A stretch of 62,397 nt of DNA, counting the filler. It is 4 parts of 4 records of this genome, joined end to end, with 100 filler letters (N's around TTAATTAATTAA, not from the genome) between each part and the next. Parts side by side here need not be neighbours in the genome. Positions count along the whole stretch, not along the records: positions 42,324 to 52,724 come from SRR31156797_164; 3 more parts are not named here. One strand, given 5' to 3'. A program made the position numbers and the translations under genes. The notes beneath the pieces were generated by a model. That model did not search any database and had not been told where the DNA came from. It saw only the letters and a list, made by a program, of their open reading frames with translations. Shown in pieces: positions 1 to 62,397 of this stretch (positions are counted from its first letter, which is position 1; each line of letters begins with the position of its first letter).

Positions 1-1290
<1,290 letters not shown>

Positions 1291-1296
1291 TTACCC

Positions 1297-3195
1297 TTAA
1301 GCCATTTGAATTACTGGTTGGCCAATTTCAATTTCTTGATTGTCTTGCTCTAGCTCAATTAAATTGAACTCATATTCATCACTGTTCATTACTATAAACG
1401 GCGTAGTTGTGTCATAACCTGCAGCAGCGATACTTTCTAGGTCAAACTTGATTAACGGGTCACCCGCTTTTACTTCCTGATCCAGCTCCACTAAACACTC
1501 AAAGAATTTACCTTTAAGCTCGACCGTATCTAATCCGACGTGAATTAAGACTTCCGCACCATTTTTTGATGTCATACCAACAGCATGTTTGGTTTCTATT
1601 ACCGATGAAATTACAGCATCACATGGCGCACGGACAACACCTTCCGTTGGCTTAATTGCTACGCCGTCACCTAATAATTTTTGTGAAAAGCTTTCATCAT
1701 TCACCGTTTCCAAAGAAACAACAGTGCCTTTAAGTGGGCTCACTAACGTTGCCGTTTTTTTCATTGTTGGAGCCGTTTCTACTTTCGGCGTTGCTTCAGG
1801 TTGTTTTGCTGCACCATTTTCTTTTTCATCGATTGGGTCTTCAAAACCAATCATATAAACCAGAACCGTAGTTGCAACAATCGCGACAGCCACACCAGCC
1901 AGTTCACCAATAAATGATGACGGGTTATCCGGGCTAATTGCGTTCACAACTGTTAACAGACCTGGCAAACCAGCAAACGCGTAGTAATTAGTACCGAATA
2001 GGCTAGCAACAACAGCACCTAGAGCTCCACCAATACAGCCACATATAAATGGTTTTTTCAGACGCAGTGTTACACCGTATAGCGCGGGCTCAGTAATACC
2101 GAAAATTGCAGTAATACCTGCTGAAAAACCCGTGGTTTTCATTAGTTTATTACGAGACTTAAATGCTACAGCAAATGCAGCTGCCATTTGAGCGATTACC
2201 GCAATAGCCTGAAACGCCTGGAACGAGTCGTAACCATAGTTTTCATAGTTAGCAAACACGACTGGTGTGATACCCCAGTGAACACCGAAGATAACAATAA
2301 CCTGCCAAATACCACCGATTAATGCAGCAGCAAGCATAGGTGCTGTCTCATACAAAGCGTTGTAACCACCTGCGATAGAACTTGCAACTAAGCTGGTTGC
2401 CGGACCGATAAGCACGAGTGTCATTGGAACCATAATCAACATACATACTAGCGGTGTAAACAGTTCACTTACAACGGCAGGTATGATGCGTTTTACGTAT
2501 TTCTCCACATAGCTTAATGCCCAAACCATAAAAATTGGAGGCAGTACAGAAGAGGTATAAACCGTCTTCGCTAGAGGAAGAGAAAGGAATGTGACAATAT
2601 CGCCGTCAGCAATTCTTGCTGCAATCGCACCCCATGAAGGGTTAATCAATGCACAAGCACACAAAACCGCGATAAATGGGTTACATTGAAAATGTTTAGA
2701 AGCGGTAATGGCAATAAACACCGGTAAAAACGCAAACGGAGTCCAAGACATAAAGTTCAGGACTTCAAACGTACCTGTACTCGCCACTGAAGGGAAAAGA
2801 TAATTGGCGAAAATCAGAGCCCCTTGTAAAATACCGGCAGCAGCCAGAATAAATACAATTGGAGCGAAAATTGCCGACATCGCAGCAATAACAGCGTCTA
2901 AGGTACGCACTTTCTGCTTACTTTCCGAAAGTAGACTAGAATCCACAAGTGAAGACATAGCTTCATGCACGTCCGATACATGTGTACCAATAACGACCTG
3001 AAATTGCCCACCGCTTAAAACAACGGTAATAACACCAGGCATCTGTTTAACTTTATCGGCAGCCCCTTCCGGAGTCTCTTTTAAAACTAAACGCAAACGA
3101 GTTGCGCAACGTGAAAACTGATTGATGTTTTCCTGCCCACCAACTTCTGAAAGTATATCTTTCGCCAGTTGAGCATAATCTCTGACCGCAGCCAT
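1297..3195 (-). CDS. bglF: PTS beta-glucoside transporter EIIBCA
   Basis: N-terminal EIIB (CATRLR), hydrophobic EIIC (GITEPALYG) and C-terminal EIIA (LIHVGLDTV); flanked by GH1 genes. Confidence 0.9.
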   Translation of the reverse strand: MAAVRDYAQLAKDILSEVGGQENINQFSRCATRLRLVLKETPEGAADKVKQMPGVITVVLSGGQFQVVIGTHVSDVHEAMSSLVDSSLLSESKQKVRTLDAVIAAMSAIFAPIVFILAAAGILQGALIFANYLFPSVASTGTFEVLNFMSWTPFAFLPVFIAITASKHFQCNPFIAVLCACALINPSWGAIAARIADGDIVTFLSLPLAKTVYTSSVLPPIFMVWALSYVEKYVKRIIPAVVSELFTPLVCMLIMVPMTLVLIGPATSLVASSIAGGYNALYETAPMLAAALIGGIWQVIVIFGVHWGITPVVFANYENYGYDSFQAFQAIAVIAQMAAAFAVAFKSRNKLMKTTGFSAGITAIFGITEPALYGVTLRLKKPFICGCIGGALGAVVASLFGTNYYAFAGLPGLLTVVNAISPDNPSSFIGELAGVAVAIVATTVLVYMIGFEDPIDEKENGAAKQPEATPKVETAPTMKKTATLVSPLKGTVVSLETVNDESFSQKLLGDGVAIKPTEGVVRAPCDAVISSVIETKHAVGMTSKNGAEVLIHVGLDTVELKGKFFECLVELDQEVKAGDPLIKFDLESIAAAGYDTTTPFIVMNSDEYEFNLIELEQDNQEIEIGQPVIQMA

Positions 3196-3238
3196 AATTT
3201 ACCCTTCCATTCTCGTTCAATTCCGAAAAACAGAAACA

Positions 3239-3265
3239 TGTAACCGGTTTCTGTAACCGGTTGCA
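3239..3265. promoter_or_regulatory. Two tandem LacI-family (AscG-like) operators
   Basis: TGTAACCGGTTTCT and TGTAACCGGTTGCA; the same motif recurs at 3443, 8030 and 8062. Confidence 0.8.
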
Positions 3266-3442
3266 AAAGTAATAATTTGTAAAAAATTGATCAATAGATA
3301 GTCTGAAAAATGGGGATAGCTCTCACATTAAAATCGCGAACTATTGCTTGAAACAAATCACAGATCTCATTTCATATTGATAAGAAATATATTGTTCTCG
3401 AGTTAATAATCTCATCAATAGATTAACTTTCTTAAGAAAAAA

Positions 3443-3456
3443 AGAAACCGGTTACA
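3443..3456. promoter_or_regulatory. LacI-family operator
   Basis: AGAAACCGGTTACA upstream of the divergent GH1 gene. Confidence 0.75.
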
Positions 3457-3556
3457 TTCTGAGTCAATTTGGTGTATGTTAAAACCAAAATTCAGTTAAA
3501 AAACGGCCATGGAAATTAATAAATCACTTAAAAATCAGAGTGTTTATTGACTTTAA

Positions 3557-5014
<1,458 letters not shown>

Positions 5015-5023
5015 CGCTTAACG

Positions 5024-5056
5024 AAAGTCACTAGCCACTCTGTTGCTGGTGACTTT
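5024..5056 (+). terminator. Intrinsic terminator-like hairpin
   Basis: AAAGTCACTAGC...GCTGGTGACTTT directly after the stop; a second hairpin at 5077-5108 likely serves the convergent gene. Confidence 0.6.
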
Positions 5057-5126
5057 GTCAATTACCATCAACGAAAAAGGCCCAGCGAATAAAAATCCGC
5101 TGAGCCTTATGTATTCACAATAAGTG

Positions 5127-5792
5127 TTATTTGCTAAGCAGCTCTTTAACTTGCGTCGACTCTACAAATTCTTTTAATGATTTTAGTTTCACATCCGCAA
5201 TACCAAAACGAGGATTGTTTTCCTGACCAGGCTCAGGTACACATATCGCTGTCATTCTTGCGGCCTTAGCGGCGATTAAGCCATTAACCGAATCTTCTAT
5301 CGCGAGGCAATGATGCGGTTCTGTTGCCAGTTTCTCTGCTGCATCCAAGTATACTTGAGGGTGAGGCTTACCATACGTCAGATGCTCAGCTGACACATAG
5401 ATTTCAAAGTATTTACCAATATCAAACGCAGATAGAACAGCTTCAATCAGGCGCAATGGTGAAGACGATGCCAGACCGATTTTTAAATTCGTTTGCGATA
5501 ACCACTTAAGTGAATCCACTACGCCAGGAAGTAACTCACCTTTAGAGTTAATTTGCTCAATCACTTCATCTAAAATTGCATTTTGCAGATCGACGCTGAC
5601 ACTTTCATCCAACCCACAATAGCGAATCCAGTAATTGGCTATCTCGTCAATACGTAAGCCTGTACTCTGATACGCGAGCTGCTCTGTAATTGTTCCACCG
5701 AATTTTGCGACAGCATTGACTTTAGCTTGACGCCAAAGAGGTTCTGAATCGACAAGTACACCGTCCATATCGAATATTACTGTTTCAATCAA
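5127..5792 (-). CDS. HAD-family sugar/hexitol phosphatase (HxpB/YniC-like)
   Basis: DMDGVLVDSEPLW, KPHP and EDS motifs. Confidence 0.85.
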   Translation of the reverse strand: MIETVIFDMDGVLVDSEPLWRQAKVNAVAKFGGTITEQLAYQSTGLRIDEIANYWIRYCGLDESVSVDLQNAILDEVIEQINSKGELLPGVVDSLKWLSQTNLKIGLASSSPLRLIEAVLSAFDIGKYFEIYVSAEHLTYGKPHPQVYLDAAEKLATEPHHCLAIEDSVNGLIAAKAARMTAICVPEPGQENNPRFGIADVKLKSLKEFVESTQVKELLSK

Positions 5793-5838
5793 AATCTTTT
5801 CCCTTATTTCAAAAATAAAAATATTTTAATTTCATACA

Positions 5839-6840
5839 CTAAGCGACAGCTGAAGCCACTGAATCTCGTATAAATAATTTCCCCTCGTATCGATGTGCAC
5901 GAGGCGGTAGGATTTCTTCTGACAGTCTAGCGGCAAGCTCCACAGCTTTGTGAGTCATTTCCTGTAACGGCAGTTCCGTCGTTGTTAATGCTGGCGACGA
6001 ATAACTCGCCATAGCGTGGTTATCAATACCCGCTATTGAAACTTGCTGGGGAACCTGAATGCCCGCTTCTGTCAGTGCTTTTAATGCCCCTAAGGCCATA
6101 TAATCATTAAATGCCATAACTGCAGTAAAAGGGGTATTTTGCTCAATAAGTTCTCGACAACAGAGGTATGCACCTTCTATTAAATAGTCAGCATGTTTAA
6201 CGAGCTGAGGGGAATATTCAAGGCCATGTTTCAACAAAGTGTTCTTATATCCGGCAAGACGAGATCTACCTGTCGGGTTATCCATTCTCCCCGTAATACA
6301 GGCAATTCTCTTGTGTCCGCATTTGATCAAATATTCCATCGTTGTTTCCACTGCACCTTCTTGGTCAAAAGAAACTGTGTGAAAGAGTTGCTTCGGAATC
6401 GTTAAGTTCATCAGAACCAAAGGTGTCGTCAAGTGACTATAAAGGTCCTGAATATAATCAAAATTGAGTGTTCGACTGTAAAGCACGATGGCATCACATC
6501 GCCCTTCCAGTTGTAAAACAGCCTCGTATTCCAACTTGGCGTCACCTTGACTGTCCGTGACAATGAGACTTTTATTGGCTTTTGCTGCACTGAGTGATGC
6601 CTGTTTAAGCATGCTACCAATATAGTCACCATCATAATTGGATACGACAAAGCCAATACTGTCGGTTTTGTTCATCGCCAAAGCCTGAGCCAGTTTATTG
6701 GGACGATAACCCAATTGCTCCATTGCAGCATAAACGCGATCTCGAGTGGCTTTCTTAACGTTGATCTTGCCACTAACCACTCTGGAAACCGTCGCTTTTG
6801 AAACCCCAGCCAATGCACTTACATCGCTAATATTACTCAT
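5839..6840 (-). CDS. LacI-family transcriptional regulator
   Basis: HTH ISDVSALAGVSKATVSRV plus sugar-binding domain; start moved to ATG 6840 (MSNISDV) to avoid overlap with the upstream gene. Confidence 0.9.
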   Translation of the reverse strand: MSNISDVSALAGVSKATVSRVVSGKINVKKATRDRVYAAMEQLGYRPNKLAQALAMNKTDSIGFVVSNYDGDYIGSMLKQASLSAAKANKSLIVTDSQGDAKLEYEAVLQLEGRCDAIVLYSRTLNFDYIQDLYSHLTTPLVLMNLTIPKQLFHTVSFDQEGAVETTMEYLIKCGHKRIACITGRMDNPTGRSRLAGYKNTLLKHGLEYSPQLVKHADYLIEGAYLCCRELIEQNTPFTAVMAFNDYMALGALKALTEAGIQVPQQVSIAGIDNHAMASYSSPALTTTELPLQEMTHKAVELAARLSEEILPPRAHRYEGKLFIRDSVASAVA

Positions 6841-6859
6841 TCCAAACTTGATACCTGTG

Positions 6860-7996
6860 TTAAAAAGCTTTCGACTGAATGGTAGATCTATGACTAGTAT
6901 TTGAGCTTTTTTCGTAACCAAACGCCAAAGTAAGCCCGACAGCACTGAAAAAGCTTAGCGCTATTCCAATTAAATAGATCACGGCTGAGTCAAATACAGG
7001 AACAGTGAAAATACTCTGGAAAACAAAAGACGTCATTTTTACCTGAAAATAACCATTAATAGCACCGCCAACCATGCCCGAGATAACCACAATTGGTATG
7101 GTTCTGCGGTAGCGCATAATCAACCCATAGATGATTGGCTCAGTGACACCCGCCAATAAACCAGTAAAAGCAGCAGGCCCTGCGATAATGCGGTCTTCTA
7201 CCTTACGAGCTTTTATAAATATCGCAAATGCGATACCCATTTGTGCAAATGTACTTGGCGCCCAAAGCGGGACAATAGAGTCTCCTCCGGCAGTTGCTGC
7301 ACTCGCAATTGCAACAGGAACAATTCCCCAGTGTAATCCGAATACAACGCAGAACATCATTCCACCGCCAATAACGATACCGGTCAATACCGAACTAAAC
7401 CCTTGCAGAGTATCAATTGCCGCTGCAAGCATATCCCCCAAAAATACACCAATAGGACCAAATAACATCACAGTTAACGGAACAATTACCATGAGACAAA
7501 TCATTGGAATCAGAAAAAGACGAACACTCTCAGGACAACGGTCTCGAATACTTTTTTCCAAAACCGCTAGCGCAACAACCGCAATCAACACTGGAAATAC
7601 AGTGTATGAATAATTCATAGCAGTAAAAGGAACGCCCACAAACGTACTGCTTCCTTCGCCAATAAGGCCAGTAAAAGCGGGTTCTAGTAGCGACGCACCT
7701 ATCGTGGCTCCTACGTATGGATTGGCTCCAAGCCGATAAGCTGCAGACCCTCCAAGTAGAACGGGTAAGAAATAAAAGACCGCATTTGATGCCGCTGACA
7801 GCGTTATATATGTACTGCTACCTGTGGCTAACCAATCGAACATCAGAAAAATAGCCAGCGTAGCCTTTAGCATCCCAGAGCCAGCCATCACGCCGATAAT
7901 AGGTGAAAAACTGTCAGAAACGACTTCTACAATATTTTCCCCAATCGATAAAACCTTTTTATATTTCGTTTGTGCCACTTTTACTTTTACCACCAT
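6860..7996 (-). CDS. Stand-alone PTS EIIC (Glc/Bgl family), no EIIB or EIIA domain
   Basis: AVFYFLPVLLG, FGLHWG and GVTEPIIYG EIIC motifs; no CxTRLR EIIB motif. Confidence 0.85.
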   Translation of the reverse strand: MVVKVKVAQTKYKKVLSIGENIVEVVSDSFSPIIGVMAGSGMLKATLAIFLMFDWLATGSSTYITLSAASNAVFYFLPVLLGGSAAYRLGANPYVGATIGASLLEPAFTGLIGEGSSTFVGVPFTAMNYSYTVFPVLIAVVALAVLEKSIRDRCPESVRLFLIPMICLMVIVPLTVMLFGPIGVFLGDMLAAAIDTLQGFSSVLTGIVIGGGMMFCVVFGLHWGIVPVAIASAATAGGDSIVPLWAPSTFAQMGIAFAIFIKARKVEDRIIAGPAAFTGLLAGVTEPIIYGLIMRYRRTIPIVVISGMVGGAINGYFQVKMTSFVFQSIFTVPVFDSAVIYLIGIALSFFSAVGLTLAFGYEKSSNTSHRSTIQSKAF

Positions 7997-8029
7997 TTGA
8001 CTTACTTGTTTTTATCACACAACACCAAA

Positions 8030-8075
8030 TGTAACCGGTATCAACCTAACAAAACATACCATGTAACCGGTTACA
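8030..8075. promoter_or_regulatory. Two LacI-family operators
   Basis: TGTAACCGGTATCA (8030-8043) and the perfect palindrome TGTAACCGGTTACA (8062-8075). Confidence 0.8.
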
Positions 8076-8326
8076 GATTAACTTGAAAAAATAATGCTTG
8101 TGATTAAGTTAACAAATAATCGGTAAGAGTGATGTTAGAAGAAGTCAATGATGGGTTAAGACTATTTATAAGCAAAAATTTAAAATCAAATCGGATAAAA
8201 GATTCATTTATTAACTAGTAACAATGTGATGGATAAAGTAAAAATTTAATAAAAATTCGTTTATAAAAGACATACCTAAAATACAAAGCTATCTTTTATC
8301 TAGAGAATTAGGACCGAGAAAAATGA

Positions 8327-10249
8327 ATGCGTTTACACAGTAGCCTGCCTAAACTGATGGTGTTTTTAGTCTCTTTTGGGGTGTTAATCGTCGCTACTGA
8401 GTTTTTAACTCGGGAATTTATTTTATCTGATCAAACAGAAACGGTCGCGCTTGCCAATGCCGATCTGAAAACACAAGAAAGAGAGCTTCTGCTCTTATCC
8501 TTCTTTGCTGATTCCGAAAACACCATCAAAGCCATCCGCGCCAGTGACACCTTTAACCAGTTCCTACAAACACCAAAACAAAAGCAGGATTTTGAACAAC
8601 TCGCTTTAACGATGGCCACAAGCCAGAAAGATATAATGAAGATCCGTTATATTGATAAATCGGGTATGGAAGTGGTGCGCGTCGATCGTGATAGGCTTGG
8701 TGAGTCAGCGGAAATTGTCAAAGGAAGCAAACTGCAAAACAAAGAACATCGATACTTTTATTATGATTCGATAACACGCCCTGCTGATAGAGTTTGGTTT
8801 TCCAATATCGACCTGAACGAAGACAACGGCAGAGTCGAAATTCCTTACAAACCGACATTACGCGCGGTGATGCCACTGTCATACAAAGGTGAGTTTGATG
8901 GCATTTTAATCATCAACTACTTCACCAAACCACTGTTTGATCAGTTTGCCAACAACCCTTTGTATCACTCTGTTTTAGTCGACAGCGAAGGGGAAATACT
9001 GCTCCATTACGACAAACAAAGAAACTGGAGCCGTTACAGCGGTAAAGGCAATATTGCGGCAGACATTCCTCACTTTAGTGAACTCACAAAATATGAAACT
9101 TATCGTTCCGATAAGCTCTTTGCACGCACGCTAGACTTACCAATCGATCAACAACTTGTTTTGATTCTGTCGTTAGATAAGGTTTCACAAGAGTTGCAAC
9201 ACAATCTCACTAAACAAAGCTTGCTGTACAGTTCCGGGCTTACGCTTGCTATAACGATTGTATTCGGATTTATTTTCGCAGGATTACTCAACAGATTCTT
9301 CACCGACTACAACAATCGAGGGGATTACATCGAAGAACTGAAAGATTTGAACCTACGTATTAATAATCTTCTTTTGAAGAACAGGGTGTATATGGACATG
9401 GCCAGTGATGGCATCCATGTTCTCGATGAAAATGGCAACATCATTGTTTTTAGTCATTCGTTCGCCGAAATGCTAGGTTATAGCGAAGAGGAAATGGCCA
9501 ACCTCAATGTCCGTGATTGGGAAGCGAAATTACGTCCTGAAGATATAAGCGCGGCCATGGCAACATTTGGCGATCAATCACAGAAGCTGGCCACTCAGCA
9601 CAAGAGAAAAGACGGTTCAATCATCGACGTTGAAATTAATGCAAAGTGGATTGACACCGAAGATGGACAATTCTTTTACGCTTCTTCCCGAGATATTACG
9701 GAGCGTATCCGTTTAGAACAAGAGTTACACAAGTTGGCAACCACCGATGAACTGACCCAACTTCCAACTCGAAGAGTTTTCATGGAACAATTAGCCAATG
9801 AAATGGAAAGGTTCCATCGCAAACAGAGTAGCGCGGTTTCGGTTATCTTCCTCGACCTCGATCATTTTAAAACAGTCAACGATACCTACGGTCACGCGGC
9901 TGGGGATAAGGTTCTTATCAGTGTGGCGGCGATACTTAAAGATGAAATACGTAAAGTCGATACGGTAGGCCGCTTAGGTGGTGAAGAGTTTGGTTTAATC
10001 TTAACCGGTACAACACAAGAAATGTCGATCCACTTTACCAACAGAATCCGTAAAAGAATTGAAGAGTCAGCTCTAGACATTGGGAATGCCATCATCAATT
10101 GCACAATTAGCATGGGAATGACGACCCTTTCAATTGAAGATACCAATATAGAAGATGTTCTAGAACGCGCAGACAAAGCCCTGTATCAGGCGAAAAAATC
10201 GGGTCGTAATAGAGTTGAAATATACACCCCTGATACCCAACAAGTTTAA
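8327..10249 (+). CDS. Membrane sensor diguanylate cyclase (Cache-like, PAS, GGDEF)
   Basis: Two TM segments around a periplasmic domain, a PAS domain (RDITER), DLDHFKTVNDTYGH and RLGGEEF. Confidence 0.9.
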   Translation: MRLHSSLPKLMVFLVSFGVLIVATEFLTREFILSDQTETVALANADLKTQERELLLLSFFADSENTIKAIRASDTFNQFLQTPKQKQDFEQLALTMATSQKDIMKIRYIDKSGMEVVRVDRDRLGESAEIVKGSKLQNKEHRYFYYDSITRPADRVWFSNIDLNEDNGRVEIPYKPTLRAVMPLSYKGEFDGILIINYFTKPLFDQFANNPLYHSVLVDSEGEILLHYDKQRNWSRYSGKGNIAADIPHFSELTKYETYRSDKLFARTLDLPIDQQLVLILSLDKVSQELQHNLTKQSLLYSSGLTLAITIVFGFIFAGLLNRFFTDYNNRGDYIEELKDLNLRINNLLLKNRVYMDMASDGIHVLDENGNIIVFSHSFAEMLGYSEEEMANLNVRDWEAKLRPEDISAAMATFGDQSQKLATQHKRKDGSIIDVEINAKWIDTEDGQFFYASSRDITERIRLEQELHKLATTDELTQLPTRRVFMEQLANEMERFHRKQSSAVSVIFLDLDHFKTVNDTYGHAAGDKVLISVAAILKDEIRKVDTVGRLGGEEFGLILTGTTQEMSIHFTNRIRKRIEESALDIGNAIINCTISMGMTTLSIEDTNIEDVLERADKALYQAKKSGRNRVEIYTPDTQQV

Positions 10250-10256
10250 ACTCCGT

Positions 10257-11204
10257 TTAGACCATACGACTTCGTGCTAAAGCTTGAGTTTGCTGCTTTA
10301 GCAGCTGAACAAAGCGCAGTTCTATATCACTTAGGCTGACGGTATCTGGAGTCACTAAATAGATGTCAGTCACAGGTAACGATTCGTACGGAGGAAGGGG
10401 CCACAACAAATTCTGTGCGACAAAGGGCTTCGCACTCTCAACTGTTAAGGCGCCAAATCCCAAGCCAGCAAGGATCATACGACGAACTTCTTCCAAGTTG
10501 GACGATATTCCCACCAGCTTCCCCCAAAACTGTTCCTGATCACGGAACTGTGCTATCGCATCCAACCCCTCTCCTGGTTGGTCACTTTCAAACGAAACGT
10601 AAGGTAAACCACGAATATCTTCAATCACCAGACCTTCTTTACCAAAGCAGGGGTGGCTACGACCACAGTAAAACCCCATCTGTTCGTATCCTAAGAAATC
10701 GCAACGAACACCGGTTTTCGCTATTTTTTTATTGCTTAAACCAATACGTAAATTGCCATCAATCACATGACTGACAATGTCTGCACTTGGATACGTATTG
10801 ACATTAAAGATAACGTTAGGAAAAAGGCTATGGTATTCAGTAAGCGTAGAGTCAAATGCCGGACACTGTAGATGGCTGGCTATTTCTATGTTCAGTTCAC
10901 CTTGGATATTGTCCGTTTGATCAACAAATTGATCCGCCATTGTCCCAACGATGCGTCCGACTGACGAAGCATATTCATACACTCTCATGCCATGTAGCGT
11001 GAGAGTAAATACCCCTTTTTTCCGCAGAATTAATCGCTTATCAAAATGTTCCTCTAGTCGCTTCAGTGCGTTACTCACACTCGGCTGACTGAGTGATAAC
11101 CTACGAGCGGCTGCACTGATACCACCCTCATTAACAATGATTAGAAAAGTATAAAGGAGATTCCAATCCAAATTACGCAGCAACCTTTCCTTGGCGTTTA
11201 ACAT
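10257..11204 (-). CDS. LysR-family regulator
   Basis: N-terminal LTTR HTH (ISAAARRLSLSQPSVSNALKRLE); divergent from the ABC/dgc operon. Confidence 0.92.
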   Translation of the reverse strand: MLNAKERLLRNLDWNLLYTFLIIVNEGGISAAARRLSLSQPSVSNALKRLEEHFDKRLILRKKGVFTLTLHGMRVYEYASSVGRIVGTMADQFVDQTDNIQGELNIEIASHLQCPAFDSTLTEYHSLFPNVIFNVNTYPSADIVSHVIDGNLRIGLSNKKIAKTGVRCDFLGYEQMGFYCGRSHPCFGKEGLVIEDIRGLPYVSFESDQPGEGLDAIAQFRDQEQFWGKLVGISSNLEEVRRMILAGLGFGALTVESAKPFVAQNLLWPLPPYESLPVTDIYLVTPDTVSLSDIELRFVQLLKQQTQALARSRMV

Positions 11205-11231
11205 TCTAGAGTCCTACTTAATCAATTTACC

Positions 11232-11248
11232 CATAGCGATAGACTATG
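11232..11248. promoter_or_regulatory. LysR-type binding site
   Basis: CATAG-N7-CTATG dyad in the divergent promoter region. Confidence 0.6.
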
Positions 11249-11347
11249 TATATCATATTTATTCATGATTATGGGTTTTAACTGACTTTGTACATACTCC
11301 ATTCATAAATTAATCAAAAATGCATCCATTACGAAAAGGACATCACA

Positions 11348-12127
11348 ATGGCAAAAGCAAAACTATTAAGCACTTTGTTGGCATCAAGTATCGGTCTTCT
11401 TGCATCAACAGGTGCCAGTGCAGAATCCATTAAAATCGGTACTGAAGGCGCATACCCTCCATTCAACTACTACACAGCAGACGGTCAATTGGCCGGTTTC
11501 GATATCGAAATTGGTAAAGCGCTTTGTGAAAATATGAAAATTGAGTGTGAATTCGTCGCACAAGATTGGGATGGAATTATCCCTGCGCTCCTTGCTGGTA
11601 AATATGACGTCATTCTGGCTTCAATGTTTATTACTGACGAGCGTAAAAAGCAGGTTTCTTTTAGTCAGCCTTATCAGGCGTCTGCCATGACTTTTGTTGT
11701 TGATAAAAACTCTGGTATTAAAGATGTTTCTCCTAAGGCGTTGAAAGGCATGATCATTGGTGCTCAAAGTTCGACAACACAAGCTGAGTTCTTACTTGCT
11801 CAATATCCTGACTCAGAAGTTCGCCTTTACCCTACTCAAGATGCTGTAAACCTTGATCTGGCGAGTGGCAGAATTGACGCACAAGCTGGTGACATCATGC
11901 CAATGACAGACTGGTTAGCGACTGATGACGGTTCTTGCTGCGAAAAATCTGGCGCTTTAATCACTGACCGCACCTATGTGGGTGACGGAGTCGGTATGGC
12001 ATTACGTAAAGAAGACAAAGAGCTACTACAACGCTTAAACAAAGCTCTGGCAAATATCATTGAAGATGGTACATATCAGAAAATTAACGATGAGTACTTC
12101 TCTATCAACCTATTAACGCTTAAGTAA
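11348..12127 (+). CDS. Polar amino-acid ABC transporter substrate-binding protein
   Basis: Signal peptide, GTEGAYPPFN and WDGIIPALLAGKYD. Confidence 0.92.
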   Translation: MAKAKLLSTLLASSIGLLASTGASAESIKIGTEGAYPPFNYYTADGQLAGFDIEIGKALCENMKIECEFVAQDWDGIIPALLAGKYDVILASMFITDERKKQVSFSQPYQASAMTFVVDKNSGIKDVSPKALKGMIIGAQSSTTQAEFLLAQYPDSEVRLYPTQDAVNLDLASGRIDAQAGDIMPMTDWLATDDGSCCEKSGALITDRTYVGDGVGMALRKEDKELLQRLNKALANIIEDGTYQKINDEYFSINLLTLK

Positions 12128-12148
12128 GCTGTAGAAAATCAGGTTCAG

Positions 12149-12170
12149 TCGGTGGCTTCATTGCCACCGA
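12149..12170 (+). other. Intercistronic hairpin after the binding-protein gene
   Basis: TCGGTGGC-TTCATT-GCCACCGA with no U-tract. Confidence 0.55.
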
Positions 12171-12211
12171 GATTTACTCATAATCGTGAGAACAAAAGAG
12201 AGAATTGAGCA

Positions 12212-12928
12212 ATGGATTATCTGATGTACCTCAGTTTAGGGGATCAGGGATGGGGTGATGAACTGCTTAAAGGCTTAGCGGTTACACTTGGGTTAGCACT
12301 CTGTGCTCTCCCTGTCGGGATGGTCGTCGGCACTGGTGTTGCTGCACTCTCTGTGAGTCATAAACCTGCGAACAGGTGGTTTGCAACCACTTACACAACC
12401 GTTCTTAGAGGTCTACCTGAACTGCTCACTCTGTTTATCATCTATCACGGTGTCGGTTTACTGATTAACAACACGCTAAAATGGCTCGATCCAAGCAACG
12501 GATTTTTCGAACTGAACCCTTTTGGAGCAGGTGTTATCGCATTAGGTTTAGTGTTTAGTAGCTATGCCGCTGAGGTACTGCGTGGCGCTTGGAAAGCCAT
12601 AGATAAAGGACAGCGCGAAGCAGGCTATTCACTTTCTATGAGCCGCTGGATGATCTTCTGGCACATAGAGCGACCGCAGTTATTACGCTTAGCGCTTCCG
12701 GGGTTAGGGAACCTGTGGATCAACTTATTAAAAGACACGGCCTTAGTTTCCGTCATAGCACTCAACGATTTAATGCGCGCAGCCAATATCGCCGTCGGTG
12801 CCACAAAAAAGCCGTTCTTATTTTATCTAACCATTTGTTTGGTTTACTGGGCAGTTTGTGCCTGCTTTGAGCGTTTGATATCAAGAATGGAAATTCATTC
12901 GAAACGTGGAATACGTGTTAGCCGTTAA
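12212..12928 (+). CDS. Amino-acid ABC permease (HisQ-like)
   Basis: RGLPELL, GQREAG EAA loop, LLKDTALVSVI. Confidence 0.9.
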   Translation: MDYLMYLSLGDQGWGDELLKGLAVTLGLALCALPVGMVVGTGVAALSVSHKPANRWFATTYTTVLRGLPELLTLFIIYHGVGLLINNTLKWLDPSNGFFELNPFGAGVIALGLVFSSYAAEVLRGAWKAIDKGQREAGYSLSMSRWMIFWHIERPQLLRLALPGLGNLWINLLKDTALVSVIALNDLMRAANIAVGATKKPFLFYLTICLVYWAVCACFERLISRMEIHSKRGIRVSR

Positions 12929-12940
12929 CTGGAGACAGGA

Positions 12941-13660
12941 ATGTTAGAACTGATTGAAAAAGTCACTCCGATGTTGCTCAACGGTACATGGATGACCATT
13001 AAAATTACGGTAATTTCAGTGACTATCGCCTCCTTGTTAGCACTACCGGCGTCGATACTTCGAATTCAAAAGTCATCACTCTACCGAGTTCCAGTACAGT
13101 TGTTTATTTCGTTCTTTAGAGGAACACCACTCATTGCTCAGTTGTTCTTAGTCTACTACGGGTCCGGTCAGTTCCGTCCGTTCTTAATGGAAATAGGACT
13201 GTGGCATTTTTTTAGAGATCCAATGAACTGCGCACTTCTGACTTTTACGCTGAATTCATTAGCGTATCAGACAGAAATTATGCGTGGAGCAATTCAGTCT
13301 GTAGACGCAGGTGAAATTGAAGCAGCTAAATCAATGGGCATGAACAACAGCTTACTTTACCGACATATTATTCTGCCTCTGGCTTATCGCATTGCATTTC
13401 CAGCACTAGGTAATGAATGCATTTTAATGCTCAAAGGCGGAGCAGTCGCCAGTGTGATCACGGTGATGGATTTAATGGGACAAACTCGTCGCGCCTTTTC
13501 ACAAACTTTCGATATATCGACTTACTTTTTGGCTGCTGCGATGTATCTGATTATTACCACCAGCTTCGTCATTGCATGGCGCTACGCAGAGCGATACCTG
13601 TACCGGCATCAGGTCCAACGAGCACCAACGAACGAACCACTGCCGACAGCAGCAAGTTAA
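12941..13660 (+). CDS. Amino-acid ABC permease (HisM-like)
   Basis: FRGTPLIAQLFLVYYG, GEIEAAKSMG. Confidence 0.9.
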   Translation: MLELIEKVTPMLLNGTWMTIKITVISVTIASLLALPASILRIQKSSLYRVPVQLFISFFRGTPLIAQLFLVYYGSGQFRPFLMEIGLWHFFRDPMNCALLTFTLNSLAYQTEIMRGAIQSVDAGEIEAAKSMGMNNSLLYRHIILPLAYRIAFPALGNECILMLKGGAVASVITVMDLMGQTRRAFSQTFDISTYFLAAAMYLIITTSFVIAWRYAERYLYRHQVQRAPTNEPLPTAAS

Positions 13661-13740
13661 TACTTATCAATCCATATTTTTAATTTCTACAGGGGCAAAC
13701 GCTTCTGGGGGATTGTTTGACCTGAAAAAGGACACATACG

Positions 13741-14763
13741 ATGAATACAATTGAACTCAAAACACCCTATTTGGTATTTCTTGGTGACGCAAATGATCTC
13801 CTGATGGCAAAAGTCGCCAAAGGCATCGCCCACTGGCGTCCGGAAAAATGTTTAGCGCAGCAACGCCTGCCCGAAGCCAGGGCCGATTTAGGTTTGCCGG
13901 ACATGACGCCTAGTGAAGCTGCCGCATGTGGAGCGAAAACGTTCATTCTCGGCCTGGCACCTGTTGGTGGTACTTTGCCTACTGACTGGGTTGATATATT
14001 GATTGAAGCGATGGAAGCCGGACTGGATGTGGCGAGTGGCCTGCACATGCGCTTAAACGATATTCCTCGTTTAGTTGAGGCCGCTGAACGTACAGGCCAA
14101 AAACTCCTTGATGTTCGCGTACCCCAAGGCCCTATGGTTTGCGGTACGGGGCTTCCTCGAACAGGTAAACGCTTGTTAGCCGTCGGCACTGATTGCTGTG
14201 TGGGTAAAATGTTCACCACACTCGCTATTCATCGCGAAATGGAAAAGCGCGGTATTCCAGCGACTTTCCGCGCTACTGGCCAAACAGGAATTTTAATTGA
14301 AGGTAATGGGGTTCCGGTTGACGCTGTCGTTTCTGACTTCATTTCAGGCATGGTGGAATCACTCACCCCCGATAATTCACCTGAACATTGGGACATAATC
14401 GAAGGACAAGGTTCTCTGCTACACCCTGCTTATGCGGGCGTGAGTTTAGGTTTGCTTCATGGGGCACAGGCCGACGTAATCATTGTGTGTCACGAAGCCG
14501 GTCGTGTGCAAATGGATGAAATGGAAGGCTTCGCGTGTCCTGATCTTCAAACCATCATCGATATCAACCTGACGATGGGACGCGTGACTAACCCTAATAT
14601 CCGTTTAGGTGGGATTGCACTTAACACTGTAAATCTTAGCCATCAAGACGCGTTGGCGGAAATTGCGCGTGTTGAAAAGCAATTCGGCGTACCAGTGGTT
14701 GACCCTGTACGCACAGGTGTAGCAAGTATTGTCGATCAGCTAGAAGAGGTCTGCTATGCGTAA
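13741..14763 (+). CDS. dgcN: DUF1611 / D-glutamate N-acetyltransferase-like
   Basis: VGTDCCVGKM, ATGQTG and EGQGSL motifs; overlaps a downstream enolase-superfamily epimerase. Confidence 0.8.
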   Translation: MNTIELKTPYLVFLGDANDLLMAKVAKGIAHWRPEKCLAQQRLPEARADLGLPDMTPSEAAACGAKTFILGLAPVGGTLPTDWVDILIEAMEAGLDVASGLHMRLNDIPRLVEAAERTGQKLLDVRVPQGPMVCGTGLPRTGKRLLAVGTDCCVGKMFTTLAIHREMEKRGIPATFRATGQTGILIEGNGVPVDAVVSDFISGMVESLTPDNSPEHWDIIEGQGSLLHPAYAGVSLGLLHGAQADVIIVCHEAGRVQMDEMEGFACPDLQTIIDINLTMGRVTNPNIRLGGIALNTVNLSHQDALAEIARVEKQFGVPVVDPVRTGVASIVDQLEEVCYA

Positions 14764-15739
14764 AATGTCGATTCGCGTAGAAAAATGGCCTCTGCACGAA
14801 CCTTTCATCATTTCTCGAATGGATCCAATGCTACACGGCGAAGTTGTAGTGGTTGAGGTTGAACAAGATGGTTATATCGGCCGTGGTGAATGTGAACGTA
14901 TGGACATTTTTGAGCCTGGTTATCCGGATGTACTTGCGTTAGTTGAAGCATTTCAGTCGGATGTGGAGTCTGGTATCAGCCGTGACAAACTACGTGAGGT
15001 AATGCCCGCAGGCGCTTCTCGGAACGCGATTGATTGTGCTTTGTTTGAATTAGAAGCAAAGCTTACCAATCAGAATGCGTGGCAGTTGGCGGGTTTCAAT
15101 GCGCCGCCACAAGAAGTAACGACCGTATTTACACTGTCACTCAATACACCTGAAAAAATGGCGATCGCTGCGACCGCTGAGAAAGACCGTCCCATTCTGA
15201 AACTAAAACTCGGACGCGATGGCGATTTGGAGCGTGTGAAAGCAGTCCGCGAAGCCGCGCCGAATGTGCGCCTGGTCATCGATGCTAATACGGGCTGGAG
15301 CTTCGAACAACTTAAGATCTACTTACCTGAACTGGCAAAGCTCGGTGTCGAAATGGTGGAACAACCGCTAAAAGACGAGGAAGAGCATTTACTGGAAACC
15401 ATCACACCAGAATTGCCGATTACTGCTGATGAATCCTGTATTGACCGTTCATCATTGACCAAATTGAAAGGTCGCTATCAGGCAGTGAATATTAAACTGG
15501 ATAAAACCGGCGGTATGACCGAAGCGTTAGAACTACTCAAGGAAGCTCAGGAAATGGGCTTTGATATCATGGTTGGCTGCATGATTGGGACATCTCTGGC
15601 TATGGCTCCTGCCCTTTTACTCGCACAGCAAGCGCGATGGGTGGATATTGACGGGCCGCTATTGCTGTCTAAAGACCGTACTCCAGCCCTGGGTTACCAC
15701 CATAGTCAGGTTCAACCGAATCAGGCTGTCTGGGGCTAA
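14756..15739 (+). CDS. dgcA: Enolase-superfamily dipeptide epimerase / N-acetyl-D-Glu racemase-like
   Basis: KLKLG, DAN, EQP, ADES, NIKLDKTGG and DIDG motifs. Confidence 0.8.
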   Translation: MRKMSIRVEKWPLHEPFIISRMDPMLHGEVVVVEVEQDGYIGRGECERMDIFEPGYPDVLALVEAFQSDVESGISRDKLREVMPAGASRNAIDCALFELEAKLTNQNAWQLAGFNAPPQEVTTVFTLSLNTPEKMAIAATAEKDRPILKLKLGRDGDLERVKAVREAAPNVRLVIDANTGWSFEQLKIYLPELAKLGVEMVEQPLKDEEEHLLETITPELPITADESCIDRSSLTKLKGRYQAVNIKLDKTGGMTEALELLKEAQEMGFDIMVGCMIGTSLAMAPALLLAQQARWVDIDGPLLLSKDRTPALGYHHSQVQPNQAVWG

Positions 15740-15757
15740 TATATTAACAGCCATTCA

Positions 15758-15793
15758 AACAATTAAGCTCGCCAAATGGCGAGCTTAATTGTT
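15758..15793. terminator. Bidirectional terminator hairpin
   Basis: AACAATTAAGCTCGCCA-AA-TGGCGAGCTTAATTGTT between convergent genes. Confidence 0.85.
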
Positions 15794-15815
15794 GTCAAAT
15801 CCACATACAAAGAGG

Positions 15816-16196
15816 TTAAACGTAGTTAACCCAAAGCACCGTTGCCCATACAGCTAATGAGCAAAACATACTCAGCATAACAATGGCCGAGCCGATGTTT
15901 TTTGCTACACCTGATAAGTCGTGATATTCCAATCCCACTCTGTCTACTACCGCTTCTATTGCGGTGTTAACCATCTCAGCAAACAACACAAAGATCATGC
16001 TCATCATAACGAACAAAGTATGCATTGCAGGCAAATCAAGCCAAAATGCCAGAATAGACAGAGGAACTAGCAGCATCAATTCTTGCTGAAACGCCGCCTC
16101 ATTTTTACACAGCCATTTAAAACCATTAAAGCTATGTACAAATGTATAAATAATGCGTTGAATACCCGTACGTTTCACTAATACTTGCTGTTGCAT
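15816..16196 (-). CDS. dgkA: Diacylglycerol kinase
   Basis: EAAFQQE, EMVNTAIEAVVD and AKNIGSA motifs. Confidence 0.93.
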   Translation of the reverse strand: MQQQVLVKRTGIQRIIYTFVHSFNGFKWLCKNEAAFQQELMLLVPLSILAFWLDLPAMHTLFVMMSMIFVLFAEMVNTAIEAVVDRVGLEYHDLSGVAKNIGSAIVMLSMFCSLAVWATVLWVNYV

Positions 16197-16218
16197 TAAA
16201 AATTTATCTCTTTGTTAA

Positions 16219-17856
16219 TTAAGCGTTGACTCGACAATTTTGAGTGATATCTAATTTCGACTGGCGAACATTCGTTTCCACTCCATACAAACCCAAAAGA
16301 CTATGGAACAAATTGTCATGTGATAACGAGCTGCTTTGCGCTTTCTGGCTCAAACAATCGACACTCAACCCTTTTTGTTGCGCGTACTGGTTGGGAATCC
16401 ACATCAACCAAGGTACGTGAGTTTGTTCTTCAGGCGCTATAGCGTACGGCGTTCCGTGCAAATACAGTCCACTTTCACCTAAAGATTCTCCATGATCTGA
16501 GATATACGTCATCATGACATTATAGTCAGCAGACGCTGTCTCTAACTCGTTGATCACTTGAGCTAAGACATAATCGGTGTAAACCAAGGTATTGTCATAG
16601 ACATTAGTAATCTGTTGGTCGTTACAGTTTTCAATATCACTTCGATCGCAAGCTGGCTGAAACGGTGCCTGAGCATCCGGATAACGATGCCAATATGTCG
16701 GGCCGTGACTGCCAATCGTATGTAAAACCAACAGCTTATTATGTTTATCTTTATCAATAAACTGCTTAGCTTTTTTCATCATCGCCATGTCGAAGCAAGT
16801 TGTGCCGTCACACTGGCTGCTTTTGAGTGAACTGTCAATTGTTGCGTAACTAAGTTTAGACGCAACGCCTTTATCACCGCCATCATTATCGACCCACAGA
16901 ACCTCAACACCAGCGTGTTGAATCACATCCAACGCATTATCTTGAGATTGAGCATGAGGTTTGTCATAACTGTTCCTGGTCATGTTGGAAAACATACAAG
17001 GGACAGAAAGTGCAGTGTATGTACCGCAAGATGAGACATTTTGAAAAGCAATTAAACCCTTATCTTGAGTGTAAGGATTGGTGTTACGTTGATAGCCATT
17101 ATAGGCAAAATTTTTAGCGCGAGCCGTTTCCCCAAGGACAACCACCATCAAGGTCGGCTTTCCATTGGAACTTTGTAATAAATGTGCGTCCAACCCTTGC
17201 TGTTTATAGGCAAGCTGCTCAGTAAAATATGCTTTTTTAAGGTACTTCGCACCATTGTAAATGTGAGCCGGTATGATCATCTTATTCAGGTAATGATTGT
17301 TGCGACCGACAGAAGCGTAATCTTTATAACTGGTTCCCGCGACCAAACCAATCCCCCCAACCGCAAGTACCACAATCCCCACTCTCGAAGCCACAGCTCT
17401 TATCCATGACTTATGAGGAACAATACGAACAGACAGAACAAACAATACCGGAACAACACCAAGAACGGTGATATAAAGTAACGTTGTACTGTTAAGGTAA
17501 AACGACACTTCGGAAGAGTTTGTTTCAAAAATGCTTTCCATCATTGTCATATCAAACATGGTTTGAAAATTAACTTGTGCATACAAAGCAGCGGCCGAAG
17601 AAAGTATCACTAAGGTAATAAAAGGCTTGAAAAAGTAAGGCCACGCAAATGCGGAAAAGATAATGATAAAGGCACAAGTCAGCAGTAAAGGCGCAGATAA
17701 GGCAAAAAATGGGTTTGGTACATCTGAACTCAACTCGAAGATTTTGCTCAGTACCGGATAATTCATCACCGTTCCAAAATAAATGGAAACTAAGACAATC
17801 AAGCTCGTCATAGTCATGGTGATTCTGGGAAAAGGTAAGCTTTTGAAATTCAGCAT
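16219..17856 (-). CDS. eptA: Lipid A phosphoethanolamine transferase
   Basis: N-terminal TM domain; VLGETAR, CGTYTALSVPCMFS, GSHGP and SDHGESLGE motifs. Confidence 0.93.
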   Translation of the reverse strand: MLNFKSLPFPRITMTMTSLIVLVSIYFGTVMNYPVLSKIFELSSDVPNPFFALSAPLLLTCAFIIIFSAFAWPYFFKPFITLVILSSAAALYAQVNFQTMFDMTMMESIFETNSSEVSFYLNSTTLLYITVLGVVPVLFVLSVRIVPHKSWIRAVASRVGIVVLAVGGIGLVAGTSYKDYASVGRNNHYLNKMIIPAHIYNGAKYLKKAYFTEQLAYKQQGLDAHLLQSSNGKPTLMVVVLGETARAKNFAYNGYQRNTNPYTQDKGLIAFQNVSSCGTYTALSVPCMFSNMTRNSYDKPHAQSQDNALDVIQHAGVEVLWVDNDGGDKGVASKLSYATIDSSLKSSQCDGTTCFDMAMMKKAKQFIDKDKHNKLLVLHTIGSHGPTYWHRYPDAQAPFQPACDRSDIENCNDQQITNVYDNTLVYTDYVLAQVINELETASADYNVMMTYISDHGESLGESGLYLHGTPYAIAPEEQTHVPWLMWIPNQYAQQKGLSVDCLSQKAQSSSLSHDNLFHSLLGLYGVETNVRQSKLDITQNCRVNA

Positions 17857-17903
17857 AATAATAGCCCAAGGTCGTTTTTATGGGCCCATACTATGAATCT
17901 AAA

Positions 17904-17920
17904 CTTAAGATTGACTTAAG
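17904..17920. promoter_or_regulatory. PmrA/CarR-type box upstream of eptA
   Basis: CTTAAG-N5-CTTAAG about 50 bp upstream of the eptA start. Confidence 0.7.
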
Positions 17921-18442
17921 AGACTTTAATAATCCGATAAAGACAGGAAGATTTAAGTTATAAAAAATATTAAAAACAAAAATAGCTCAATTTTCGTCGA
18001 GTTAACTATAAAAGACCATCTCATTTAAAATGATAAGAATTGAAATTTAATTCATTAAAAACGAATATTATCCCACTTATAACCACTATATATCAAAGCA
18101 CCTACAACCTCTTCTATAAATCATCCAACAAATAAACAAAAACCATTAACAATCAATACATTGCAAACAAACATCAATTGAATACCGATAAACCAAATGT
18201 ATATACATTGTTTAAAATGTTGATAGATTATTGAGTTTCAATTTAATATGTAGTTAATAAGTCCAAATATTCTGGCTATCGTGATTGCATATTTTTAAGG
18301 AATTATGATTGATATTTGAATTGAATCGCAGTTAATAGTTATAACACCGGTTATTTATTCACTATCACGAAATATTTGATGTCGCTAACTCAAGCCGTAA
18401 TCCCGACAAAATTTTGGGTATCGAGCTGTACGAACACCAACT

Positions 18443-19420
18443 ATGACCCAAACTTCTTCCCAGCACCGGATCGGGATAGTTATTCCGAATCAATGCTCTT
18501 TGCTTGCGCTTGGAGCAATCACTGAGCCTTTTGCTCGGGTGAACCAGATCCTTGGTGAAGAAAAATATCAGTTAGTTTATGTAGGTGAAAAACCAAAACA
18601 GCCGATCATCCTAAGTGGCTCACCATTGCCAGTAACGGCAGAGGCTCAAGCGGGATTAGACGATATAGATGATTACAACTGTTTAATCGTGATTGCAGAC
18701 CAGCTTCCCAGAAACGCGATTAAAGCAAAGACCAAGAAAGCACTCCTGGCGTATCAGCAGGGCAAAAACAAATCAATCATCGCACTTCAGGCTGGATGGT
18801 ATTGGTTGCTAGAGAGCGGTATTGGGCTTAATGACATTTGGGCGATGCACTGGCGTTGGGAAGATGAAATTAAAGCGCGTTTCCCAAAATTAAACGTTCG
18901 CTATGAAGGCCATAGCTACAGCAACAACATAATCAGTTGTGCCAGCGCGACTGAAAGCCTGCGTGTGATCGTTAATTTTTTGGCTCAATACGAAGATGCA
19001 GTCACCATTCGTGCCATTAGCGACGAATTTTATTTGGAAAGCGGTAGCGACGAACCAAATGACGTGACTGCATTCAACGTAGAGCTGCCACCACGGTTAC
19101 AAAAAGCCATTTCATTGATGGAAAGTAACTTAGAAGATCCTATTTCAGCCGATATGATCGCTGACTTAGTGCATGTTTCTCGCCGCCAGCTGGAAAGGCT
19201 GTTTAAACGCTACTTAGACACCATGCCTGCCCGTTATTACTTACAGCTGAGGCTGAAAAGCGCGCAGGGATTATTGCAGACAACCAACCACTCAGTGGTA
19301 CAAATTGGACTGATGTGTGGCTTTTCCAGTGGCCCCCATTTTTCGTCTGCATATAAACAATATTTTGAGATAACACCAAGGGAAGAACGTGCAAAACGCT
19401 TTTATGCAACCAAGGCGTAA
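18443..19420 (+). CDS. GlxA/AraC-family regulator, probably arginine-responsive
   Basis: DJ-1-like N-domain plus AraC HTH (SRRQLERLF, GFSSGPHFS); immediately upstream of the ast genes. Confidence 0.85.
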   Translation: MTQTSSQHRIGIVIPNQCSLLALGAITEPFARVNQILGEEKYQLVYVGEKPKQPIILSGSPLPVTAEAQAGLDDIDDYNCLIVIADQLPRNAIKAKTKKALLAYQQGKNKSIIALQAGWYWLLESGIGLNDIWAMHWRWEDEIKARFPKLNVRYEGHSYSNNIISCASATESLRVIVNFLAQYEDAVTIRAISDEFYLESGSDEPNDVTAFNVELPPRLQKAISLMESNLEDPISADMIADLVHVSRRQLERLFKRYLDTMPARYYLQLRLKSAQGLLQTTNHSVVQIGLMCGFSSGPHFSSAYKQYFEITPREERAKRFYATKA

Positions 19421-19530
19421 TTGTTAACGAAAGGTGAAAATTCTATAAAAACTGGTCGTTTTTACGAACGTAATGTCGTAAATCATCGCGTATTCTGAAA
19501 ATAATGGAATTATTCAAAGAGGCACTCAAG

Positions 19531-20745
19531 ATGACGTATACCCCTAACAGAACTGATTTTGACCAGTACATGATCCCTATGTTTTCCCCTGCACCATTCA
19601 TTCCGGTAAAAGGTGAAGGTTCTACGGTCTATGACCAAAATGGAAAGCAATATATTGATTTTGCTGGCGGAATCGCTGTAAACGTATTAGGTCATGCAAA
19701 CCCTCTTCTAAAAACGGTACTAACAGAACAAGCTGACCAACTTTGGCATGTAGGTAATGGTTACACCAACGAACCTGTGCTTGCATTGGCTCGTACTCTG
19801 GTTGAAAACACATTCGCGGATAAAGTGTTTTTCTGTAACTCTGGCGCAGAAGCCAACGAAGCAGCTCTGAAGCTGGCTCGTAAATACGCTTTGGATAAAC
19901 ACGATTCAAGCAAAAACGAAATCGTTGCATTTAAAAACGCATTCCACGGTCGTACGCTGTTCACTGTAACAGCGGGCGGCCAGCCTAAATACTCACAAGA
20001 TTTTGCGCCACTTCCTGGTGGTGTGCATCACGTTGATTTCAACGATCTTGAAGCAGCAAAACAGGTAATTAGCAACAAGACTTGTGCTGTTATCGTCGAA
20101 CCAATGCAAGGTGAAGGTGGTGTTGTACCGGCAACTCAAGAGTTTCTGGAAGGCTTACGCCAACTGTGTGATGAAAACGACGCTGTACTGATTTTTGACG
20201 AAGTTCAAACCGGTGTTGGTCGTACCGGTCACCTGTACGCATACATGCACTACGGCGTAACACCAGACGTACTTTCCACAGCGAAAGCGCTGGGCGGTGG
20301 TTTCCCAATCGGCGGCATTTTAACGACCGATAAATTTGCAACGGCTCTGTCTGTAGGTACACACGGTACAACTTACGGTGGTAACCCTCTTGCTTCTGCT
20401 GTTGCTAGTGCGGTTTTGAAAGAAGTGAATACACCTGAATTCATGCAAGGTGTTAGCGCAAGTCACGACCGATTCTTCACACGTCTTGAAGCTATCAATC
20501 AAAAGCTGGGCATCTTCAAGCAGGTTCGCGGTATGGGCTTATTGATTGGCTGCCAACTCAATGATGAGCATGCTGGTCAGGCAAAAACCATCAGCAACTT
20601 CGCCGCTGAACACGGATTAATGATGTTGATTGCCGGTCCAAACGTAGTGCGTTTTGCGCCAGCACTGAACATCACTGAACAAGAAATTGATACTGGCCTT
20701 GATCGTTTCGAACAAGCGCTAGAAGCGTACTTAAGTACAAAATAA
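19531..20745 (+). CDS. astC: Succinylornithine/acetylornithine aminotransferase
   Basis: [26 protein letters not shown] and TAKALGGG; start placed at MTYTPNR after a GAGG RBS. Confidence 0.9.
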
Positions 20746-20761
20746 AGGTACCAAGTAAGCC

Positions 20762-21775
20762 ATGATTGTATTACGTCCTGTAAAACTCACAGACCTAACT
20801 AACATTGAACGTCTTGCGGTTGAGAGCGGCCCTATGGTCTGTACTCTGCCAGCAAAGCGCGAGCATCTGTTACGTAAAATTGAGCAGTCAATGAATTCAT
20901 TTGATCAGGACGTTTTCTGCCCGGGAGAAGAATCTTACTTCTTTGTATTGGAAGAAACTAAAACCGGGCATTTATTAGGTACAGGGGCGATCAATGCGTT
21001 AGCGGGCTATTGTGAGGCATTTTACTCATTCCGTAATGACATTCTTATTCACTCGTCACGAGAGTTAAACGTTCACAGTCGTATTCATGCATTGACGCTA
21101 AACCACGATTTAAGTGACCACTCTCAACTGTGCTCTTTTTATATCGATCCTTCGCAGTACACCACTCGCTCACCAGCGTTAATTACGCTTGGGCGTTTAC
21201 TGTTCATGAATGCGTTTCCTAACCGATTCGCCAATGAATGGATGGCAGTGCTCCCAGGTATTGCAGACACCAACGGCCGTGCGCCTTTTTGGGAACACGT
21301 CGGCCGCAAGTTTTTCGGCATGGATTACAACCAAGTCGAATATTACAACGGTACTCGCAACAAGTCTTTTGTTGCCGAACTGATGCCTCATTACCCACTT
21401 TATGTGCCTCTGATCAATGAAGAAGCACAAGCGGTAATGGGTCAAGTTCATCAGGATGCTGAAATTCAATATCGGCTCTTAAGTGACCAGGGGTTCGAGC
21501 CAGATAAGTATGTAGAAATCTTCGATTCTGGCCCTATTTTGACCGCTCCGCATAACGCGTTGTCTTTATGTCTCAATATGAAAACCGGGTCTGTGATCAG
21601 TGAACCTCTTCACGATGACACTCAGCAATATTTGGTTGGTTACCAAGGAGCCAAAGGCTTCTGCGCATTTATCGCAGACGGAAACCAAACAGAGGATCAA
21701 TTGATCATTACACAAGAACTGATGGAAGAAGCTGGGCTAAGCCAACACCAACCGGTGTGGTTTATCGCTCTGTAA
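20762..21775 (+). CDS. Arginine N-succinyltransferase, alpha-type subunit (AruF-like)
   Basis: Paralog of the next gene: YFFVLEE, PFWEHVGRKFF, AELMPHYPLY. Confidence 0.85.
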   Translation: MIVLRPVKLTDLTNIERLAVESGPMVCTLPAKREHLLRKIEQSMNSFDQDVFCPGEESYFFVLEETKTGHLLGTGAINALAGYCEAFYSFRNDILIHSSRELNVHSRIHALTLNHDLSDHSQLCSFYIDPSQYTTRSPALITLGRLLFMNAFPNRFANEWMAVLPGIADTNGRAPFWEHVGRKFFGMDYNQVEYYNGTRNKSFVAELMPHYPLYVPLINEEAQAVMGQVHQDAEIQYRLLSDQGFEPDKYVEIFDSGPILTAPHNALSLCLNMKTGSVISEPLHDDTQQYLVGYQGAKGFCAFIADGNQTEDQLIITQELMEEAGLSQHQPVWFIAL

Positions 21776-21817
21776 TCTCTTCTCTCTTTTCAGGAAAAAT
21801 AACAAGGAATTTAAACT

Positions 21818-22864
21818 ATGATGGTAATTCGCCCAGTAACTAGAGATGATAAACAAGCTCTATTGAAACTAGCGACGAAAACCGGCGTGGGATTTACGTC
21901 TCTACCGAACAATGAATCACGTTTGGCTGAACGTATTGAGCGTATGATTGCGACATGGGAAGGCGAAGCGCCGTACCATGACCAAGGCTACCTGTTCGTA
22001 TTAGAAGATACCGAAACCAAAGAAGTGGTTGGTATTAGTGGCGTTGAAGTTGCAATTGGTTTAACAGAACCTTGGTATGATTTCCGTGTGGGCACTTTGG
22101 TACATGCGTCAAAGGAGCTTGATGTATATACCCAAATGCCAACGCTATTCTTAAGCAACGACCACACAGGTTACAGCGAACTGTGTACCCTGTTCTTAGA
22201 CCCAGATTTCCGCAAAGATAAAAACGGTCACCTGCTTTCAAAAAGCCGCATGTTGTTTATGTCGACATTCGAAGACAAATTCGCAGACAAATTGATTGCT
22301 GAAATGCGTGGTGTTTCTGATGAGAATGGTAACTCTCCTTTCTGGGAAAGTTTAGGCCGTCATTTCTTCTCCATCGACTTTAGCGAAGCTGATTACCTGA
22401 CAGGCATTGGTCAAAAAGCGTTTATCGCAGAGCTGATGCCAAAGCACCCGATGTATGTTGACTTCTTAACGGACGAAGCGAAAGCGGTCATCGCAGAAGT
22501 GCACGAAAACACCCTTCCGGCACGTAAGATTTTGGAAAGCGAAGGTATGCGCTACGAAGGTTACATCGACATTTTTGATGCGGGCCCAACGCTTGAAGCT
22601 TACACCAAAGATCTCCGCATCGTACGTGAAAGCGAAATGCGCAAAGTCGTGGTATCCAGCGACTTCGAAGAGACCGAATCAACACTGTTGATCGGCAACC
22701 AAAGCTACAAAAACTACCGTGCGATTATCGGCTGCCAGCCATGTACTGAGACTGAAATTACGCTTTCTCCAGAACAGGCTGAAACACTGAATGTGAGCAA
22801 TGGTGATGTCATTAAAGTCGCTCCACTATTTGCCAAAGAGCGCCGCGAAGAGCTAGCTCAATAA
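21818..22864 (+). CDS. astA: Arginine N-succinyltransferase
   Basis: [19 protein letters not shown] and DIFDAGP motifs. Confidence 0.93.
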
Positions 22865-22967
22865 TAAATATCCATGGCAGAAAAGAATTTATAAGAACGT
22901 ACCCTGCCAATACTCTTTTTACCTTGCCTGCTCTTGGCTAAGAGCAGGTCTAATGGAGAACAAACTT

Positions 22968-24308
22968 ATGTCAGCTTATGAAGTTAACTTTGACGGTCTG
23001 GTGGGTCTGACCCACAACTACGCGGGTCTTTCATTCGGTAACGTTGCCTCTACTTCAAACAAGAATGCGACAGCAAACCCGAAACTCGCCGCACTGCAAG
23101 GTCTGGAGAAAATGAAAAACCTTGCAGACTCTGGTTTCAAGCAAGGTGTTTTGCCTCCTCAAGAGCGCCCATGTGTTTACACGCTACGTACTCTTGGTTT
23201 TTCTGGTACGGATGCAGAAGTTATCGCTCAAGCAGCGAAAAAAGCACCTCAACTTCTGGCTAACGTAAGCTCTGCATCTTCAATGTGGGTAGCTAACGCG
23301 GCGACGGTTTCCCCATCAGCAGATACTGCGGATAACAAAGTACACTTCACTGTTGCAAACCTGAACAACAAGTTCCACCGTTCAATTGAAGATCAAACCA
23401 CGGGCAACGCGCTACAAGCGATTTTTGCTGATAACAATCACTTTGCCCACCACGCAGCACTGCCACAGCAAATGCTGATGGGTGATGAAGGTGCAGCGAA
23501 CCATAACCGTCTATGTCGCAGTTACGGTGACAAAGGTGTTGAAGTCTTTGTTTACGGTCGTCAGGCATTTGGTGGTCAGGTTGAACCACAGAAATACCCA
23601 GCTCGCCAAACCCGTGAAGCCAGTGAAGCGGTTGCACGTCTACACCAGTTAGATGATGCTCAAACGGTATTCATGCAACAAAACCCAGACGTTATCGATC
23701 AGGGTGTATTCCACAACGACGTTATTGCAGTAAGTAACGGTCCGGTACTGTTCCACCATCAGGAAGCGTTCCTAAACCAAACTCAGTCGTTTGACGAAAT
23801 TCGTCGTAAACTCGGCCAGTTTGATTGTGAATTCACACCAATTGAAGTTCCGACCAACAAAGTATCAGTGCAAGACGCTGTAGGTACGTACCTGTTCAAC
23901 AGCCAGCTTCTGACGAAAGCAGACGGCAGCATGGTGATCGTTGTTCCGGAAGAATCTCGCAAAAACGAGCGCGTATGGACTTACCTCAACGAGCTAACGC
24001 AAAGCGGTGGTCCAATCAACGAAGTGAGAGTATTCGACCTACGTGAAAGTATGTGTAATGGCGGAGGCCCAGCATGTCTGCGCCTACGTGTGGTATTAAC
24101 GGAACAAGAGCTTCAGGCTGCGAATCAAAACGCATTGATGAACGACACTCTGTATGGTTCATTGACTCAATGGGTCGAAAAACACTATCGTGACCGTCTG
24201 ACAGAAGCTGACCTGGCGGATCCTCAGCTATTGATTGAAAACCGCACAGCGTTAGACGAACTTACGCAAATCATGAACCTTGGTTCAATTTACCCATTCC
24301 AACGCTAA
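22968..24308 (+). CDS. astB: N-succinylarginine dihydrolase
   Basis: [25 protein letters not shown] and [12 protein letters not shown] motifs. Confidence 0.95.
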
Positions 24309-24325
24309 GCGAGGAACGGAACGAA

Positions 24326-25315
24326 ATGGATTTTTTACAAGAAGCCATTGCGGGGAATACATTTTCCCCGTCAAAAGGTGAAACATCAACGTTGCGCTGG
24401 TCTCGTCCGGCGCAAGGTATCATTGTGTTTGAGCCTAACCAGCCATGCGACAAAAGCGTGGTTATCTCTACCGCTATTCATGGTAATGAAACCGCACCTA
24501 TCGAAGTGGTTTCAGAGCTCGTTCAAGACTTTCTTGCTGAAAAACGTGAGCTGAACGTACGCCTTCTGGTTATTTTGGGTAATCTGGAAGCAATGCGTAC
24601 AGGTGATCGTTACCTTGAAGTAGATATGAACCGTCTATTTAGTGGTAAGCATGCCAATTACGATGAGTGTGAAGAGACTCGCCGTGCTGCTTTTATCGAG
24701 CAACAAGTCATCGAATTCTACGAGCAACAACCACAAACCGAGCGCGTTCACTTTGACCTGCACACTGCAAGAAAACCTTCTCACCACGTGAGATTTGGTC
24801 TGCTGCCTTATGTGGATTCAGGAAAGTACGAGCCGGAAATGATGGAATGGCTGCGAAAAGTGGGGCTGGAAGCGCTCGTTATCAACCATGCACCTGCGGC
24901 AACATTTAGCTATTTCAGCAGCCAAACCTGTGGCGCGCAAAGTTGTACGCTTGAGCTGGGTAAGGCACTGCCTTTTGGTGAAAACGACTTGTCTCAGTTT
25001 GTTGGCATTAAACAAGGCTTGATCGCTTTAACGACAGGCACGGAGTGTCCGGATAACAGCGCGGATGCGATGCCGGTGTACAAGGTAAGCCAAGAGCTGA
25101 CCAAGTTAACCGAGGCTTTTGAACTGAACTTCGCAGAAAGCGTGCAGAACTTTACGGCGTTTGATAAAGGTACTTTGTTAGCCAAAGATGGCGATACTGA
25201 ATACCACGTCAACCAAGCTCAAGAGTGGTTGATCTTCCCTAACAGTGGCGTTCGTCCAGGATTGCGTGCTGGGTTAATGCTGACCAGAACAGAACTTAGA
25301 GACTGGGTGGCTTAA
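24326..25315 (+). CDS. astE: Succinylglutamate desuccinylase
   Basis: IHGNETAP, DMNRLF, DLHTA, TLELG and GLRAGL motifs. Confidence 0.93.
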   Translation: MDFLQEAIAGNTFSPSKGETSTLRWSRPAQGIIVFEPNQPCDKSVVISTAIHGNETAPIEVVSELVQDFLAEKRELNVRLLVILGNLEAMRTGDRYLEVDMNRLFSGKHANYDECEETRRAAFIEQQVIEFYEQQPQTERVHFDLHTARKPSHHVRFGLLPYVDSGKYEPEMMEWLRKVGLEALVINHAPAATFSYFSSQTCGAQSCTLELGKALPFGENDLSQFVGIKQGLIALTTGTECPDNSADAMPVYKVSQELTKLTEAFELNFAESVQNFTAFDKGTLLAKDGDTEYHVNQAQEWLIFPNSGVRPGLRAGLMLTRTELRDWVA

Positions 25316-25331
25316 TATATTCACTTCATAA

Positions 25332-25369
25332 AAGCGCAATTTGTTGACTCAAATTAACAGGTTGCGCTT
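25332..25369 (+). terminator. Terminator-like hairpin after astE
   Basis: AAGCGCAATTTGTTGA...TTAACAGGTTGCGCTT. Confidence 0.55.
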
Positions 25370-25529
25370 ACTTTCTCTCCAGATGCCCCTCTTACTTATA
25401 GACATAGGAAAGTCCATTCTTTTCTCAAATCTTATCTTTGCCCATTGAATTGATATGAAAATAGTTGCTTTATTTAATCCAAATTTAAACATGTACTAGG
25501 TTTTATTCACCGTATGGAGCGGCCTGTAA

Positions 25530-25880
25530 ATGGACTATGAATCGAAACTAAAGCTTGCCCACGCTGAAACATCACTGAAAGGTGTTTGGCAATCCAACTC
25601 AAACCCTCCGATCTTTCAGTTAATGAAGAGAATGGGATTCAGAGTTCCACCCCCGTATTACCAGAGCGTTAAGTTAAACTTCATCATCAGTTTCGGTTAT
25701 TTTACGCCGATCTTTGGGTTGATAAATGGGTTAGTGTCAGAACAACCTGTCCCAACGGTTATCAAAACAGCCGTTTCAGCCGGACTTATATTCGCTGTTT
25801 TTACTGCAAGTTTTTACTATGTTCGTCAAAAGCAGTTAAACCTAACGAAATGGAATGATTTGAAGGATAAAGTCAAATAG
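25530..25880 (+). CDS. Small membrane protein (DUF6404-like)
   Basis: SNSNPP...VPPPYY signature and two TM helices. Confidence 0.6.
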   Translation: MDYESKLKLAHAETSLKGVWQSNSNPPIFQLMKRMGFRVPPPYYQSVKLNFIISFGYFTPIFGLINGLVSEQPVPTVIKTAVSAGLIFAVFTASFYYVRQKQLNLTKWNDLKDKVK

Positions 25881-25890
25881 CGCTTTTAAT

Positions 25891-26373
25891 TTACCACTCA
25901 ATTTCAATCGGGGTTCCGATTCGAACTAACCCGAGGAATTCATCCATTTCTTCATTAGTCAAAGCGATGCAACCATTCGTCCAGTCAAAGCTTTGGATGA
26001 ACTGAGGGTCGCCGTCAAAACCATCTTTCAAACCATGAACTTTAATCTCTCCGCCTGGATCAATGTTCGCAGCTTGAGCGCGAAGCTTATCGCGTAGGTT
26101 GGGATAGCTGATATGCATAGAACGGTGAAATGCGGAATCGCGAGTCACGTAATCGAGATAGTAACGTCCTTCAGGAGTGCGTTGGTCACCTTCCTGTTGC
26201 TTATGACCTTTGGGCGATTTACCTAAAGCAATACGATACTCTTTGATCACTTCGCCTTGCTCAATCAGATACATGCGACGTTTAGATTTATCGACTTTCA
26301 CAAGATCAACTTTTGCAAAAGTAGAGCTTGTAAACAACAAGGTTAGCAATAATAAAAACGGTCGATACATCAT
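25891..26373 (-). CDS. L,D-transpeptidase (YkuD family)
   Basis: EGDQRTPEG, HG and WTNGCIAL catalytic motifs. Confidence 0.9.
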   Translation of the reverse strand: MMYRPFLLLLTLLFTSSTFAKVDLVKVDKSKRRMYLIEQGEVIKEYRIALGKSPKGHKQQEGDQRTPEGRYYLDYVTRDSAFHRSMHISYPNLRDKLRAQAANIDPGGEIKVHGLKDGFDGDPQFIQSFDWTNGCIALTNEEMDEFLGLVRIGTPIEIEW

Positions 26374-26504
26374 AATTATAATCAGCGAAATGGTGACTCA
26401 TTATTACCTGAATCACCACAGTTCACCAAATAGTCATTTTCTATATCAAACGTTTTTTCAACAAGGCTCAATACATCAATGTGTTAGCTGTTAGCAAAAT
26501 TATT

Positions 26505-27410
26505 TTAGTGACGAATTTTATGAATAATTTCCATAACAGCCACGACAATCAGGCCCGCCACAACGCCAATTGCACCATTCATCAAAGCTGGCACAATAGC
26601 ATTAATCAATGACAGGTTAGGTAGTTGCATGATGATGGGTTCAATCCAGTGATGAACTGCCGGAACGTTATGCACCACAATACCACCGCCAACTAAGAAC
26701 ATAGCAGCAGTCCCCACCACGGTTAACGTTTTCATTAGCTTAGGCGCAAAAGCAACAAGTGCACTACCCAGTTTCGCCAACAGCCCCTTACCCTGCGATT
26801 TACGTTCCAGATAAAAGCCCAAGTCATCCAGTTTCACAATACCTGCTACCAAACCATACACCCCCGCGGTCATGATGGTAGCAATCAAACTAACAACCAG
26901 AATCTGCGTCGCGGTTTGTTGGCCTTGCACTGTGCCTAAGGCGATAACAATAATTTCAGCCGACAAGATGAAATCGGTCCGAATCGCGCCTTTTATTTTT
27001 TTCTGCTCATACTCTTCAATCGTTAGCGTGTTGATCTCTTCTAAAGCCTCGTCTGGCTTCTTTTCTGACGGAGAATGAAACAACTTCTCCAGTACCTTCT
27101 CTGCACCTTCGAAACATAGAAACAACCCGCCTAATAACAGCGCAGGCATAATAAGCCAAGAAGCAAACGCACTGATGATTAATGCCGCTGGGACTAATAT
27201 CAGCTTATTTCGAAACGAACCTTTTGCCACCGCCCAAACAACCGGGATCTCTCGCTCCGCCGCAACGCCCGAGACCTGTTGAGCGTTTAACGCGAGATCA
27301 TCGCCCAAAACGCCTGCGGTTTTCTTTGCCGCCACTTTAGACATCACTGCAACATCATCTAATACCGTCGCGATATCGTCTAACAAGGTTAATAAACTCG
27401 CACCTGCCAT
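26505..27410 (-). CDS. DUF808 / YedI-like membrane protein
   Basis: MAGASLLTLLDDIA, GVLGDDLALNA and RTDFILSAEI. Confidence 0.88.
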   Translation of the reverse strand: MAGASLLTLLDDIATVLDDVAVMSKVAAKKTAGVLGDDLALNAQQVSGVAAEREIPVVWAVAKGSFRNKLILVPAALIISAFASWLIMPALLLGGLFLCFEGAEKVLEKLFHSPSEKKPDEALEEINTLTIEEYEQKKIKGAIRTDFILSAEIIVIALGTVQGQQTATQILVVSLIATIMTAGVYGLVAGIVKLDDLGFYLERKSQGKGLLAKLGSALVAFAPKLMKTLTVVGTAAMFLVGGGIVVHNVPAVHHWIEPIIMQLPNLSLINAIVPALMNGAIGVVAGLIVVAVMEIIHKIRH

Positions 27411-27586
27411 CTTTGATTCTCTTTTTATTATGCTGAAACAAAATGTAACACCATCTTAGCTGGATGGTCAGTGAAAACTGAAAGGATGCTGTTAAAAATC
27501 ACTCGAACATTGCTACAAAACGCTGAACAGCATAAGATCACCTTCTGCTTTAAGGGTCTAATGACTCCCTTCAATTAAGGACAACC

Positions 27587-28504
27587 ATGAAAAGCTCACA
27601 TACCTACCCTATCGGAACCCCTGGCCAAAAATGGGGCGAACAAGAACGTCAACAATGGCGCGCAACCACAACCATTAAACGTGAATACCAGCAGGAAGTG
27701 GTGCCTAAGATACAAGCACTGACCCGTGATTTTACTGTCGAGCAGTACGGTGCGCTTTCTTACGATGAGCAGCGTTATCCTCTATTTTGTGTCAAAAGCA
27801 AACACTGGCAGCAAGACAAACCAACCATACTCATCACAGGCGGTGTACACGGCTACGAGACCAGTGGTGTACACGGTGCGCTCAAGTTTTTGGCTACCGA
27901 AGCAAAACGTTACGAGCAAGCATTCAATATCGTTGCAGCGCCTTGTGTCAGCCCTTGGGGATACGAAACCATTAACCGTTGGAACCCAAATGCTATTGAC
28001 CCTAACCGTTCATTCTATGCGGATAGTCCGGCTGAAGAGTCTGCGAATCTGATGGCACTTGTCGCAAGCCTGCCGAATGAACCGCTTATTCATATCGACT
28101 TACATGAAACGACTGACACTGACGAGTCAGAATTCCGCCCAGCATTAGCAGCGCGAGACGGTATCGAGTACGCGGAAGATTCCATTCCTGACGGCTTTTA
28201 TACAGTCGGCGATACTGAAGCCCCTCAACTTGAGTTTCAGGCAGCGGTTATCTCATCGGTAGAGAAAGTCACCCACATCGCTCCTGCTGATGAAAGCGGA
28301 CAGATTATCGGTTCTGACGTTGTACAAAAAGGTGTGATTCTTTACCCAATGAAAAAGCTAGGACTGTGTGGCGGAGTAACGAATTGCCAATACGGGACAA
28401 CCACGGAAGTATACCCCGACAGCCCGAAAGTCACGGACGAAGAGTGTAATGATGCACAAGTGGCCGCTATTGTTGGCGCTCTGGACTACGTAATAACTCA
28501 ATAA
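27587..28504 (+). CDS. M14-family metallocarboxypeptidase
   Basis: GGVHGYETSG, DPNRSF, DLHET and TTTEVYPD motifs. Confidence 0.85.
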   Translation: MKSSHTYPIGTPGQKWGEQERQQWRATTTIKREYQQEVVPKIQALTRDFTVEQYGALSYDEQRYPLFCVKSKHWQQDKPTILITGGVHGYETSGVHGALKFLATEAKRYEQAFNIVAAPCVSPWGYETINRWNPNAIDPNRSFYADSPAEESANLMALVASLPNEPLIHIDLHETTDTDESEFRPALAARDGIEYAEDSIPDGFYTVGDTEAPQLEFQAAVISSVEKVTHIAPADESGQIIGSDVVQKGVILYPMKKLGLCGGVTNCQYGTTTEVYPDSPKVTDEECNDAQVAAIVGALDYVITQ

Positions 28505-28600
28505 TTACTATGGAAAATCGTCATGGTTAGGGTGATTTAATTTGACCTAAGCCTGTTGATTGTTAAGACTAGCAGGATAACAATTACCGTCGAGGCTATT

Positions 28601-29251
28601 ATGATTATCCTGCACCATCTTGTTCAATCCCGCTCATACAGAATTGCCTGGTTATTGGAAGCATTGAATCTTCCTTATGAGGTTAAAGTTTACGACCGTG
28701 ACCCTAAAACTTATGGTGCACCTCAATCCCTAAAACAAATTGATCCACTCGGAAAATCTCCGGTCATTACCGATGGTGAGCTGGTCATTGCTGAATCGGG
28801 CGCCATCATCGAATATCTCATTGATACTTACGATACTGAACAACAGTTCAAACCCAAACAAGGCAAAGCGTTATTAGATTACCGCTACTGGCTGCACTTT
28901 GCCGAAGGTTCGATGATGCCATTATTGGTGATGCGCTTAGTGCTATCAAAATCGATAGAAAAACCCATGCCATTTTTCATTAAACCAATCATTAAAAAGT
29001 TCGTTCAGGCTCTGAACCAACATTTCATTGACCCAAGACTCATTCCGCAACTGGAACTGGTAGAGAAACACCTCTCAACCAACCAATGGTTTGCTGGAGA
29101 CCAACTCTCAGGTGCTGATTTTCAGATGATGCTCGCTCTTCAGTTAGCTGGCACTCGTTGTGATATGTCGCCTTATCACCACATTAAACAGTACATGGAA
29201 CAAGTCGAACAATTAGAAAGTTTCCAGAAAGCGATGAAGAAGCTCGGCTAA
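28601..29251 (+). CDS. Glutathione S-transferase
   Basis: SRSYRIAWLLE, PLGKSPV and ESGAIIEYL; start set at the ATG after a GAGG RBS. Confidence 0.9.
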   Translation: MIILHHLVQSRSYRIAWLLEALNLPYEVKVYDRDPKTYGAPQSLKQIDPLGKSPVITDGELVIAESGAIIEYLIDTYDTEQQFKPKQGKALLDYRYWLHFAEGSMMPLLVMRLVLSKSIEKPMPFFIKPIIKKFVQALNQHFIDPRLIPQLELVEKHLSTNQWFAGDQLSGADFQMMLALQLAGTRCDMSPYHHIKQYMEQVEQLESFQKAMKKLG

Positions 29252-29532
29252 AATTAAGCTTATAGAACGTGGTGCTTATATTGCTCTGGGTAGTATGCCT
29301 GGAGCAATATGAGAACGTTGCAATAAACGCTATTCTTCTTCCGTTCCCTCTGCGTTCATTTCAAGATCACAAGTTCGTCAATATAAAACGGCTCCCTCTC
29401 ACCAAGACCGTGATTCAAAACTCAAATTTAACTCACACTTGCCAAATAAGCCTATTGCCCCAAGCTATAGTCAACACATAGGGTACTGAGTAATATTAAC
29501 TTTACCGAAAAGCCTCAACTAAGCATCAAATA

Positions 29533-29568
29533 TATACTCAAGTGACCTCAAAATGCAGCATTCAGAGC
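29533..29568. repeat. Probable start of an ERIC-like Vibrio intergenic repeat at the contig end
   Basis: TATACTCAAGTGACCTCAAAATGCAGCATTCAGAGC resembles, from memory, ERIC-type repeat termini and sits at the assembly break. Confidence 0.4.
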
Positions 29569-29668
29569 NNNNNNNNNNNNNNNNNNNNNNNNNNNNNNNN
29601 NNNNNNNNNNNNTTAATTAATTAANNNNNNNNNNNNNNNNNNNNNNNNNNNNNNNNNNNNNNNNNNNN
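29569..29668. other. Artificial contig linker
   Basis: N44-TTAATTAATTAA-N44; the core has stops in all six frames. Confidence 0.98.
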
Positions 29669-30301
29669 TCTAGTTCCTATACGAATTATTTCTACATGAG
29701 GAATAGCACTGATTTGTTCCAGTAGCCAGTCAAGTTTTTCATCAGGAAGCATCAGTGGATCACCACCAGATAGTAATACATCTCTTACGTGAGGTGTTGA
29801 TTTGATATATTCTATTCCTTTGTTTAACTGGTTATTGGATGGAACAAAGTCAACATCTCCCACTTTTCTTTTTCTGGTGCAATGACGGCAATACATAGAG
29901 CAAATGTTGCTGACGTGAAATAGAACACGATCCGGGTATCGGTGTGTTATTCCTTCAACCGGGCTATCTTTGTCTTCTGATAAAGGATCTTCTAATTCTG
30001 ATTTTAAAGTAATCAGCTCATCAACACTTCCAAAAGCCTGTTTAAATACAGGGTCATTTCTAAAGTTTTCTTTATCAATAAGAGACAGGTAGTAAGGTGT
30101 TATTGAGAGAGGAAATTTATCAAAGGTTGTTTTTAGATCCTTTTTTTCTTTCTCTGAAAATCGGATGCCAGTTAGATACTCAAACTTGTCCAGTGTACGT
30201 ATTGAGTTTCTTAGTTGCCATCTCCAGTCTTTCCAGTTTGATACCTGAGGTTCGTCTTGAATTTTGTTAGCAATTTCTTTCTGTGCATTGTTGTAAATCA
30301 T
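29669..30301 (-). CDS. kamA: KamA-family radical SAM enzyme (lysine 2,3-aminomutase-like), truncated by the contig end
   Basis: WKDWRWQL, THRYPDRVL, CSMYCRHCTRKR and LLSGGDPL. Confidence 0.88.
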
Positions 30302-30804
30302 CTCCGTATGCTTTTATATTCAGTGTTCTCTTATTTATTAAGAATGAAGGGTGAAGTTAGATTTCAACTTCAAAGGGTTTATTAAATACTATTTAAAATT
30401 ACTTTAAGAGTAGCTTTAGGAATAGCAGTTATTTAAATAGTTTCTGTGCGAACAAAGTTATTCATTATTTGAAACACAGCCAAATTGAAATCTCAAAAGA
30501 TTAGGTGTTTCAATGAATAGTTTCCAAAAGATTATATTTGTAAGTGTCATAAAATAAGGATTTAAGGGTTTGGTTCGTTTAGGAGGGAGATGGTTTTAAA
30601 TTTCAATAAACTAGAATGTTTTTAAATAAGAATTTCATGCTATGTAAAAGTAACGTTAGAATATTCTTATAGAAATAATATGGTGTATGTAGTGATTGAG
30701 TATTGAAATACTGTTTTTATAAACATGTTATTTTGTTTGATGGAATGTGTTGTTTAATAATGAATTATATCCATTTTTGTAACACTAACTATTCTCACAT
30801 ATTT

Positions 30805-31536
30805 ATGATGCTTAAAAAACTCTTATTGCTGTTGGTTATAGCTTTTTTTGTCAACTTTTATGCTGTAGGTCAAATTGAAAATGATGTAAAACAATGGGTA
30901 GATGAGGTTTCTGGTGAACTATCAAGTGTAACGGAGTTTGCTGCCCTAATCAATTATAAATTTTCTGATGATACTGAAAAAATTGGAGCTATTTATTATT
31001 GGATGGCAAACAATATCAGTTTTAATACAAAAGCATATTTCTCTAAAAACAAAAAGACTACCTATAATTTTAGGTATAGAAGTAGGGAAGAGATGGATAT
31101 GAAAATTCAGAAAATAGATAATGAGATTGTAGATAGGGTTTTTAAGAAGAAAATTGGTTTGTCAAGAGAGTATGCCTTGCTGTTTAAAAAGTTGTGCAAT
31201 AATTCAGGAATTCAATGTGAGGTAGTTGAAGGTTTTATAGAAAAACCATTAAAGTTGAGTAGTAAGAAAGCATTAAAAGGAAAAACGAAGCATGCTTGGA
31301 ATGCAGTATGCATTAATAATGATTGGTATGCAATTGATGTAAGCCTTGCTGCCGGAAAAATAGAAAAGGATAAAAAGAAGTTTATTTCAGCCTATTGTGA
31401 AAGTTACTATTTATATCAATTAAATAATCTGTTAAGCGCATATTACCCAAGGAAAAAAAACTGGACTGCCAAATTAAAGCCTGAAATACCCGTCCCAATG
31501 ATTAATTTGAGTAATCAGGATATCGTATCTAATTAA
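30805..31536 (+). CDS. Secreted transglutaminase-like protein
   Basis: Signal peptide, AIYYWMANNI, HAWNAV and WYAID; the expected catalytic Cys position reads GLSREYA. Confidence 0.7.
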   Translation: MMLKKLLLLLVIAFFVNFYAVGQIENDVKQWVDEVSGELSSVTEFAALINYKFSDDTEKIGAIYYWMANNISFNTKAYFSKNKKTTYNFRYRSREEMDMKIQKIDNEIVDRVFKKKIGLSREYALLFKKLCNNSGIQCEVVEGFIEKPLKLSSKKALKGKTKHAWNAVCINNDWYAIDVSLAAGKIEKDKKKFISAYCESYYLYQLNNLLSAYYPRKKNWTAKLKPEIPVPMINLSNQDIVSN

Positions 31537-32479
31537 GAACAAAATGATAAGTAATGGTTCCTTTTTGAAAGGCAGCTGCATTAGGATCGGAATTAAAACG
31601 TGCTTTTTTAGCGGCTTCAATGGCGGCTTTTTTAAGTGTTGAATTTTGTGTGGTAGATCCCTTTAATTGATACTCTGCACTAACAACTTGTCCGTATTTA
31701 TTAACCGTTACCTGAACTACTACAATTCCTTCTTCCTGAATGCTATATTGGGGTTGTGGTAGTGCGCCAACTAGTGATCTTCCGGTCAATGAAAAACCGT
31801 TACCTGAATTGCCCAATCCGCTTCCGCTTCTGTTTTTACTGTTTGGATCTCCGGTAACATACCCTTGATTTCCAGTTCCTCCTGCATCACCTTCAGAGGA
31901 ACTGGAGCTGTTTGATTTACCAAAAGCATTTCCAACTTTATTGCGCGCTTCATCAGCAATACGTTGTTGCTCTTCCTGTTTTTTACGTTCTTCTTCTAAT
32001 TTGCGTTGTTTCTCTAATTCAGCCTGTCGTTTAGCTTCTGCCTCAGCTTTCGCTTTTCTATCAGCCTCTTCCTGCTTTTTTCTTTCTTCCTCCAGTTGTT
32101 TTTTGCGTGCTTCAGCTTCTCTTTGTTTTTTTAACTCTTCTTCTTTTTCCTTTTGTTTTTCTTCTGCACTTTTTATTTCAGGAGATTCGTCATCGTAATC
32201 TTGTGTTTTAATCGATTCTTCAGTTTTAGGAGCTTCCTGTTCCTGTACTGGAGGAGGCGTTGTTTCCTGAGGTTCTGATGGTGTTGGTTGAGCAGATGAT
32301 TTAGGAGGTTCAATAGATCCTAAACCGGTTTCAACATTCCCCAGGTTAACTAATACACCTTCTTCTTCCTGAGGTAGGGTAGACAATCCATAGAATAGTA
32401 ACAACAATAAAACGAGTACATGAAAAATAATTGATCCAATAACTCCTTGCTTATTATATTTTTTTTCTACTCTATCCAT
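31529..32479 (-). CDS. TonB/TolA-like energy transducer
   Basis: N-terminal TM, Pro-rich and EK-rich linker, TonB C-terminal domain (EEGIVVVQVTVNKYGQV). Confidence 0.85.
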   Translation of the reverse strand: MDRVEKKYNKQGVIGSIIFHVLVLLLLLFYGLSTLPQEEEGVLVNLGNVETGLGSIEPPKSSAQPTPSEPQETTPPPVQEQEAPKTEESIKTQDYDDESPEIKSAEEKQKEKEEELKKQREAEARKKQLEEERKKQEEADRKAKAEAEAKRQAELEKQRKLEEERKKQEEQQRIADEARNKVGNAFGKSNSSSSSEGDAGGTGNQGYVTGDPNSKNRSGSGLGNSGNGFSLTGRSLVGALPQPQYSIQEEGIVVVQVTVNKYGQVVSAEYQLKGSTTQNSTLKKAAIEAAKKARFNSDPNAAAFQKGTITYHFVLN

Positions 32480-32480
32480 C

Positions 32481-32876
32481 TTATTTAGGTTGTGTAGCTA
32501 GTATAAGTTTGTATTTGTTTTTTATGGCAATATCTCTGATTTTACCTACTATAGAAAACGGTACGGATTCATCTACGTGCAATGCGATGTAAGTTTCCGG
32601 CTCAGCATCCATTATTTCTTTCAAACGTCGTTCCAATCTCCAAAAGGAAACTTCATCTCCTTCAATAAAATATTTTAAATCTTTAGTTACAGATATGGTA
32701 GTGTTGGGTTTAGCCGAAACCTGGTGGTCACTTTTAGGAAGTGTCAAATCTTTTCGGGCAGGAGGCGTAACCATAGTAGATGTAATCATGAAAAATATGA
32801 GCAACAGAAAGACAATATCTGTCATACTTGACATGCTAAATCCTGATTCTACTTTACTACGTTTTTTTAAGCCCAT
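32481..32876 (-). CDS. exbD: ExbD/TolR family protein
   Basis: SMTDIVFLLLIFFMITST. Confidence 0.9.
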   Translation of the reverse strand: MGLKKRSKVESGFSMSSMTDIVFLLLIFFMITSTMVTPPARKDLTLPKSDHQVSAKPNTTISVTKDLKYFIEGDEVSFWRLERRLKEIMDAEPETYIALHVDESVPFSIVGKIRDIAIKNKYKLILATQPK

Positions 32877-32983
32877 TTTATATAGTATCTAAAGTTTTTA
32901 AAGTTGAAAGTTTATAAAACTATGAATCTTTAGTTGAGATTACTATTGTATTCTAATTGATTTCAACATCACAACTTCTGTTC

Positions 32984-33373
32984 TTATTTAATATCTAATA
33001 CTACTTTAATTTGATTCGATTCTGCAATGTCAAGCAGCTTAGCCACGCTTCCGGTAGGTGCATTTTTATCCGTTCGCAGTTTTATATAGGTTTTGTCTGT
33101 GCTTTTAAATTGATTTAGTAAGCTGACTTCCAATCCGCTTTCGTTTATACGCTTGTTATCTACATAAAAATTACCAGCAGAAGAAACGCGAGCATTTATA
33201 AACTTCTCGATTACAACCTTTTTAGTGGCTTGTTTTGGAATCAAAAGCTTAATGGCATTAGGATGAACCATAGTGGATGTAATCATGAAAAAAATAAGCA
33301 ATAGAAATACAATATCAGTCATACTCGACATACTGAAACTAGCACTTATTTTCGATCTTTTTTTTAAAGCCAT
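32984..33373 (-). CDS. exbD: ExbD/TolR family protein (second copy)
   Basis: SMTDIVFLLLIFFMITST. Confidence 0.9.
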   Translation of the reverse strand: MALKKRSKISASFSMSSMTDIVFLLLIFFMITSTMVHPNAIKLLIPKQATKKVVIEKFINARVSSAGNFYVDNKRINESGLEVSLLNQFKSTDKTYIKLRTDKNAPTGSVAKLLDIAESNQIKVVLDIK

Positions 33374-33484
33374 TCTTTTTAAGTTTGTTGGTCTTTGGTC
33401 ATAAGTAATTAGTCCAACTCGTTAGCCTTTAGTAAATTTGAGGTAGCCAGATTGACAATTGACAAATAAACTATTGACTACTTG

Positions 33485-34177
33485 TTACGCAGCTGGTTCA
33501 TTAAGTAAATCCATAAATTCCATGGTTCTAGCTTCTAATTTGAAAACCACTTTCTCTACGCGAGCAACCAAAAAGTTATAGGCAAAATATGCAATAATAC
33601 CAACTACCAATCCGGTAACAGTTGTAACCATCGCCGTATAAATTCCGGAAGAAAGCAGACTTACATCAATATTTGCTCCGGCATTTGCCATGTCGAAAAA
33701 TGCTTTAATCATTCCAATCACGGTTCCTAAAAAACCAATCATAGGTGCGCCTCCTGCAACAGTGGCCAAAGTAGGAAGTCCTTTTTCTAAGCGACTAATT
33801 TCAAGGTTTCCAACATTTTCAATGGCTGTATTTACATCTTGTAAAGGTCTACCGATACGACTAATTCCTTTTTCAATCATTCGGCTTACCGGATTATCCA
33901 CTTGCTGACACAAAGCATAAGCAGAATCTATCTTACCTTCATGAATATATTCTTTAATCTTATTCATAAAACTTAAATCTTCCGAAGCTGATTTTTTTAT
34001 GGCTAAGTATCTTTCAATAAAAATATAAACAGCAACAAAAGATAGAAGAATCAATGGAATCATAATCCATCCACCCTTGATAGCCATATCGATATAGTTC
34101 ATTTGATTTTCTACTGCTTCTGCAGTTAATTCTGCTGCTTCGCTTGTTACAGCCTGGGCAAATAAAATAGGATTCAT
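33485..34177 (-). CDS. exbB: ExbB/TolQ/MotA proton channel
   Basis: APMIGFLGTVIGM and AMVTTVTGL. Confidence 0.92.
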   Translation of the reverse strand: MNPILFAQAVTSEAAELTAEAVENQMNYIDMAIKGGWIMIPLILLSFVAVYIFIERYLAIKKSASEDLSFMNKIKEYIHEGKIDSAYALCQQVDNPVSRMIEKGISRIGRPLQDVNTAIENVGNLEISRLEKGLPTLATVAGGAPMIGFLGTVIGMIKAFFDMANAGANIDVSLLSSGIYTAMVTTVTGLVVGIIAYFAYNFLVARVEKVVFKLEARTMEFMDLLNEPAA

Positions 34178-34284
34178 GAATATGTATAGTTTGAAAATTA
34201 ACGATGTAAAAATATAAATTGTTTATGAAATGAAAACGTAAAACAAGAGAATAAAGTATTTTGAGTACAATGAAAACGTTTTTA

Positions 34285-37200
34285 CTATTCCTCTTTCACG
34301 GTTACTTCCTCTTCTTTTTTAGCTTTGCCTGTTATCCAGTTCCAGTATTTCCTAAGAAGTTCACCTACTGTATCAAACTCTTCCTGGTATGATATACCTA
34401 TTCCTTGTGTTGTTGGAGAGGAGTCAAAACTAAAATCGTCGTTACTGTGCGTGTAAGCTTTAGCACGTAAACTTCCTGATTTATTTAATTTTACATCTAA
34501 ATCAAAATCACCAACAATATTACTTGATGATTGACTGGTTGGGCTGTATTTACCATATTCAACGTTGCCGTTTAGTGTTACCCGGTCGTTAAATATCTGG
34601 GTAGATAAAGCCACTTCAATTTGCTCACTCGATAATTCATCTTCAGGGCGATAGTTGATACCAACATCCACGTCGTTACTAATCTGAGATAACCAGTTGC
34701 TTAATTGTCCTGATAGCATTTCGGAGGTGTTAGCCAATGCAGCACTGTTTACACCACTATTACTACTATTGCTGGCGTTGAAGTTCGGTGTATAAAACTT
34801 ATTCATCACCAATAAAGATAAAACCTGTCGGTTTAATTCCTCATCGGTACTTATGGCTTCATCAATCAGGTTTTGGTTACTTTGCTCCAAAGTGGGAGCG
34901 CTGATATTGAATTTTATATTAGGTTGCGAAAGTCGTTTGCTTAGTATCAAATCGCAATGAATTGGAACACGTCTGTTTAATTCATTATTCTCTGTTGTTT
35001 GCCCAGATGAAGGTAAAATTAGAGGTTGTATAGAGGTTTTTAGTTTGTAGGTTGCGGTTAAATCAATGATCGCATCATATGGATCTCCTTCCCAAATTAC
35101 GGTACCTCCTCTGTTTATGTCAAAGCGCTTATTTACAATATTTTCCAACGAAAAAAGATAGTCTCCTTTTTCGGCTACATATTCACCAAAAAAGCTCACG
35201 TCGCCTTCCTTGTTCATTTGAATATTGATGTTTCCTCTTCCCCAACTTTTTAAAATATCACCAACTGCCGGATCAAAAATAACCTGAACTTCTGCATCCG
35301 GGGTAACTTCTATACCCATATTTAGAGAGAAGTTTGAAATATCAGCTTTGTACTCGGAGGTTTGCGAATTGTCATTTTTGTCCTGTTCGGTGTGATTTAG
35401 AAAGCGAATGAAATTATTGTCTAATGATTCCTCTTTATCAGACATGGGGATATAAAACTTCGTATTTCTTTCGGTAACACCATTTAAATTAAGATTTAAA
35501 TCATAAGTGCTGCCAGTAACTGCTAAATCGCCTGTGGCGTAAACAGTACCATAATAAAGCGGATTGTCTTTGGGTTTGGTATTCATCAGTAACATATTAT
35601 TAGCGTGGATATAAAGCCCAAAGTCCATATTGTAAAAGTTCCGGTGAAGAATAGCTCCTTCAAAAATGCCTTTATTTCCATTTGCATCAGTTAAGGTCAT
35701 ATTATCAAAGAAGATTTTTTCCGGGGTAAACATAACCGAATCTTTAAGGTGGTAGGAGCATTGTAGCAGGTCTACATCAAAAATAGCATCATTTACCTTA
35801 ACTCCTCCTTGCAACGCTATTCCATATGATGTTTTACTTAAAGATAAGCTTCCGGAGCCATTACCTTTCAGGTTTTGAATTACTTTATTAGTGTATAAAT
35901 TCAAAAAACCAAGAGGCAGACTATCCAGTTCAAAGTCGAAGTAAAAGTTTTTATCGGAAGGTTTGTAATATCCCGAACCAATCAGCGGTACAATCTTATT
36001 TCTGGTGATTTTGGAATTAATTACTACCTGCTTTTCGTCTTGATCCCAACTCGAATTTAAACGAAGCAGACCGATGTCTTCATCGTTAATTCTAAAATAT
36101 CGTAGAGCAATATTACTGGTGATAATCGGATTTAAGTAGCTGTTTTTTAGGTATACAGATCCGTTCAGTAGTCCTTCTAGTTTTAATCGTTTTATATTTA
36201 ATAAAGAGCTGAGTTCTTCCAGATTAATGTTTTGTATATGTGTTTCCAGTTTGCCGTTTAAATCTTTATAAATAGATCCATTGATATTGATTTCCTGATT
36301 TAAATGGTGGACTCTAAAAGTGTTAAATCGCAGACCATTTGGCAGTATATTTATTTCAGCATCTTGTACTGTCCATGTGGAATCAGCTATCACCACAGAT
36401 GAGGGAAGAATGTGAATTTTAGCAAAGGTTTCTCCTAGTTGCGTTTTGTTAATAGTTGTATGTGTAAATAATGCTCCTTTGTTGGCTTCTTTTTCGTCGT
36501 CATGCCAATTCACAGATAAGAGAATACTGTCGTTAAAACATTCCTGATCAATGCTAAAATGATGAAGGGGTAGGAGTTGTTTGTAATAAATTAAATCAGA
36601 TTTAATTTTTGTAGAAATTTGGTTATCCTTTGTTTCTAAATTAATAGCAATGTTATCTCCTGATATCACATTGTAAGTCATTTTACCCAAAGAAGCATTT
36701 AATTTTAGGTAATTATAATTACCATCAAAAGTTCCGTTGATATAACTGCTGTCAGAAACTACTATGTTGGATTTTATTGCTTGCGTCAGACCTTCAATTT
36801 TTTTAGTTTGAAGACTAAAATCAAATTGATTTGAGGACTCAAAATCATCAAAATGGTCAAAGACAGAAGGAAGATATTGTGCTAAAGTCTTTTTAATGTC
36901 TTTCGGTATCGTATTTAAATTATAGTTTCCGGATAATCTTCCTTCCAAAATATCAGAACTAATATCAATGGTTTTGTAGGAACTGTCTTGCTGAGCTATT
37001 ATTAATAATGAATCAACAGGGTAGGTGTTTTCATTAATCTGTATTTTTCCATCATGAATAACCGTTTTTCCGGATAACGTATTAATACTATTCCCATAGA
37101 GTCGGGAGTTAAGTTTTACTGATAATTTACTGTTGATTAAATTGGGGGCAATATTGAGTTTATCCAGATTTAAATTGTCGATAGAAGCTGTAAAGTCAAA

Positions 37201-38718
37201 ATCCGGTACCGTGTTCTGAAAGTCAACCTTACCATTAAATATGAGTTGAGCATTGGGGTCGTTCAGATTTAAAACACCATTAAATTTTTTGTTTGAGAGC
37301 AAGCCGTTGAGTACAATTTTTTCGTATTTGTATCCGTTGATGTCAATGGAATCAACACTTCCCTGAATGTAGGAGTTAAAAGTATCTTTCCCTTTTTTAT
37401 ATCCCTGAACTGATACGTCCATAGTTACCCGGGTTAGGTTTTTATCAGAATGGATAAGTTTCCCAATATTAAAACTTTGGGTGTTAATATATCCCGAATA
37501 AACTAATTTGTCATCTTCGGTAAGTTTGATGCCAATATCCGTTTTTATGTTACCCAGTTTGGTTTTAAATTGACCATAGGCAACCAGATTGTCTAAAAAT
37601 CCGGTAAAGTTACCGCTATATTCTATTTGCCCGATTTCCTGAAACGACTCGGGAAATTCATAACTGTCATTACCTTGTTTTAAGGATAATATCTTGGCAA
37701 TGTCTACAATGGATGTTTTAAGGTGTTTTACATTTAAGTGTACATATGACTCTTTAAAATTAGGAAGTCCTGAAATATCAAAGTTGGTTAGTAAATTTGT
37801 TGATGTACCTGCGATAATATTGATATTTCTTCCTTTTAAATCTTCCAGTGTTCCTGAAAAATATCCTCTAAGGTTGATTCTGTCCTGAAGTTTTGGAAAG
37901 TTAGGAATAAAAAGATTTAGGTCTTTGTGATCCAGCGCCAGTGAGTTTATTTTTAGCTTAATGGGGATCCTGTTAAAATCGGAATTGAAATTTTGTAATG
38001 AGTCTGGAGAAACTTTAAAGGTTCCTATGCTAATAAATGAATGCAGTGTATTTAAACGAAAGTCTGTTAATTCGATTCTGTTATCACTAATGCGAACATA
38101 GCCTTTCATTTTTTTAATATTCAAACCAGACTTTTCTTTAAGTGAAAGATTATTAATATGAAAGAATGTTCGATTCTCCTTTTGACTGATCTTGTCAATA
38201 TTTAAACTTAGATTTTTTAGATGAATATCATTAGGGTTGAATATTGAATTGCTATTGTGTGAAGCTTGCTTTTTATAACTAATTTCACTGCTCTTAAGTC
38301 TTATATCTTTAACGTTGTATTGCCATTTACTTTTGCTGGCTTTGTTTTTAAATAAGGAATCAATAATAAAAGAATAATTTGCATTGATTTCATTACTAAT
38401 TAAATGAGCTTTTAGTTTTGAGGCTGTTAAAGAAGCAAAGTAAATTTGTTTACTGCTAAAATCCAGACTGTCGATTTGTGCATTTATTTTTTGAATATAA
38501 AGAAGTGTGTCTTTTTGACTGTCTTTAATGAGCAGTCCTTTTAGAACTATCTTTTTTATAGGAGTAAAATATACACTTTCAACAGAAATTTCAGTTCCCA
38601 GATCTTTGGAAAGCCTTTTTGCAATCGACTGCCCGGTATAGTTTTGTACTCCGGGAATCAATACAATGAGATATAATAATACGGGTGATATTATTAATCC
38701 CAATAAGGCATAAAACAA
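34285..38718 (-). CDS. tamB: TamB-like translocation/assembly module protein (start uncertain)
   Basis: N-terminal TM anchor, long beta-rich body, C-terminal WEGDPYDA, QVLSLL and QGIGISY; divergent from tsaD. Confidence 0.8.
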   Translation of the reverse strand: MFYALLGLIISPVLLYLIVLIPGVQNYTGQSIAKRLSKDLGTEISVESVYFTPIKKIVLKGLLIKDSQKDTLLYIQKINAQIDSLDFSSKQIYFASLTASKLKAHLISNEINANYSFIIDSLFKNKASKSKWQYNVKDIRLKSSEISYKKQASHNSNSIFNPNDIHLKNLSLNIDKISQKENRTFFHINNLSLKEKSGLNIKKMKGYVRISDNRIELTDFRLNTLHSFISIGTFKVSPDSLQNFNSDFNRIPIKLKINSLALDHKDLNLFIPNFPKLQDRINLRGYFSGTLEDLKGRNINIIAGTSTNLLTNFDISGLPNFKESYVHLNVKHLKTSIVDIAKILSLKQGNDSYEFPESFQEIGQIEYSGNFTGFLDNLVAYGQFKTKLGNIKTDIGIKLTEDDKLVYSGYINTQSFNIGKLIHSDKNLTRVTMDVSVQGYKKGKDTFNSYIQGSVDSIDINGYKYEKIVLNGLLSNKKFNGVLNLNDPNAQLIFNGKVDFQNTVPDFDFTASIDNLNLDKLNIAPNLINSKLSVKLNSRLYGNSINTLSGKTVIHDGKIQINENTYPVDSLLIIAQQDSSYKTIDISSDILEGRLSGNYNLNTIPKDIKKTLAQYLPSVFDHFDDFESSNQFDFSLQTKKIEGLTQAIKSNIVVSDSSYINGTFDGNYNYLKLNASLGKMTYNVISGDNIAINLETKDNQISTKIKSDLIYYKQLLPLHHFSIDQECFNDSILLSVNWHDDEKEANKGALFTHTTINKTQLGETFAKIHILPSSVVIADSTWTVQDAEINILPNGLRFNTFRVHHLNQEININGSIYKDLNGKLETHIQNINLEELSSLLNIKRLKLEGLLNGSVYLKNSYLNPIITSNIALRYFRINDEDIGLLRLNSSWDQDEKQVVINSKITRNKIVPLIGSGYYKPSDKNFYFDFELDSLPLGFLNLYTNKVIQNLKGNGSGSLSLSKTSYGIALQGGVKVNDAIFDVDLLQCSYHLKDSVMFTPEKIFFDNMTLTDANGNKGIFEGAILHRNFYNMDFGLYIHANNMLLMNTKPKDNPLYYGTVYATGDLAVTGSTYDLNLNLNGVTERNTKFYIPMSDKEESLDNNFIRFLNHTEQDKNDNSQTSEYKADISNFSLNMGIEVTPDAEVQVIFDPAVGDILKSWGRGNINIQMNKEGDVSFFGEYVAEKGDYLFSLENIVNKRFDINRGGTVIWEGDPYDAIIDLTATYKLKTSIQPLILPSSGQTTENNELNRRVPIHCDLILSKRLSQPNIKFNISAPTLEQSNQNLIDEAISTDEELNRQVLSLLVMNKFYTPNFNASNSSNSGVNSAALANTSEMLSGQLSNWLSQISNDVDVGINYRPEDELSSEQIEVALSTQIFNDRVTLNGNVEYGKYSPTSQSSSNIVGDFDLDVKLNKSGSLRAKAYTHSNDDFSFDSSPTTQGIGISYQEEFDTVGELLRKYWNWITGKAKKEEEVTVKEE

Positions 38719-38858
38719 TATTTTATAGGATTTTTTAATAGCTTTGTGCTTTTAATGGCAAAAATAGGTAAAAAAGACCTTAAATAAACATCTATATTCC
38801 GGTGTTTATGTAATATTGCTTCAAATTTTGTGCAAACATTTATCGTTTAGGTTAAGAG

Positions 38859-39878
38859 ATGAGTATTTATATTTTAGGAATAGAGTCATCATGTGATGAT
38901 ACATCGGCTTCTGTATTCAAAGACGAAACTATTTTGTCAAATTGTATTGCTAATCAAGAAGTGCATAAAGCATATGGTGGAGTTGTGCCGGAATTGGCCT
39001 CAAGAGCTCATCAGCAAAATATAATACCTGTTGTAGATAATGCATTAAAAAAAGCAGGAGTAAAACCTGAACAAATTCATGCCGTAGCGTATACGAGAGG
39101 ACCTGGTTTAATGGGATCATTACTGGTTGGGACATCCTTTGCCAAAGGATTTGCGCTGGCTAATAATATTCCTTTGGTGGATGTAAATCACCTGCATGCA
39201 CATGTGCTGGCTCACTTTATTAAAGAACCCGAGGGAGGAATCGAGCATCCACAATTTCCTTTTTTATGCCTTTTGGTTTCCGGGGGGAATAGTCAAATTG
39301 TTTTGGTTAAAGATTATATGCACATGGAAGTAGTTGGGCAAACCATTGATGATGCTGCCGGTGAAGCATTTGATAAGTGTGCAAAAGTGATGGGACTACC
39401 TTATCCGGGAGGTCCTTTAATTGATAAGTTGGCCAAAGAAGGAAATGCAGAAGCTTTTCAATTTTCAAAACCCAATATTAAAGGCTATGATTATAGCTTT
39501 AGTGGGTTGAAAACTTCTTTTCTTTACTTTTTAAGAGATCAGTTGAAAGAAAATCCACAATTTATAGAAGAAAATAAAGAAGATTTGTGCGCATCTCTAC
39601 AAAAAACAATTGTAGATATTTTATTAATAAAACTGGAGAAAGCGGCTAAGGATTTAAAAATTAAGCATGTTGCTTTGGCCGGAGGGGTGTCTGCTAACTC
39701 TGGTTTAAGAACTGGATTGGAAGATTTGGCCAGAAAGAAAAAATGGAAAACCTTTATCCCAAAGTTTGCGTATACGACCGACAATGCCGCTATGGTTGCT
39801 ATAACCGGGTATTATAAATATAAGTCCAATCAATTTTCGGAACACAATGAAGCTCCTTATTCAAGGGTGTTTTTTTAA
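38859..39878 (+). CDS. tsaD: tRNA threonylcarbamoyltransferase
   Basis: ILGIESSCDDT, GGVVPELASRAH, DDAAGEAFDK and TDNAAM. Confidence 0.97.
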   Translation: MSIYILGIESSCDDTSASVFKDETILSNCIANQEVHKAYGGVVPELASRAHQQNIIPVVDNALKKAGVKPEQIHAVAYTRGPGLMGSLLVGTSFAKGFALANNIPLVDVNHLHAHVLAHFIKEPEGGIEHPQFPFLCLLVSGGNSQIVLVKDYMHMEVVGQTIDDAAGEAFDKCAKVMGLPYPGGPLIDKLAKEGNAEAFQFSKPNIKGYDYSFSGLKTSFLYFLRDQLKENPQFIEENKEDLCASLQKTIVDILLIKLEKAAKDLKIKHVALAGGVSANSGLRTGLEDLARKKKWKTFIPKFAYTTDNAAMVAITGYYKYKSNQFSEHNEAPYSRVFF

Positions 39879-39999
39879 TCAGCTAAATTGATAGGTTGCT
39901 TGGGTATTTTATATTCTTAATCAAATTGCATTAAGGAATTGCTAAGCATATAAGGTTTATATACTATTTTTTATATTTTTGTGCAATATTCTTTATGTT

Positions 40000-40290
40000 A
40001 TGGATTTATCTCTTATTTTTGATAAGTGTAACAGTTTTGTAGAAAAGTCCATTGGTGATGAAATGGTTTTAGTACCTTTAAGTAACAATGTGGCAGATAT
40101 GAATAAGGTTTACACTTTAAATGAAGTAGGGGCTTTTTTGTATAATAACATTGATGGTCACAAAAACATAAAAGAATTAAAGAGTGAATTGATTGAAAAA
40201 TATGAGGTCTCCGATGAGGTGGCATTAAAAGATATTAATAGTTTTATTAACGATATGGTTAATAAAGGCGTTTTATTCGAAAAACAATAG
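40000..40290 (+). CDS. PqqD-family / RiPP recognition element protein
   Basis: IGDEMVLVP, YTLNEVGAFLY..IDG and EKYEV....ALKDI..FI..M..KG pattern. Confidence 0.85.
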   Translation: MDLSLIFDKCNSFVEKSIGDEMVLVPLSNNVADMNKVYTLNEVGAFLYNNIDGHKNIKELKSELIEKYEVSDEVALKDINSFINDMVNKGVLFEKQ

Positions 40291-40311
40291 TTTAGAATAA
40301 GATTGATTTGA

Positions 40312-40536
40312 ATGAAAAAAAAGGATTTAATAAAAAGAGAATATAATAAGCCGGCTGTTGAAGTTGTGGAGGTTGATCATGAGATTTCATTGGTGATGAT
40401 GACAGGACCGCCTGCAGATGATGATATTCCAGAATTTGAAGCAGCTAAAGGGGTTGAAAAAGGTCCGATGCAGGCATCATCTCCGTCTTCAGTTTCAAAT
40501 CCTTTTGGAGGATCTTCTCCTGATTATGATAATTAA
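40312..40536 (+). CDS. Putative RiPP precursor peptide (74 aa)
   Basis: Basic leader with YNKPAVEVV (YxxP motif) then an acidic, Pro/Ser-rich tail; lies between the RRE and kinase-like genes. Confidence 0.65.
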   Translation: MKKKDLIKREYNKPAVEVVEVDHEISLVMMTGPPADDDIPEFEAAKGVEKGPMQASSPSSVSNPFGGSSPDYDN

Positions 40537-40545
40537 TGCTGGCGT

Positions 40546-41454
40546 ATGGGGGAGGTTGTTTCTAATTTAATACTCCAAATCGCAGAAATTAATTTTAATT
40601 GTTGTTTTTTCTATCCACTGGTTCCGAATAAAAAGGGATCTATCAATCATTACATAAATACAAAACCAGGTGGCGAACCTGATTATACCTTAGTTTATAA
40701 AATAATATCTTCTGTAGATACAGAAGGATATGTTTTAATGTTTAAAGGCGAGCCGGAAGAGAATGAATTCTTAAATTACAATTGGCGAGTTTTTAGAAAA
40801 GCTGAAAATATTTTAATAGTTGTAGATTTTCTGGATGCAACAGGAATAAAATCTATAGCTGCTAAATTAAAAAAAGATTCAGCTTCTGTAAGAATCGAAA
40901 TCGTTCCTTGCGATACTACTTTAGAAGCGGAGTTAGCTGTTGATCCTTTTATTCATCCATTGGGTTCTTTGTTATTGTTTTATTTAATGCAGCATAAGCA
41001 AGGTTTGTTGATTCATGCATCAGGAGTAATGTATGATGAAGAATGTTATTTGTTTACTGGTGTTTCTGGTATTGGAAAATCGACCATGGCAAACTTATGG
41101 GAGAAAAAAGGGGCTGCAGTTTTAAATGATGATAGGTTGGTCATTCGTCTTCAGGATGAAGTGAAGGTATATAATAACCCAATGCCTTATCAACAAGTTC
41201 CTCAAGGAGGAGTATTAAATAAAATTTTCTTATTAAAGCAATCGTCGACTAATTATATTGTTCCTGTTAAAGGAGTTGTGGCATATTCCAGATTATTGGG
41301 TAATTTTATTCAGCAGTTTTATGATAAAGATATCGTTAAGCGCCATTTAGAATTGATTGAAAAGTTGGTGCAATCGGTCCCTGTTTATGAAGTGGGTTTT
41401 ACGCCTGATACGGAAATTGTTGATCAAATTCTACAAATGAAGTCTGGTGAATAA
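40546..41454 (+). CDS. HprK-related P-loop kinase-like protein
   Basis: LIHASGV, GVSGIGKST and LNDDR motifs. Confidence 0.75.
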   Translation: MGEVVSNLILQIAEINFNCCFFYPLVPNKKGSINHYINTKPGGEPDYTLVYKIISSVDTEGYVLMFKGEPEENEFLNYNWRVFRKAENILIVVDFLDATGIKSIAAKLKKDSASVRIEIVPCDTTLEAELAVDPFIHPLGSLLLFYLMQHKQGLLIHASGVMYDEECYLFTGVSGIGKSTMANLWEKKGAAVLNDDRLVIRLQDEVKVYNNPMPYQQVPQGGVLNKIFLLKQSSTNYIVPVKGVVAYSRLLGNFIQQFYDKDIVKRHLELIEKLVQSVPVYEVGFTPDTEIVDQILQMKSGE

Positions 41455-41899
41455 GGATAGAAAAAAGGAATTCTTAATAGAAACAATGTCCTCGTTGCTG
41501 AATAAGGGCATGGATGTAAAAGTGCCAGTATATGGACTGAGTATGTTTCCTTTGTACCTGCCTGGAGATGAAGTTAGAATAAAGGCGACTGATATTTCTA
41601 AAGTACAAAAAGGTGATGTGGTATCGTTTGAAAGGAATTCTAGGATAGTATTGCATCGGGTGGTAAAAATCTTATCAGCTAAGAAACAAATAGTGACTAA
41701 AGGAGATGGCTTGGTTTTCAATGATGAGCAGATTAATTTTTCGGATATTGAAGGGCTTGTGGTGGAACATACGAGGAATGGTAAGGATCTTCATTTTTCG
41801 GAAAGGAAAAAGGTAAAGACATTCATGGCATTATTATCTCCAGTTATGGGTTGTATATTTTATTATACTTCCAGACTTTGGTATAAGTTAACGAACTGA
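41447..41899 (+). CDS. S24/S26-family peptidase
   Basis: GLSMFPLY..GD, GDVV, VLHRVV and TKGD; GTG start overlaps the upstream stop. Confidence 0.8.
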   Translation: MNKDRKKEFLIETMSSLLNKGMDVKVPVYGLSMFPLYLPGDEVRIKATDISKVQKGDVVSFERNSRIVLHRVVKILSAKKQIVTKGDGLVFNDEQINFSDIEGLVVEHTRNGKDLHFSERKKVKTFMALLSPVMGCIFYYTSRLWYKLTN

Positions 41900-42223
41900 T
41901 TTCTGATTTTTATAGTGAAGTTTATATTTCATTGCTTGTTAAAAAAAGTAACTGTAAAATTACTGTGATAATGCTCTGGGTTATGTTGTTTGTAATGAGT
42001 TGTTTGTGGTGTTGGGTTTGTTTTTTGACAATTGGAGGTGTTATCTAATTTGGCTATAAAAGCCTGTTTGGAAGAATTATGTCTTGAAATCTACTGAATA
42101 TTACAGGAAACCCAGTTGAAACGAATTGTTTTTGGCATATTACTGCTTTGAATTAGCTTTTGTGTGATTCTTCTTCGAGTCATGTTCGCAACCGCTTCGT
42201 AAGCGCTTCGCAAAGCTTCGATA

Positions 42224-42323
42224 NNNNNNNNNNNNNNNNNNNNNNNNNNNNNNNNNNNNNNNNNNNNTTAATTAATTAANNNNNNNNNNNNNNNNNNNNN
42301 NNNNNNNNNNNNNNNNNNNNNNN
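42224..42323. other. Artificial contig linker
   Basis: N44-TTAATTAATTAA-N44. Confidence 0.98.
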
Positions 42324-42348
42324 GCGAGTTCGAGTCTCGTTTCTCGCT
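42324..42348 (+). tRNA. 3' part of a tRNA, probably tRNA-Gly (truncated by the contig start)
   Basis: GCGAG-TTCGAGT-CTCGT T-arm plus TTCTCGCT acceptor strand, nearly identical to the tRNA-Gly(GCC) 3' end; the anticodon is not visible. Confidence 0.75.
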
Positions 42349-42365
42349 CAAAATCCAATAAGGAT

Positions 42366-42449
42366 GCCCAGGTGGTGGAATTGGTAGACACGCTGGACTT
42401 AAAATCCAGTGGCCTTTTGGCCGTGCGGGTTCAAGTCCCGCCCCGGGTA
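42366..42449 (+). tRNA. tRNA-Leu(TAA)
   Basis: D-arm GGAATTGGTAGAC, anticodon arm CTGGA-CTTAAAA-TCCAG, long variable arm GGCC-TTTT-GGCC, T-arm GCGGG-TTCAAGT-CCCGC. Confidence 0.97.
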
Positions 42450-42453
42450 CAAT

Positions 42454-42495
42454 AACCCTCATAAACAGCAATGTTTATGAGGGTTTTGTTTTTTT
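42454..42495 (+). terminator. Intrinsic terminator after the tRNAs
   Basis: AACCCTCATAAACA-GCAA-TGTTTATGAGGGTT followed by a T tract. Confidence 0.85.
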
Positions 42496-42897
42496 AAGGG
42501 AACGAATGGGGGAACGTTTGTGAGTATTAAAATTTCAGTTTAAAATAACTAGATAATCTCAGAAAAGAATTTTTGATCCTTTAAAGAACCCATTTAAGGC
42601 GATTTACAACTATTTTATGAGATAATCTACGTCTAATCCCAATGCAATCATTCAAAGCCTTCAAAAGAATTGTAATGATCTTTTCATCGATGATTAGAGT
42701 TTAAACCTTCCCAGAAATATCACAATTAAATAACGAATCCATACAAGAAAAACTAATGAAGAATTCGTTATTTCGATAATAGTTTAAGAATAATAGGCAT
42801 TGGCAATAAATCAGTTGTTAAATTCATTTCTAAAACTTGCCTGAATATTCAAATTTATTGATAATTTCATGCCAATATTAAAGCTATAAATAATATT

Positions 42898-43184
42898 AAA
42901 CACCTGGCTATTGACCATGCATTGCGAAATCGTAATGTTAAAACTAATGTGAGAAATTAGATGAAGTTTGAAATATGAAGTAATCTATAAGTTATTATAT
43001 TGATTTATTATTTTATAATGATTCAATTATTATTTTATGATACTTTTTATGAATAATTATTCTCCCTTAAACAATAAGTTATTAATGATATTATTGGGCT
43101 CTTATAGTATTTATTAAAAATATTTATTTAACAAGTATTATATCTTAATAATGGTTCATACAAAAGAGAATACGCCAGGTGTTT
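42898..43184 (+). ncRNA. Retron msr-msd non-coding RNA (predicted)
   Basis: Terminal inverted repeat AAACACCTGGC-TATT (42898-42912) / AATA-C-GCCAGGTGTTT (43169-43184); unpaired G at 42913; short stem-loops at 42919-42938 and 42944-42960; long imperfect hairpin at about 43018-43159; adjacent to a retron-type RT. Confidence 0.8.
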
Positions 43185-44875
43185 TTTTAGACTTTAATTT
43201 TAAAGAAGATGTTAGAGCCAAATTTCAAAAAATACAGACGGTAAGACAATTTGCAGTTCTTCTAAATTTTATTGAGAAATCAAATAAGCCAGAGGATCTT
43301 AGAAAAAAAATTTCTGCAAGAGATTTGCACTTTTTGGCAATTTCAAAAGATCGAAGATATACGGGTTTTTTCATCTCTAAAAAAAATGGGGATAAAAGAA
43401 AGATAAATACGCCTGATGATTACCTTAAAAGAATTCAAAGTGTAATTAATACGCTATTGCAAATAATATTTGAGAATCACGTTCATTATAATACAAATGG
43501 CTTTTTAATAAGTAGAGATATTGTTAGAAATGCAATCCCACATGTAAACAAAAAATATTTATTAAACATTGATATTGAAAACTATTTTCCATCAATTCAG
43601 TTTCGAAGAATTAAAACTGTTTTGGGTCTTTCTCCTTTCAATCTAAAAGAATCTCGCGAGAAAATTGGATTCATCATTGCAAATATATGTTGTTATGATG
43701 GAGTTTTGCCACAAGGTGCTCCAACATCTCCGATTATATCAAATATTGTAACTCAAAAACTTGACCGAAGAATTACAAAGCTATGTAATAAAGAAAAGAT
43801 AAAATATAGTCGCTATGCTGATGATTTAAGTTTTTCATCAAATAAGGATATAAATAATAAATATTTCATAAAAAGAATATCAACCATAATCATATCGGAA
43901 AACTTTAAATTAAATGATAGTAAAACTAGACTTAAAACAAATAGAGATAGGCAACAAGTAACAGGAATAATAGTTAATCAGAAGCTCAATGTGAGCAGAA
44001 AATATATTCAAAAAACAAGAGCAATATTAAATAATTGGGAAAAGGGAGGTCCTGAATTCGCACAAGAGAAATTCAACTTACATTATTTAATCGAGGATAA
44101 GGGATTACCAGATTTCAGAAAAGTACTATCTGGATATATTAGTTTTATTGGTTTAGTACGAGGGAGAGAAGATACTTTATACAAGAAACTTATTTTAAAG
44201 TATGGATTTTTAAAAAATCAAATTAACTATGATTTCATCTCTAATTTGGATGTGAAAAATCGTTTGGTAAAGGATAATATTAATATGGAAATGTTACTTT
44301 TTGAATCACTTCATTCAGATAGGGATCGTTTCATTTTGTTTTGTACTAGGGCATTTCATCAAATTGAAAATCTAATAAATTTTCATTATTGGAATAGATT
44401 TCCTGAAATGCCTAAATTACTCCAGTTTCTAAAAGAGAATAATCCAATTTTACAAAAAAAATGGAAAAAACACACACCTAATTTTAAGGAAATTGGAATG
44501 TTAAATATTGAACTGCTTGTTTATGCTTATGAAAAAGAATTTTATTTTGATAAAAAGATTCCATACCACAAGGATATTACATTGTTAAGAGAAATTCGTA
44601 ATGATAATTCACATCGATGTGAGGTTGTTAATTACAATATTCAACAAATTCGTATTGATTATGGTAAAATCAAAGAGTTAAATAAAAAATACTTGGAAAA
44701 ACATAGGAAATTTAGACCACTCACAACGAGTGAGGAGAAAATTAAGGTAAAATATAAGGTAATTAGACTTGTGGAAGATGAAAATTATAAACGTGTAAGG
44801 AAAATTTTAAAGAAAATTGTATCTCAAATTAAAGATACTAAGTATTCTACTCACTCCACTCTTCCAATCTCATAA
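43151..44875 (+). CDS. Retron-type reverse transcriptase with C-terminal HEPN-like domain
   Basis: NAIPH (region X, aa127), DIENYFPSI, LPQGAPTSP, YADD (aa222) and VTG (aa270); the ~220-aa tail has FHQIE and RNDNSH (aa483-488). Confidence 0.88.
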   Translation: MVHTKENTPGVFLDFNFKEDVRAKFQKIQTVRQFAVLLNFIEKSNKPEDLRKKISARDLHFLAISKDRRYTGFFISKKNGDKRKINTPDDYLKRIQSVINTLLQIIFENHVHYNTNGFLISRDIVRNAIPHVNKKYLLNIDIENYFPSIQFRRIKTVLGLSPFNLKESREKIGFIIANICCYDGVLPQGAPTSPIISNIVTQKLDRRITKLCNKEKIKYSRYADDLSFSSNKDINNKYFIKRISTIIISENFKLNDSKTRLKTNRDRQQVTGIIVNQKLNVSRKYIQKTRAILNNWEKGGPEFAQEKFNLHYLIEDKGLPDFRKVLSGYISFIGLVRGREDTLYKKLILKYGFLKNQINYDFISNLDVKNRLVKDNINMEMLLFESLHSDRDRFILFCTRAFHQIENLINFHYWNRFPEMPKLLQFLKENNPILQKKWKKHTPNFKEIGMLNIELLVYAYEKEFYFDKKIPYHKDITLLREIRNDNSHRCEVVNYNIQQIRIDYGKIKELNKKYLEKHRKFRPLTTSEEKIKVKYKVIRLVEDENYKRVRKILKKIVSQIKDTKYSTHSTLPIS

Positions 44876-44960
44876 TGTATTTTTTAATTCTTATTTGTCA
44901 GTTCAATAAAATAATGCCATAGTATAATACTATCATTTAAAGACTTTCGAGAATGTGCAG

Positions 44961-45039
44961 AAAACATGAGTTTACAGAGAATCACACTCTACAATAAACT
45001 ACTTTTTAAGCGTTTATTAAGACGGATTAGCGGAGAAAC
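44961..45039. repeat. Copy 1 of an imperfect ~80-bp direct repeat
   Basis: AAAACATGAGTTTACAGAGAATCACACTCTACAATAAACTACTT...GACGGATTAGCGGAGAAAC aligns with 52542-52620 and 52677-52724. Confidence 0.85.
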
Positions 45040-45240
45040 AAGCTAATTGATCAGGTTTTAATTACCAGGGTACACCTTACAGGAAGTTGACATAGAGTAT
45101 TTATGAGGTTAAAGTTTCACTAGAATTGCAATTTTACTCAGTAATCCATAGTTCTGGTGCATCTTAGGTAAATTTATATTTATATTATTACTCCGATTTA
45201 CTCCCCACTAATTTTCAGACTTTTGGATATTCAAGCAATA

Positions 45241-45485
45241 TTATTTCCGACTTGAATTAATTTTATAATCAATTAATAACTTACCTTCAATTGCATTTAA
45301 TGATTCAAAATTCACAAAACAAGTATCATGGTACCAATCTGAATTGTAATCTACTTTAAGCCTTCCTGATATAGTATCTGATTTATAAAGAACGGTATTA
45401 ATCCATCCTTTTGATAGAACACCACTTGTTGTCAACCAGATCTACCTTTTCAACATACTCTATTCGATTTTTGAATAAGCCAATT
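45241..45485 (-). pseudogene. Possible degraded gene fragment
   Basis: 64-codon ORF with no good start; the frame continues upstream through one TAG (IGLFKNRIEYVER*IWLTTSG) up to the stop of the preceding gene. Confidence 0.3.
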
Positions 45486-45487
45486 CA

Positions 45488-47779
45488 CTAATTCCTTTCA
45501 AAAATTGCATCGATATCACTCTCTGATTTTTTTTGAGCGGAAAATAGTCCTCTATATTCACCATCATAACTATCATGATATGTTCTACTAATATACTCAT
45601 CTACTTCTTTATCGACATCTACACTTTCTACTATATCCGAATCATCAACAGATACATACTTGAATAATTCTTCATCAAGATCAGATAATATTGAATCAAG
45701 AATCGATTCGATCTCTCCTTGTATTCCTGAATAATCTATATCATAATCTACATCTCCATCGTCATTGCAGTATCCATTAATATATTGACCTATATCCGCA
45801 GAACTCTTATTATCTTCGAGCACGTCTCTTAAGAATGAATCTACCTCTTCACCTAGATTTTCAAAAAGCATTTCATCTTTAATCTTATACTCTTTTATTA
45901 GTTTCACTACCAAATTAATCTCTATTTCATCTAAAGAATTGCACTTAATATATTCGGTAACAAAAGAAAAATCCTTGATTTTAAGACAATCTTTAAACTC
46001 TAGAAGCAATTCCAAAAGTTCATATATCTTTCTCCCTTTAACATATTTATAATTTGACATTTCGTTAACCAAACTAGCTATTTTGCAGACTATGTGAGGG
46101 TTAGTGAAATTTAAGCTAGAAAGCAATATTAGATAATCCCATTCTCCCAATTTTATTTTGGCTTTGTAGAAATGTTCAAACAACTCATTTTGAATATCCT
46201 GAATTGATTGTTTTGATATTTTTTTATTTAATAGTAAGCTTCTCAGAAAAACGATAGAAGAATATGAACCAAGAGATTTTAATATGGATATAATTAATTC
46301 ATTTTCTTCTAAATAGTAGTTTAAAATAAAATCACTAATGGAGGGATTAAACATAGAGTATTCATATAAATCACCACGTATATGACTCCGATTTAACATG
46401 GATTTTATTGCCAATTTCCTAACCGTATTAAAACTACCATCAGTATGATCAATTTGAATTTTAAATTTGCTTCTATAAGTTGAATAAGCCCTTCTCAACT
46501 GTTTTTCACTTATTTGTCCTGAGTTAAAAACAGTTAAAAAGGATAATACTCTTACAGAGTCATCAATTTGATTTTGAAAATAGTTACTCCAAATATCTTC
46601 AGGATTATCAAGTTTATTAACTATATAGTTCCAATATTGATCTGGTTTAATTGCAGAAACTCGTTTATTATCCGTTATAAATTCAACAATCCTAGGATTA
46701 AAGTTTTTATGACTTATGATATTCTTGTACCTTTCTTTTTTATATATCTCGTCAATGTAATTGATATCGAGGTTTGAATGATAAATATGATTATAAAGGA
46801 TTTTTGCTTTATCTATGTCTGATAAACTTTCAATTTTTAACAAGAACTCATCTTCTCTAATATTTTTATTTTGAAATTGATGACTCAAACTAACAGCTTT
46901 TGTAAGGATGTTTGTTCTAGAAGTAAGAATGAATTTTTTTGAGTTATCATGTTTAACTCTATTAATGAATTTTACTATATGAGAATCTCGTTTTTTACTT
47001 ATAGCATCATACATGTTGCTACCTAGAAAATCATCACAATAAAATATTATTTTCTTGTTTTCTTTTTCACGAAACAATTGCTCAGCTTCACTAATAGATT
47101 CTTCAATATCACAAAACTCATATCCTTTTGCGATATAAAAAAGAGCTAAATTATTTGCTAGGGTCGTTTTTCCAATTCCTGGTTCACCTGAAATAATAAT
47201 AACATTATTATTCTTTAAAATCTCAGCTCCTTTTTTATGGTTATTTGTAATAACGTATCTCTCATTATGGGATTTAATTTCTTTTATTGTGCTTTCACTT
47301 CTGCCTTTAATGGCATTATGAAGTAAAATGTCTAATACCTGTGTACTTGTTATCCACAGTTTATAATTCTGTTCAACAATATTTTGGTTTTCTTTTTTTG
47401 AAAGAAAACTATTAATATCGCCTTCACCCCAGACATCTGACTCGGATTTAATATAGGGAGAAAATATAGTAGATATTTCTTTTTTGTTCTCTCTTGATAA
47501 TGAAATAGAACTAATAAAAATGTACCTAGCGGGCTTAAGTTTTTTTACTTTATGGACTTCCTCTTTCTTTAATTTACTAATTAAACCCCGATATCCTGTC
47601 CTCCAATAATGCTTACATTGGATAATACCTTCTTTTTTACCAATCCAAAAACGTCCATCAACTCCACCATCTTTACCCGCTTTGAATTTCTCAATTTTAA
47701 GATTCAGAACAGCTGAAATAATATCAGCAGATAGAGATTCAAACTCTCGGTCATTTAATTTAGATAAAAAGTACTCCAT
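45488..47779 (-). CDS. Mrr-like restriction endonuclease fused to STAND-type (nSTAND3-like) NTPase
   Basis: N-terminal EFE..DGGVDG..IIQCKHY; Walker A GEPGIGKTT, Walker B CDDFLG, ILTSR and FNPRIVE; very acidic C-terminus. Confidence 0.8.
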   Translation of the reverse strand: MEYFLSKLNDREFESLSADIISAVLNLKIEKFKAGKDGGVDGRFWIGKKEGIIQCKHYWRTGYRGLISKLKKEEVHKVKKLKPARYIFISSISLSRENKKEISTIFSPYIKSESDVWGEGDINSFLSKKENQNIVEQNYKLWITSTQVLDILLHNAIKGRSESTIKEIKSHNERYVITNNHKKGAEILKNNNVIIISGEPGIGKTTLANNLALFYIAKGYEFCDIEESISEAEQLFREKENKKIIFYCDDFLGSNMYDAISKKRDSHIVKFINRVKHDNSKKFILTSRTNILTKAVSLSHQFQNKNIREDEFLLKIESLSDIDKAKILYNHIYHSNLDINYIDEIYKKERYKNIISHKNFNPRIVEFITDNKRVSAIKPDQYWNYIVNKLDNPEDIWSNYFQNQIDDSVRVLSFLTVFNSGQISEKQLRRAYSTYRSKFKIQIDHTDGSFNTVRKLAIKSMLNRSHIRGDLYEYSMFNPSISDFILNYYLEENELIISILKSLGSYSSIVFLRSLLLNKKISKQSIQDIQNELFEHFYKAKIKLGEWDYLILLSSLNFTNPHIVCKIASLVNEMSNYKYVKGRKIYELLELLLEFKDCLKIKDFSFVTEYIKCNSLDEIEINLVVKLIKEYKIKDEMLFENLGEEVDSFLRDVLEDNKSSADIGQYINGYCNDDGDVDYDIDYSGIQGEIESILDSILSDLDEELFKYVSVDDSDIVESVDVDKEVDEYISRTYHDSYDGEYRGLFSAQKKSESDIDAIFERN

Positions 47780-47882
47780 TTTAATTGTATCGCAAGGTTA
47801 ATCGTTGTTTTACAAAGTGTTGCAATCTCAACAGAATGCGCATTTTTTGAACACTGCAACTAATTATTGTTTGTATTTTTAC

Positions 47883-48479
47883 TTAAATATTTGAATACAT
47901 TTCATCAAATAAAATTCTAGATTGATTATTATTTCTTAAGTTTCTCAAATAATTCTCAAAATCATTTATTATATCACTTAAAAACTTTTTAGGACTTATC
48001 TTTATATCATCACCTCCGAAATTAATACTATTGCTAAAATTATTATTAATTATAATTCTACCTTGTACCATACCATTGTGAAATAATCCACATCTTGCTT
48101 CAGAGTATAATTTTCCTAATTGGTTCCTTTCAAATCTATTAGGATATAGTCTATTCATTGCAGCCACAAAGAATCTTTTGCTGTTACCATTACTATTTCT
48201 TCCTTGTCTATATTGCTCAATTCCTTCCAAGTATGATAAACAGATCATTAAAACAACAAATCCTTTATTTCGATTTTTGTAATTGACTAAATTTAAAGCT
48301 GGATCCAAGAACCACCCTTTCACCTGCCTTTCATATATATTTATTTTGTCATTTACGTTTCTTGGGTCTAATTGTCTATTATCTCTTTCATCTAACACCT
48401 GAGCTTCGCCATTTTCATCTATCCATCCAAATATTTCTGGTGCAATATAAATTGGTTCTCTACGTAGTTTTTTAGGCAT
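47883..48479 (-). CDS. HEPN-like protein
   Basis: Helical-looking 198-aa protein with SYLEGI and an Rx4H motif (RCGLFH). Confidence 0.55.
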   Translation of the reverse strand: MPKKLRREPIYIAPEIFGWIDENGEAQVLDERDNRQLDPRNVNDKINIYERQVKGWFLDPALNLVNYKNRNKGFVVLMICLSYLEGIEQYRQGRNSNGNSKRFFVAAMNRLYPNRFERNQLGKLYSEARCGLFHNGMVQGRIIINNNFSNSINFGGDDIKISPKKFLSDIINDFENYLRNLRNNNQSRILFDEMYSNI

Positions 48480-48727
48480 ATTATAAATTCATTTTTTGGC
48501 ATTAATTTTTTAAAACACTCACGATCTTAACTTTTAATAGGAAAATTCACATTTACACCAAAAATATTTACCGTAGAGGATTACATGGTTGTTTGTATCA
48601 ATCCTGTATTGTATTAATATAAACCACAACCTCTTTAACACTTATTTGCTTTATCATTTACACACAACACCTATTGAAATTAATTTTTTTTAATAAACAT
48701 TCTATTGATTTGAGTGTAACTATTCTT

Positions 48728-49684
48728 CTACTTTTTTGTTGGAAGAATTTGAGTATAACGTGCGACCAGAGATCCATCTAGTACTTTAAATTTATATGGC
48801 TCATCTTGTGTCGGTGCTTCTCCCCAAAAGAATATATATGCATGTTTTTTCTTATCCTCTTCGTTTTTCTTAAATGCATTTATTTTATCATCAATAGCAT
48901 AATTAATTTCATTTTTAATTCTACTTACCTTATTCTTGGAAATTAGGGATTTATTGACACTAACAATAAATGGATTTATTTGTTCTGCTGGCTTATTCTT
49001 GTCTCCTTTTTCCCATCCTTCACTTTCAAACAAGGTAATTTCTAAAGTTTCTTCAGTTTCAACTATTTTACGTCTACTTGTATGCAATCGACCAAAGAAG
49101 ATTCTCTTTCCTTTATAGTTACCAGTTGATAAAGGCTTTTCTATTCTTTTAAACCAATACATATACATTTTTTGTACATCCTCAATCTCAAGTTCTATTC
49201 CTCTATTATATGGACACCGAATGTAAAAATCAACTATCGGAGAAATAGATGCTACAACTTTTGACTTGTTTAATATTTCGATAAACTCTCCTGATGATTG
49301 TTTTCTTATTCCTTCTCGACCAGTATTTTCTTCTTCCTCAACATTTAATTTGAACGTTATATCATCACCTTCTTTTTGTTTTATTTTCTTAAACTTTGTT
49401 GGGAAAGGCATATCTTCCAATTCAAATTCTGTAAGCGCCCTATTCCTAGCTTTTTCTAATAACTTCAAGTATTCACTAAACTTACAGAAATCTCTATGTC
49501 TCTCTCCTTTTAATGACTTAAAATATGGTCTATTTTTATTTATTGGTTTATATGAGCATGGTACTAATTTTAATCTACAATTCTCATCAATGCATTCAAA
49601 TTCTGATAAACCATCTTCATAAATATGCTTCAACGACTCTGCATCTATAATCTCACCTGTTCTTACCTCTCTTGCTTGATTCAT
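48728..49684 (-). CDS. Hypothetical protein with a putative N-terminal Zn-binding module
   Basis: 318-aa ORF; CIDENC...RPYF...HRDFC pattern. Confidence 0.6.
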   Translation of the reverse strand: MNQAREVRTGEIIDAESLKHIYEDGLSEFECIDENCRLKLVPCSYKPINKNRPYFKSLKGERHRDFCKFSEYLKLLEKARNRALTEFELEDMPFPTKFKKIKQKEGDDITFKLNVEEEENTGREGIRKQSSGEFIEILNKSKVVASISPIVDFYIRCPYNRGIELEIEDVQKMYMYWFKRIEKPLSTGNYKGKRIFFGRLHTSRRKIVETEETLEITLFESEGWEKGDKNKPAEQINPFIVSVNKSLISKNKVSRIKNEINYAIDDKINAFKKNEEDKKKHAYIFFWGEAPTQDEPYKFKVLDGSLVARYTQILPTKK

Positions 49685-49889
49685 TTTGGTATTTTATTCT
49701 ATTATCTTAATACACACTTAGCAATGTATTCCTAAGTAACGAATTTATGCCAACGTTAAATTCAAAGAATAGTGGCGGATTTCGTAGTTCTTTCTTGTCA
49801 GAATACTATGCAGCTAATCAAAATACAACTTCTGATATTTAACTCTTTTTACCTGTTATTTCCAATACAAAAAAACAATAGTATTTTAA

Positions 49890-50255
49890 CTATTTTCTTT
49901 CACCTTTAGGGTTTTCAACTGTAGTCCATCTCTGATATTCATTTGTAAATTTATTTCGAAAACTTCTCATTGAAGCACTATATTGACCTATAATCAGAAT
50001 CGCATCACTATTTGATGGAAGGCTCTCATCATCAAGCAAATCTAAAAATTCAATTGTTGGTTCATCTTTCAGAACTTCTTTTACCTGCTCAAGAATACGA
50101 TTAACATTTTTTACCTTAAACTTATTCAGTGGTTCATCAGGTTTTTTCTTTGAAAATTCCTTCATCTCAGTGTAAACTGAACTCACTAATTGAGATAACA
50201 TTAGAAATTTATCAACTAATGAATTCGACGGTAATTTAAGTTTTCTTTTTGCCAT
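49890..50255 (-). CDS. Hypothetical protein, paralog of 50255-50650
   Basis: Shares SKK....LN.FK.K.VN..L and P.NSD..L...QY; TAATG coupling to the upstream gene. Confidence 0.75.
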   Translation of the reverse strand: MAKRKLKLPSNSLVDKFLMLSQLVSSVYTEMKEFSKKKPDEPLNKFKVKNVNRILEQVKEVLKDEPTIEFLDLLDDESLPSNSDAILIIGQYSASMRSFRNKFTNEYQRWTTVENPKGERK

Positions 50256-50650
50256 TATTTTTTAATATTTTTTGGTGGATAAGTTTCAATTTTTGTTCCT
50301 TTCCATTTCCAAAATATTTTTGCTACACTTCCACCGGATGTATATTCAATTTTTGATGTGATATTTTCTTCTCTCAAGCTTTCCATGCAATTAATATACT
50401 GTGCAAGAACTAAGGTAACATCACTATTAGTAGGAACATCTTCTTCTTCAAATTTTTCAAAATCATCAAAGGGTCTATAACTGTCTCCTATAAGATTATT
50501 TGCTCGATTTAATACTTGGTTGACTAACTTTAACTTGAAAGTATTCAACGCATCTGTATACGATTTCTTTGATAATGTTGAAATTTCACTGTGTAAACCT
50601 TCAAGTTGATTTAATATCTTTTTAAATTCCTCAATATCTAAATTTTCCAT
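50255..50650 (-). CDS. Hypothetical protein, paralog of 49890-50255
   Basis: Same shared motifs; starts 10 bp after the nuclease-like gene. Confidence 0.75.
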   Translation of the reverse strand: MENLDIEEFKKILNQLEGLHSEISTLSKKSYTDALNTFKLKLVNQVLNRANNLIGDSYRPFDDFEKFEEEDVPTNSDVTLVLAQYINCMESLREENITSKIEYTSGGSVAKIFWKWKGTKIETYPPKNIKK

Positions 50651-50660
50651 AGTTATAAAT

Positions 50661-52034
50661 TTAAGACGGACACGCCCTTATAAACTCAATGTATTTCTTT
50701 TTTATTACCTCAATTGGATTTCGTTGTTTACTAATAAAAACTTGTGTCATAAGCTGCAAATCCGAATCATCAAGAATGAGAATACACCTTCTTTGCCCCG
50801 CCCACAAATCGATTGTGTTTTTAAATACTTTTTTTAGTGGCGGATTTCTTGTTATAAGAATTCCAAATTTTCCAAATTGATCATTTAAGTATCTATTTAA
50901 TTGAAAAATATGTTCTCTTGAAACTTCTTTTACATTTTTTAGCTCAAAAACAATTTGTTTTGAATCAAAGGTCTCATATACATCTTGTAGGAAATCTGTT
51001 GAGCTATTGTTATAAAACACTAAATCACGAATTAAAACACCAGAATCTGTACGGCTCTGTTCTGCGGCAAAGTCTAGGTGAGGATATAGTAAGGATGCTA
51101 ATAATTGACAAACAGCATCTTCATATTTCCTATCTGCATTATCTGATTTACCAGTTGGTAACTTTGTAATTATGGATATTTTCCTTTTTGCAGATGTAAT
51201 AGGTATTTGATTAAACATTGGGTCATTTTTGCAATTCTCAAATTGTCTTTCTTTAATTGCAGTATATGCCTTGACGATGTCGTAATTATGCCTATTAAAA
51301 TCTAGCAGTTTAATTTTATTAGGAAATTCATCGCCTTCCTTATGAATATTTTCAGTATAAAAATTTTTATAATAATCATCTGTATTAATCCATGGCATAA
51401 ATTTTAACCACCTTTTGGGTATTAACAAAATTGGAGTTTTTGCTATGGGGTTTACTGGCAGGTGAGTTTCTTCTTCTCCAAACCTATTAGTCTTAGGATT
51501 ATATAGATTGTTTAATTTGACTTTCTCAATAGGTATACCATATTTTTCGGATTGTTCAATTGTGAAATCAACTAAAAATGATTGGATGAAATTGCATGCA
51601 ACATCACTTATCCTGTCTTTAGAAAAATTATCCACAAGTAATTGAATTTCCTCAAAATGAATAAAACCGTTTTTATTCAAATGAGGGATTAATTTAAATT
51701 GATTTAATATATTTTGGGCTATTTTCTTACCAATTCTTTTTCCTGATTTTGTCTTTGAGTTTCCTAAACCAACTTCGTTACATTCGGATGCTCTAATAAG
51801 TAACTTTTGAGCTTCATCCTCTCTTCCCTTAGAAGTTAAATACCCAAGATGATTAAAACTATTTGTTATGAGTAGGTGTAAAGAATTGTCTTGCATTGAT
51901 GGAGATTTCCATAAAAGAAATGGATCTACATATAAAGGGATATCTTCATCAACAAATGGAATTGCAAAGTCAACTTCCTCCTGTGTAATTGGGATGTTAT
52001 GAAAATCGTTTAATCTTGGTCTAATTATGCTCAT
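50661..52034 (-). CDS. Hypothetical protein with a C-terminal PD-(D/E)XK-like nuclease domain
   Basis: YED...RDLVFYN...IVFELKN...QLNRYL pattern; N-terminal DIPLYVDPFLL domain. Confidence 0.65.
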   Translation of the reverse strand: MSIIRPRLNDFHNIPITQEEVDFAIPFVDEDIPLYVDPFLLWKSPSMQDNSLHLLITNSFNHLGYLTSKGREDEAQKLLIRASECNEVGLGNSKTKSGKRIGKKIAQNILNQFKLIPHLNKNGFIHFEEIQLLVDNFSKDRISDVACNFIQSFLVDFTIEQSEKYGIPIEKVKLNNLYNPKTNRFGEEETHLPVNPIAKTPILLIPKRWLKFMPWINTDDYYKNFYTENIHKEGDEFPNKIKLLDFNRHNYDIVKAYTAIKERQFENCKNDPMFNQIPITSAKRKISIITKLPTGKSDNADRKYEDAVCQLLASLLYPHLDFAAEQSRTDSGVLIRDLVFYNNSSTDFLQDVYETFDSKQIVFELKNVKEVSREHIFQLNRYLNDQFGKFGILITRNPPLKKVFKNTIDLWAGQRRCILILDDSDLQLMTQVFISKQRNPIEVIKKKYIEFIRACPS

Positions 52035-52485
52035 TCTTCATTTAAATTCTGAGTAACTTTATTACAAAAACCATTTGATTGATACCTATCTAATGTCTTT
52101 TCTTATTTAAGGCAGTATAATACATTGGTAAAACAACTGATCACTTTTATTATACTATAACAAATAAGATCTATAAAATTAACAGTTTGACTACGAATTA
52201 TATTAAGATCATAATATAATTGCCTGACTATTAGGCAATATTAATTAAGACTAAATTAAGTGTTATTGCATAGGTAAGTAATTCATTGTTAGTATAGCTT
52301 GAGTAAAAGAATATCTATACCTACTTATTTTTTCAATTTACATATCTAAAATCAATTTGTTTGATGTTGTTATCACCCCGACATTTAGAGATATTTTCGG
52401 CTTTTGGTGTAAATTGTATTGAAAATTCATCCTAAAAAAGTCGGTTTTATACTATCGTAGAATGTGTTAATGTGAATTTTAAGAT

Positions 52486-52724
52486 GGATAAATAAGGAAT
52501 ATGAAGTAATATTCCACTGGTAAAAACATTCTTATCCCATTAAAACATAGGGTTTACAGATAATCACACTCTGCCATAAGCTACTTATTAAACGTTTATA
52601 AGACGGATAAACGGATAAACGGATAAATAGGATATTTAAAGTAGTATTTCAACGGTAAAAACTCTCTTATATCCTTAAAACAATGGATTTGCAAATAATC
52701 ACACCCTACTATAAGCTACTTACT
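52486..52724. repeat. Tandem imperfect 135-bp repeat (second unit cut by the contig end) containing (ACGGATAA)x3
   Basis: GGATAAATA at 52486 and 52621 and AAAACA at 52542 and 52677 are both offset by 135 bp; ACGGATAA at 52603, 52611 and 52619. Confidence 0.85.
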
Positions 52725-52824
52725 NNNNNNNNNNNNNNNNNNNNNNNNNNNNNNNNNNNNNNNNNNNNTTAATTAATTAANNNNNNNNNNNNNNNNNNNN
52801 NNNNNNNNNNNNNNNNNNNNNNNN
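52725..52824. other. Artificial contig linker
   Basis: N44-TTAATTAATTAA-N44. Confidence 0.98.
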
Positions 52825-52899
52825 ATTTTTGTAATTTTTCGAGCATCCACGAAAAACTATCAAATCAAAGATTTGTGTTTTTCGGGACTTGAAACTAAA

Positions 52900-54846
52900 T
52901 TATTCGTCTGAGCAGAATCTCTTAATGACACTATAAGCTTCTTTGATTCCCATTTCTCCGGCTTTACTAATGTCAAGGCAACCTTTTTCTGTTTCTTTTA
53001 GGAATATTAAGGTAAGACCTCTATTATAATATGCCTCAGGCAATTGATCTATTTCTATGGCTTTGGTATAATCTTCAATTCCTTTTTTGAAACTGCGTTC
53101 TTTGCAATACATATTACCTCGGTTATAATAAGCCAAACTAAAAGTTGGATTAAGTTCAATACTTTTAGATAAATCAACAATTGCATCACTGTAATCCAGA
53201 TCCATTCCATCAGCTGTTGTATTACTTATGGCACTCACATCAGCATTCAAACGTATTTGAGTATTGAAATCATCCATTGATCCCATATATTCTCTCATCT
53301 GGGCTTTTATGGTCCCAATAATAAAGAACCGTTTCCAATCTGCATATTCTTGATCGAGGGCTTTAATACCCTTATAATAGTTACTCCTCAAACTTTGTTC
53401 AATGGCATAACTATATTTCTCATAATCAGAACTTGAATACATTATAGAATCTGGAGCATCAGGAATATATAACAACTTTGCACTGTCACTCTGCCATTGT
53501 TCCGGAATCCATTTCCAGTTATCTCTGCTTCTTTTCTCTGCTTCGAAAAGTGCAGAAATAAATTGAAGATTCTCCGGGTTATAGTCTTTAGGAGCTGGTG
53601 CAATAATGAAGTTATTTTTAAGTGTAATCTCCACATCCATATTTTTAGGATTATCACGCGTAAAATCATTATTGAACTCTGAATTAAAGTCAACTAACTG
53701 AGCTAAATTTCTGGATGTATCTCTAAAAGCCTCGTAAGTTGTATCGTTGTGTGTCTTTTTGTACTCGGCAATTATCTTCTCTGCTTTTTGCCTGTCAAAA
53801 AAGGCTTGTTTTTCCTGACCCAACTTCTGTCTAACAATAGACCGATTGATATATGCTGTGGCAAAATCAGGGAAAATATCGATGGCCTTATTATAATCTT
53901 CCAGCGCGCCCTCTAAATCACCAATTTCAATTTTTACTCCTGCCCGATTATAAAAAACCAAAACATTATCGGGGTTTAACTGTGAAACACGATCATAATC
54001 TTCAATGGCATCATTATACTTACCAATCTCAGATTTCAATAGCCCGCGGTTATATATGGCCAATGCATTTTTTGGTTCAAGTGTAATTACAGTATTATAG
54101 TCTTCTAAAGCTCCTTCATAATCTGCTTTTTTGTACTTGGCTAATGCCCTTTGATAAACTACCAGACTATTACCCGGATCTAATCTTAAAGCGCGATTAT
54201 AATCTTCTATAGAAAATTTATAATCCCCTTGTAAATAGAATATTAAACCGCGTCTCCTGAATGCTTCATGGTTATATGGGTTTAGCTTAACACTTTTGTT
54301 CAAGTCCTTTAATGCTGCAGCAGTATCTTTTAACTCCAAAAAAGCAATCGCACGATTCATATAAGCACTGGGCAAGTTCGCATCTATCCGAATAGCTTCA
54401 TTGAAATCATTTCTAGCTTCAGCAAATTTATCATTGAGCAAAAATGTCAATCCTCGATGTACATAAACGAGCGCCTCTGTAGGATCCATCAACAATGCCT
54501 CTTTAAAATCGCTCATAGCATCATTAAAGTCATTTAATTGCTGTTTAGTTAAGCCACGATAATGATATGCTTCTGCATAAAAAGGATTAATGTGTATGGC
54601 CTGACTAAAATCCTCCCTGGCTCCTAAATAATCACCTAAATTGTATTTAGCAATTCCTCTCAAAAAATACGCCTGATCAAATTTCGGCTTCACTTCTATT
54701 ATTCGTGTAAAACGGTTAATTGCTTCAGTATAATCACTTTCCATTAACGCTGTTTTACCACGACCAATAAAATATTTGATGTTTAACTGAGCTGATAAAG
54801 TGATAGTCAATAATATAAATATGAATAGAAATGAAAGTTTCTTCAT
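52900..54846 (-). CDS. Secreted tetratricopeptide-repeat protein
   Basis: Signal peptide MKKLSFLFIF... at ATG 54846; many AY.NRG...A..DY..AI...P repeats. Confidence 0.9.
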   Translation of the reverse strand: MKKLSFLFIFILLTITLSAQLNIKYFIGRGKTALMESDYTEAINRFTRIIEVKPKFDQAYFLRGIAKYNLGDYLGAREDFSQAIHINPFYAEAYHYRGLTKQQLNDFNDAMSDFKEALLMDPTEALVYVHRGLTFLLNDKFAEARNDFNEAIRIDANLPSAYMNRAIAFLELKDTAAALKDLNKSVKLNPYNHEAFRRRGLIFYLQGDYKFSIEDYNRALRLDPGNSLVVYQRALAKYKKADYEGALEDYNTVITLEPKNALAIYNRGLLKSEIGKYNDAIEDYDRVSQLNPDNVLVFYNRAGVKIEIGDLEGALEDYNKAIDIFPDFATAYINRSIVRQKLGQEKQAFFDRQKAEKIIAEYKKTHNDTTYEAFRDTSRNLAQLVDFNSEFNNDFTRDNPKNMDVEITLKNNFIIAPAPKDYNPENLQFISALFEAEKRSRDNWKWIPEQWQSDSAKLLYIPDAPDSIMYSSSDYEKYSYAIEQSLRSNYYKGIKALDQEYADWKRFFIIGTIKAQMREYMGSMDDFNTQIRLNADVSAISNTTADGMDLDYSDAIVDLSKSIELNPTFSLAYYNRGNMYCKERSFKKGIEDYTKAIEIDQLPEAYYNRGLTLIFLKETEKGCLDISKAGEMGIKEAYSVIKRFCSDE

Positions 54847-54928
54847 GAGATGATTTGATATTTGTTGTACTTTATAGACTATATATTTTACCTTTAGGTT
54901 TAAATTCACCCAATAAAAACGCAAGATA

Positions 54929-56023
54929 ATGAATTTTATTCCGCTCACTTTTTTTTCCTTTTCGTTTTTTATATTGGGTGTATATGGAGTAATAATTTTT
55001 AAAGCATTGCATGGATTAAAAAAAATCAGATGCAATACACTTCCCTTAGGCAGCGATACTTCAATTGAAGTAATTATACCATATCATAATGAGATTGAGC
55101 ATTTACCTCATTTAATTCAAAGCCTCGCAGCTCAAACTCATAAAAACTATCGTGTTATTTGGGTCAATGATCATTCAAATGATGGTAGTGAAAAGTATAT
55201 TCAAGAAAATAACAAAAGAGAAACTGATCTATTTATTCAATCTCCTAAACGAGGAAAAAAAGCTGCCATCAATCATGCTATAAAATCATCAAATGCTGAG
55301 TTAATTGTTTTTACAGATGCTGATTGTCAGCACCACCCGGATTGGTTATCACATTATGCGACTGTCTACGACAAATCTGGAAATGGGTTGTATTTTGGAT
55401 CAGTTACCTATGAGACCCGATCGTTTATCCAGCAAGTATTTGCAGTAGAGTTTCTATCTTTAATGGGTACCGGAATGGGATTGGCTGGTGCAGGTCATCC
55501 CGTTTTCATGAATGGCGCCAATTATGCCATTTCAAGCGACTTAATCAAATCCAATGACACTAAAGACGGACAAAAATTCGCCAGTGGAGATGATGTTTTT
55601 TTATTGCATCAAATTAAAAAGAAATCTGGTAGTTCAAATATTTACCCTCTCATCAACGAGGAAGTTAACGTGAAAACCCCGGCGCCTCATAATTTAAAGT
55701 CATTCATTAATCAGAGAATTCGATGGGGAAGTAAATCCAGGGGGTACAAAGATTTATTTTCAATTCTGCTCGCGCTAGTTGTATTTATGCTTGCATTATG
55801 TCAGGTCAGTTCATTTGCTTTTATTGAGTTTATTTGGTTTGCAAGCATCCTATGGATATTAAAAATAATTATTGATTTTTTGGCCATTTGTAGATACCAA
55901 AAGATATGGAGGCAGAATCAGTTGATTATTTCATTTCTTTTATTGGCTGCCGTTTACCCTTTTTACATCATATTTACCTCGATGACTGGTTTATTTACAA
56001 AAAAACAAAAGTGGTATAAATAA
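54929..56023 (+). CDS. GT2-family glycosyltransferase, membrane-anchored
   Basis: VIIPYHNE, NDHSND, FTDADC, SGDD and QRIRW motifs; C-terminal TM helices. Confidence 0.9.
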   Translation: MNFIPLTFFSFSFFILGVYGVIIFKALHGLKKIRCNTLPLGSDTSIEVIIPYHNEIEHLPHLIQSLAAQTHKNYRVIWVNDHSNDGSEKYIQENNKRETDLFIQSPKRGKKAAINHAIKSSNAELIVFTDADCQHHPDWLSHYATVYDKSGNGLYFGSVTYETRSFIQQVFAVEFLSLMGTGMGLAGAGHPVFMNGANYAISSDLIKSNDTKDGQKFASGDDVFLLHQIKKKSGSSNIYPLINEEVNVKTPAPHNLKSFINQRIRWGSKSRGYKDLFSILLALVVFMLALCQVSSFAFIEFIWFASILWILKIIIDFLAICRYQKIWRQNQLIISFLLLAAVYPFYIIFTSMTGLFTKKQKWYK

Positions 56024-56079
56024 TGGTAATAGCTTTTACTGCACTGCGTAAATAAAGTTTCTATTTTTCCTGATGTATG

Positions 56080-57585
56080 TTAGAAATAAAGATATCTGTG
56101 GCAATCAGTACAATTTGCTTCTTTCCAGGCTTCATCAATGTTAACCGGATGTTTAAACTCTAGTGATTCTCTGTGTTTTCCAATCTCATATTTTCCTGGC
56201 ACGCCTTGTAGTAAAATTGAGTGGCACATATTGCAATCCTTCGAAATGCGCTTACCTTCATTTGATACGTGATTATTGTCATGACATCTGAAGCATCCAT
56301 TATATTCCAAATGACCAATATGATCTGGATATGCATCCCAGTTAGCCTTCATTTCAGGAAACATATTTTTACTGAAGCTCTTAATAGTTCCAGCAATTGC
56401 AGTTTCAATTAACTCATACTTTTCTGCGTAAATGACCGGATAATTATCCTTATAAAAATTTAAGATTCTATCCTCTATAACCACTTTAGCAGTGTCTCTT
56501 GTATTAAATTGCTCATTAAAAAGAATATCCATTGTAACCCTCTTAATTTCAGGCAATTCTTTTGGGATTAGTCCTCCTGCAATAGCATTATCAATGAATA
56601 ATTGCGGCACTAAAAACTTATGCGAAGGCCGATTATGACAATCCATACAGTCCATTTTTCTAATCTCAGCCACAGCCTTTACAGAATCTTCTATAGGCTC
56701 CCACTCATTCTCATAAATAATAGTATCGCCTGTCTCAAGATTTATATATCGTATCCAGGGCAGAAACTCACGTTTCTCATCACTGGCTATATACTCAATT
56801 TTAACATTTTCATTATTGTGCCAATGTATTCCTTTCTGATTCACAAATGCAGTATGCTCAGCACCAATTTTCATGTTGAGGTGAATATCCCATTCCGTAT
56901 TGACTGAATCTGCCAAAAAATGCTTTTCATAACGTAACTGACTTGAGTAAAACTTTTGAGGCCAATGGCACTGTTCACATGTTTCACGAGCAGGTCTCAG
57001 GTGCTTAATAGGTGTTTGAATTGGTTTTGGGTATTTCTTGGCTATAACTGAATAAACCTGATAGGCACCAGATAATTTTGATTTCACATACCATCCGGCA
57101 CCTTCTCCAACATGACATTCGGTACAAGTAACCCTTGCATGAGGTGAGCCTTGATACGTAGTATATTCTGGTTCCATTACAGTATGGCAAACTGTTCCGC
57201 AAAACTCCACTGATTCTGTAATATGAAATGCCTGATAACTTCCCACCGCTGATAATACAAGAAAAAGCAATGTTCCAAAAACAAAAATAACAGATGCAAC
57301 ACGTGTGCGAGGATTATTAAAATCAATAACTCTCCATCGCAATGGATCATGATTATCATCTCTGGCAAATCGCCTGGCTGTTTTAAACATTCCTATTGGA
57401 ATAAAAATTAACCCAAAAACTAAAAAAACAGGAAGGACCATATACATTAAAATGCCAATATAGGCACCCCCTACATCAAAGAAATAGGTAAGAATAAACA
57501 GGAATGCAAAAATTGCCAATGCGGTAATACTTAGAATTGCACCTAGTAGTGAAATCTTATTGAAAAAAGTTTTAGGTAATTTCAT
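56080..57585 (-). CDS. NapC/NirT-family membrane multiheme cytochrome c (ImcH-like)
   Basis: Three N-terminal TM helices; TESVEFCGTVCH (CxxxCH) plus six CxxCH motifs, seven hemes in total. Confidence 0.85.
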   Translation of the reverse strand: MKLPKTFFNKISLLGAILSITALAIFAFLFILTYFFDVGGAYIGILMYMVLPVFLVFGLIFIPIGMFKTARRFARDDNHDPLRWRVIDFNNPRTRVASVIFVFGTLLFLVLSAVGSYQAFHITESVEFCGTVCHTVMEPEYTTYQGSPHARVTCTECHVGEGAGWYVKSKLSGAYQVYSVIAKKYPKPIQTPIKHLRPARETCEQCHWPQKFYSSQLRYEKHFLADSVNTEWDIHLNMKIGAEHTAFVNQKGIHWHNNENVKIEYIASDEKREFLPWIRYINLETGDTIIYENEWEPIEDSVKAVAEIRKMDCMDCHNRPSHKFLVPQLFIDNAIAGGLIPKELPEIKRVTMDILFNEQFNTRDTAKVVIEDRILNFYKDNYPVIYAEKYELIETAIAGTIKSFSKNMFPEMKANWDAYPDHIGHLEYNGCFRCHDNNHVSNEGKRISKDCNMCHSILLQGVPGKYEIGKHRESLEFKHPVNIDEAWKEANCTDCHRYLYF

Positions 57586-57613
57586 CTGTTTATCTTTAAT
57601 TTAAACAAAAGCC

Positions 57614-57645
57614 AAAAAAAAGGATGATTGTTGTCAATCATCCTT
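57614..57645 (-). terminator. Terminator-like hairpin between the cytochrome b and ImcH-like genes
   Basis: AAGGATGATTG-TTGT-CAATCATCCTT with a T-run following on the minus strand. Confidence 0.7.
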
Positions 57646-57658
57646 GAGTATCTAATTA

Positions 57659-58279
57659 CTATTCATGTTCGTGATATCCAGTGATAATACTTTTATAATT
57701 TTTTAATGGATGTTTACCTACAGAGGCAACATATAGATGGATAACTAGAAAAAGAGAAATGAAATACCCAACTATTGCATGCAGCATAGCTGTTAATTGA
57801 ATCCCATTAACATCAAATACTTCATTTACTATAATTTCAGGAAATAGAAGGGCCAGTCCTGTTATAATAACTAGCGGCATCAGGATATACATCGTAACTG
57901 TGTATGAAATACGTTGCAGTGGATTAAACTTATTCTCTTCACTTATTGGAAATGGTTTTGGTTCACCTTTAAAATATCCAAACATATAATATTTTGCTTG
58001 AAGAATTAATCGTTTCATGAGCCCCTTCAACTTCATCCTGTACTGTAATCCATTCTGAAACAATCGATTAAACGCGAAGAAAAACAAGTAGCTGATTACG
58101 GCAATTACTCCAAAAATGTTATGCAAAGTAATAGAAAGGTCAAATGCCATGAATGGATACTCCATGTCTGCATAATGAAGACTCACACCAGTCACAATTA
58201 ACATAATAATACATATAGCATTAACTCCATGCCAAATACGTAACCAAACCGGATATAAATACATTTTCTTACTTTCCAT
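57659..58279 (-). CDS. Di-heme cytochrome b, 4 TM (CbcB/PhsC-like)
   Basis: RIWHGVNA, LHNIFG, KFNPLQR and LH...HLY heme-b ligands. Confidence 0.85.
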   Translation of the reverse strand: MESKKMYLYPVWLRIWHGVNAICIIMLIVTGVSLHYADMEYPFMAFDLSITLHNIFGVIAVISYLFFFAFNRLFQNGLQYRMKLKGLMKRLILQAKYYMFGYFKGEPKPFPISEENKFNPLQRISYTVTMYILMPLVIITGLALLFPEIIVNEVFDVNGIQLTAMLHAIVGYFISLFLVIHLYVASVGKHPLKNYKSIITGYHEHE

Positions 58280-58281
58280 AA

Positions 58282-59205
58282 TTACTTTCTTTTTATAATT
58301 CGCATTATAATATGTATAAAAATACCACCAAATGTTAGGGCAAAAATTAACAAACTTATGTTATTTAAATACTTGTTTCTATTTGCTCCAATTATATAAG
58401 CATCATTCAATATCAGATCATTGTAAAAACCAATACCACGATCCTTAATTTTTTCATATTTGTATAGCTTATTACTTAACATTGAATTCGTTGAATGACA
58501 TTCGACACATTTACGAACTGCCTGTTCCTTAGGAACAATATGGTGCAATGCTTCAGAGGTATCTGTAACAGCTGTGTGGCAATCAATACAGCGAACATGT
58601 TCAAAGTGCAACGCTTGATTGGGTAGCCAGTCATGTGTTTTTAGAATTTGAGGATTTTCATGGGCCGACAACATTTCGTACTTATCCTTGTCATTATGAC
58701 AATTCAAGCAACGGTTGTTGTTGTATTGTATTAACTCCGACATTTTAGAATTGACAATTTTATTGGAGTGTGGATCATGGCACAATTCACATTGAAACCG
58801 ATCCCCAAAGGCTTCATAATGAACGCTCTTTTGAACTTCCTCGTTTATTGTTTCAAAATCATGACAAAGCGTGCAACTCATTTTAGGCTCCAACTTCAAT
58901 TCGGCCATATGTGGATATGTTTCATATTCTGCCGAATGACAGTCTGTGCAATAATGATTTTTGTGCTCTCCCAATAAATAGCTTACTGAATCAATAACAA
59001 AATAGGGATTCATTAATTTTCGTTCAGTAATTTCAGCAACTTCATTATAAAATGAATAATACTTGTTCCCGTGGCATTGGAAACAGTGCCTGTTTTCTTG
59101 TGACATTTCCGCCTTTTCTTCTTCATCCTGTGCTTTTACCAAAGCGCTCTGACAGAAAGCAATGGAAAAGAATAGTAAAGGAAAAATTAATTTTTTCATA
59201 TTCAT
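58282..59205 (-). CDS. Heptaheme cytochrome c with C-terminal membrane anchor (CbcA-like)
   Basis: Signal peptide, seven CxxCH motifs, HDWLPNQALH, C-terminal TM containing a His; ends 2 bp before the cytochrome b gene. Confidence 0.85.
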   Translation of the reverse strand: MNMKKLIFPLLFFSIAFCQSALVKAQDEEEKAEMSQENRHCFQCHGNKYYSFYNEVAEITERKLMNPYFVIDSVSYLLGEHKNHYCTDCHSAEYETYPHMAELKLEPKMSCTLCHDFETINEEVQKSVHYEAFGDRFQCELCHDPHSNKIVNSKMSELIQYNNNRCLNCHNDKDKYEMLSAHENPQILKTHDWLPNQALHFEHVRCIDCHTAVTDTSEALHHIVPKEQAVRKCVECHSTNSMLSNKLYKYEKIKDRGIGFYNDLILNDAYIIGANRNKYLNNISLLIFALTFGGIFIHIIMRIIKRK

Positions 59206-59292
59206 ATTAATGCTGTTTAAAAATGAAATTTTGACTACGATATATACAAATAGATTTTAACGATTTATTAAGATAAAGATAAGGGCAATTCA

Positions 59293-59341
59293 GTCAATAT
59301 AAATTGACATTAAAAACAGTGAGAATTGATTTTTCTCAATT
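59293..59341. promoter_or_regulatory. Dyad sites in the divergent cytochrome promoter, one FNR/CRP-like
   Basis: GTCAAT-ATAA-ATTGAC (59293-59308) and TTGAT-TTTT-CTCAA (59326-59339). Confidence 0.5.
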
Positions 59342-59501
59342 AAAAAATGAAAATTAAACAACTATAAAGGTGATGAGTATTTAATATATTGCTAATCAAA
59401 ATCAAGGACGTAACTATATTAAAATCAGCTATTTAGTAATTCAAAAATTTGACGAATACATTAAAATAAAATATCTTTATGAAAACTTAAAAGCTAAAAA
59501 A

Positions 59502-62297
59502 ATGAATATAAAATCAACAAGATTATGCTTTAGTGCATTGCTGATTTTTTCCTTTCTTATACAGTTTAATCTACTTTACGGACAATCAGATGAGGATTGT
59601 TTTATGTGCCACGAAGACAAAGAACTGGTTGGAGTTATTAATGGCGTTCAGAAATCAATGTTTATAAGGAAAGATGTGTTGAAAGGTTCAGTTCACGAGG
59701 GTGTCGATTGTGCCTTTTGCCATGCTGATGCGGGAGATGGTGATTTTCCTCATGAAGAAGACCTGAAACCTGTTAATTGCGGAGATTGCCATGACGAAGC
59801 AGATAGAGATTTCTATAAAGGCATTCACGGACAGGCTTTAGCTCTAGGTGAGAGATATGCACCTACATGTAAAGAATGCCATGGAACTCACCAGATATTG
59901 CCACCCTCTAATCCCAAGTCTTTAACTTACAAAATGAATATTCCCGTATTATGCGGAAAATGTCATAAAGAAGGGGCACCTGTTGCAAGAGCTTACAATA
60001 TTTCAGAACATAATATTATAGAAAACTACAGTCAGGGAATTCACGGAAAAGGACTTTTTAAAAGTGGGTTGATTGTAACGGCCACTTGTAATAATTGTCA
60101 TGGCAATCACCTGATATTACCACATACAAGTCCAAATTCAAGCATATATGTAAATAACATAGCTAAAACTTGTATGCAATGTCACGCCCGAATTGAAGAT
60201 GTTCATACAAAAGTTATTAAAGGTGAACTTTGGGAAAAAGCACCTGGAGCAATACCTGCATGCACAGATTGCCACCGCCCCCATAGAGTGGATCCGGAAA
60301 ATGTTGCAGCAACGATGTCTAACAATTCATGTATGAAATGTCATGGCAATGAGGATGTTCATAAAATGGTAGAAGGAGAAAAAATCTCATTAAAAGTAGA
60401 TGAAGGAGAGTTACATAAGTCTGAACACAAGAACATTACTTGTGTAAAATGTCATACTGATGTTACACCTCACCTAGAAAGACCATGTGAAACAGTTACT
60501 AGAGTTGATTGTGATAACTGTCATAACGAAGTTTCAACCAGGTACTTTGCCAGTGGACATGGCCAGGCATATTTTAAGAAAGACGAAAGTGCACCATACT
60601 GTACAGATTGTCATGGTACCCATTTTGTTCAATCCAGGTACGATGATACATCACCGACCTACCGAACAGCCATTCCGAGTTTATGTGGTAAATGCCACCA
60701 AAAAGACAATAAAGCGATAGAAGGCAAAGGATTAAAACAGGTAAATGCGCTGGCTGATTATTCGTCCAGTGTGCATGGCAAAGGAGTTATAGAAAAAGGC
60801 TTAACCGTTAGTGCTGTTTGCACCGATTGTCATACTACACACTATGCCCTTAAAGAAACTGATCCAAATTCATCAGTTCATCCTAACAATATTCCCGGAA
60901 CTTGCGCTAAATGCCATAAAGGAATTTATGATGAATATATTGCCAGTGATCATGATATATCGCATAATGTGGAAGGAGAAAAAGAATACCCTACATGCGC
61001 TGTGTGTCACTCATCACATACAATAACGGAAATTGATGATGATGCGTTCATGTCCGAGATCAACCATCAGTGTGGTAGTTGTCACGAAAAACTTACTAAA
61101 TCGTACATGGAAACATACCATGGTAAAGCCTATGCATTAGGTTATGAAGAATCAGCAAAATGTTCTGATTGCCATGGAGCACATAAAATACTAAACGTGC
61201 GTAACCCAGAATCAATGGTAAGTAAAGAAAATATATTGGCCACATGTATGCAGTGCCATCCAGATGCCAACGAAAGATTTACAGGCTTTTTAACCCATGC
61301 AACGCATGATAATCGCGACGAATATCCTGTACTATATTATACTTTCTGGGGAATGACTTTCTTACTGATAGGTGTATTTGCTTTCTTTGGAATCCACACA
61401 CTGTTGTGGCTACCAAGATCATTAAAAGAAAGAAAAAAGCGTAAACATCTTCACCATCCTAAAGGTAAAGCCGTTTATATTCGTAGATTTAAAACAAGGC
61501 ACAGAGTAACCCATATATTCGTAATTATTAGTTTCGTTATCCTTGCTCTAACAGGTATGATGCTCAAGTTTGCTCATATGGAATGGGCTAAAACACTATC
61601 CGATTTAATAGGTGGAGTAAAAGCCGCTGGTAACTGGCACCGATTTGCGGCCGTAATTACATTTGGTTATTTCATCTTCCACCTAACTATGATCATTTCT
61701 GCCAAATTTAAAAAGAAGATTAAAGTAAAGGATTTCATCTTTAGCGGATCATCATTAATGTTTAACAGGCAGGACTTTAGAGACTTTTGGGCTACTATTA
61801 AATGGTTCGTAGGCAAAGGACCAAAACCACAATATGGACGCTGGACTTACTGGGAAAAATTTGACTATATGGCTGTATTCTGGGGTGTTGCAGTCATTGG
61901 ATTGTCAGGACTAATCCTATGGTTCCCAGAGCACTTTACTAAATTCTTACCCGGATGGCTTATTAATGTCGCCATGATTATACATAGTGACGAGGCCTTA
62001 TTGGCAGTTGGATTTATATTTACTATCCATTTCTTTAATACCCACTTCAGACCAGAAGCATTTCCTATGGATACTGTAATATTTACAGGTCATTTACCTG
62101 AAGAGATTTACAAAGAGGACAGACCTAAGGAGTATGAAGAATTGGTGAGAACAGGTAAAATATCTGAAGTAAAAGTTGAAAAAGAATTTTCTAAGACCAG
62201 GATGCAAGTGATCAAAATCTTTGGATTCCTTGCTTTATCCATTGGCTTTATTCTGACACTGCTAATTATCTATTCGTTATTATTCGGATCACATTAA
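59502..62297 (+). CDS. 19-heme cytochrome c fused to a cytochrome b domain (expanded CbcL-like)
   Basis: Signal peptide; 19 CxxCH motifs counted; C-terminal TM domain with HRVTH, WHR, RWTYWEKFDYMAVFWG, IHSDEALLA and HFFNTH. Confidence 0.9.
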   Translation: MNIKSTRLCFSALLIFSFLIQFNLLYGQSDEDCFMCHEDKELVGVINGVQKSMFIRKDVLKGSVHEGVDCAFCHADAGDGDFPHEEDLKPVNCGDCHDEADRDFYKGIHGQALALGERYAPTCKECHGTHQILPPSNPKSLTYKMNIPVLCGKCHKEGAPVARAYNISEHNIIENYSQGIHGKGLFKSGLIVTATCNNCHGNHLILPHTSPNSSIYVNNIAKTCMQCHARIEDVHTKVIKGELWEKAPGAIPACTDCHRPHRVDPENVAATMSNNSCMKCHGNEDVHKMVEGEKISLKVDEGELHKSEHKNITCVKCHTDVTPHLERPCETVTRVDCDNCHNEVSTRYFASGHGQAYFKKDESAPYCTDCHGTHFVQSRYDDTSPTYRTAIPSLCGKCHQKDNKAIEGKGLKQVNALADYSSSVHGKGVIEKGLTVSAVCTDCHTTHYALKETDPNSSVHPNNIPGTCAKCHKGIYDEYIASDHDISHNVEGEKEYPTCAVCHSSHTITEIDDDAFMSEINHQCGSCHEKLTKSYMETYHGKAYALGYEESAKCSDCHGAHKILNVRNPESMVSKENILATCMQCHPDANERFTGFLTHATHDNRDEYPVLYYTFWGMTFLLIGVFAFFGIHTLLWLPRSLKERKKRKHLHHPKGKAVYIRRFKTRHRVTHIFVIISFVILALTGMMLKFAHMEWAKTLSDLIGGVKAAGNWHRFAAVITFGYFIFHLTMIISAKFKKKIKVKDFIFSGSSLMFNRQDFRDFWATIKWFVGKGPKPQYGRWTYWEKFDYMAVFWGVAVIGLSGLILWFPEHFTKFLPGWLINVAMIIHSDEALLAVGFIFTIHFFNTHFRPEAFPMDTVIFTGHLPEEIYKEDRPKEYEELVRTGKISEVKVEKEFSKTRMQVIKIFGFLALSIGFILTLLIIYSLLFGSH

Positions 62298-62397
62298 TTA
62301 AATAACGTGAGTTCGACATAAATTATGAAACCAGAACGCTTGTAGGTTGTAAGTTTTGAATGGGAATTATGAAGACATAGCGGGCTATTTCGAGTAA

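What the first reader, a model, noticed from the sequence alone, without database searches (positions are those of the whole stretch)
43151..44875. Single-gene retron: RT fused to a HEPN-like RNase effector
Seen: an intact RT core with retron signatures NAxxH, YADD and VTG, followed by a ~220-aa helical-looking domain with an upstream QIE helix and RNDNSH (Rx4H). No separate effector gene is co-oriented. Known: retrons are RT/ncRNA/effector anti-phage systems; described fused effectors include TOPRIM, TIR and protease, HEPN partners are described as separate genes (type IX), and Rx4-6H is the HEPN RNase motif. Inference: msDNA keeps a fused HEPN RNase inactive until a phage trigger causes abortive infection. 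I do not recall a characterised RT-HEPN fusion retron but cannot verify novelty without a search.
Basis: partly seen in the sequence, partly recalled or inferred. Interest (0 to 1): 0.87.

Follow-up and report, generated by a model that had tools for sequence, protein, structure and literature searches.

The report
Retron reverse transcriptase fused to HEPN
A single gene joins a retron-type reverse transcriptase to a predicted HEPN RNA-cutting domain and sits behind its own structured non-coding RNA, an arrangement absent from the retron classifications checked that probably works as a one-protein anti-phage system.

Summary
ORF 43151-44875 (+, 574 aa) is a retron-lineage RT with NAIPH, YADD and VTG. 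Its best models are PADLOC RT-Protease_XI, RT-TIR_XII and RT-Toprim_I-C, matching the RT part only. The closest solved structure is retron Eco2.

Residues about 362-564 match no Pfam, PADLOC or NCBIfam model. They fold confidently (pLDDT 88) into a helical domain. The eight best matches among 48,161 PDB chains are, by title or from recall, HEPN proteins (Z 8.0-9.5). RNxxxH is invariant.

Upstream lies a 287-nt non-coding RNA (42898-43184). It is closed by an 11-bp a1/a2 helix that covaries across homologous loci (0 of 500 shuffles).

New here: most relatives of the HEPN-like domain are stand-alone genes directly downstream of related RTs. The window therefore holds the fused form of an unclassified RT + HEPN system of Bacteroidota.

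Searched literature lists retron fusions only with Toprim, DUF3800, protease and TIR. The one known RT-HEPN fusion, AbiA, belongs to another RT lineage.

The mechanism is inferred from Eco2 and type IX retrons: msDNA holds the RNase off until a phage nuclease attacks it. Verdict: a real feature, a new variant of a known kind, and untested experimentally.

The parts
42898..43184 (+). Predicted retron non-coding RNA (msr-msd), 287 nt, closed by the a1/a2 helix
   Evidence: The a1/a2 arms are 11 nt and 100% complementary (I16). The fold is -64.6 kcal/mol, z -4.80, with 0 of 200 shuffles as stable; the opposite strand gives z -2.64. The msr covariance model R1 hits the window only here.
42898..42908 (+). 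a1 arm (AAACACCTGGC)
   Evidence: In alignment A4 (14 loci) the 10-bp helix is 100% paired and 4 of 10 pairs change on both sides. 0 of 500 shuffles reach the covariation score. Distant loci keep the helix with quite different sequences.
42913..42913 (+). Candidate branching (priming) G
   Evidence: This is an invariant G in the conserved ATTGA block, directly 3' of the inner ATATT/AATAT helix. Its role is inferred from the retron rule quoted in PMC7736814 and was not tested.
42909..42975 (+). Conserved msr block, including hairpin 42919-42938 (GCATTGCGAAATCGTAATGT)
   Evidence: The block has 83% mean column identity over 13 loci. The hairpin is 100% paired in 14 sequences. Model R1 finds the block in three loci outside its training set, L001, L015 and L021, 210-310 nt upstream of their RT genes.
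42976..43173 (+). Presumed msd (template) region, AT-rich, with a predicted long imperfect hairpin at about 43018-43159
   Evidence: The hairpin appears in the MFE fold and as inverted repeat I2, arms 43026-43049 and 43129-43152. Sequence and length vary between loci, so no consensus structure was obtained. The 3' part (GTTCATACAAAAGAGAATA) is conserved at nucleotide level.
43174..43184 (+). a2 arm (GCCAGGTGTTT), inside codons 8-12 of the ORF
   Evidence: In L001, L015, L016 and L021 the a2 arm lies upstream of the start codon, so the pairing is not a by-product of coding.
43151..44875 (+). RT-HEPN fusion gene, 574 aa
   Evidence: There are 13 full-length homologues in the 5.8-billion-protein collection. 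19 of the 80 best loci kept from the genome scan carry the fusion.
43307..44170 (+). Retron-type RT domain with thumb (aa 53-340), containing NAIPH, YADD and VTG
   Evidence: PADLOC RT-Protease_XI 2.2e-98, RT-TIR_XII 1.8e-90, RT-Toprim_I-C 1.9e-87. PDB phmmer gives Ec67 7.4e-38. Foldseek ranks 1-15 are all retron RTs, with Eco2 first.
44234..44842 (+). HEPN-like helical domain (aa 362-564), with the Rx4H motif RNDNSH at 44597-44614 and the QIE helix at 44360-44368
   Evidence: The model has pLDDT 88.3. In the VIA-align wide search the top 8 of 48,161 chains are HEPN proteins by title or from recall, Z 8.0-9.5. R/N/H/Q/E are invariant. No Pfam, PADLOC or NCBIfam model matches.

Best explanation
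This is a one-protein retron. A roughly 287-nt ncRNA (42898-43184) is transcribed together with the RT gene and folds with its ends paired (a1/a2). The RT domain (retron lineage, nearest to the fused-effector group of Ec67/Eco2, type XI and type XII) is expected to copy the msd part into msDNA, primed from a conserved G next to the closing helix. The C-terminal domain is a HEPN-fold ribonuclease with an invariant RNxxxH site. By analogy with Eco2 (RT-Toprim) and type IX retrons (separate HEPN), the msDNA/ncRNA would hold the RNase domain in an inactive arrangement. Damage or sequestration of the msDNA by a phage factor such as a nuclease would free the HEPN domains. These most likely pair to build the composite active site typical of HEPN enzymes, then cut tRNA or other RNA and stop translation (abortive infection or dormancy). 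Shown here: the gene, the RT lineage, the motifs, the conserved covarying ncRNA, the HEPN-like fold, the conserved catalytic-type residues, and the existence of split (two-gene) relatives. Inferred: msDNA synthesis, RNase activity, the trigger, and the defence function.
For: RT. NAXXH and VTG are the retron RT signatures according to PMC7736814 (passages), and both are present and invariant. The best models are retron RTs of the fused group, E 1e-87 to 1e-98. Eco2 is the top hit by sequence (7.4e-38) and by structure (8.8e-14).

ncRNA. The 11-bp a1/a2 helix is 100% paired in 14 loci, with 4 of 10 pairs compensatory and 0 of 500 shuffles as good. Slid controls pair 27-48% of cells against 97.5%. 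The msr model finds three non-training loci at the same relative place. L001, L015, L016, L021 and L022 keep the helix with different sequences. Fold z is -4.8.

Effector. The model is confident. The top structural matches are HEPN toxins and HEPN domains, and AbiA's C-terminal domain also appears. RNxxxH is present in 18 of 18 intact fused C-termini and in 136 of 150 representative homologues. The nearest named ESM Atlas clusters are Csm6 HEPN (weak evidence, recognition below the mark).

Genetic linkage. 7 of 7 stand-alone homologues found in 400 other sampled genomes of the class lie directly downstream of a related RT. Fused and split forms of one pair are the classic sign of a functional couple.

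Context. The same 10.4-kb contig carries PADLOC defence candidates: PDC-S73, PD-Lambda-4_B and PDC-M36B.

Mechanistic precedents. Eco2: passages of PMC12916289. Type IX: abstracts of two 2026 bioRxiv preprints.
Against: There are no experimental data of any kind. No RNA run was listed.

The HEPN call rests on fold similarity at Z 8-9.5, a range the tool itself says helical bundles can reach by chance. Foldseek found nothing significant. The profile search of PDB sequences found nothing. The single profile-to-sequence comparison with a HEPN_LA2681 protein was not significant (probability 0.3, E 0.18), although it lined up the two Rx4H motifs.

The long msd stem-loop expected of retrons is predicted in the window but is not recovered as a consensus across loci.

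A single helix of 10-12 bp with G-U allowed arises in 0-20% of shuffles per locus. The ncRNA case therefore rests on position and covariation, not on any one helix.

Two fused homologues (L012, L017) are broken, so the gene is not always maintained.
Confidence: 0.66

Rival explanations
1. The C-terminal helical domain is not a nuclease. It is instead a structural or nucleic-acid-binding extension of the RT (for msDNA/ncRNA handling or oligomerisation), or a catalytically dead HEPN-like adaptor. Any effector would then lie elsewhere or be absent.
For: There is no sequence-level match to any HEPN family. Fold Z values are in a range that helical bundles reach by chance. Foldseek found nothing.
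Against: R, N and H of RNxxxH, together with Q404, E406 and D375, are invariant across fused and stand-alone forms that share only about 22% mean column identity. That pattern is typical of an active site, not a scaffold. The top 8 structural matches are, by title or from recall, all HEPN. The domain also exists as a separate gene beside RTs, as retron effectors do.
Confidence: 0.12
2. The RT does not make classical branched msDNA. The ncRNA would serve another RT-defence mode, for example infection-induced cDNA synthesis as in DRT-type systems, or protein-primed synthesis as in AbiA. The HEPN domain would be the executioner.
For: A consensus msd stem-loop was not recovered. The branching G is only a candidate. 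AbiA shows that an RT-HEPN fusion can work without msDNA (review passages).
Against: The RT has the retron-specific NAXXH and VTG motifs. It matches retron models about 80 orders of magnitude better than Drt2/3/4. AbiA ranks only 42nd structurally. The ncRNA has the end-pairing a1/a2 layout that defines msr-msd transcripts.
Confidence: 0.12
3. The gene is a remnant or accessory of a larger multigene system (such as the TOTE-type helicase/TPR-OB genes seen beside some relatives) and is not functional alone.
For: 5 of 19 two-gene RT + HEPN-like loci are followed by SF1-helicase-TBP-TOTE and TPR-DUF7017-S1CSD-TOTE genes.
Against: 0 of 18 fused loci and nothing in the window carry those genes. The fused ORF is intact. 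16 fused RTs form one well-supported clade spread over many Flavobacteriaceae genera, which suggests the fusion is maintained as a self-contained unit. Neighbours differ between fused loci.
Confidence: 0.06

Closest known systems
Retron type I-C (Ec67 / Retron-Eco2, RT-Toprim fusion)
   Same: It is a single polypeptide with a retron RT followed by a C-terminal RNA-cutting effector, with the ncRNA upstream. Eco2 is the closest solved protein by sequence (7.4e-38) and by structure. Eco2's Toprim is caged by msDNA and released when the phage nuclease DenB degrades the msDNA, after which it cuts tRNA (PMC12916289, passages).
   Different: The effector fold is a HEPN-like helical bundle with Rx4H, not a metal-dependent Toprim. 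The C-terminal part matches no PADLOC I-C model on its own. RT identity is only about 26-27%.
Retron type IX (Retron-Kva2, Retron-Yin1): RT + ncRNA + separate HEPN + WH/KH-HTH protein
   Same: A retron whose effector is a HEPN RNase that msDNA keeps inactive and that a phage nuclease releases to cut tRNA and rRNA (abstracts).
   Different: Here the HEPN-like domain is fused to the RT and there is no winged-helix partner gene. The RT is of another clade: PADLOC RT_IX 1.4e-47 against RT-Protease_XI 2.2e-98, and Kva2 RT 9.9e-24 against Ec67 7.4e-38. Type IX HEPN lacks the canonical H of Rx4-6H (PMC7736814), whereas here it is invariant. There is no detectable sequence similarity: 0 PADLOC hits for 50 family members, and 0 hits for the profile in PDB sequences, a copy that holds the Kva2 RT entry (presence of its HEPN chain not checked).
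Retron types XI (RT-protease) and XII (RT-TIR)
   Same: These give the best-scoring RT models. They share the single-gene layout, and the fused-HEPN RTs share a supported split of the RT tree with bona fide type XI genes L069 and L073.
   Different: The C-terminal domain is neither a trypsin-like protease nor a TIR. The matches stop at about residue 361. NCBIfam Retron_TIR scores 266 bits against a cut-off of 600.
AbiA (lactococcal abortive infection RT with C-terminal HEPN, UG/Abi lineage)
   Same: The same two-domain logic, a reverse transcriptase followed by a HEPN domain in one protein. AbiA's C-terminal domain is among the structural matches (8oz7_A, Z 7.6).
   Different: AbiA belongs to the Abi/UG lineage, which lacks RT motif 7 (review passages), and it is thought, like AbiK, to make untemplated DNA linked to the RT (passages). 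The window's RT has VTG/RT7, NAXXH and an a1/a2 ncRNA, and AbiA ranks only 42nd in the structure search. Pfam did not report HEPN_AbiA_CTD.
Two-gene RT + HEPN-like loci of Bacteroidota (found here; unnamed in PADLOC and Pfam)
   Same: They share the HEPN-like family (hmmsearch E down to 6e-71) and have related RTs (38-43% identity), with the HEPN-like gene directly downstream. 4 of 5 assessable loci have a1/a2-like inverted repeats upstream of the RT.
   Different: The two parts are separate genes, and the stand-alone proteins carry an extra 60-90 N-terminal residues. The msr model R1 does not hit them. Some sit beside TOTE genes.

Membership tests
Retron (RT + msr/msd ncRNA) | Region X NAXXH motif between RT2 and RT3 | tested here: met
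   NAIPH at aa 127-131. N127, A128, P130 and H131 are invariant in 14 sequences. Definition taken from PMC7736814.
Retron (RT + msr/msd ncRNA) | Region Y VTG triplet in RT7, and the YADD catalytic box | tested here: met
   VTG at aa 270-272 and YADD at aa 222-225, both invariant.
Retron (RT + msr/msd ncRNA) | RT groups with retron RTs rather than group II intron, DRT or Abi RTs | tested here: met
   PADLOC retron RT models score 1e-47 to 2e-98, against Drt2/3/4 at 1e-10 to 5e-06 and group II at 3e-18. Foldseek ranks 1-15 are all retron RTs.
Retron (RT + msr/msd ncRNA) | Adjacent ncRNA whose terminal inverted repeats (a1/a2) pair | tested here: met
   Arms 42898-42908 and 43174-43184, 11 bp. 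Covariation holds in 14 loci, with 0 of 500 shuffles as good. The helix is kept in distant loci with other sequences.
Retron (RT + msr/msd ncRNA) | msr with one to three hairpins | tested here: met
   The conserved hairpin 42919-42938 is 100% paired in 14 sequences. The MFE fold predicts two further hairpins.
Retron (RT + msr/msd ncRNA) | Long stable msd stem-loop | tested here: inconclusive
   It is predicted in the window at about 43018-43159.
Retron (RT + msr/msd ncRNA) | Conserved branching G and production of msDNA | not testable with these tools
   The candidate G42913 is invariant. msDNA itself needs an experiment. Only assembled contigs of the source DNA were available.
Retron type IX | Separate HEPN gene plus winged-helix (KH-HTH) gene, with a clade 7 RT | tested here: not met
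   The HEPN-like part is fused and there is no co-oriented neighbour. RT_IX is a much weaker match than types XI, XII and I-C. The family's 50 members have no PADLOC match.
Retron types I-C, XI and XII (fused-effector retrons of RT clade 8) | C-terminal Toprim, trypsin-like protease or TIR domain | tested here: not met
   The C-terminal 240 aa give 0 PADLOC, 0 NCBIfam and no meaningful Pfam hits. The RT part does match these models best.
HEPN superfamily | Rx4-6H motif with a polar residue after R | tested here: met
   R483-N-D-N-S-H488. R, N and H are invariant in A1 and A2. RNxxxH occurs in 136 of 150 representatives. The motif definition is quoted in PMC7736814.
HEPN superfamily | HEPN alpha-helical bundle fold | tested here: met
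   The top 8 of 48,161 chains are HEPN proteins (Z 8.0-9.5, 112-131 aligned residues), followed by AbiA-CTD, sacsin HEPN, Csm6, LsoA, RnlA, HepS and AbiV. Caveat: Z is below the level the tool calls safe for helical bundles, some targets are identified as HEPN from my own knowledge rather than from their titles, and Foldseek alone found nothing.
HEPN superfamily | Sequence-profile membership of a described HEPN family | tested here: inconclusive
   1 of 50 members hits Pfam HEPN_LA2681, at 0.005. hhalign of the profile against one HEPN_LA2681 protein gives E 0.18. Atlas neighbours are Csm6 HEPN at 0.93.
HEPN superfamily | Metal-independent RNase activity | not testable with these tools
   This needs biochemistry.
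AbiA | Abi/UG-lineage RT lacking RT7, with the HEPN_AbiA_CTD domain | tested here: not met
   VTG/RT7 is present. No HEPN_AbiA_CTD hit. AbiA ranks 42nd in Foldseek.
TOTE conflict system | TPR-OB (S1/CSD) protein and TBP-fused helicase in the locus | tested here: not met
   tblastn of both TOTE proteins against the window gave no hit, and 0 of 18 fused loci have them.

The most novel reading that the evidence does not exclude
The HEPN-like family, together with its clade-8-like RT and an a1/a2 ncRNA, constitutes a whole unclassified retron type. It has a common two-gene form (including in gut and rumen Bacteroidales) and a fused single-chain form in Flavobacteriaceae and relatives. In the fused form one polypeptide plus its own msDNA would be sensor, switch and RNase, making it the smallest HEPN-based retron. 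The msDNA would control HEPN pairing between protomers rather than masking the site through a partner protein as in type IX.
Probability: 0.45. Interest if true: 0.72.

Novelty: new variant of a known kind. Interest (0 to 1): 0.62.

Why it matters
Retrons are used both as models of abortive-infection immunity and as tools for producing DNA in cells.

The 2026 Eco2 paper lists only four kinds of RT-effector fusion: types I-C, VII-A1, XI and XII. A natural RT-HEPN fusion adds a fifth. It offers a one-protein counterpart to the large multi-subunit type IX HEPN retrons, so one can ask directly how msDNA gates a HEPN RNase without an adaptor protein.

The wider finding is that a HEPN-like family absent from Pfam and PADLOC sits next to retron-type RTs in many Bacteroidota. 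Current defence-system finders therefore probably under-call retrons in that phylum, which includes gut Bacteroidales.

The ncRNA model (a1, conserved msr, a2 overlapping the start of the RT gene) gives concrete coordinates for cloning.

Tried and rejected
- Foldseek of the C-terminal model against PDB gave no match at E <= 0.001.
- hmmsearch of the family profile against PDB sequences gave 0 hits at E <= 10.
- Pfam, PADLOC and NCBIfam on the C-terminal 240 aa gave nothing meaningful.
- Pfam and PADLOC on 50 family members gave only scattered single hits.
- Complex prediction on two copies of the C-terminal domain returned no verdict, score 0.00. This is neither for nor against pairing.
- Rfam search of 41900-45500 at E <= 10 found only the tRNA and chance-level rows; no known retron RNA family.
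- The look-up of sequencing runs listed no RNA holder, only contigs of the probable source DNA run.
- tblastn of the C-terminal domain against the phage and plasmid collections gave no match.
- The sigma-70 promoter scan was uninformative: 27 sites found against 20 expected. Bacteroidota promoters are not covered.
- The apparently full-length PADLOC alignment to one RT-Toprim_I-C model (aa 57-564) was rejected as evidence of a Toprim, because the C-terminal part alone matches no PADLOC model.
- The idea that the window's gene belongs to a TOTE system was rejected.
- The Aravind, Iyer and Burroughs 2022 review that defines TOTE could not be read. Whether it mentions RT or HEPN-like effectors is unknown to me.
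- Supplementary tables of Mestre et al. 2020 were not seen. They could list members of this family among unclassified retron-like RTs.
Full report
**Observation**

The window holds an intact ORF at 43151-44875 on the + strand (574 aa, ATG start).
- NAIPH at aa 127-131
- YADD at aa 222-225
- VTG at aa 270-272
- QIE at aa 404-406
- RNDNSH at aa 483-488

Pfam finds RVT_1 at aa 75-274 (3.3e-22). No gene on the same strand follows. Upstream lie a tRNA-Leu (42366-42450) and its terminator-like hairpin (42454-42485).

The window is a concatenation of contigs joined by N-TTAATTAATTAA-N linkers at 29569-29668, 42224-42323 and 52725-52824. The gene's real context is therefore only 42324-52724.

**The RT**

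PADLOC's best models are RT-Protease_XI (2.2e-98), RT-TIR_XII (1.8e-90) and RT-Toprim_I-C (1.9e-87). These are the three single-gene retron types that Mestre et al. 2020 place in RT clade 8 (PMC7736814, passages read). The matches cover only about aa 53-361. NCBIfam's retron-TIR and Ec67 models match the same part and stay below their cut-offs.

Against solved structures, the best sequence match is Ec67/Eco2 (7.4e-38). Ec86 follows at 3.6e-33, and the type IX Kva2 RT is weaker at 9.9e-24.

The full-length model has pLDDT 73. In Foldseek it finds Eco2 first (8.8e-14), and ranks 1-15 are all retron RTs. AbiA comes 42nd.

NAXXH and VTG are the features that paper gives as characteristic of retron RTs. 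Both are invariant among 14 fused homologues.

**The ncRNA**

The 700 nt between the tRNA and the gene hold no ORF. Every homologous locus likewise has at least about 330 nt of non-coding DNA upstream.

Aligning the upstream regions of 14 loci shows a block of about 75 nt that is 83% identical on average. In the window it lies at 42898-42972.

An 11-nt perfect inverted repeat joins 42898-42908 to 43174-43184 (I16). Its second arm lies in codons 8-12 of the ORF.

On the 14-locus alignment, the results are as follows:
- This helix is 100% paired, and 4 of its 10 pairs change on both sides.
- An inner ATATT/AATAT helix and an msr hairpin (42919-42938) are also kept.
- 0 of 500 shuffles reach the observed covariation score.
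- Sliding the 3' partners by 1-3 columns drops pairing from 97.5% to 27-48%.

A covariance model of the msr block, trained on 13 loci, finds three fused loci outside the training set (L001, L015, L021). The hits lie 210-310 nt upstream of their RT genes. It finds nothing else in 901 kb.

In L001, L015, L016, L021 and L022 the closing helix is kept with quite different sequences. In four of these loci the a2 arm lies upstream of the start codon (L022 is the exception, at +6), so coding constraint cannot explain the pairing.

Taken alone, a helix of this length is not rare in AT-rich DNA: 0 to 41 of 200 shuffles per locus. The argument therefore rests on fixed position and covariation.

The 287-nt RNA folds much better than shuffles (z -4.80, 0 of 200). 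The opposite strand gives z -2.64.

An invariant G (42913) directly follows the inner helix, the place where retrons carry the priming G. Its role is an inference.

The long msd hairpin predicted in the window (about 43018-43159) could not be confirmed as a consensus.

**The C-terminal domain**

Residues 335-574 match nothing in Pfam, PADLOC or NCBIfam.

A full scan of 1.84 billion representatives finds 154 relatives at E <= 0.001. A few are fusions of about 550-580 aa, but most are proteins of 220-320 aa.

In an alignment of the window's domain with 49 stand-alone relatives (22% mean column identity), ten residues are invariant: L372, D375, M379, C398, Q404, E406, R483, N484, H488 and R489.

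AlphaFold2 with that alignment gives a confident all-helical model (pLDDT 88.3, pTM 0.84). The structure searches gave:
- Foldseek finds no significant PDB match.
- The exhaustive VIA-align search ranks eight HEPN proteins first among 48,161 chains (Z 8.0-9.5): 5yep_B, 1ylm_B, 2hsb_A, 1wwp_B, 8xdj_A, 7ae2_A, 1jog_A and 4nqf_B.
- Next come Roquin's HEPN region, AbiA's C-terminal domain, sacsin HEPN, Csm6, LsoA, RnlA, HepS and AbiV.

Eight of the 50 listed titles say HEPN outright. For the others I rely on my own knowledge of those entries. The tool warns that helical bundles can reach such Z values by chance, so the fold evidence is moderate on its own.

Combined with an invariant R-N-x-x-x-H, which is the HEPN signature quoted, I consider the HEPN assignment likely.

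Weaker leads point the same way:
- The nearest named ESM Atlas clusters are Csm6 HEPN (0.93, with recognition below the mark).
- One family member touches Pfam HEPN_LA2681 (0.005).
- A non-significant hhalign alignment (E 0.18) superposes the two Rx4H motifs.

**The wider family**

The scan of one genome per species (185,579 species) confirmed 443 relatives, of which the best 80 loci were kept. Of these 80:
- 19 carry the RT-HEPN fusion. Two of them are broken (L012 and L017).
- 12 carry a separate HEPN-like ORF downstream of the RT.
- 19 have the RT fused to a HisKin-conflict domain (PF22561).
- 1 (L069) is a full type XI RT-protease.

The fused loci are almost all Bacteroidota, mainly Flavobacteriaceae: Tenacibaculum discolor, Flavobacterium araucananum, Flavivirga aquatica, Salegentibacter, Lutibacter, Dokdonia, Zunongwangia and Psychroserpens.

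In a sample of 400 further genomes of the class, 7 have a stand-alone HEPN-like gene. In 7 of 7 it lies directly downstream of a related RT of 38-43% identity. Of these loci, 4 of the 5 assessable have a1/a2-like inverted repeats 180-240 nt apart next to the RT start.

In 5 of the 7, TOTE-type genes follow: an SF1 helicase with TBP-TOTE, and a TPR-DUF7017-S1CSD-TOTE protein. None of the 18 fused loci in the grouping (L017 is left out) and nothing in the window has these genes.

In an RT tree of 85 rows, three rows were dropped for short RT matches (L017, L018, L044). The results:
- 16 of 19 fused RTs, including the window, form one clade (SH-aLRT 97).
- L021 and L022 form a second fused pair.
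- L016 joins a two-gene RT, a join the tool flags as a long-branch risk.
- All of these share a supported split with type XI.
- The window's nearest relatives are L001 (65% identity) and L015.

RNxxxH is present in 18 of 18 intact fused C-termini and in 12 of 19 two-gene ORFs. The ORFs lacking it are the most divergent or are truncated.

NCBI names the Tenacibaculum and Flavobacterium homologues only as 'reverse transcriptase domain-containing protein'.

**Context**

The rest of the 10.4-kb contig runs on the opposite strand. It encodes PADLOC candidates PDC-S73 (Mrr_cat + nSTAND3, 7.6e-247), a PD-Lambda-4_B-like protein (2.5e-24) and PDC-M36B (1.2e-43), plus unnamed ORFs. This is a defence-island-like setting next to tRNA genes.

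**Mechanism**

Shown: a retron-lineage RT, a covarying end-paired ncRNA, a fused domain with HEPN-like fold and conserved catalytic-type residues, and split forms of the same pair.

Inferred: the RT makes msDNA from the msd region, and the msDNA/ncRNA holds the HEPN domain off. A phage factor that cuts or binds the msDNA releases it. The HEPN domains then assemble and cleave tRNA or other RNA, which stops translation.

The precedents are:
- Eco2, where msDNA cages the fused Toprim and the phage nuclease DenB triggers tRNA cutting (PMC12916289, passages).
- Type IX retrons, where msDNA and a WH/KH protein occlude the HEPN site and a phage nuclease releases it (abstracts only).

Because a2 overlaps the first codons of the gene, the ncRNA fold might also influence translation of the RT. 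That is speculation.

**Novelty**

Mestre et al. 2020 list clade 8 fusions with Toprim, TIR and protease only, and give HEPN only as a separate type IX gene lacking the canonical H. The 2026 Eco2 paper names I-C, VII-A1, XI and XII as the fusion retrons.

The 2013 HEPN survey and the 2021 RT review give AbiA as the RT-HEPN fusion they list, and a 2021 RT-classification paper also describes AbiA's fused HEPN domain.

Full-text searches gave the following:
- 'RT-HEPN' with 'retron' returned 0 papers.
- 'retron' with 'type XIV' returned 0 papers.
- 'retron', 'Bacteroidota' and 'HEPN' returned 2 unrelated papers.

Two sources that could mention this family were not seen: the supplements of the classification paper, and the 2022 review that defines TOTE.

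I therefore rate it a new variant of a known kind. It is a retron in lineage and layout, with an effector fusion and an effector family not found in the classifications I could check.

Noticed in passing
window 29569-29668, 42224-42323, 52725-52824: The window is several contigs joined by N runs around a TTAATTAATTAA six-frame stop linker. Neighbours across these joints are not real neighbours. The RT contig is 42324-52724 and begins with the 3' end of another tRNA-like gene just before tRNA-Leu.
   Followed up: yes
window 45488-47779 (-), 48728-49684 (-), 49890-50255 (-), with 47883-48479, 50255-50650 and 50661-52034: The same contig holds candidate defence genes: a PDC-S73 protein (Mrr_cat nuclease + nSTAND3 NTPase, PADLOC 7.6e-247), a PD-Lambda-4_B-like protein, PDC-M36B, and unnamed neighbours, one of which has a weak PDDEXK_3 hit.
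   Followed up: partly
L092-L098 (for example L094 7801-9827) and L027, L029, L055, L056, L061, L064, L067, L070, L080: An unnamed two-gene system: a retron-type RT followed directly by a stand-alone gene of the same HEPN-like family. It was seen in 7 of 7 stand-alone cases in a 400-genome sample, and 12 of the 80 scan loci carry a separate HEPN-like ORF downstream of the RT. Many are from gut or rumen Bacteroidales. Neither PADLOC nor Pfam names the second gene.
   Followed up: partly
L094 3606-7326, L095 9955-13666, L096, L097, L098: 5 of 7 of the sampled two-gene loci are followed by TOTE conflict-system genes: an SF1 helicase with a TBP-TOTE domain, and a TPR-DUF7017-S1CSD-TOTE protein. 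This suggests the RT + HEPN-like pair can act as a module of, or a partner to, TOTE systems.
   Followed up: partly
L024, L038, L077 and 16 further loci: 19 of 80 related RTs are fused to a C-terminal HisKin-conflict domain (PF22561, E down to 6e-53). This is another RT-effector fusion that PADLOC matches only through its RT part.
   Followed up: partly
L012 (Flavivirga aquatica) and L017: The fused gene is interrupted in two homologues. In L012 a TAG stop leaves 421 aa. In L017 the gene is split into a 204-aa and a 304-aa ORF. These are either decaying copies or assembly errors.
   Followed up: partly
L010 against L012: A contig binned as Robiginitomaculum (Pseudomonadota) carries a fused RT nearly identical to that of Flavivirga aquatica (tree branch lengths 0.02 and 0.01). 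This points to a binning error or a very recent transfer.
   Followed up: no
window about 42840-42862, and the aligned block GTTAGGCAAAATAT in homologues: A second conserved block lies about 45-60 nt upstream of a1 in most fused loci. It may be the promoter of the ncRNA-RT transcript. The sigma-70 scan does not cover Bacteroidota promoters.
   Followed up: no
window 39979-41899 (a different contig): A small gene cluster was seen only in the ORF list. It has a 103-aa ORF, a 74-aa ORF with a Pro/Ser/Gly-rich tail, a 302-aa ORF with a P-loop-like GVSGIGKST motif, and a 150-aa ORF. It looks like a peptide-maturation cluster but was not examined.
   Followed up: no

Follow-up and report, generated by a model that had tools for sequence, protein, structure and literature searches.

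A putative retron ncRNA that reaches the start of a gene for a reverse transcriptase with a HEPN-like domain

Results

A predicted retron-type reverse transcriptase and its surroundings

The window, by which we mean the whole stretch of 62,397 nucleotides analysed here, carries at 42898–43184 a region that is closed by an inverted repeat and runs into a long open reading frame (ORF) on the same strand (Table 1). The ORF at 43151–44875 matches the reverse transcriptase (RT) family RVT_1 of Pfam (3.3e-22) and the PADLOC retron RT models RT-Protease_XI (2.2e-98), RT-TIR_XII (1.8e-90) and RT-Toprim_I-C (1.9e-87). The best matches in NCBIfam are likewise retron models, yet they stay below their curated cut-offs. 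A word-indexed search returned 4904 proteins at E ≤ 1e-10 among 8000 candidates scored; among the matches listed, 93 of 120 span 84% or more of the query at 44–62% identity, and those with a named source belong to Flavobacteriia and other Bacteroidota. Aligning 38 of the homologs showed the motifs N127-A128-x-x-H131, Y222-A-D-D225 and V270-T271-G272 to be invariant or nearly so. NAxxH and VTG have been described as signatures of retron RTs (PMC13712802), and the ORF is predicted to encode an RT of the retron type.

Table 1. Features of the putative retron element in the window
Feature	Position	Strand	Description
Conserved motif upstream of a1	42868..42886	+	TTCATGCCAATATTAAAGC in the window; GTTAGGCAAAATAT-like in homologs
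a1 arm	42898..42912	+	11-nt core 42898-42908 and 4-nt extension TATT 42909-42912; perfect repeat, covarying
Candidate branching (priming) guanosine	42913	+	Invariant in 10/10 loci, directly 3' of the extended a1
msr hairpin 1	42919..42938	+	GCATTGCG-AAAT-CGTAATGT; 8-bp stem, AAAT loop; predicted by RNAalifold
msr segment, proposed earlier as hairpin 2	42944..42960	+	CTAAT-N7-ATTAG; conserved GTGAG(G/A)A motif
Presumed msd template region	42967..43153	+	Variable and very AT-rich; sole C-rich island TTCTCCC at 43060-43066
RT-HEPN-like fusion gene	43151..44875	+	574 aa; RT domain about residues 53-360; YADD at 43814-43825
Conserved box	43154..43171	+	GTTCATACAAAAGAGAAT, 18 nt, immediately 5' of a2; RT residues 2-7 in the window
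a2 arm	43169..43184	+	Extension AATA 43169-43172, bulged C43173, core 43174-43184; RT residues 7/8-12
C-terminal all-helical HEPN-like domain	44234..44872	+	Rx4H motif R483-H488 at 44597-44614

An Rfam search of 41500–45500 (E ≤ 10) matched a tRNA-Leu and no retron-like family. The tRNA gene (42366–42450) is accompanied by a terminator-like hairpin, and the retron element lies 450 nt downstream of it. Adjacency to a tRNA gene recurs in two of the ten related loci introduced below and is not a feature of the family. The 400-nt ORF-free gap between tRNA and retron contains a second perfect 11-nt inverted repeat, whose arms AAATAACGAAT (42728–42738) and ATTCGTTATTT (42763–42773) stand 24 nt apart. 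A motif resembling GTTAGGCAAAATAT is found about 12–50 nt 5' of a1 in all ten loci and is possibly a promoter element. Its match in a sigma-70 scan was not above background, and it does not fit TAnnTTTG, the pattern of Bacteroidota promoters.

On the other side of the retron, a minus-strand gene at 45488–47779 encodes a protein of 763 aa that combines a restriction endonuclease domain of the Mrr type at its N-terminus with an nSTAND3 NTPase (6.8e-48). This gene converges on the retron, which suggests that the element is set in a defence island. Elsewhere in the window, the plus strand at 39979–41899 encodes a PqqD-like protein (2.8e-15), followed by small and medium-sized ORFs that have no Pfam matches; the stretch may be a RiPP-type cluster. 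A gene cluster at 56080–62297 encodes multihaem cytochrome c and cytochrome b561-like proteins, with NapC/NirT domains, paired CXXCH motifs and MtrC-like domains.

A rare family built from an ncRNA and one protein

A metagenome search with an alignment of the C-terminal domain gave nine loci, seven of which were used; the other two, L091 and L093, come without their upstream part. Together with the window and two loci from genomes (L084 and L001), the seven (L085, L086, L087, L088, L089, L090 and L092) make up the ten loci compared throughout. The fusion ORF is the only element common to all ten flanks, and the module therefore consists of the ncRNA and one protein. In L084 (G098:C54:260482-262185) this ORF is interrupted by one in-frame TAG while the ncRNA is intact; the TAG may mark a pseudogene or come from an error in sequencing.

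Genome sampling showed the family to be rare. It was present in one of 401 genomes of a family-level sample and, searched with the C-terminal profile, in none of 401 of an order-level sample. A search of genome contigs with the full-length alignment yielded, among the matches listed, mostly other RT types, with L001 as the only family member. A search of genome contigs for single-protein loci found no relative, and viral contigs and plasmids contained no match to the family.

A covarying inverted repeat bounds the region

The sequence-only reading of this DNA had proposed an unannotated retron ncRNA at 42898–43184, bounded by an 11-bp inverted repeat. The repeat exists as claimed: AAACACCTGGC in a1 is perfectly complementary to GCCAGGTGTTT in a2, and the pairing extends through TATT and AATA across a single bulged base. 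Among 2000 dinucleotide shuffles of 42700–43400, a perfect 11-nt repeat at a spacing of 100–400 nt appeared in 608, and one with at least five G/C per arm, as in the window, in four. In DNA this rich in A and T, a bare 11-mer repeat is thus not rare, and one with arms of such G/C content is. The fold of 42890–43195 has a z-score of -3.9, and none of 100 shuffles folded equally well.

Comparison of the ten loci addresses the covariation and conservation that the earlier reading had called for. Each locus has a perfect or near-perfect repeat of 8–13 nt with its 3' arm positioned as in the window. The a1/a2 stem comprises 14 pairs, and all 140 cells of the alignment are paired, a count that overstates the number of independent events because the ten loci are related by descent and hold about five distinct arm variants. 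Compensatory changes on both sides are seen in eight of these pairs, namely six of nine in the core and two of five in the extension (100% of cells paired in both). The msr helices are less complete. The eight pairs of hairpin 1 are formed in 92.5% of cells and the five of hairpin 2 in 70%, with one pair changed on both sides in each. For the structure as a whole the covariation score is 0.288, as against 0.156 ± 0.017 in shuffles, and none of 500 shuffles reaches it. When the partners were slid by 1–3 columns, 34–46% of cells were paired, compared with 92% in the actual structure. RNAalifold predicted the a1/a2 helix and hairpin 1 from the ten-locus alignment, and the unconstrained minimum-free-energy fold is closed by a1/a2 in every locus.

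The compensated changes in a2 include a synonymous one (GTT/GTC) and two non-synonymous ones (CCA/TCT and GTC/ATC), and for each of them a1, which is non-coding, carries the matching change. In L085, L089 and L001 a2 itself is non-coding, and the stem persists there too. Both observations place the constraint on the RNA and not on the encoded peptide. The transcript is accordingly modelled with a1 (42898–42912) paired to a2 (43169–43184), and we are confident that the region 42898–43184 is a retron ncRNA.

The branch-position guanosine and the msr

The guanosine that had been singled out directly after the 5' arm, G42913, is borne out by the comparison, as it is invariant and sits within an equally invariant ATTGA. 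By analogy with characterised retrons it would be the priming nucleotide. The first of the two msr-like hairpins described earlier is present and conserved as well: five of its eight pairs never vary in the ten loci, two vary on one side and one changes on both. For the second hairpin the sequence is there and is conserved, but its 5-bp stem is weak. We ran nhmmer with profiles for the msr part and the conserved box; each gave one match per locus in all ten loci of the family, and none in 78 other RT loci or elsewhere in the window.

We also considered a long-range pairing between msr and msd. The GUGAGG of the msr (42949–42955 in the window) is complementary to the C-rich tract of the msd (43060–43066), and the complementarity recurs at a similar position in eight of the ten loci, where the pyrimidine tract lies 47–79 nt from the conserved box. 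The pairing beats 95% of shuffles in four loci only, the window not among them, and was not adopted because significance is absent locus by locus. In L001, GUAAUU replaces GUGAGG and, by eye, a complementary AAUUAC is present in the msd region. The duplex search picked, in L001 and the window, partners of the msr other than the AAUUAC and the C-rich tract.

A presumed msd that folds no better than shuffles and a near-invariant box

The presumed msd varies from 119 to 196 nt among the loci and aligns poorly. The sequence-only reading had drawn a long AT-rich hairpin here, and an imperfect 24-nt repeat (43026–43049 with 43129–43152, 79% complementary) is indeed present. Between msr and a2, though, none of the ten loci folds better than its shuffles (z from -1.34 to +1.02; window, -1.14), and RNAalifold found no conserved pair in the presumed msd of the ten loci. 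The specific msd pairs proposed earlier are therefore unsupported. Such an absence of folding signal above shuffles is unusual for a retron. Of the canonical retron layout that had been read into the region, the a1/a2 stem, the guanosine at the branch position and hairpin 1 stand; the msd hairpin finds no support, and the second msr hairpin is weak.

The box immediately 5' of a2 behaves differently from the msd. It is near-invariant across the ten loci, even in L085, L089 and L001, where it is non-coding and contains an in-frame TAA. By analogy with known retrons, it should be the template of the first bases of the msDNA.

The predicted start codon lies in or beside a2

ATG 43151 is the first ATG, GTG or TTG after the stop codon in the RT frame, and the next such codon is a TTG at codon 59. 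The earlier choice of this ATG as the start thus holds up, since a downstream start would delete conserved N-terminal residues and is unlikely on that account. The window has moved away from the family arrangement: at the site of the family ATG it has ACG (43172–43174), and the in-frame ATG that it is predicted to use lies 21 nt upstream, at the conserved 18-nt box. In six of the ten loci (L084, L086, L087, L088, L090 and L092) the a2 strand itself contains the ATG, between core helix and extension. In L085, L089 and L001 it follows the a2 core by 5, 8 and 13 nt, respectively. The distance from start codon to a2 strand is at most 22 nt in all ten. Among the predicted proteins, 23 of 38 start in the a2 column and four of 38 have a longer N-terminus. 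The 3' arm had been described as lying inside the RT coding sequence, which is correct, with the amendment that 43174–43184 corresponds to codons 8–12 rather than 7–12.

From these positions, the start of the RT gene is predicted to lie in or beside a2 throughout the family, and the ncRNA very probably does overlap the coding start. Because the ATG is outside a2 in three of the ten loci, a coding overlap is not in itself a requirement. It had further been suggested that ncRNA folding or processing may compete with translation, so that a toxic fusion would regulate itself. The predicted accessibility of the start does not bear this out: the mean unpaired probability around the start codon is lower with a1 than without it in seven loci and higher in three, including the window, and the window AUG is predicted to be paired either way (unpaired probability 0.06 with a1 and 0.05 without).

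Three loci with other retron RT types offer a comparison for the spacing. The best repeats of L006, L061 and L068 are perfect over 11–12 nt and have 3' arms ending 15–21 nt before the ATG; these are repeats alone, taken without covariation. Tight packing thus seems common in the RT clade, and the overlap would be its extreme. L068 encodes a protease fusion, and a hairpin in L006 resembles msr hairpin 1 of the window family.

An all-helical, HEPN-like C-terminal domain

The PADLOC type XI models align to residues 53–361 only (profile positions 17–325 of 506), and the type XII alignment also stops near residue 361. Residues 361–574 alone had no PADLOC or NCBIfam match at E ≤ 1, and residues 302–574 gave nothing meaningful against Pfam and PDB sequences. 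The C-terminal part is nevertheless well conserved: FCTxAFHQIENL and R483-N-D-x-S-H488 are invariant or nearly so in the 38 homologs, with R483, N484 and H488 strictly invariant.

An AlphaFold2 model of residues 302–574, built from a ten-row alignment, consists of helices only (pLDDT 83.7, pTM 0.79); the Rx4H segment, residues 185–192 of the model, has a pLDDT below 50. In an exhaustive VIA-align search with the model, HEPN proteins fill most of the top rows (1jog, 8xdj, 7ae2, AbiA 8oz7, 5yep, 2hsb, 4nqf and sacsin) at Z 7.5–8.1, a range in which a Z of about 8 can be reached by chance for helical bundles. The Atlas leads were all HEPN clusters of Csm6 or RnlA/LsoA (0.76–0.83), and Foldseek against the PDB returned nothing at E ≤ 0.001. 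Members of the HEPN superfamily are recognised by a fold of the four-helix-bundle type together with an Rx4-6H motif. As the Z-scores fall within the chance range and the motif loop is modelled at low confidence, we call the domain HEPN-like only. That it is a HEPN RNase effector is a fairly probable reading of the model, and the fold together with the motif suggests that the fusion protein may be toxic.

Since the model contains only helices, it is incompatible with the fold of a protease, TIR or Toprim domain, and the three known fusions of related RTs were each ruled out. In the case of a type XI protease fusion, the type XI models match the RT part only and the C-terminus is all-helical. 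For a type XII TIR fusion, the RT part alone matches, the model is again all-helical and Pfam shows no TIR match. For a type I-C Toprim fusion, the domain has no PADLOC or NCBIfam match, its model is all-helical, and, of the residues typical of Toprim (a conserved E and DxD/DxE), an invariant DxD is absent among the conserved C-terminal columns of the 38 homologs.

Discussion

A proposed retron mechanism and a possible role of the overlap

We think it likely that 42898–43184 is the msr–msd ncRNA gene of a single-protein retron, acting by the following steps. If the standard retron mechanism applies, the RT encoded immediately downstream would bind the conserved msr hairpin, and the invariant G42913 would provide the 2'-OH that primes synthesis. 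The RNA would be copied leftwards from G43168 through the box at 43154–43171 into the AT-rich region, giving the msDNA. The C-terminal HEPN-like domain is probably an RNase, and, by analogy with Retron-Eco2, the msDNA probably keeps it inactive until a phage disturbs the complex.

The geometry of the locus adds a further element to this proposal. In the window, the nucleotides copied first would include the AUG, and a2 would encode residues 8–12. One transcript could then not be the folded, reverse-transcribed template and the translated mRNA at once, and a transcript that has been reverse transcribed, its template part then being degraded, would no longer be translatable from 43151. If each transcript is either template or mRNA, the supply of fusion protein would be coupled to the supply of msDNA. 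We put forward such a regulatory role of the overlap tentatively.

The strongest alternative accepts the retron ncRNA and treats the coding overlap as compaction of a small mobile module, with no regulatory consequence. Translating ribosomes would open a1/a2 through their helicase activity, while the RT would use other copies of the RNA or processed ncRNA. We give this reading close to an even chance. It is in keeping with the three loci in which a2 lies wholly outside the ORF, with accessibility calculations that show no consistent effect of a1, and with the close packing that looks general in the clade, given the repeats that end 15–21 nt before the ATG in L006, L061 and L068. Against it, the start codon never strays more than 22 nt from the a2 strand, is held between the two helix parts in six loci, and has moved at least twice while always staying in the neighbourhood of a2.

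A second alternative is that the inverted repeat forms a hairpin by which translation of the RT mRNA is controlled, as an operator or attenuator, with no priming and no msDNA. The apparent lack of a stable hairpin in the presumed msd and the lack of an Rfam match would fit such an element, as would the long-held view that type XI retrons have no recognisable ncRNA (PMC7736814). An operator does not account, however, for the invariant G after the stem, the conserved msr hairpin, the retron signatures of the RT or the 18-nt box, which is conserved at the expected start of templating even when non-coding. We consider it improbable. Still less probable is a true start downstream of 43184, which would place a2 in the 5' UTR and abolish the overlap: the N-termini assigned by gene callers do vary within the family, but starting at the TTG of codon 59 would remove an N-terminal segment that includes the nearly invariant L38 and N39 and would cut into the PADLOC RT alignments, which begin at residues 25–53. 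Finally, the notion that a2 is conserved for an N-terminal peptide (x-G-V-F-L) can draw on the many homologs that begin M-S/P/A-G-V/I-F-L, but it has next to nothing left in its favour and is already contradicted, because a1, although non-coding, has a matching change for each one in a2, even the synonymous ones, and because L085, L089 and L001 keep the same stem with a non-coding a2.

Returning to the retron with a regulatory overlap, its furthest-reaching form is a retron type that has not been classified so far, with a clade-8-like RT joined to a HEPN RNase, an ncRNA family of its own, and a toxin titrated against its msDNA antidote from one and the same RNA. We regard this combination as rather unlikely as a whole. 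If it were true, one stretch of sequence would serve both as the start of the RT–toxin ORF and as priming stem with the nucleotides templated first. The different positions of the start codon, namely within a2, past a2, or, after a change from ATG to ACG, at a new ATG in the template box, would then amount to evolutionary tuning of the ratio of toxin to msDNA.

The less ambitious readings have consequences of their own. For a lineage of Bacteroidota retrons close to type XI, the locus provides an ncRNA backed by covariation, and a candidate RT–HEPN effector fusion now joins those with Toprim, TIR and protease domains known from the RT clade. The locus also shows that an ncRNA search can lose a2 if it stops at the start codon. 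Should the overlap regulate translation, it would be a compact means of balancing a self-toxic RT fusion against its msDNA. On the practical side, single-protein retrons whose ncRNA is defined are of interest as tools for writing DNA.

Comparison with known systems

The classification of Mestre et al. 2020 (PMC7736814) distinguishes 13 retron types, with Toprim (I-C), TIR (XII) and protease (XI) as the fusions described for RT clade 8. In the available part of that classification, HEPN occurs in type IX only and there as a separate gene. A 2026 SPIRE survey describes type XI-like Bacteroidota lineages whose RTs carry non-protease C-terminal extensions, and its text makes no mention of HEPN (PMC13712802). 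The literature searched on retron, HEPN, fused and Bacteroidota held no description of an RT–HEPN retron, and the fusion probably joins the RT to a kind of domain that is absent from published retron classifications.

A HEPN domain C-terminal to an RT-like polymerase is known from AbiA (PDB 8oz7; PMC8632793, PMC8934634). AbiA belongs, however, to the Abi/UG lineage according to these sources, whereas the RT in the window falls in a retron clade and has a templating ncRNA; no AbiA model is among the 25 best PADLOC rows for it. Type IX retrons resemble the window in pairing a retron with an effector of the HEPN type. As type IX is described, the HEPN protein comes from a separate gene, accompanied by a wHTH gene, and lacks the canonical H, and the RT is of clade 7 (PMC7736814). 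In the window, RT and HEPN-like domain form one protein, and the Rx4H motif of the domain is invariant.

The closest RT profile is that of the type XI retrons, RT-Protease_XI (2.2e-98), and type XI and XI-like retrons share with the window a Bacteroidota host (PMC7736814, PMC13712802). TXI_C2like, compared here by its description only, has an RT with a non-protease C-terminal extension, and the ncRNAs described for type XI-like retrons combine a1/a2 with stem-loops (PMC13712802). The window departs from type XI in that its fusion is without a protease domain and no WYL or DnaB_C neighbour was seen.

The arrangement of coding sequence and RNA recalls the type VI Retron-Vpa2, where, as reported, a coding sequence lies within the RNA closed by a1/a2 and its start codon is sequestered in structure (bioRxiv 10.1101/2025.10.22.683967). 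In type VI, the same report places a separate small toxin ORF inside the RNA, which is derepressed by the msDNA. In the window, by contrast, it is the start of the RT–effector fusion itself that would lie in or beside a2, as judged from sequence alone.

In overall organisation, the locus is most readily compared with Retron-Eco2 (Ec67) of type I-C, which likewise consists of one ORF that joins a clade-8-like retron RT to a C-terminal effector of the nuclease type (PMC12916289, PMC7736814). As far as these descriptions go, both have the ncRNA immediately upstream and no conserved accessory gene, and the RT-Toprim_I-C models match the RT part of the window protein at 1.9e-87. In the account given for Eco2, the Toprim nuclease is held caged by the msDNA until the phage nuclease DenB frees it, after which tRNAs are cut (PMC12916289). 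The two differ in the effector, which is a Toprim domain in Eco2 and, in the window, an all-helical HEPN-like domain that on its own has no PADLOC match.
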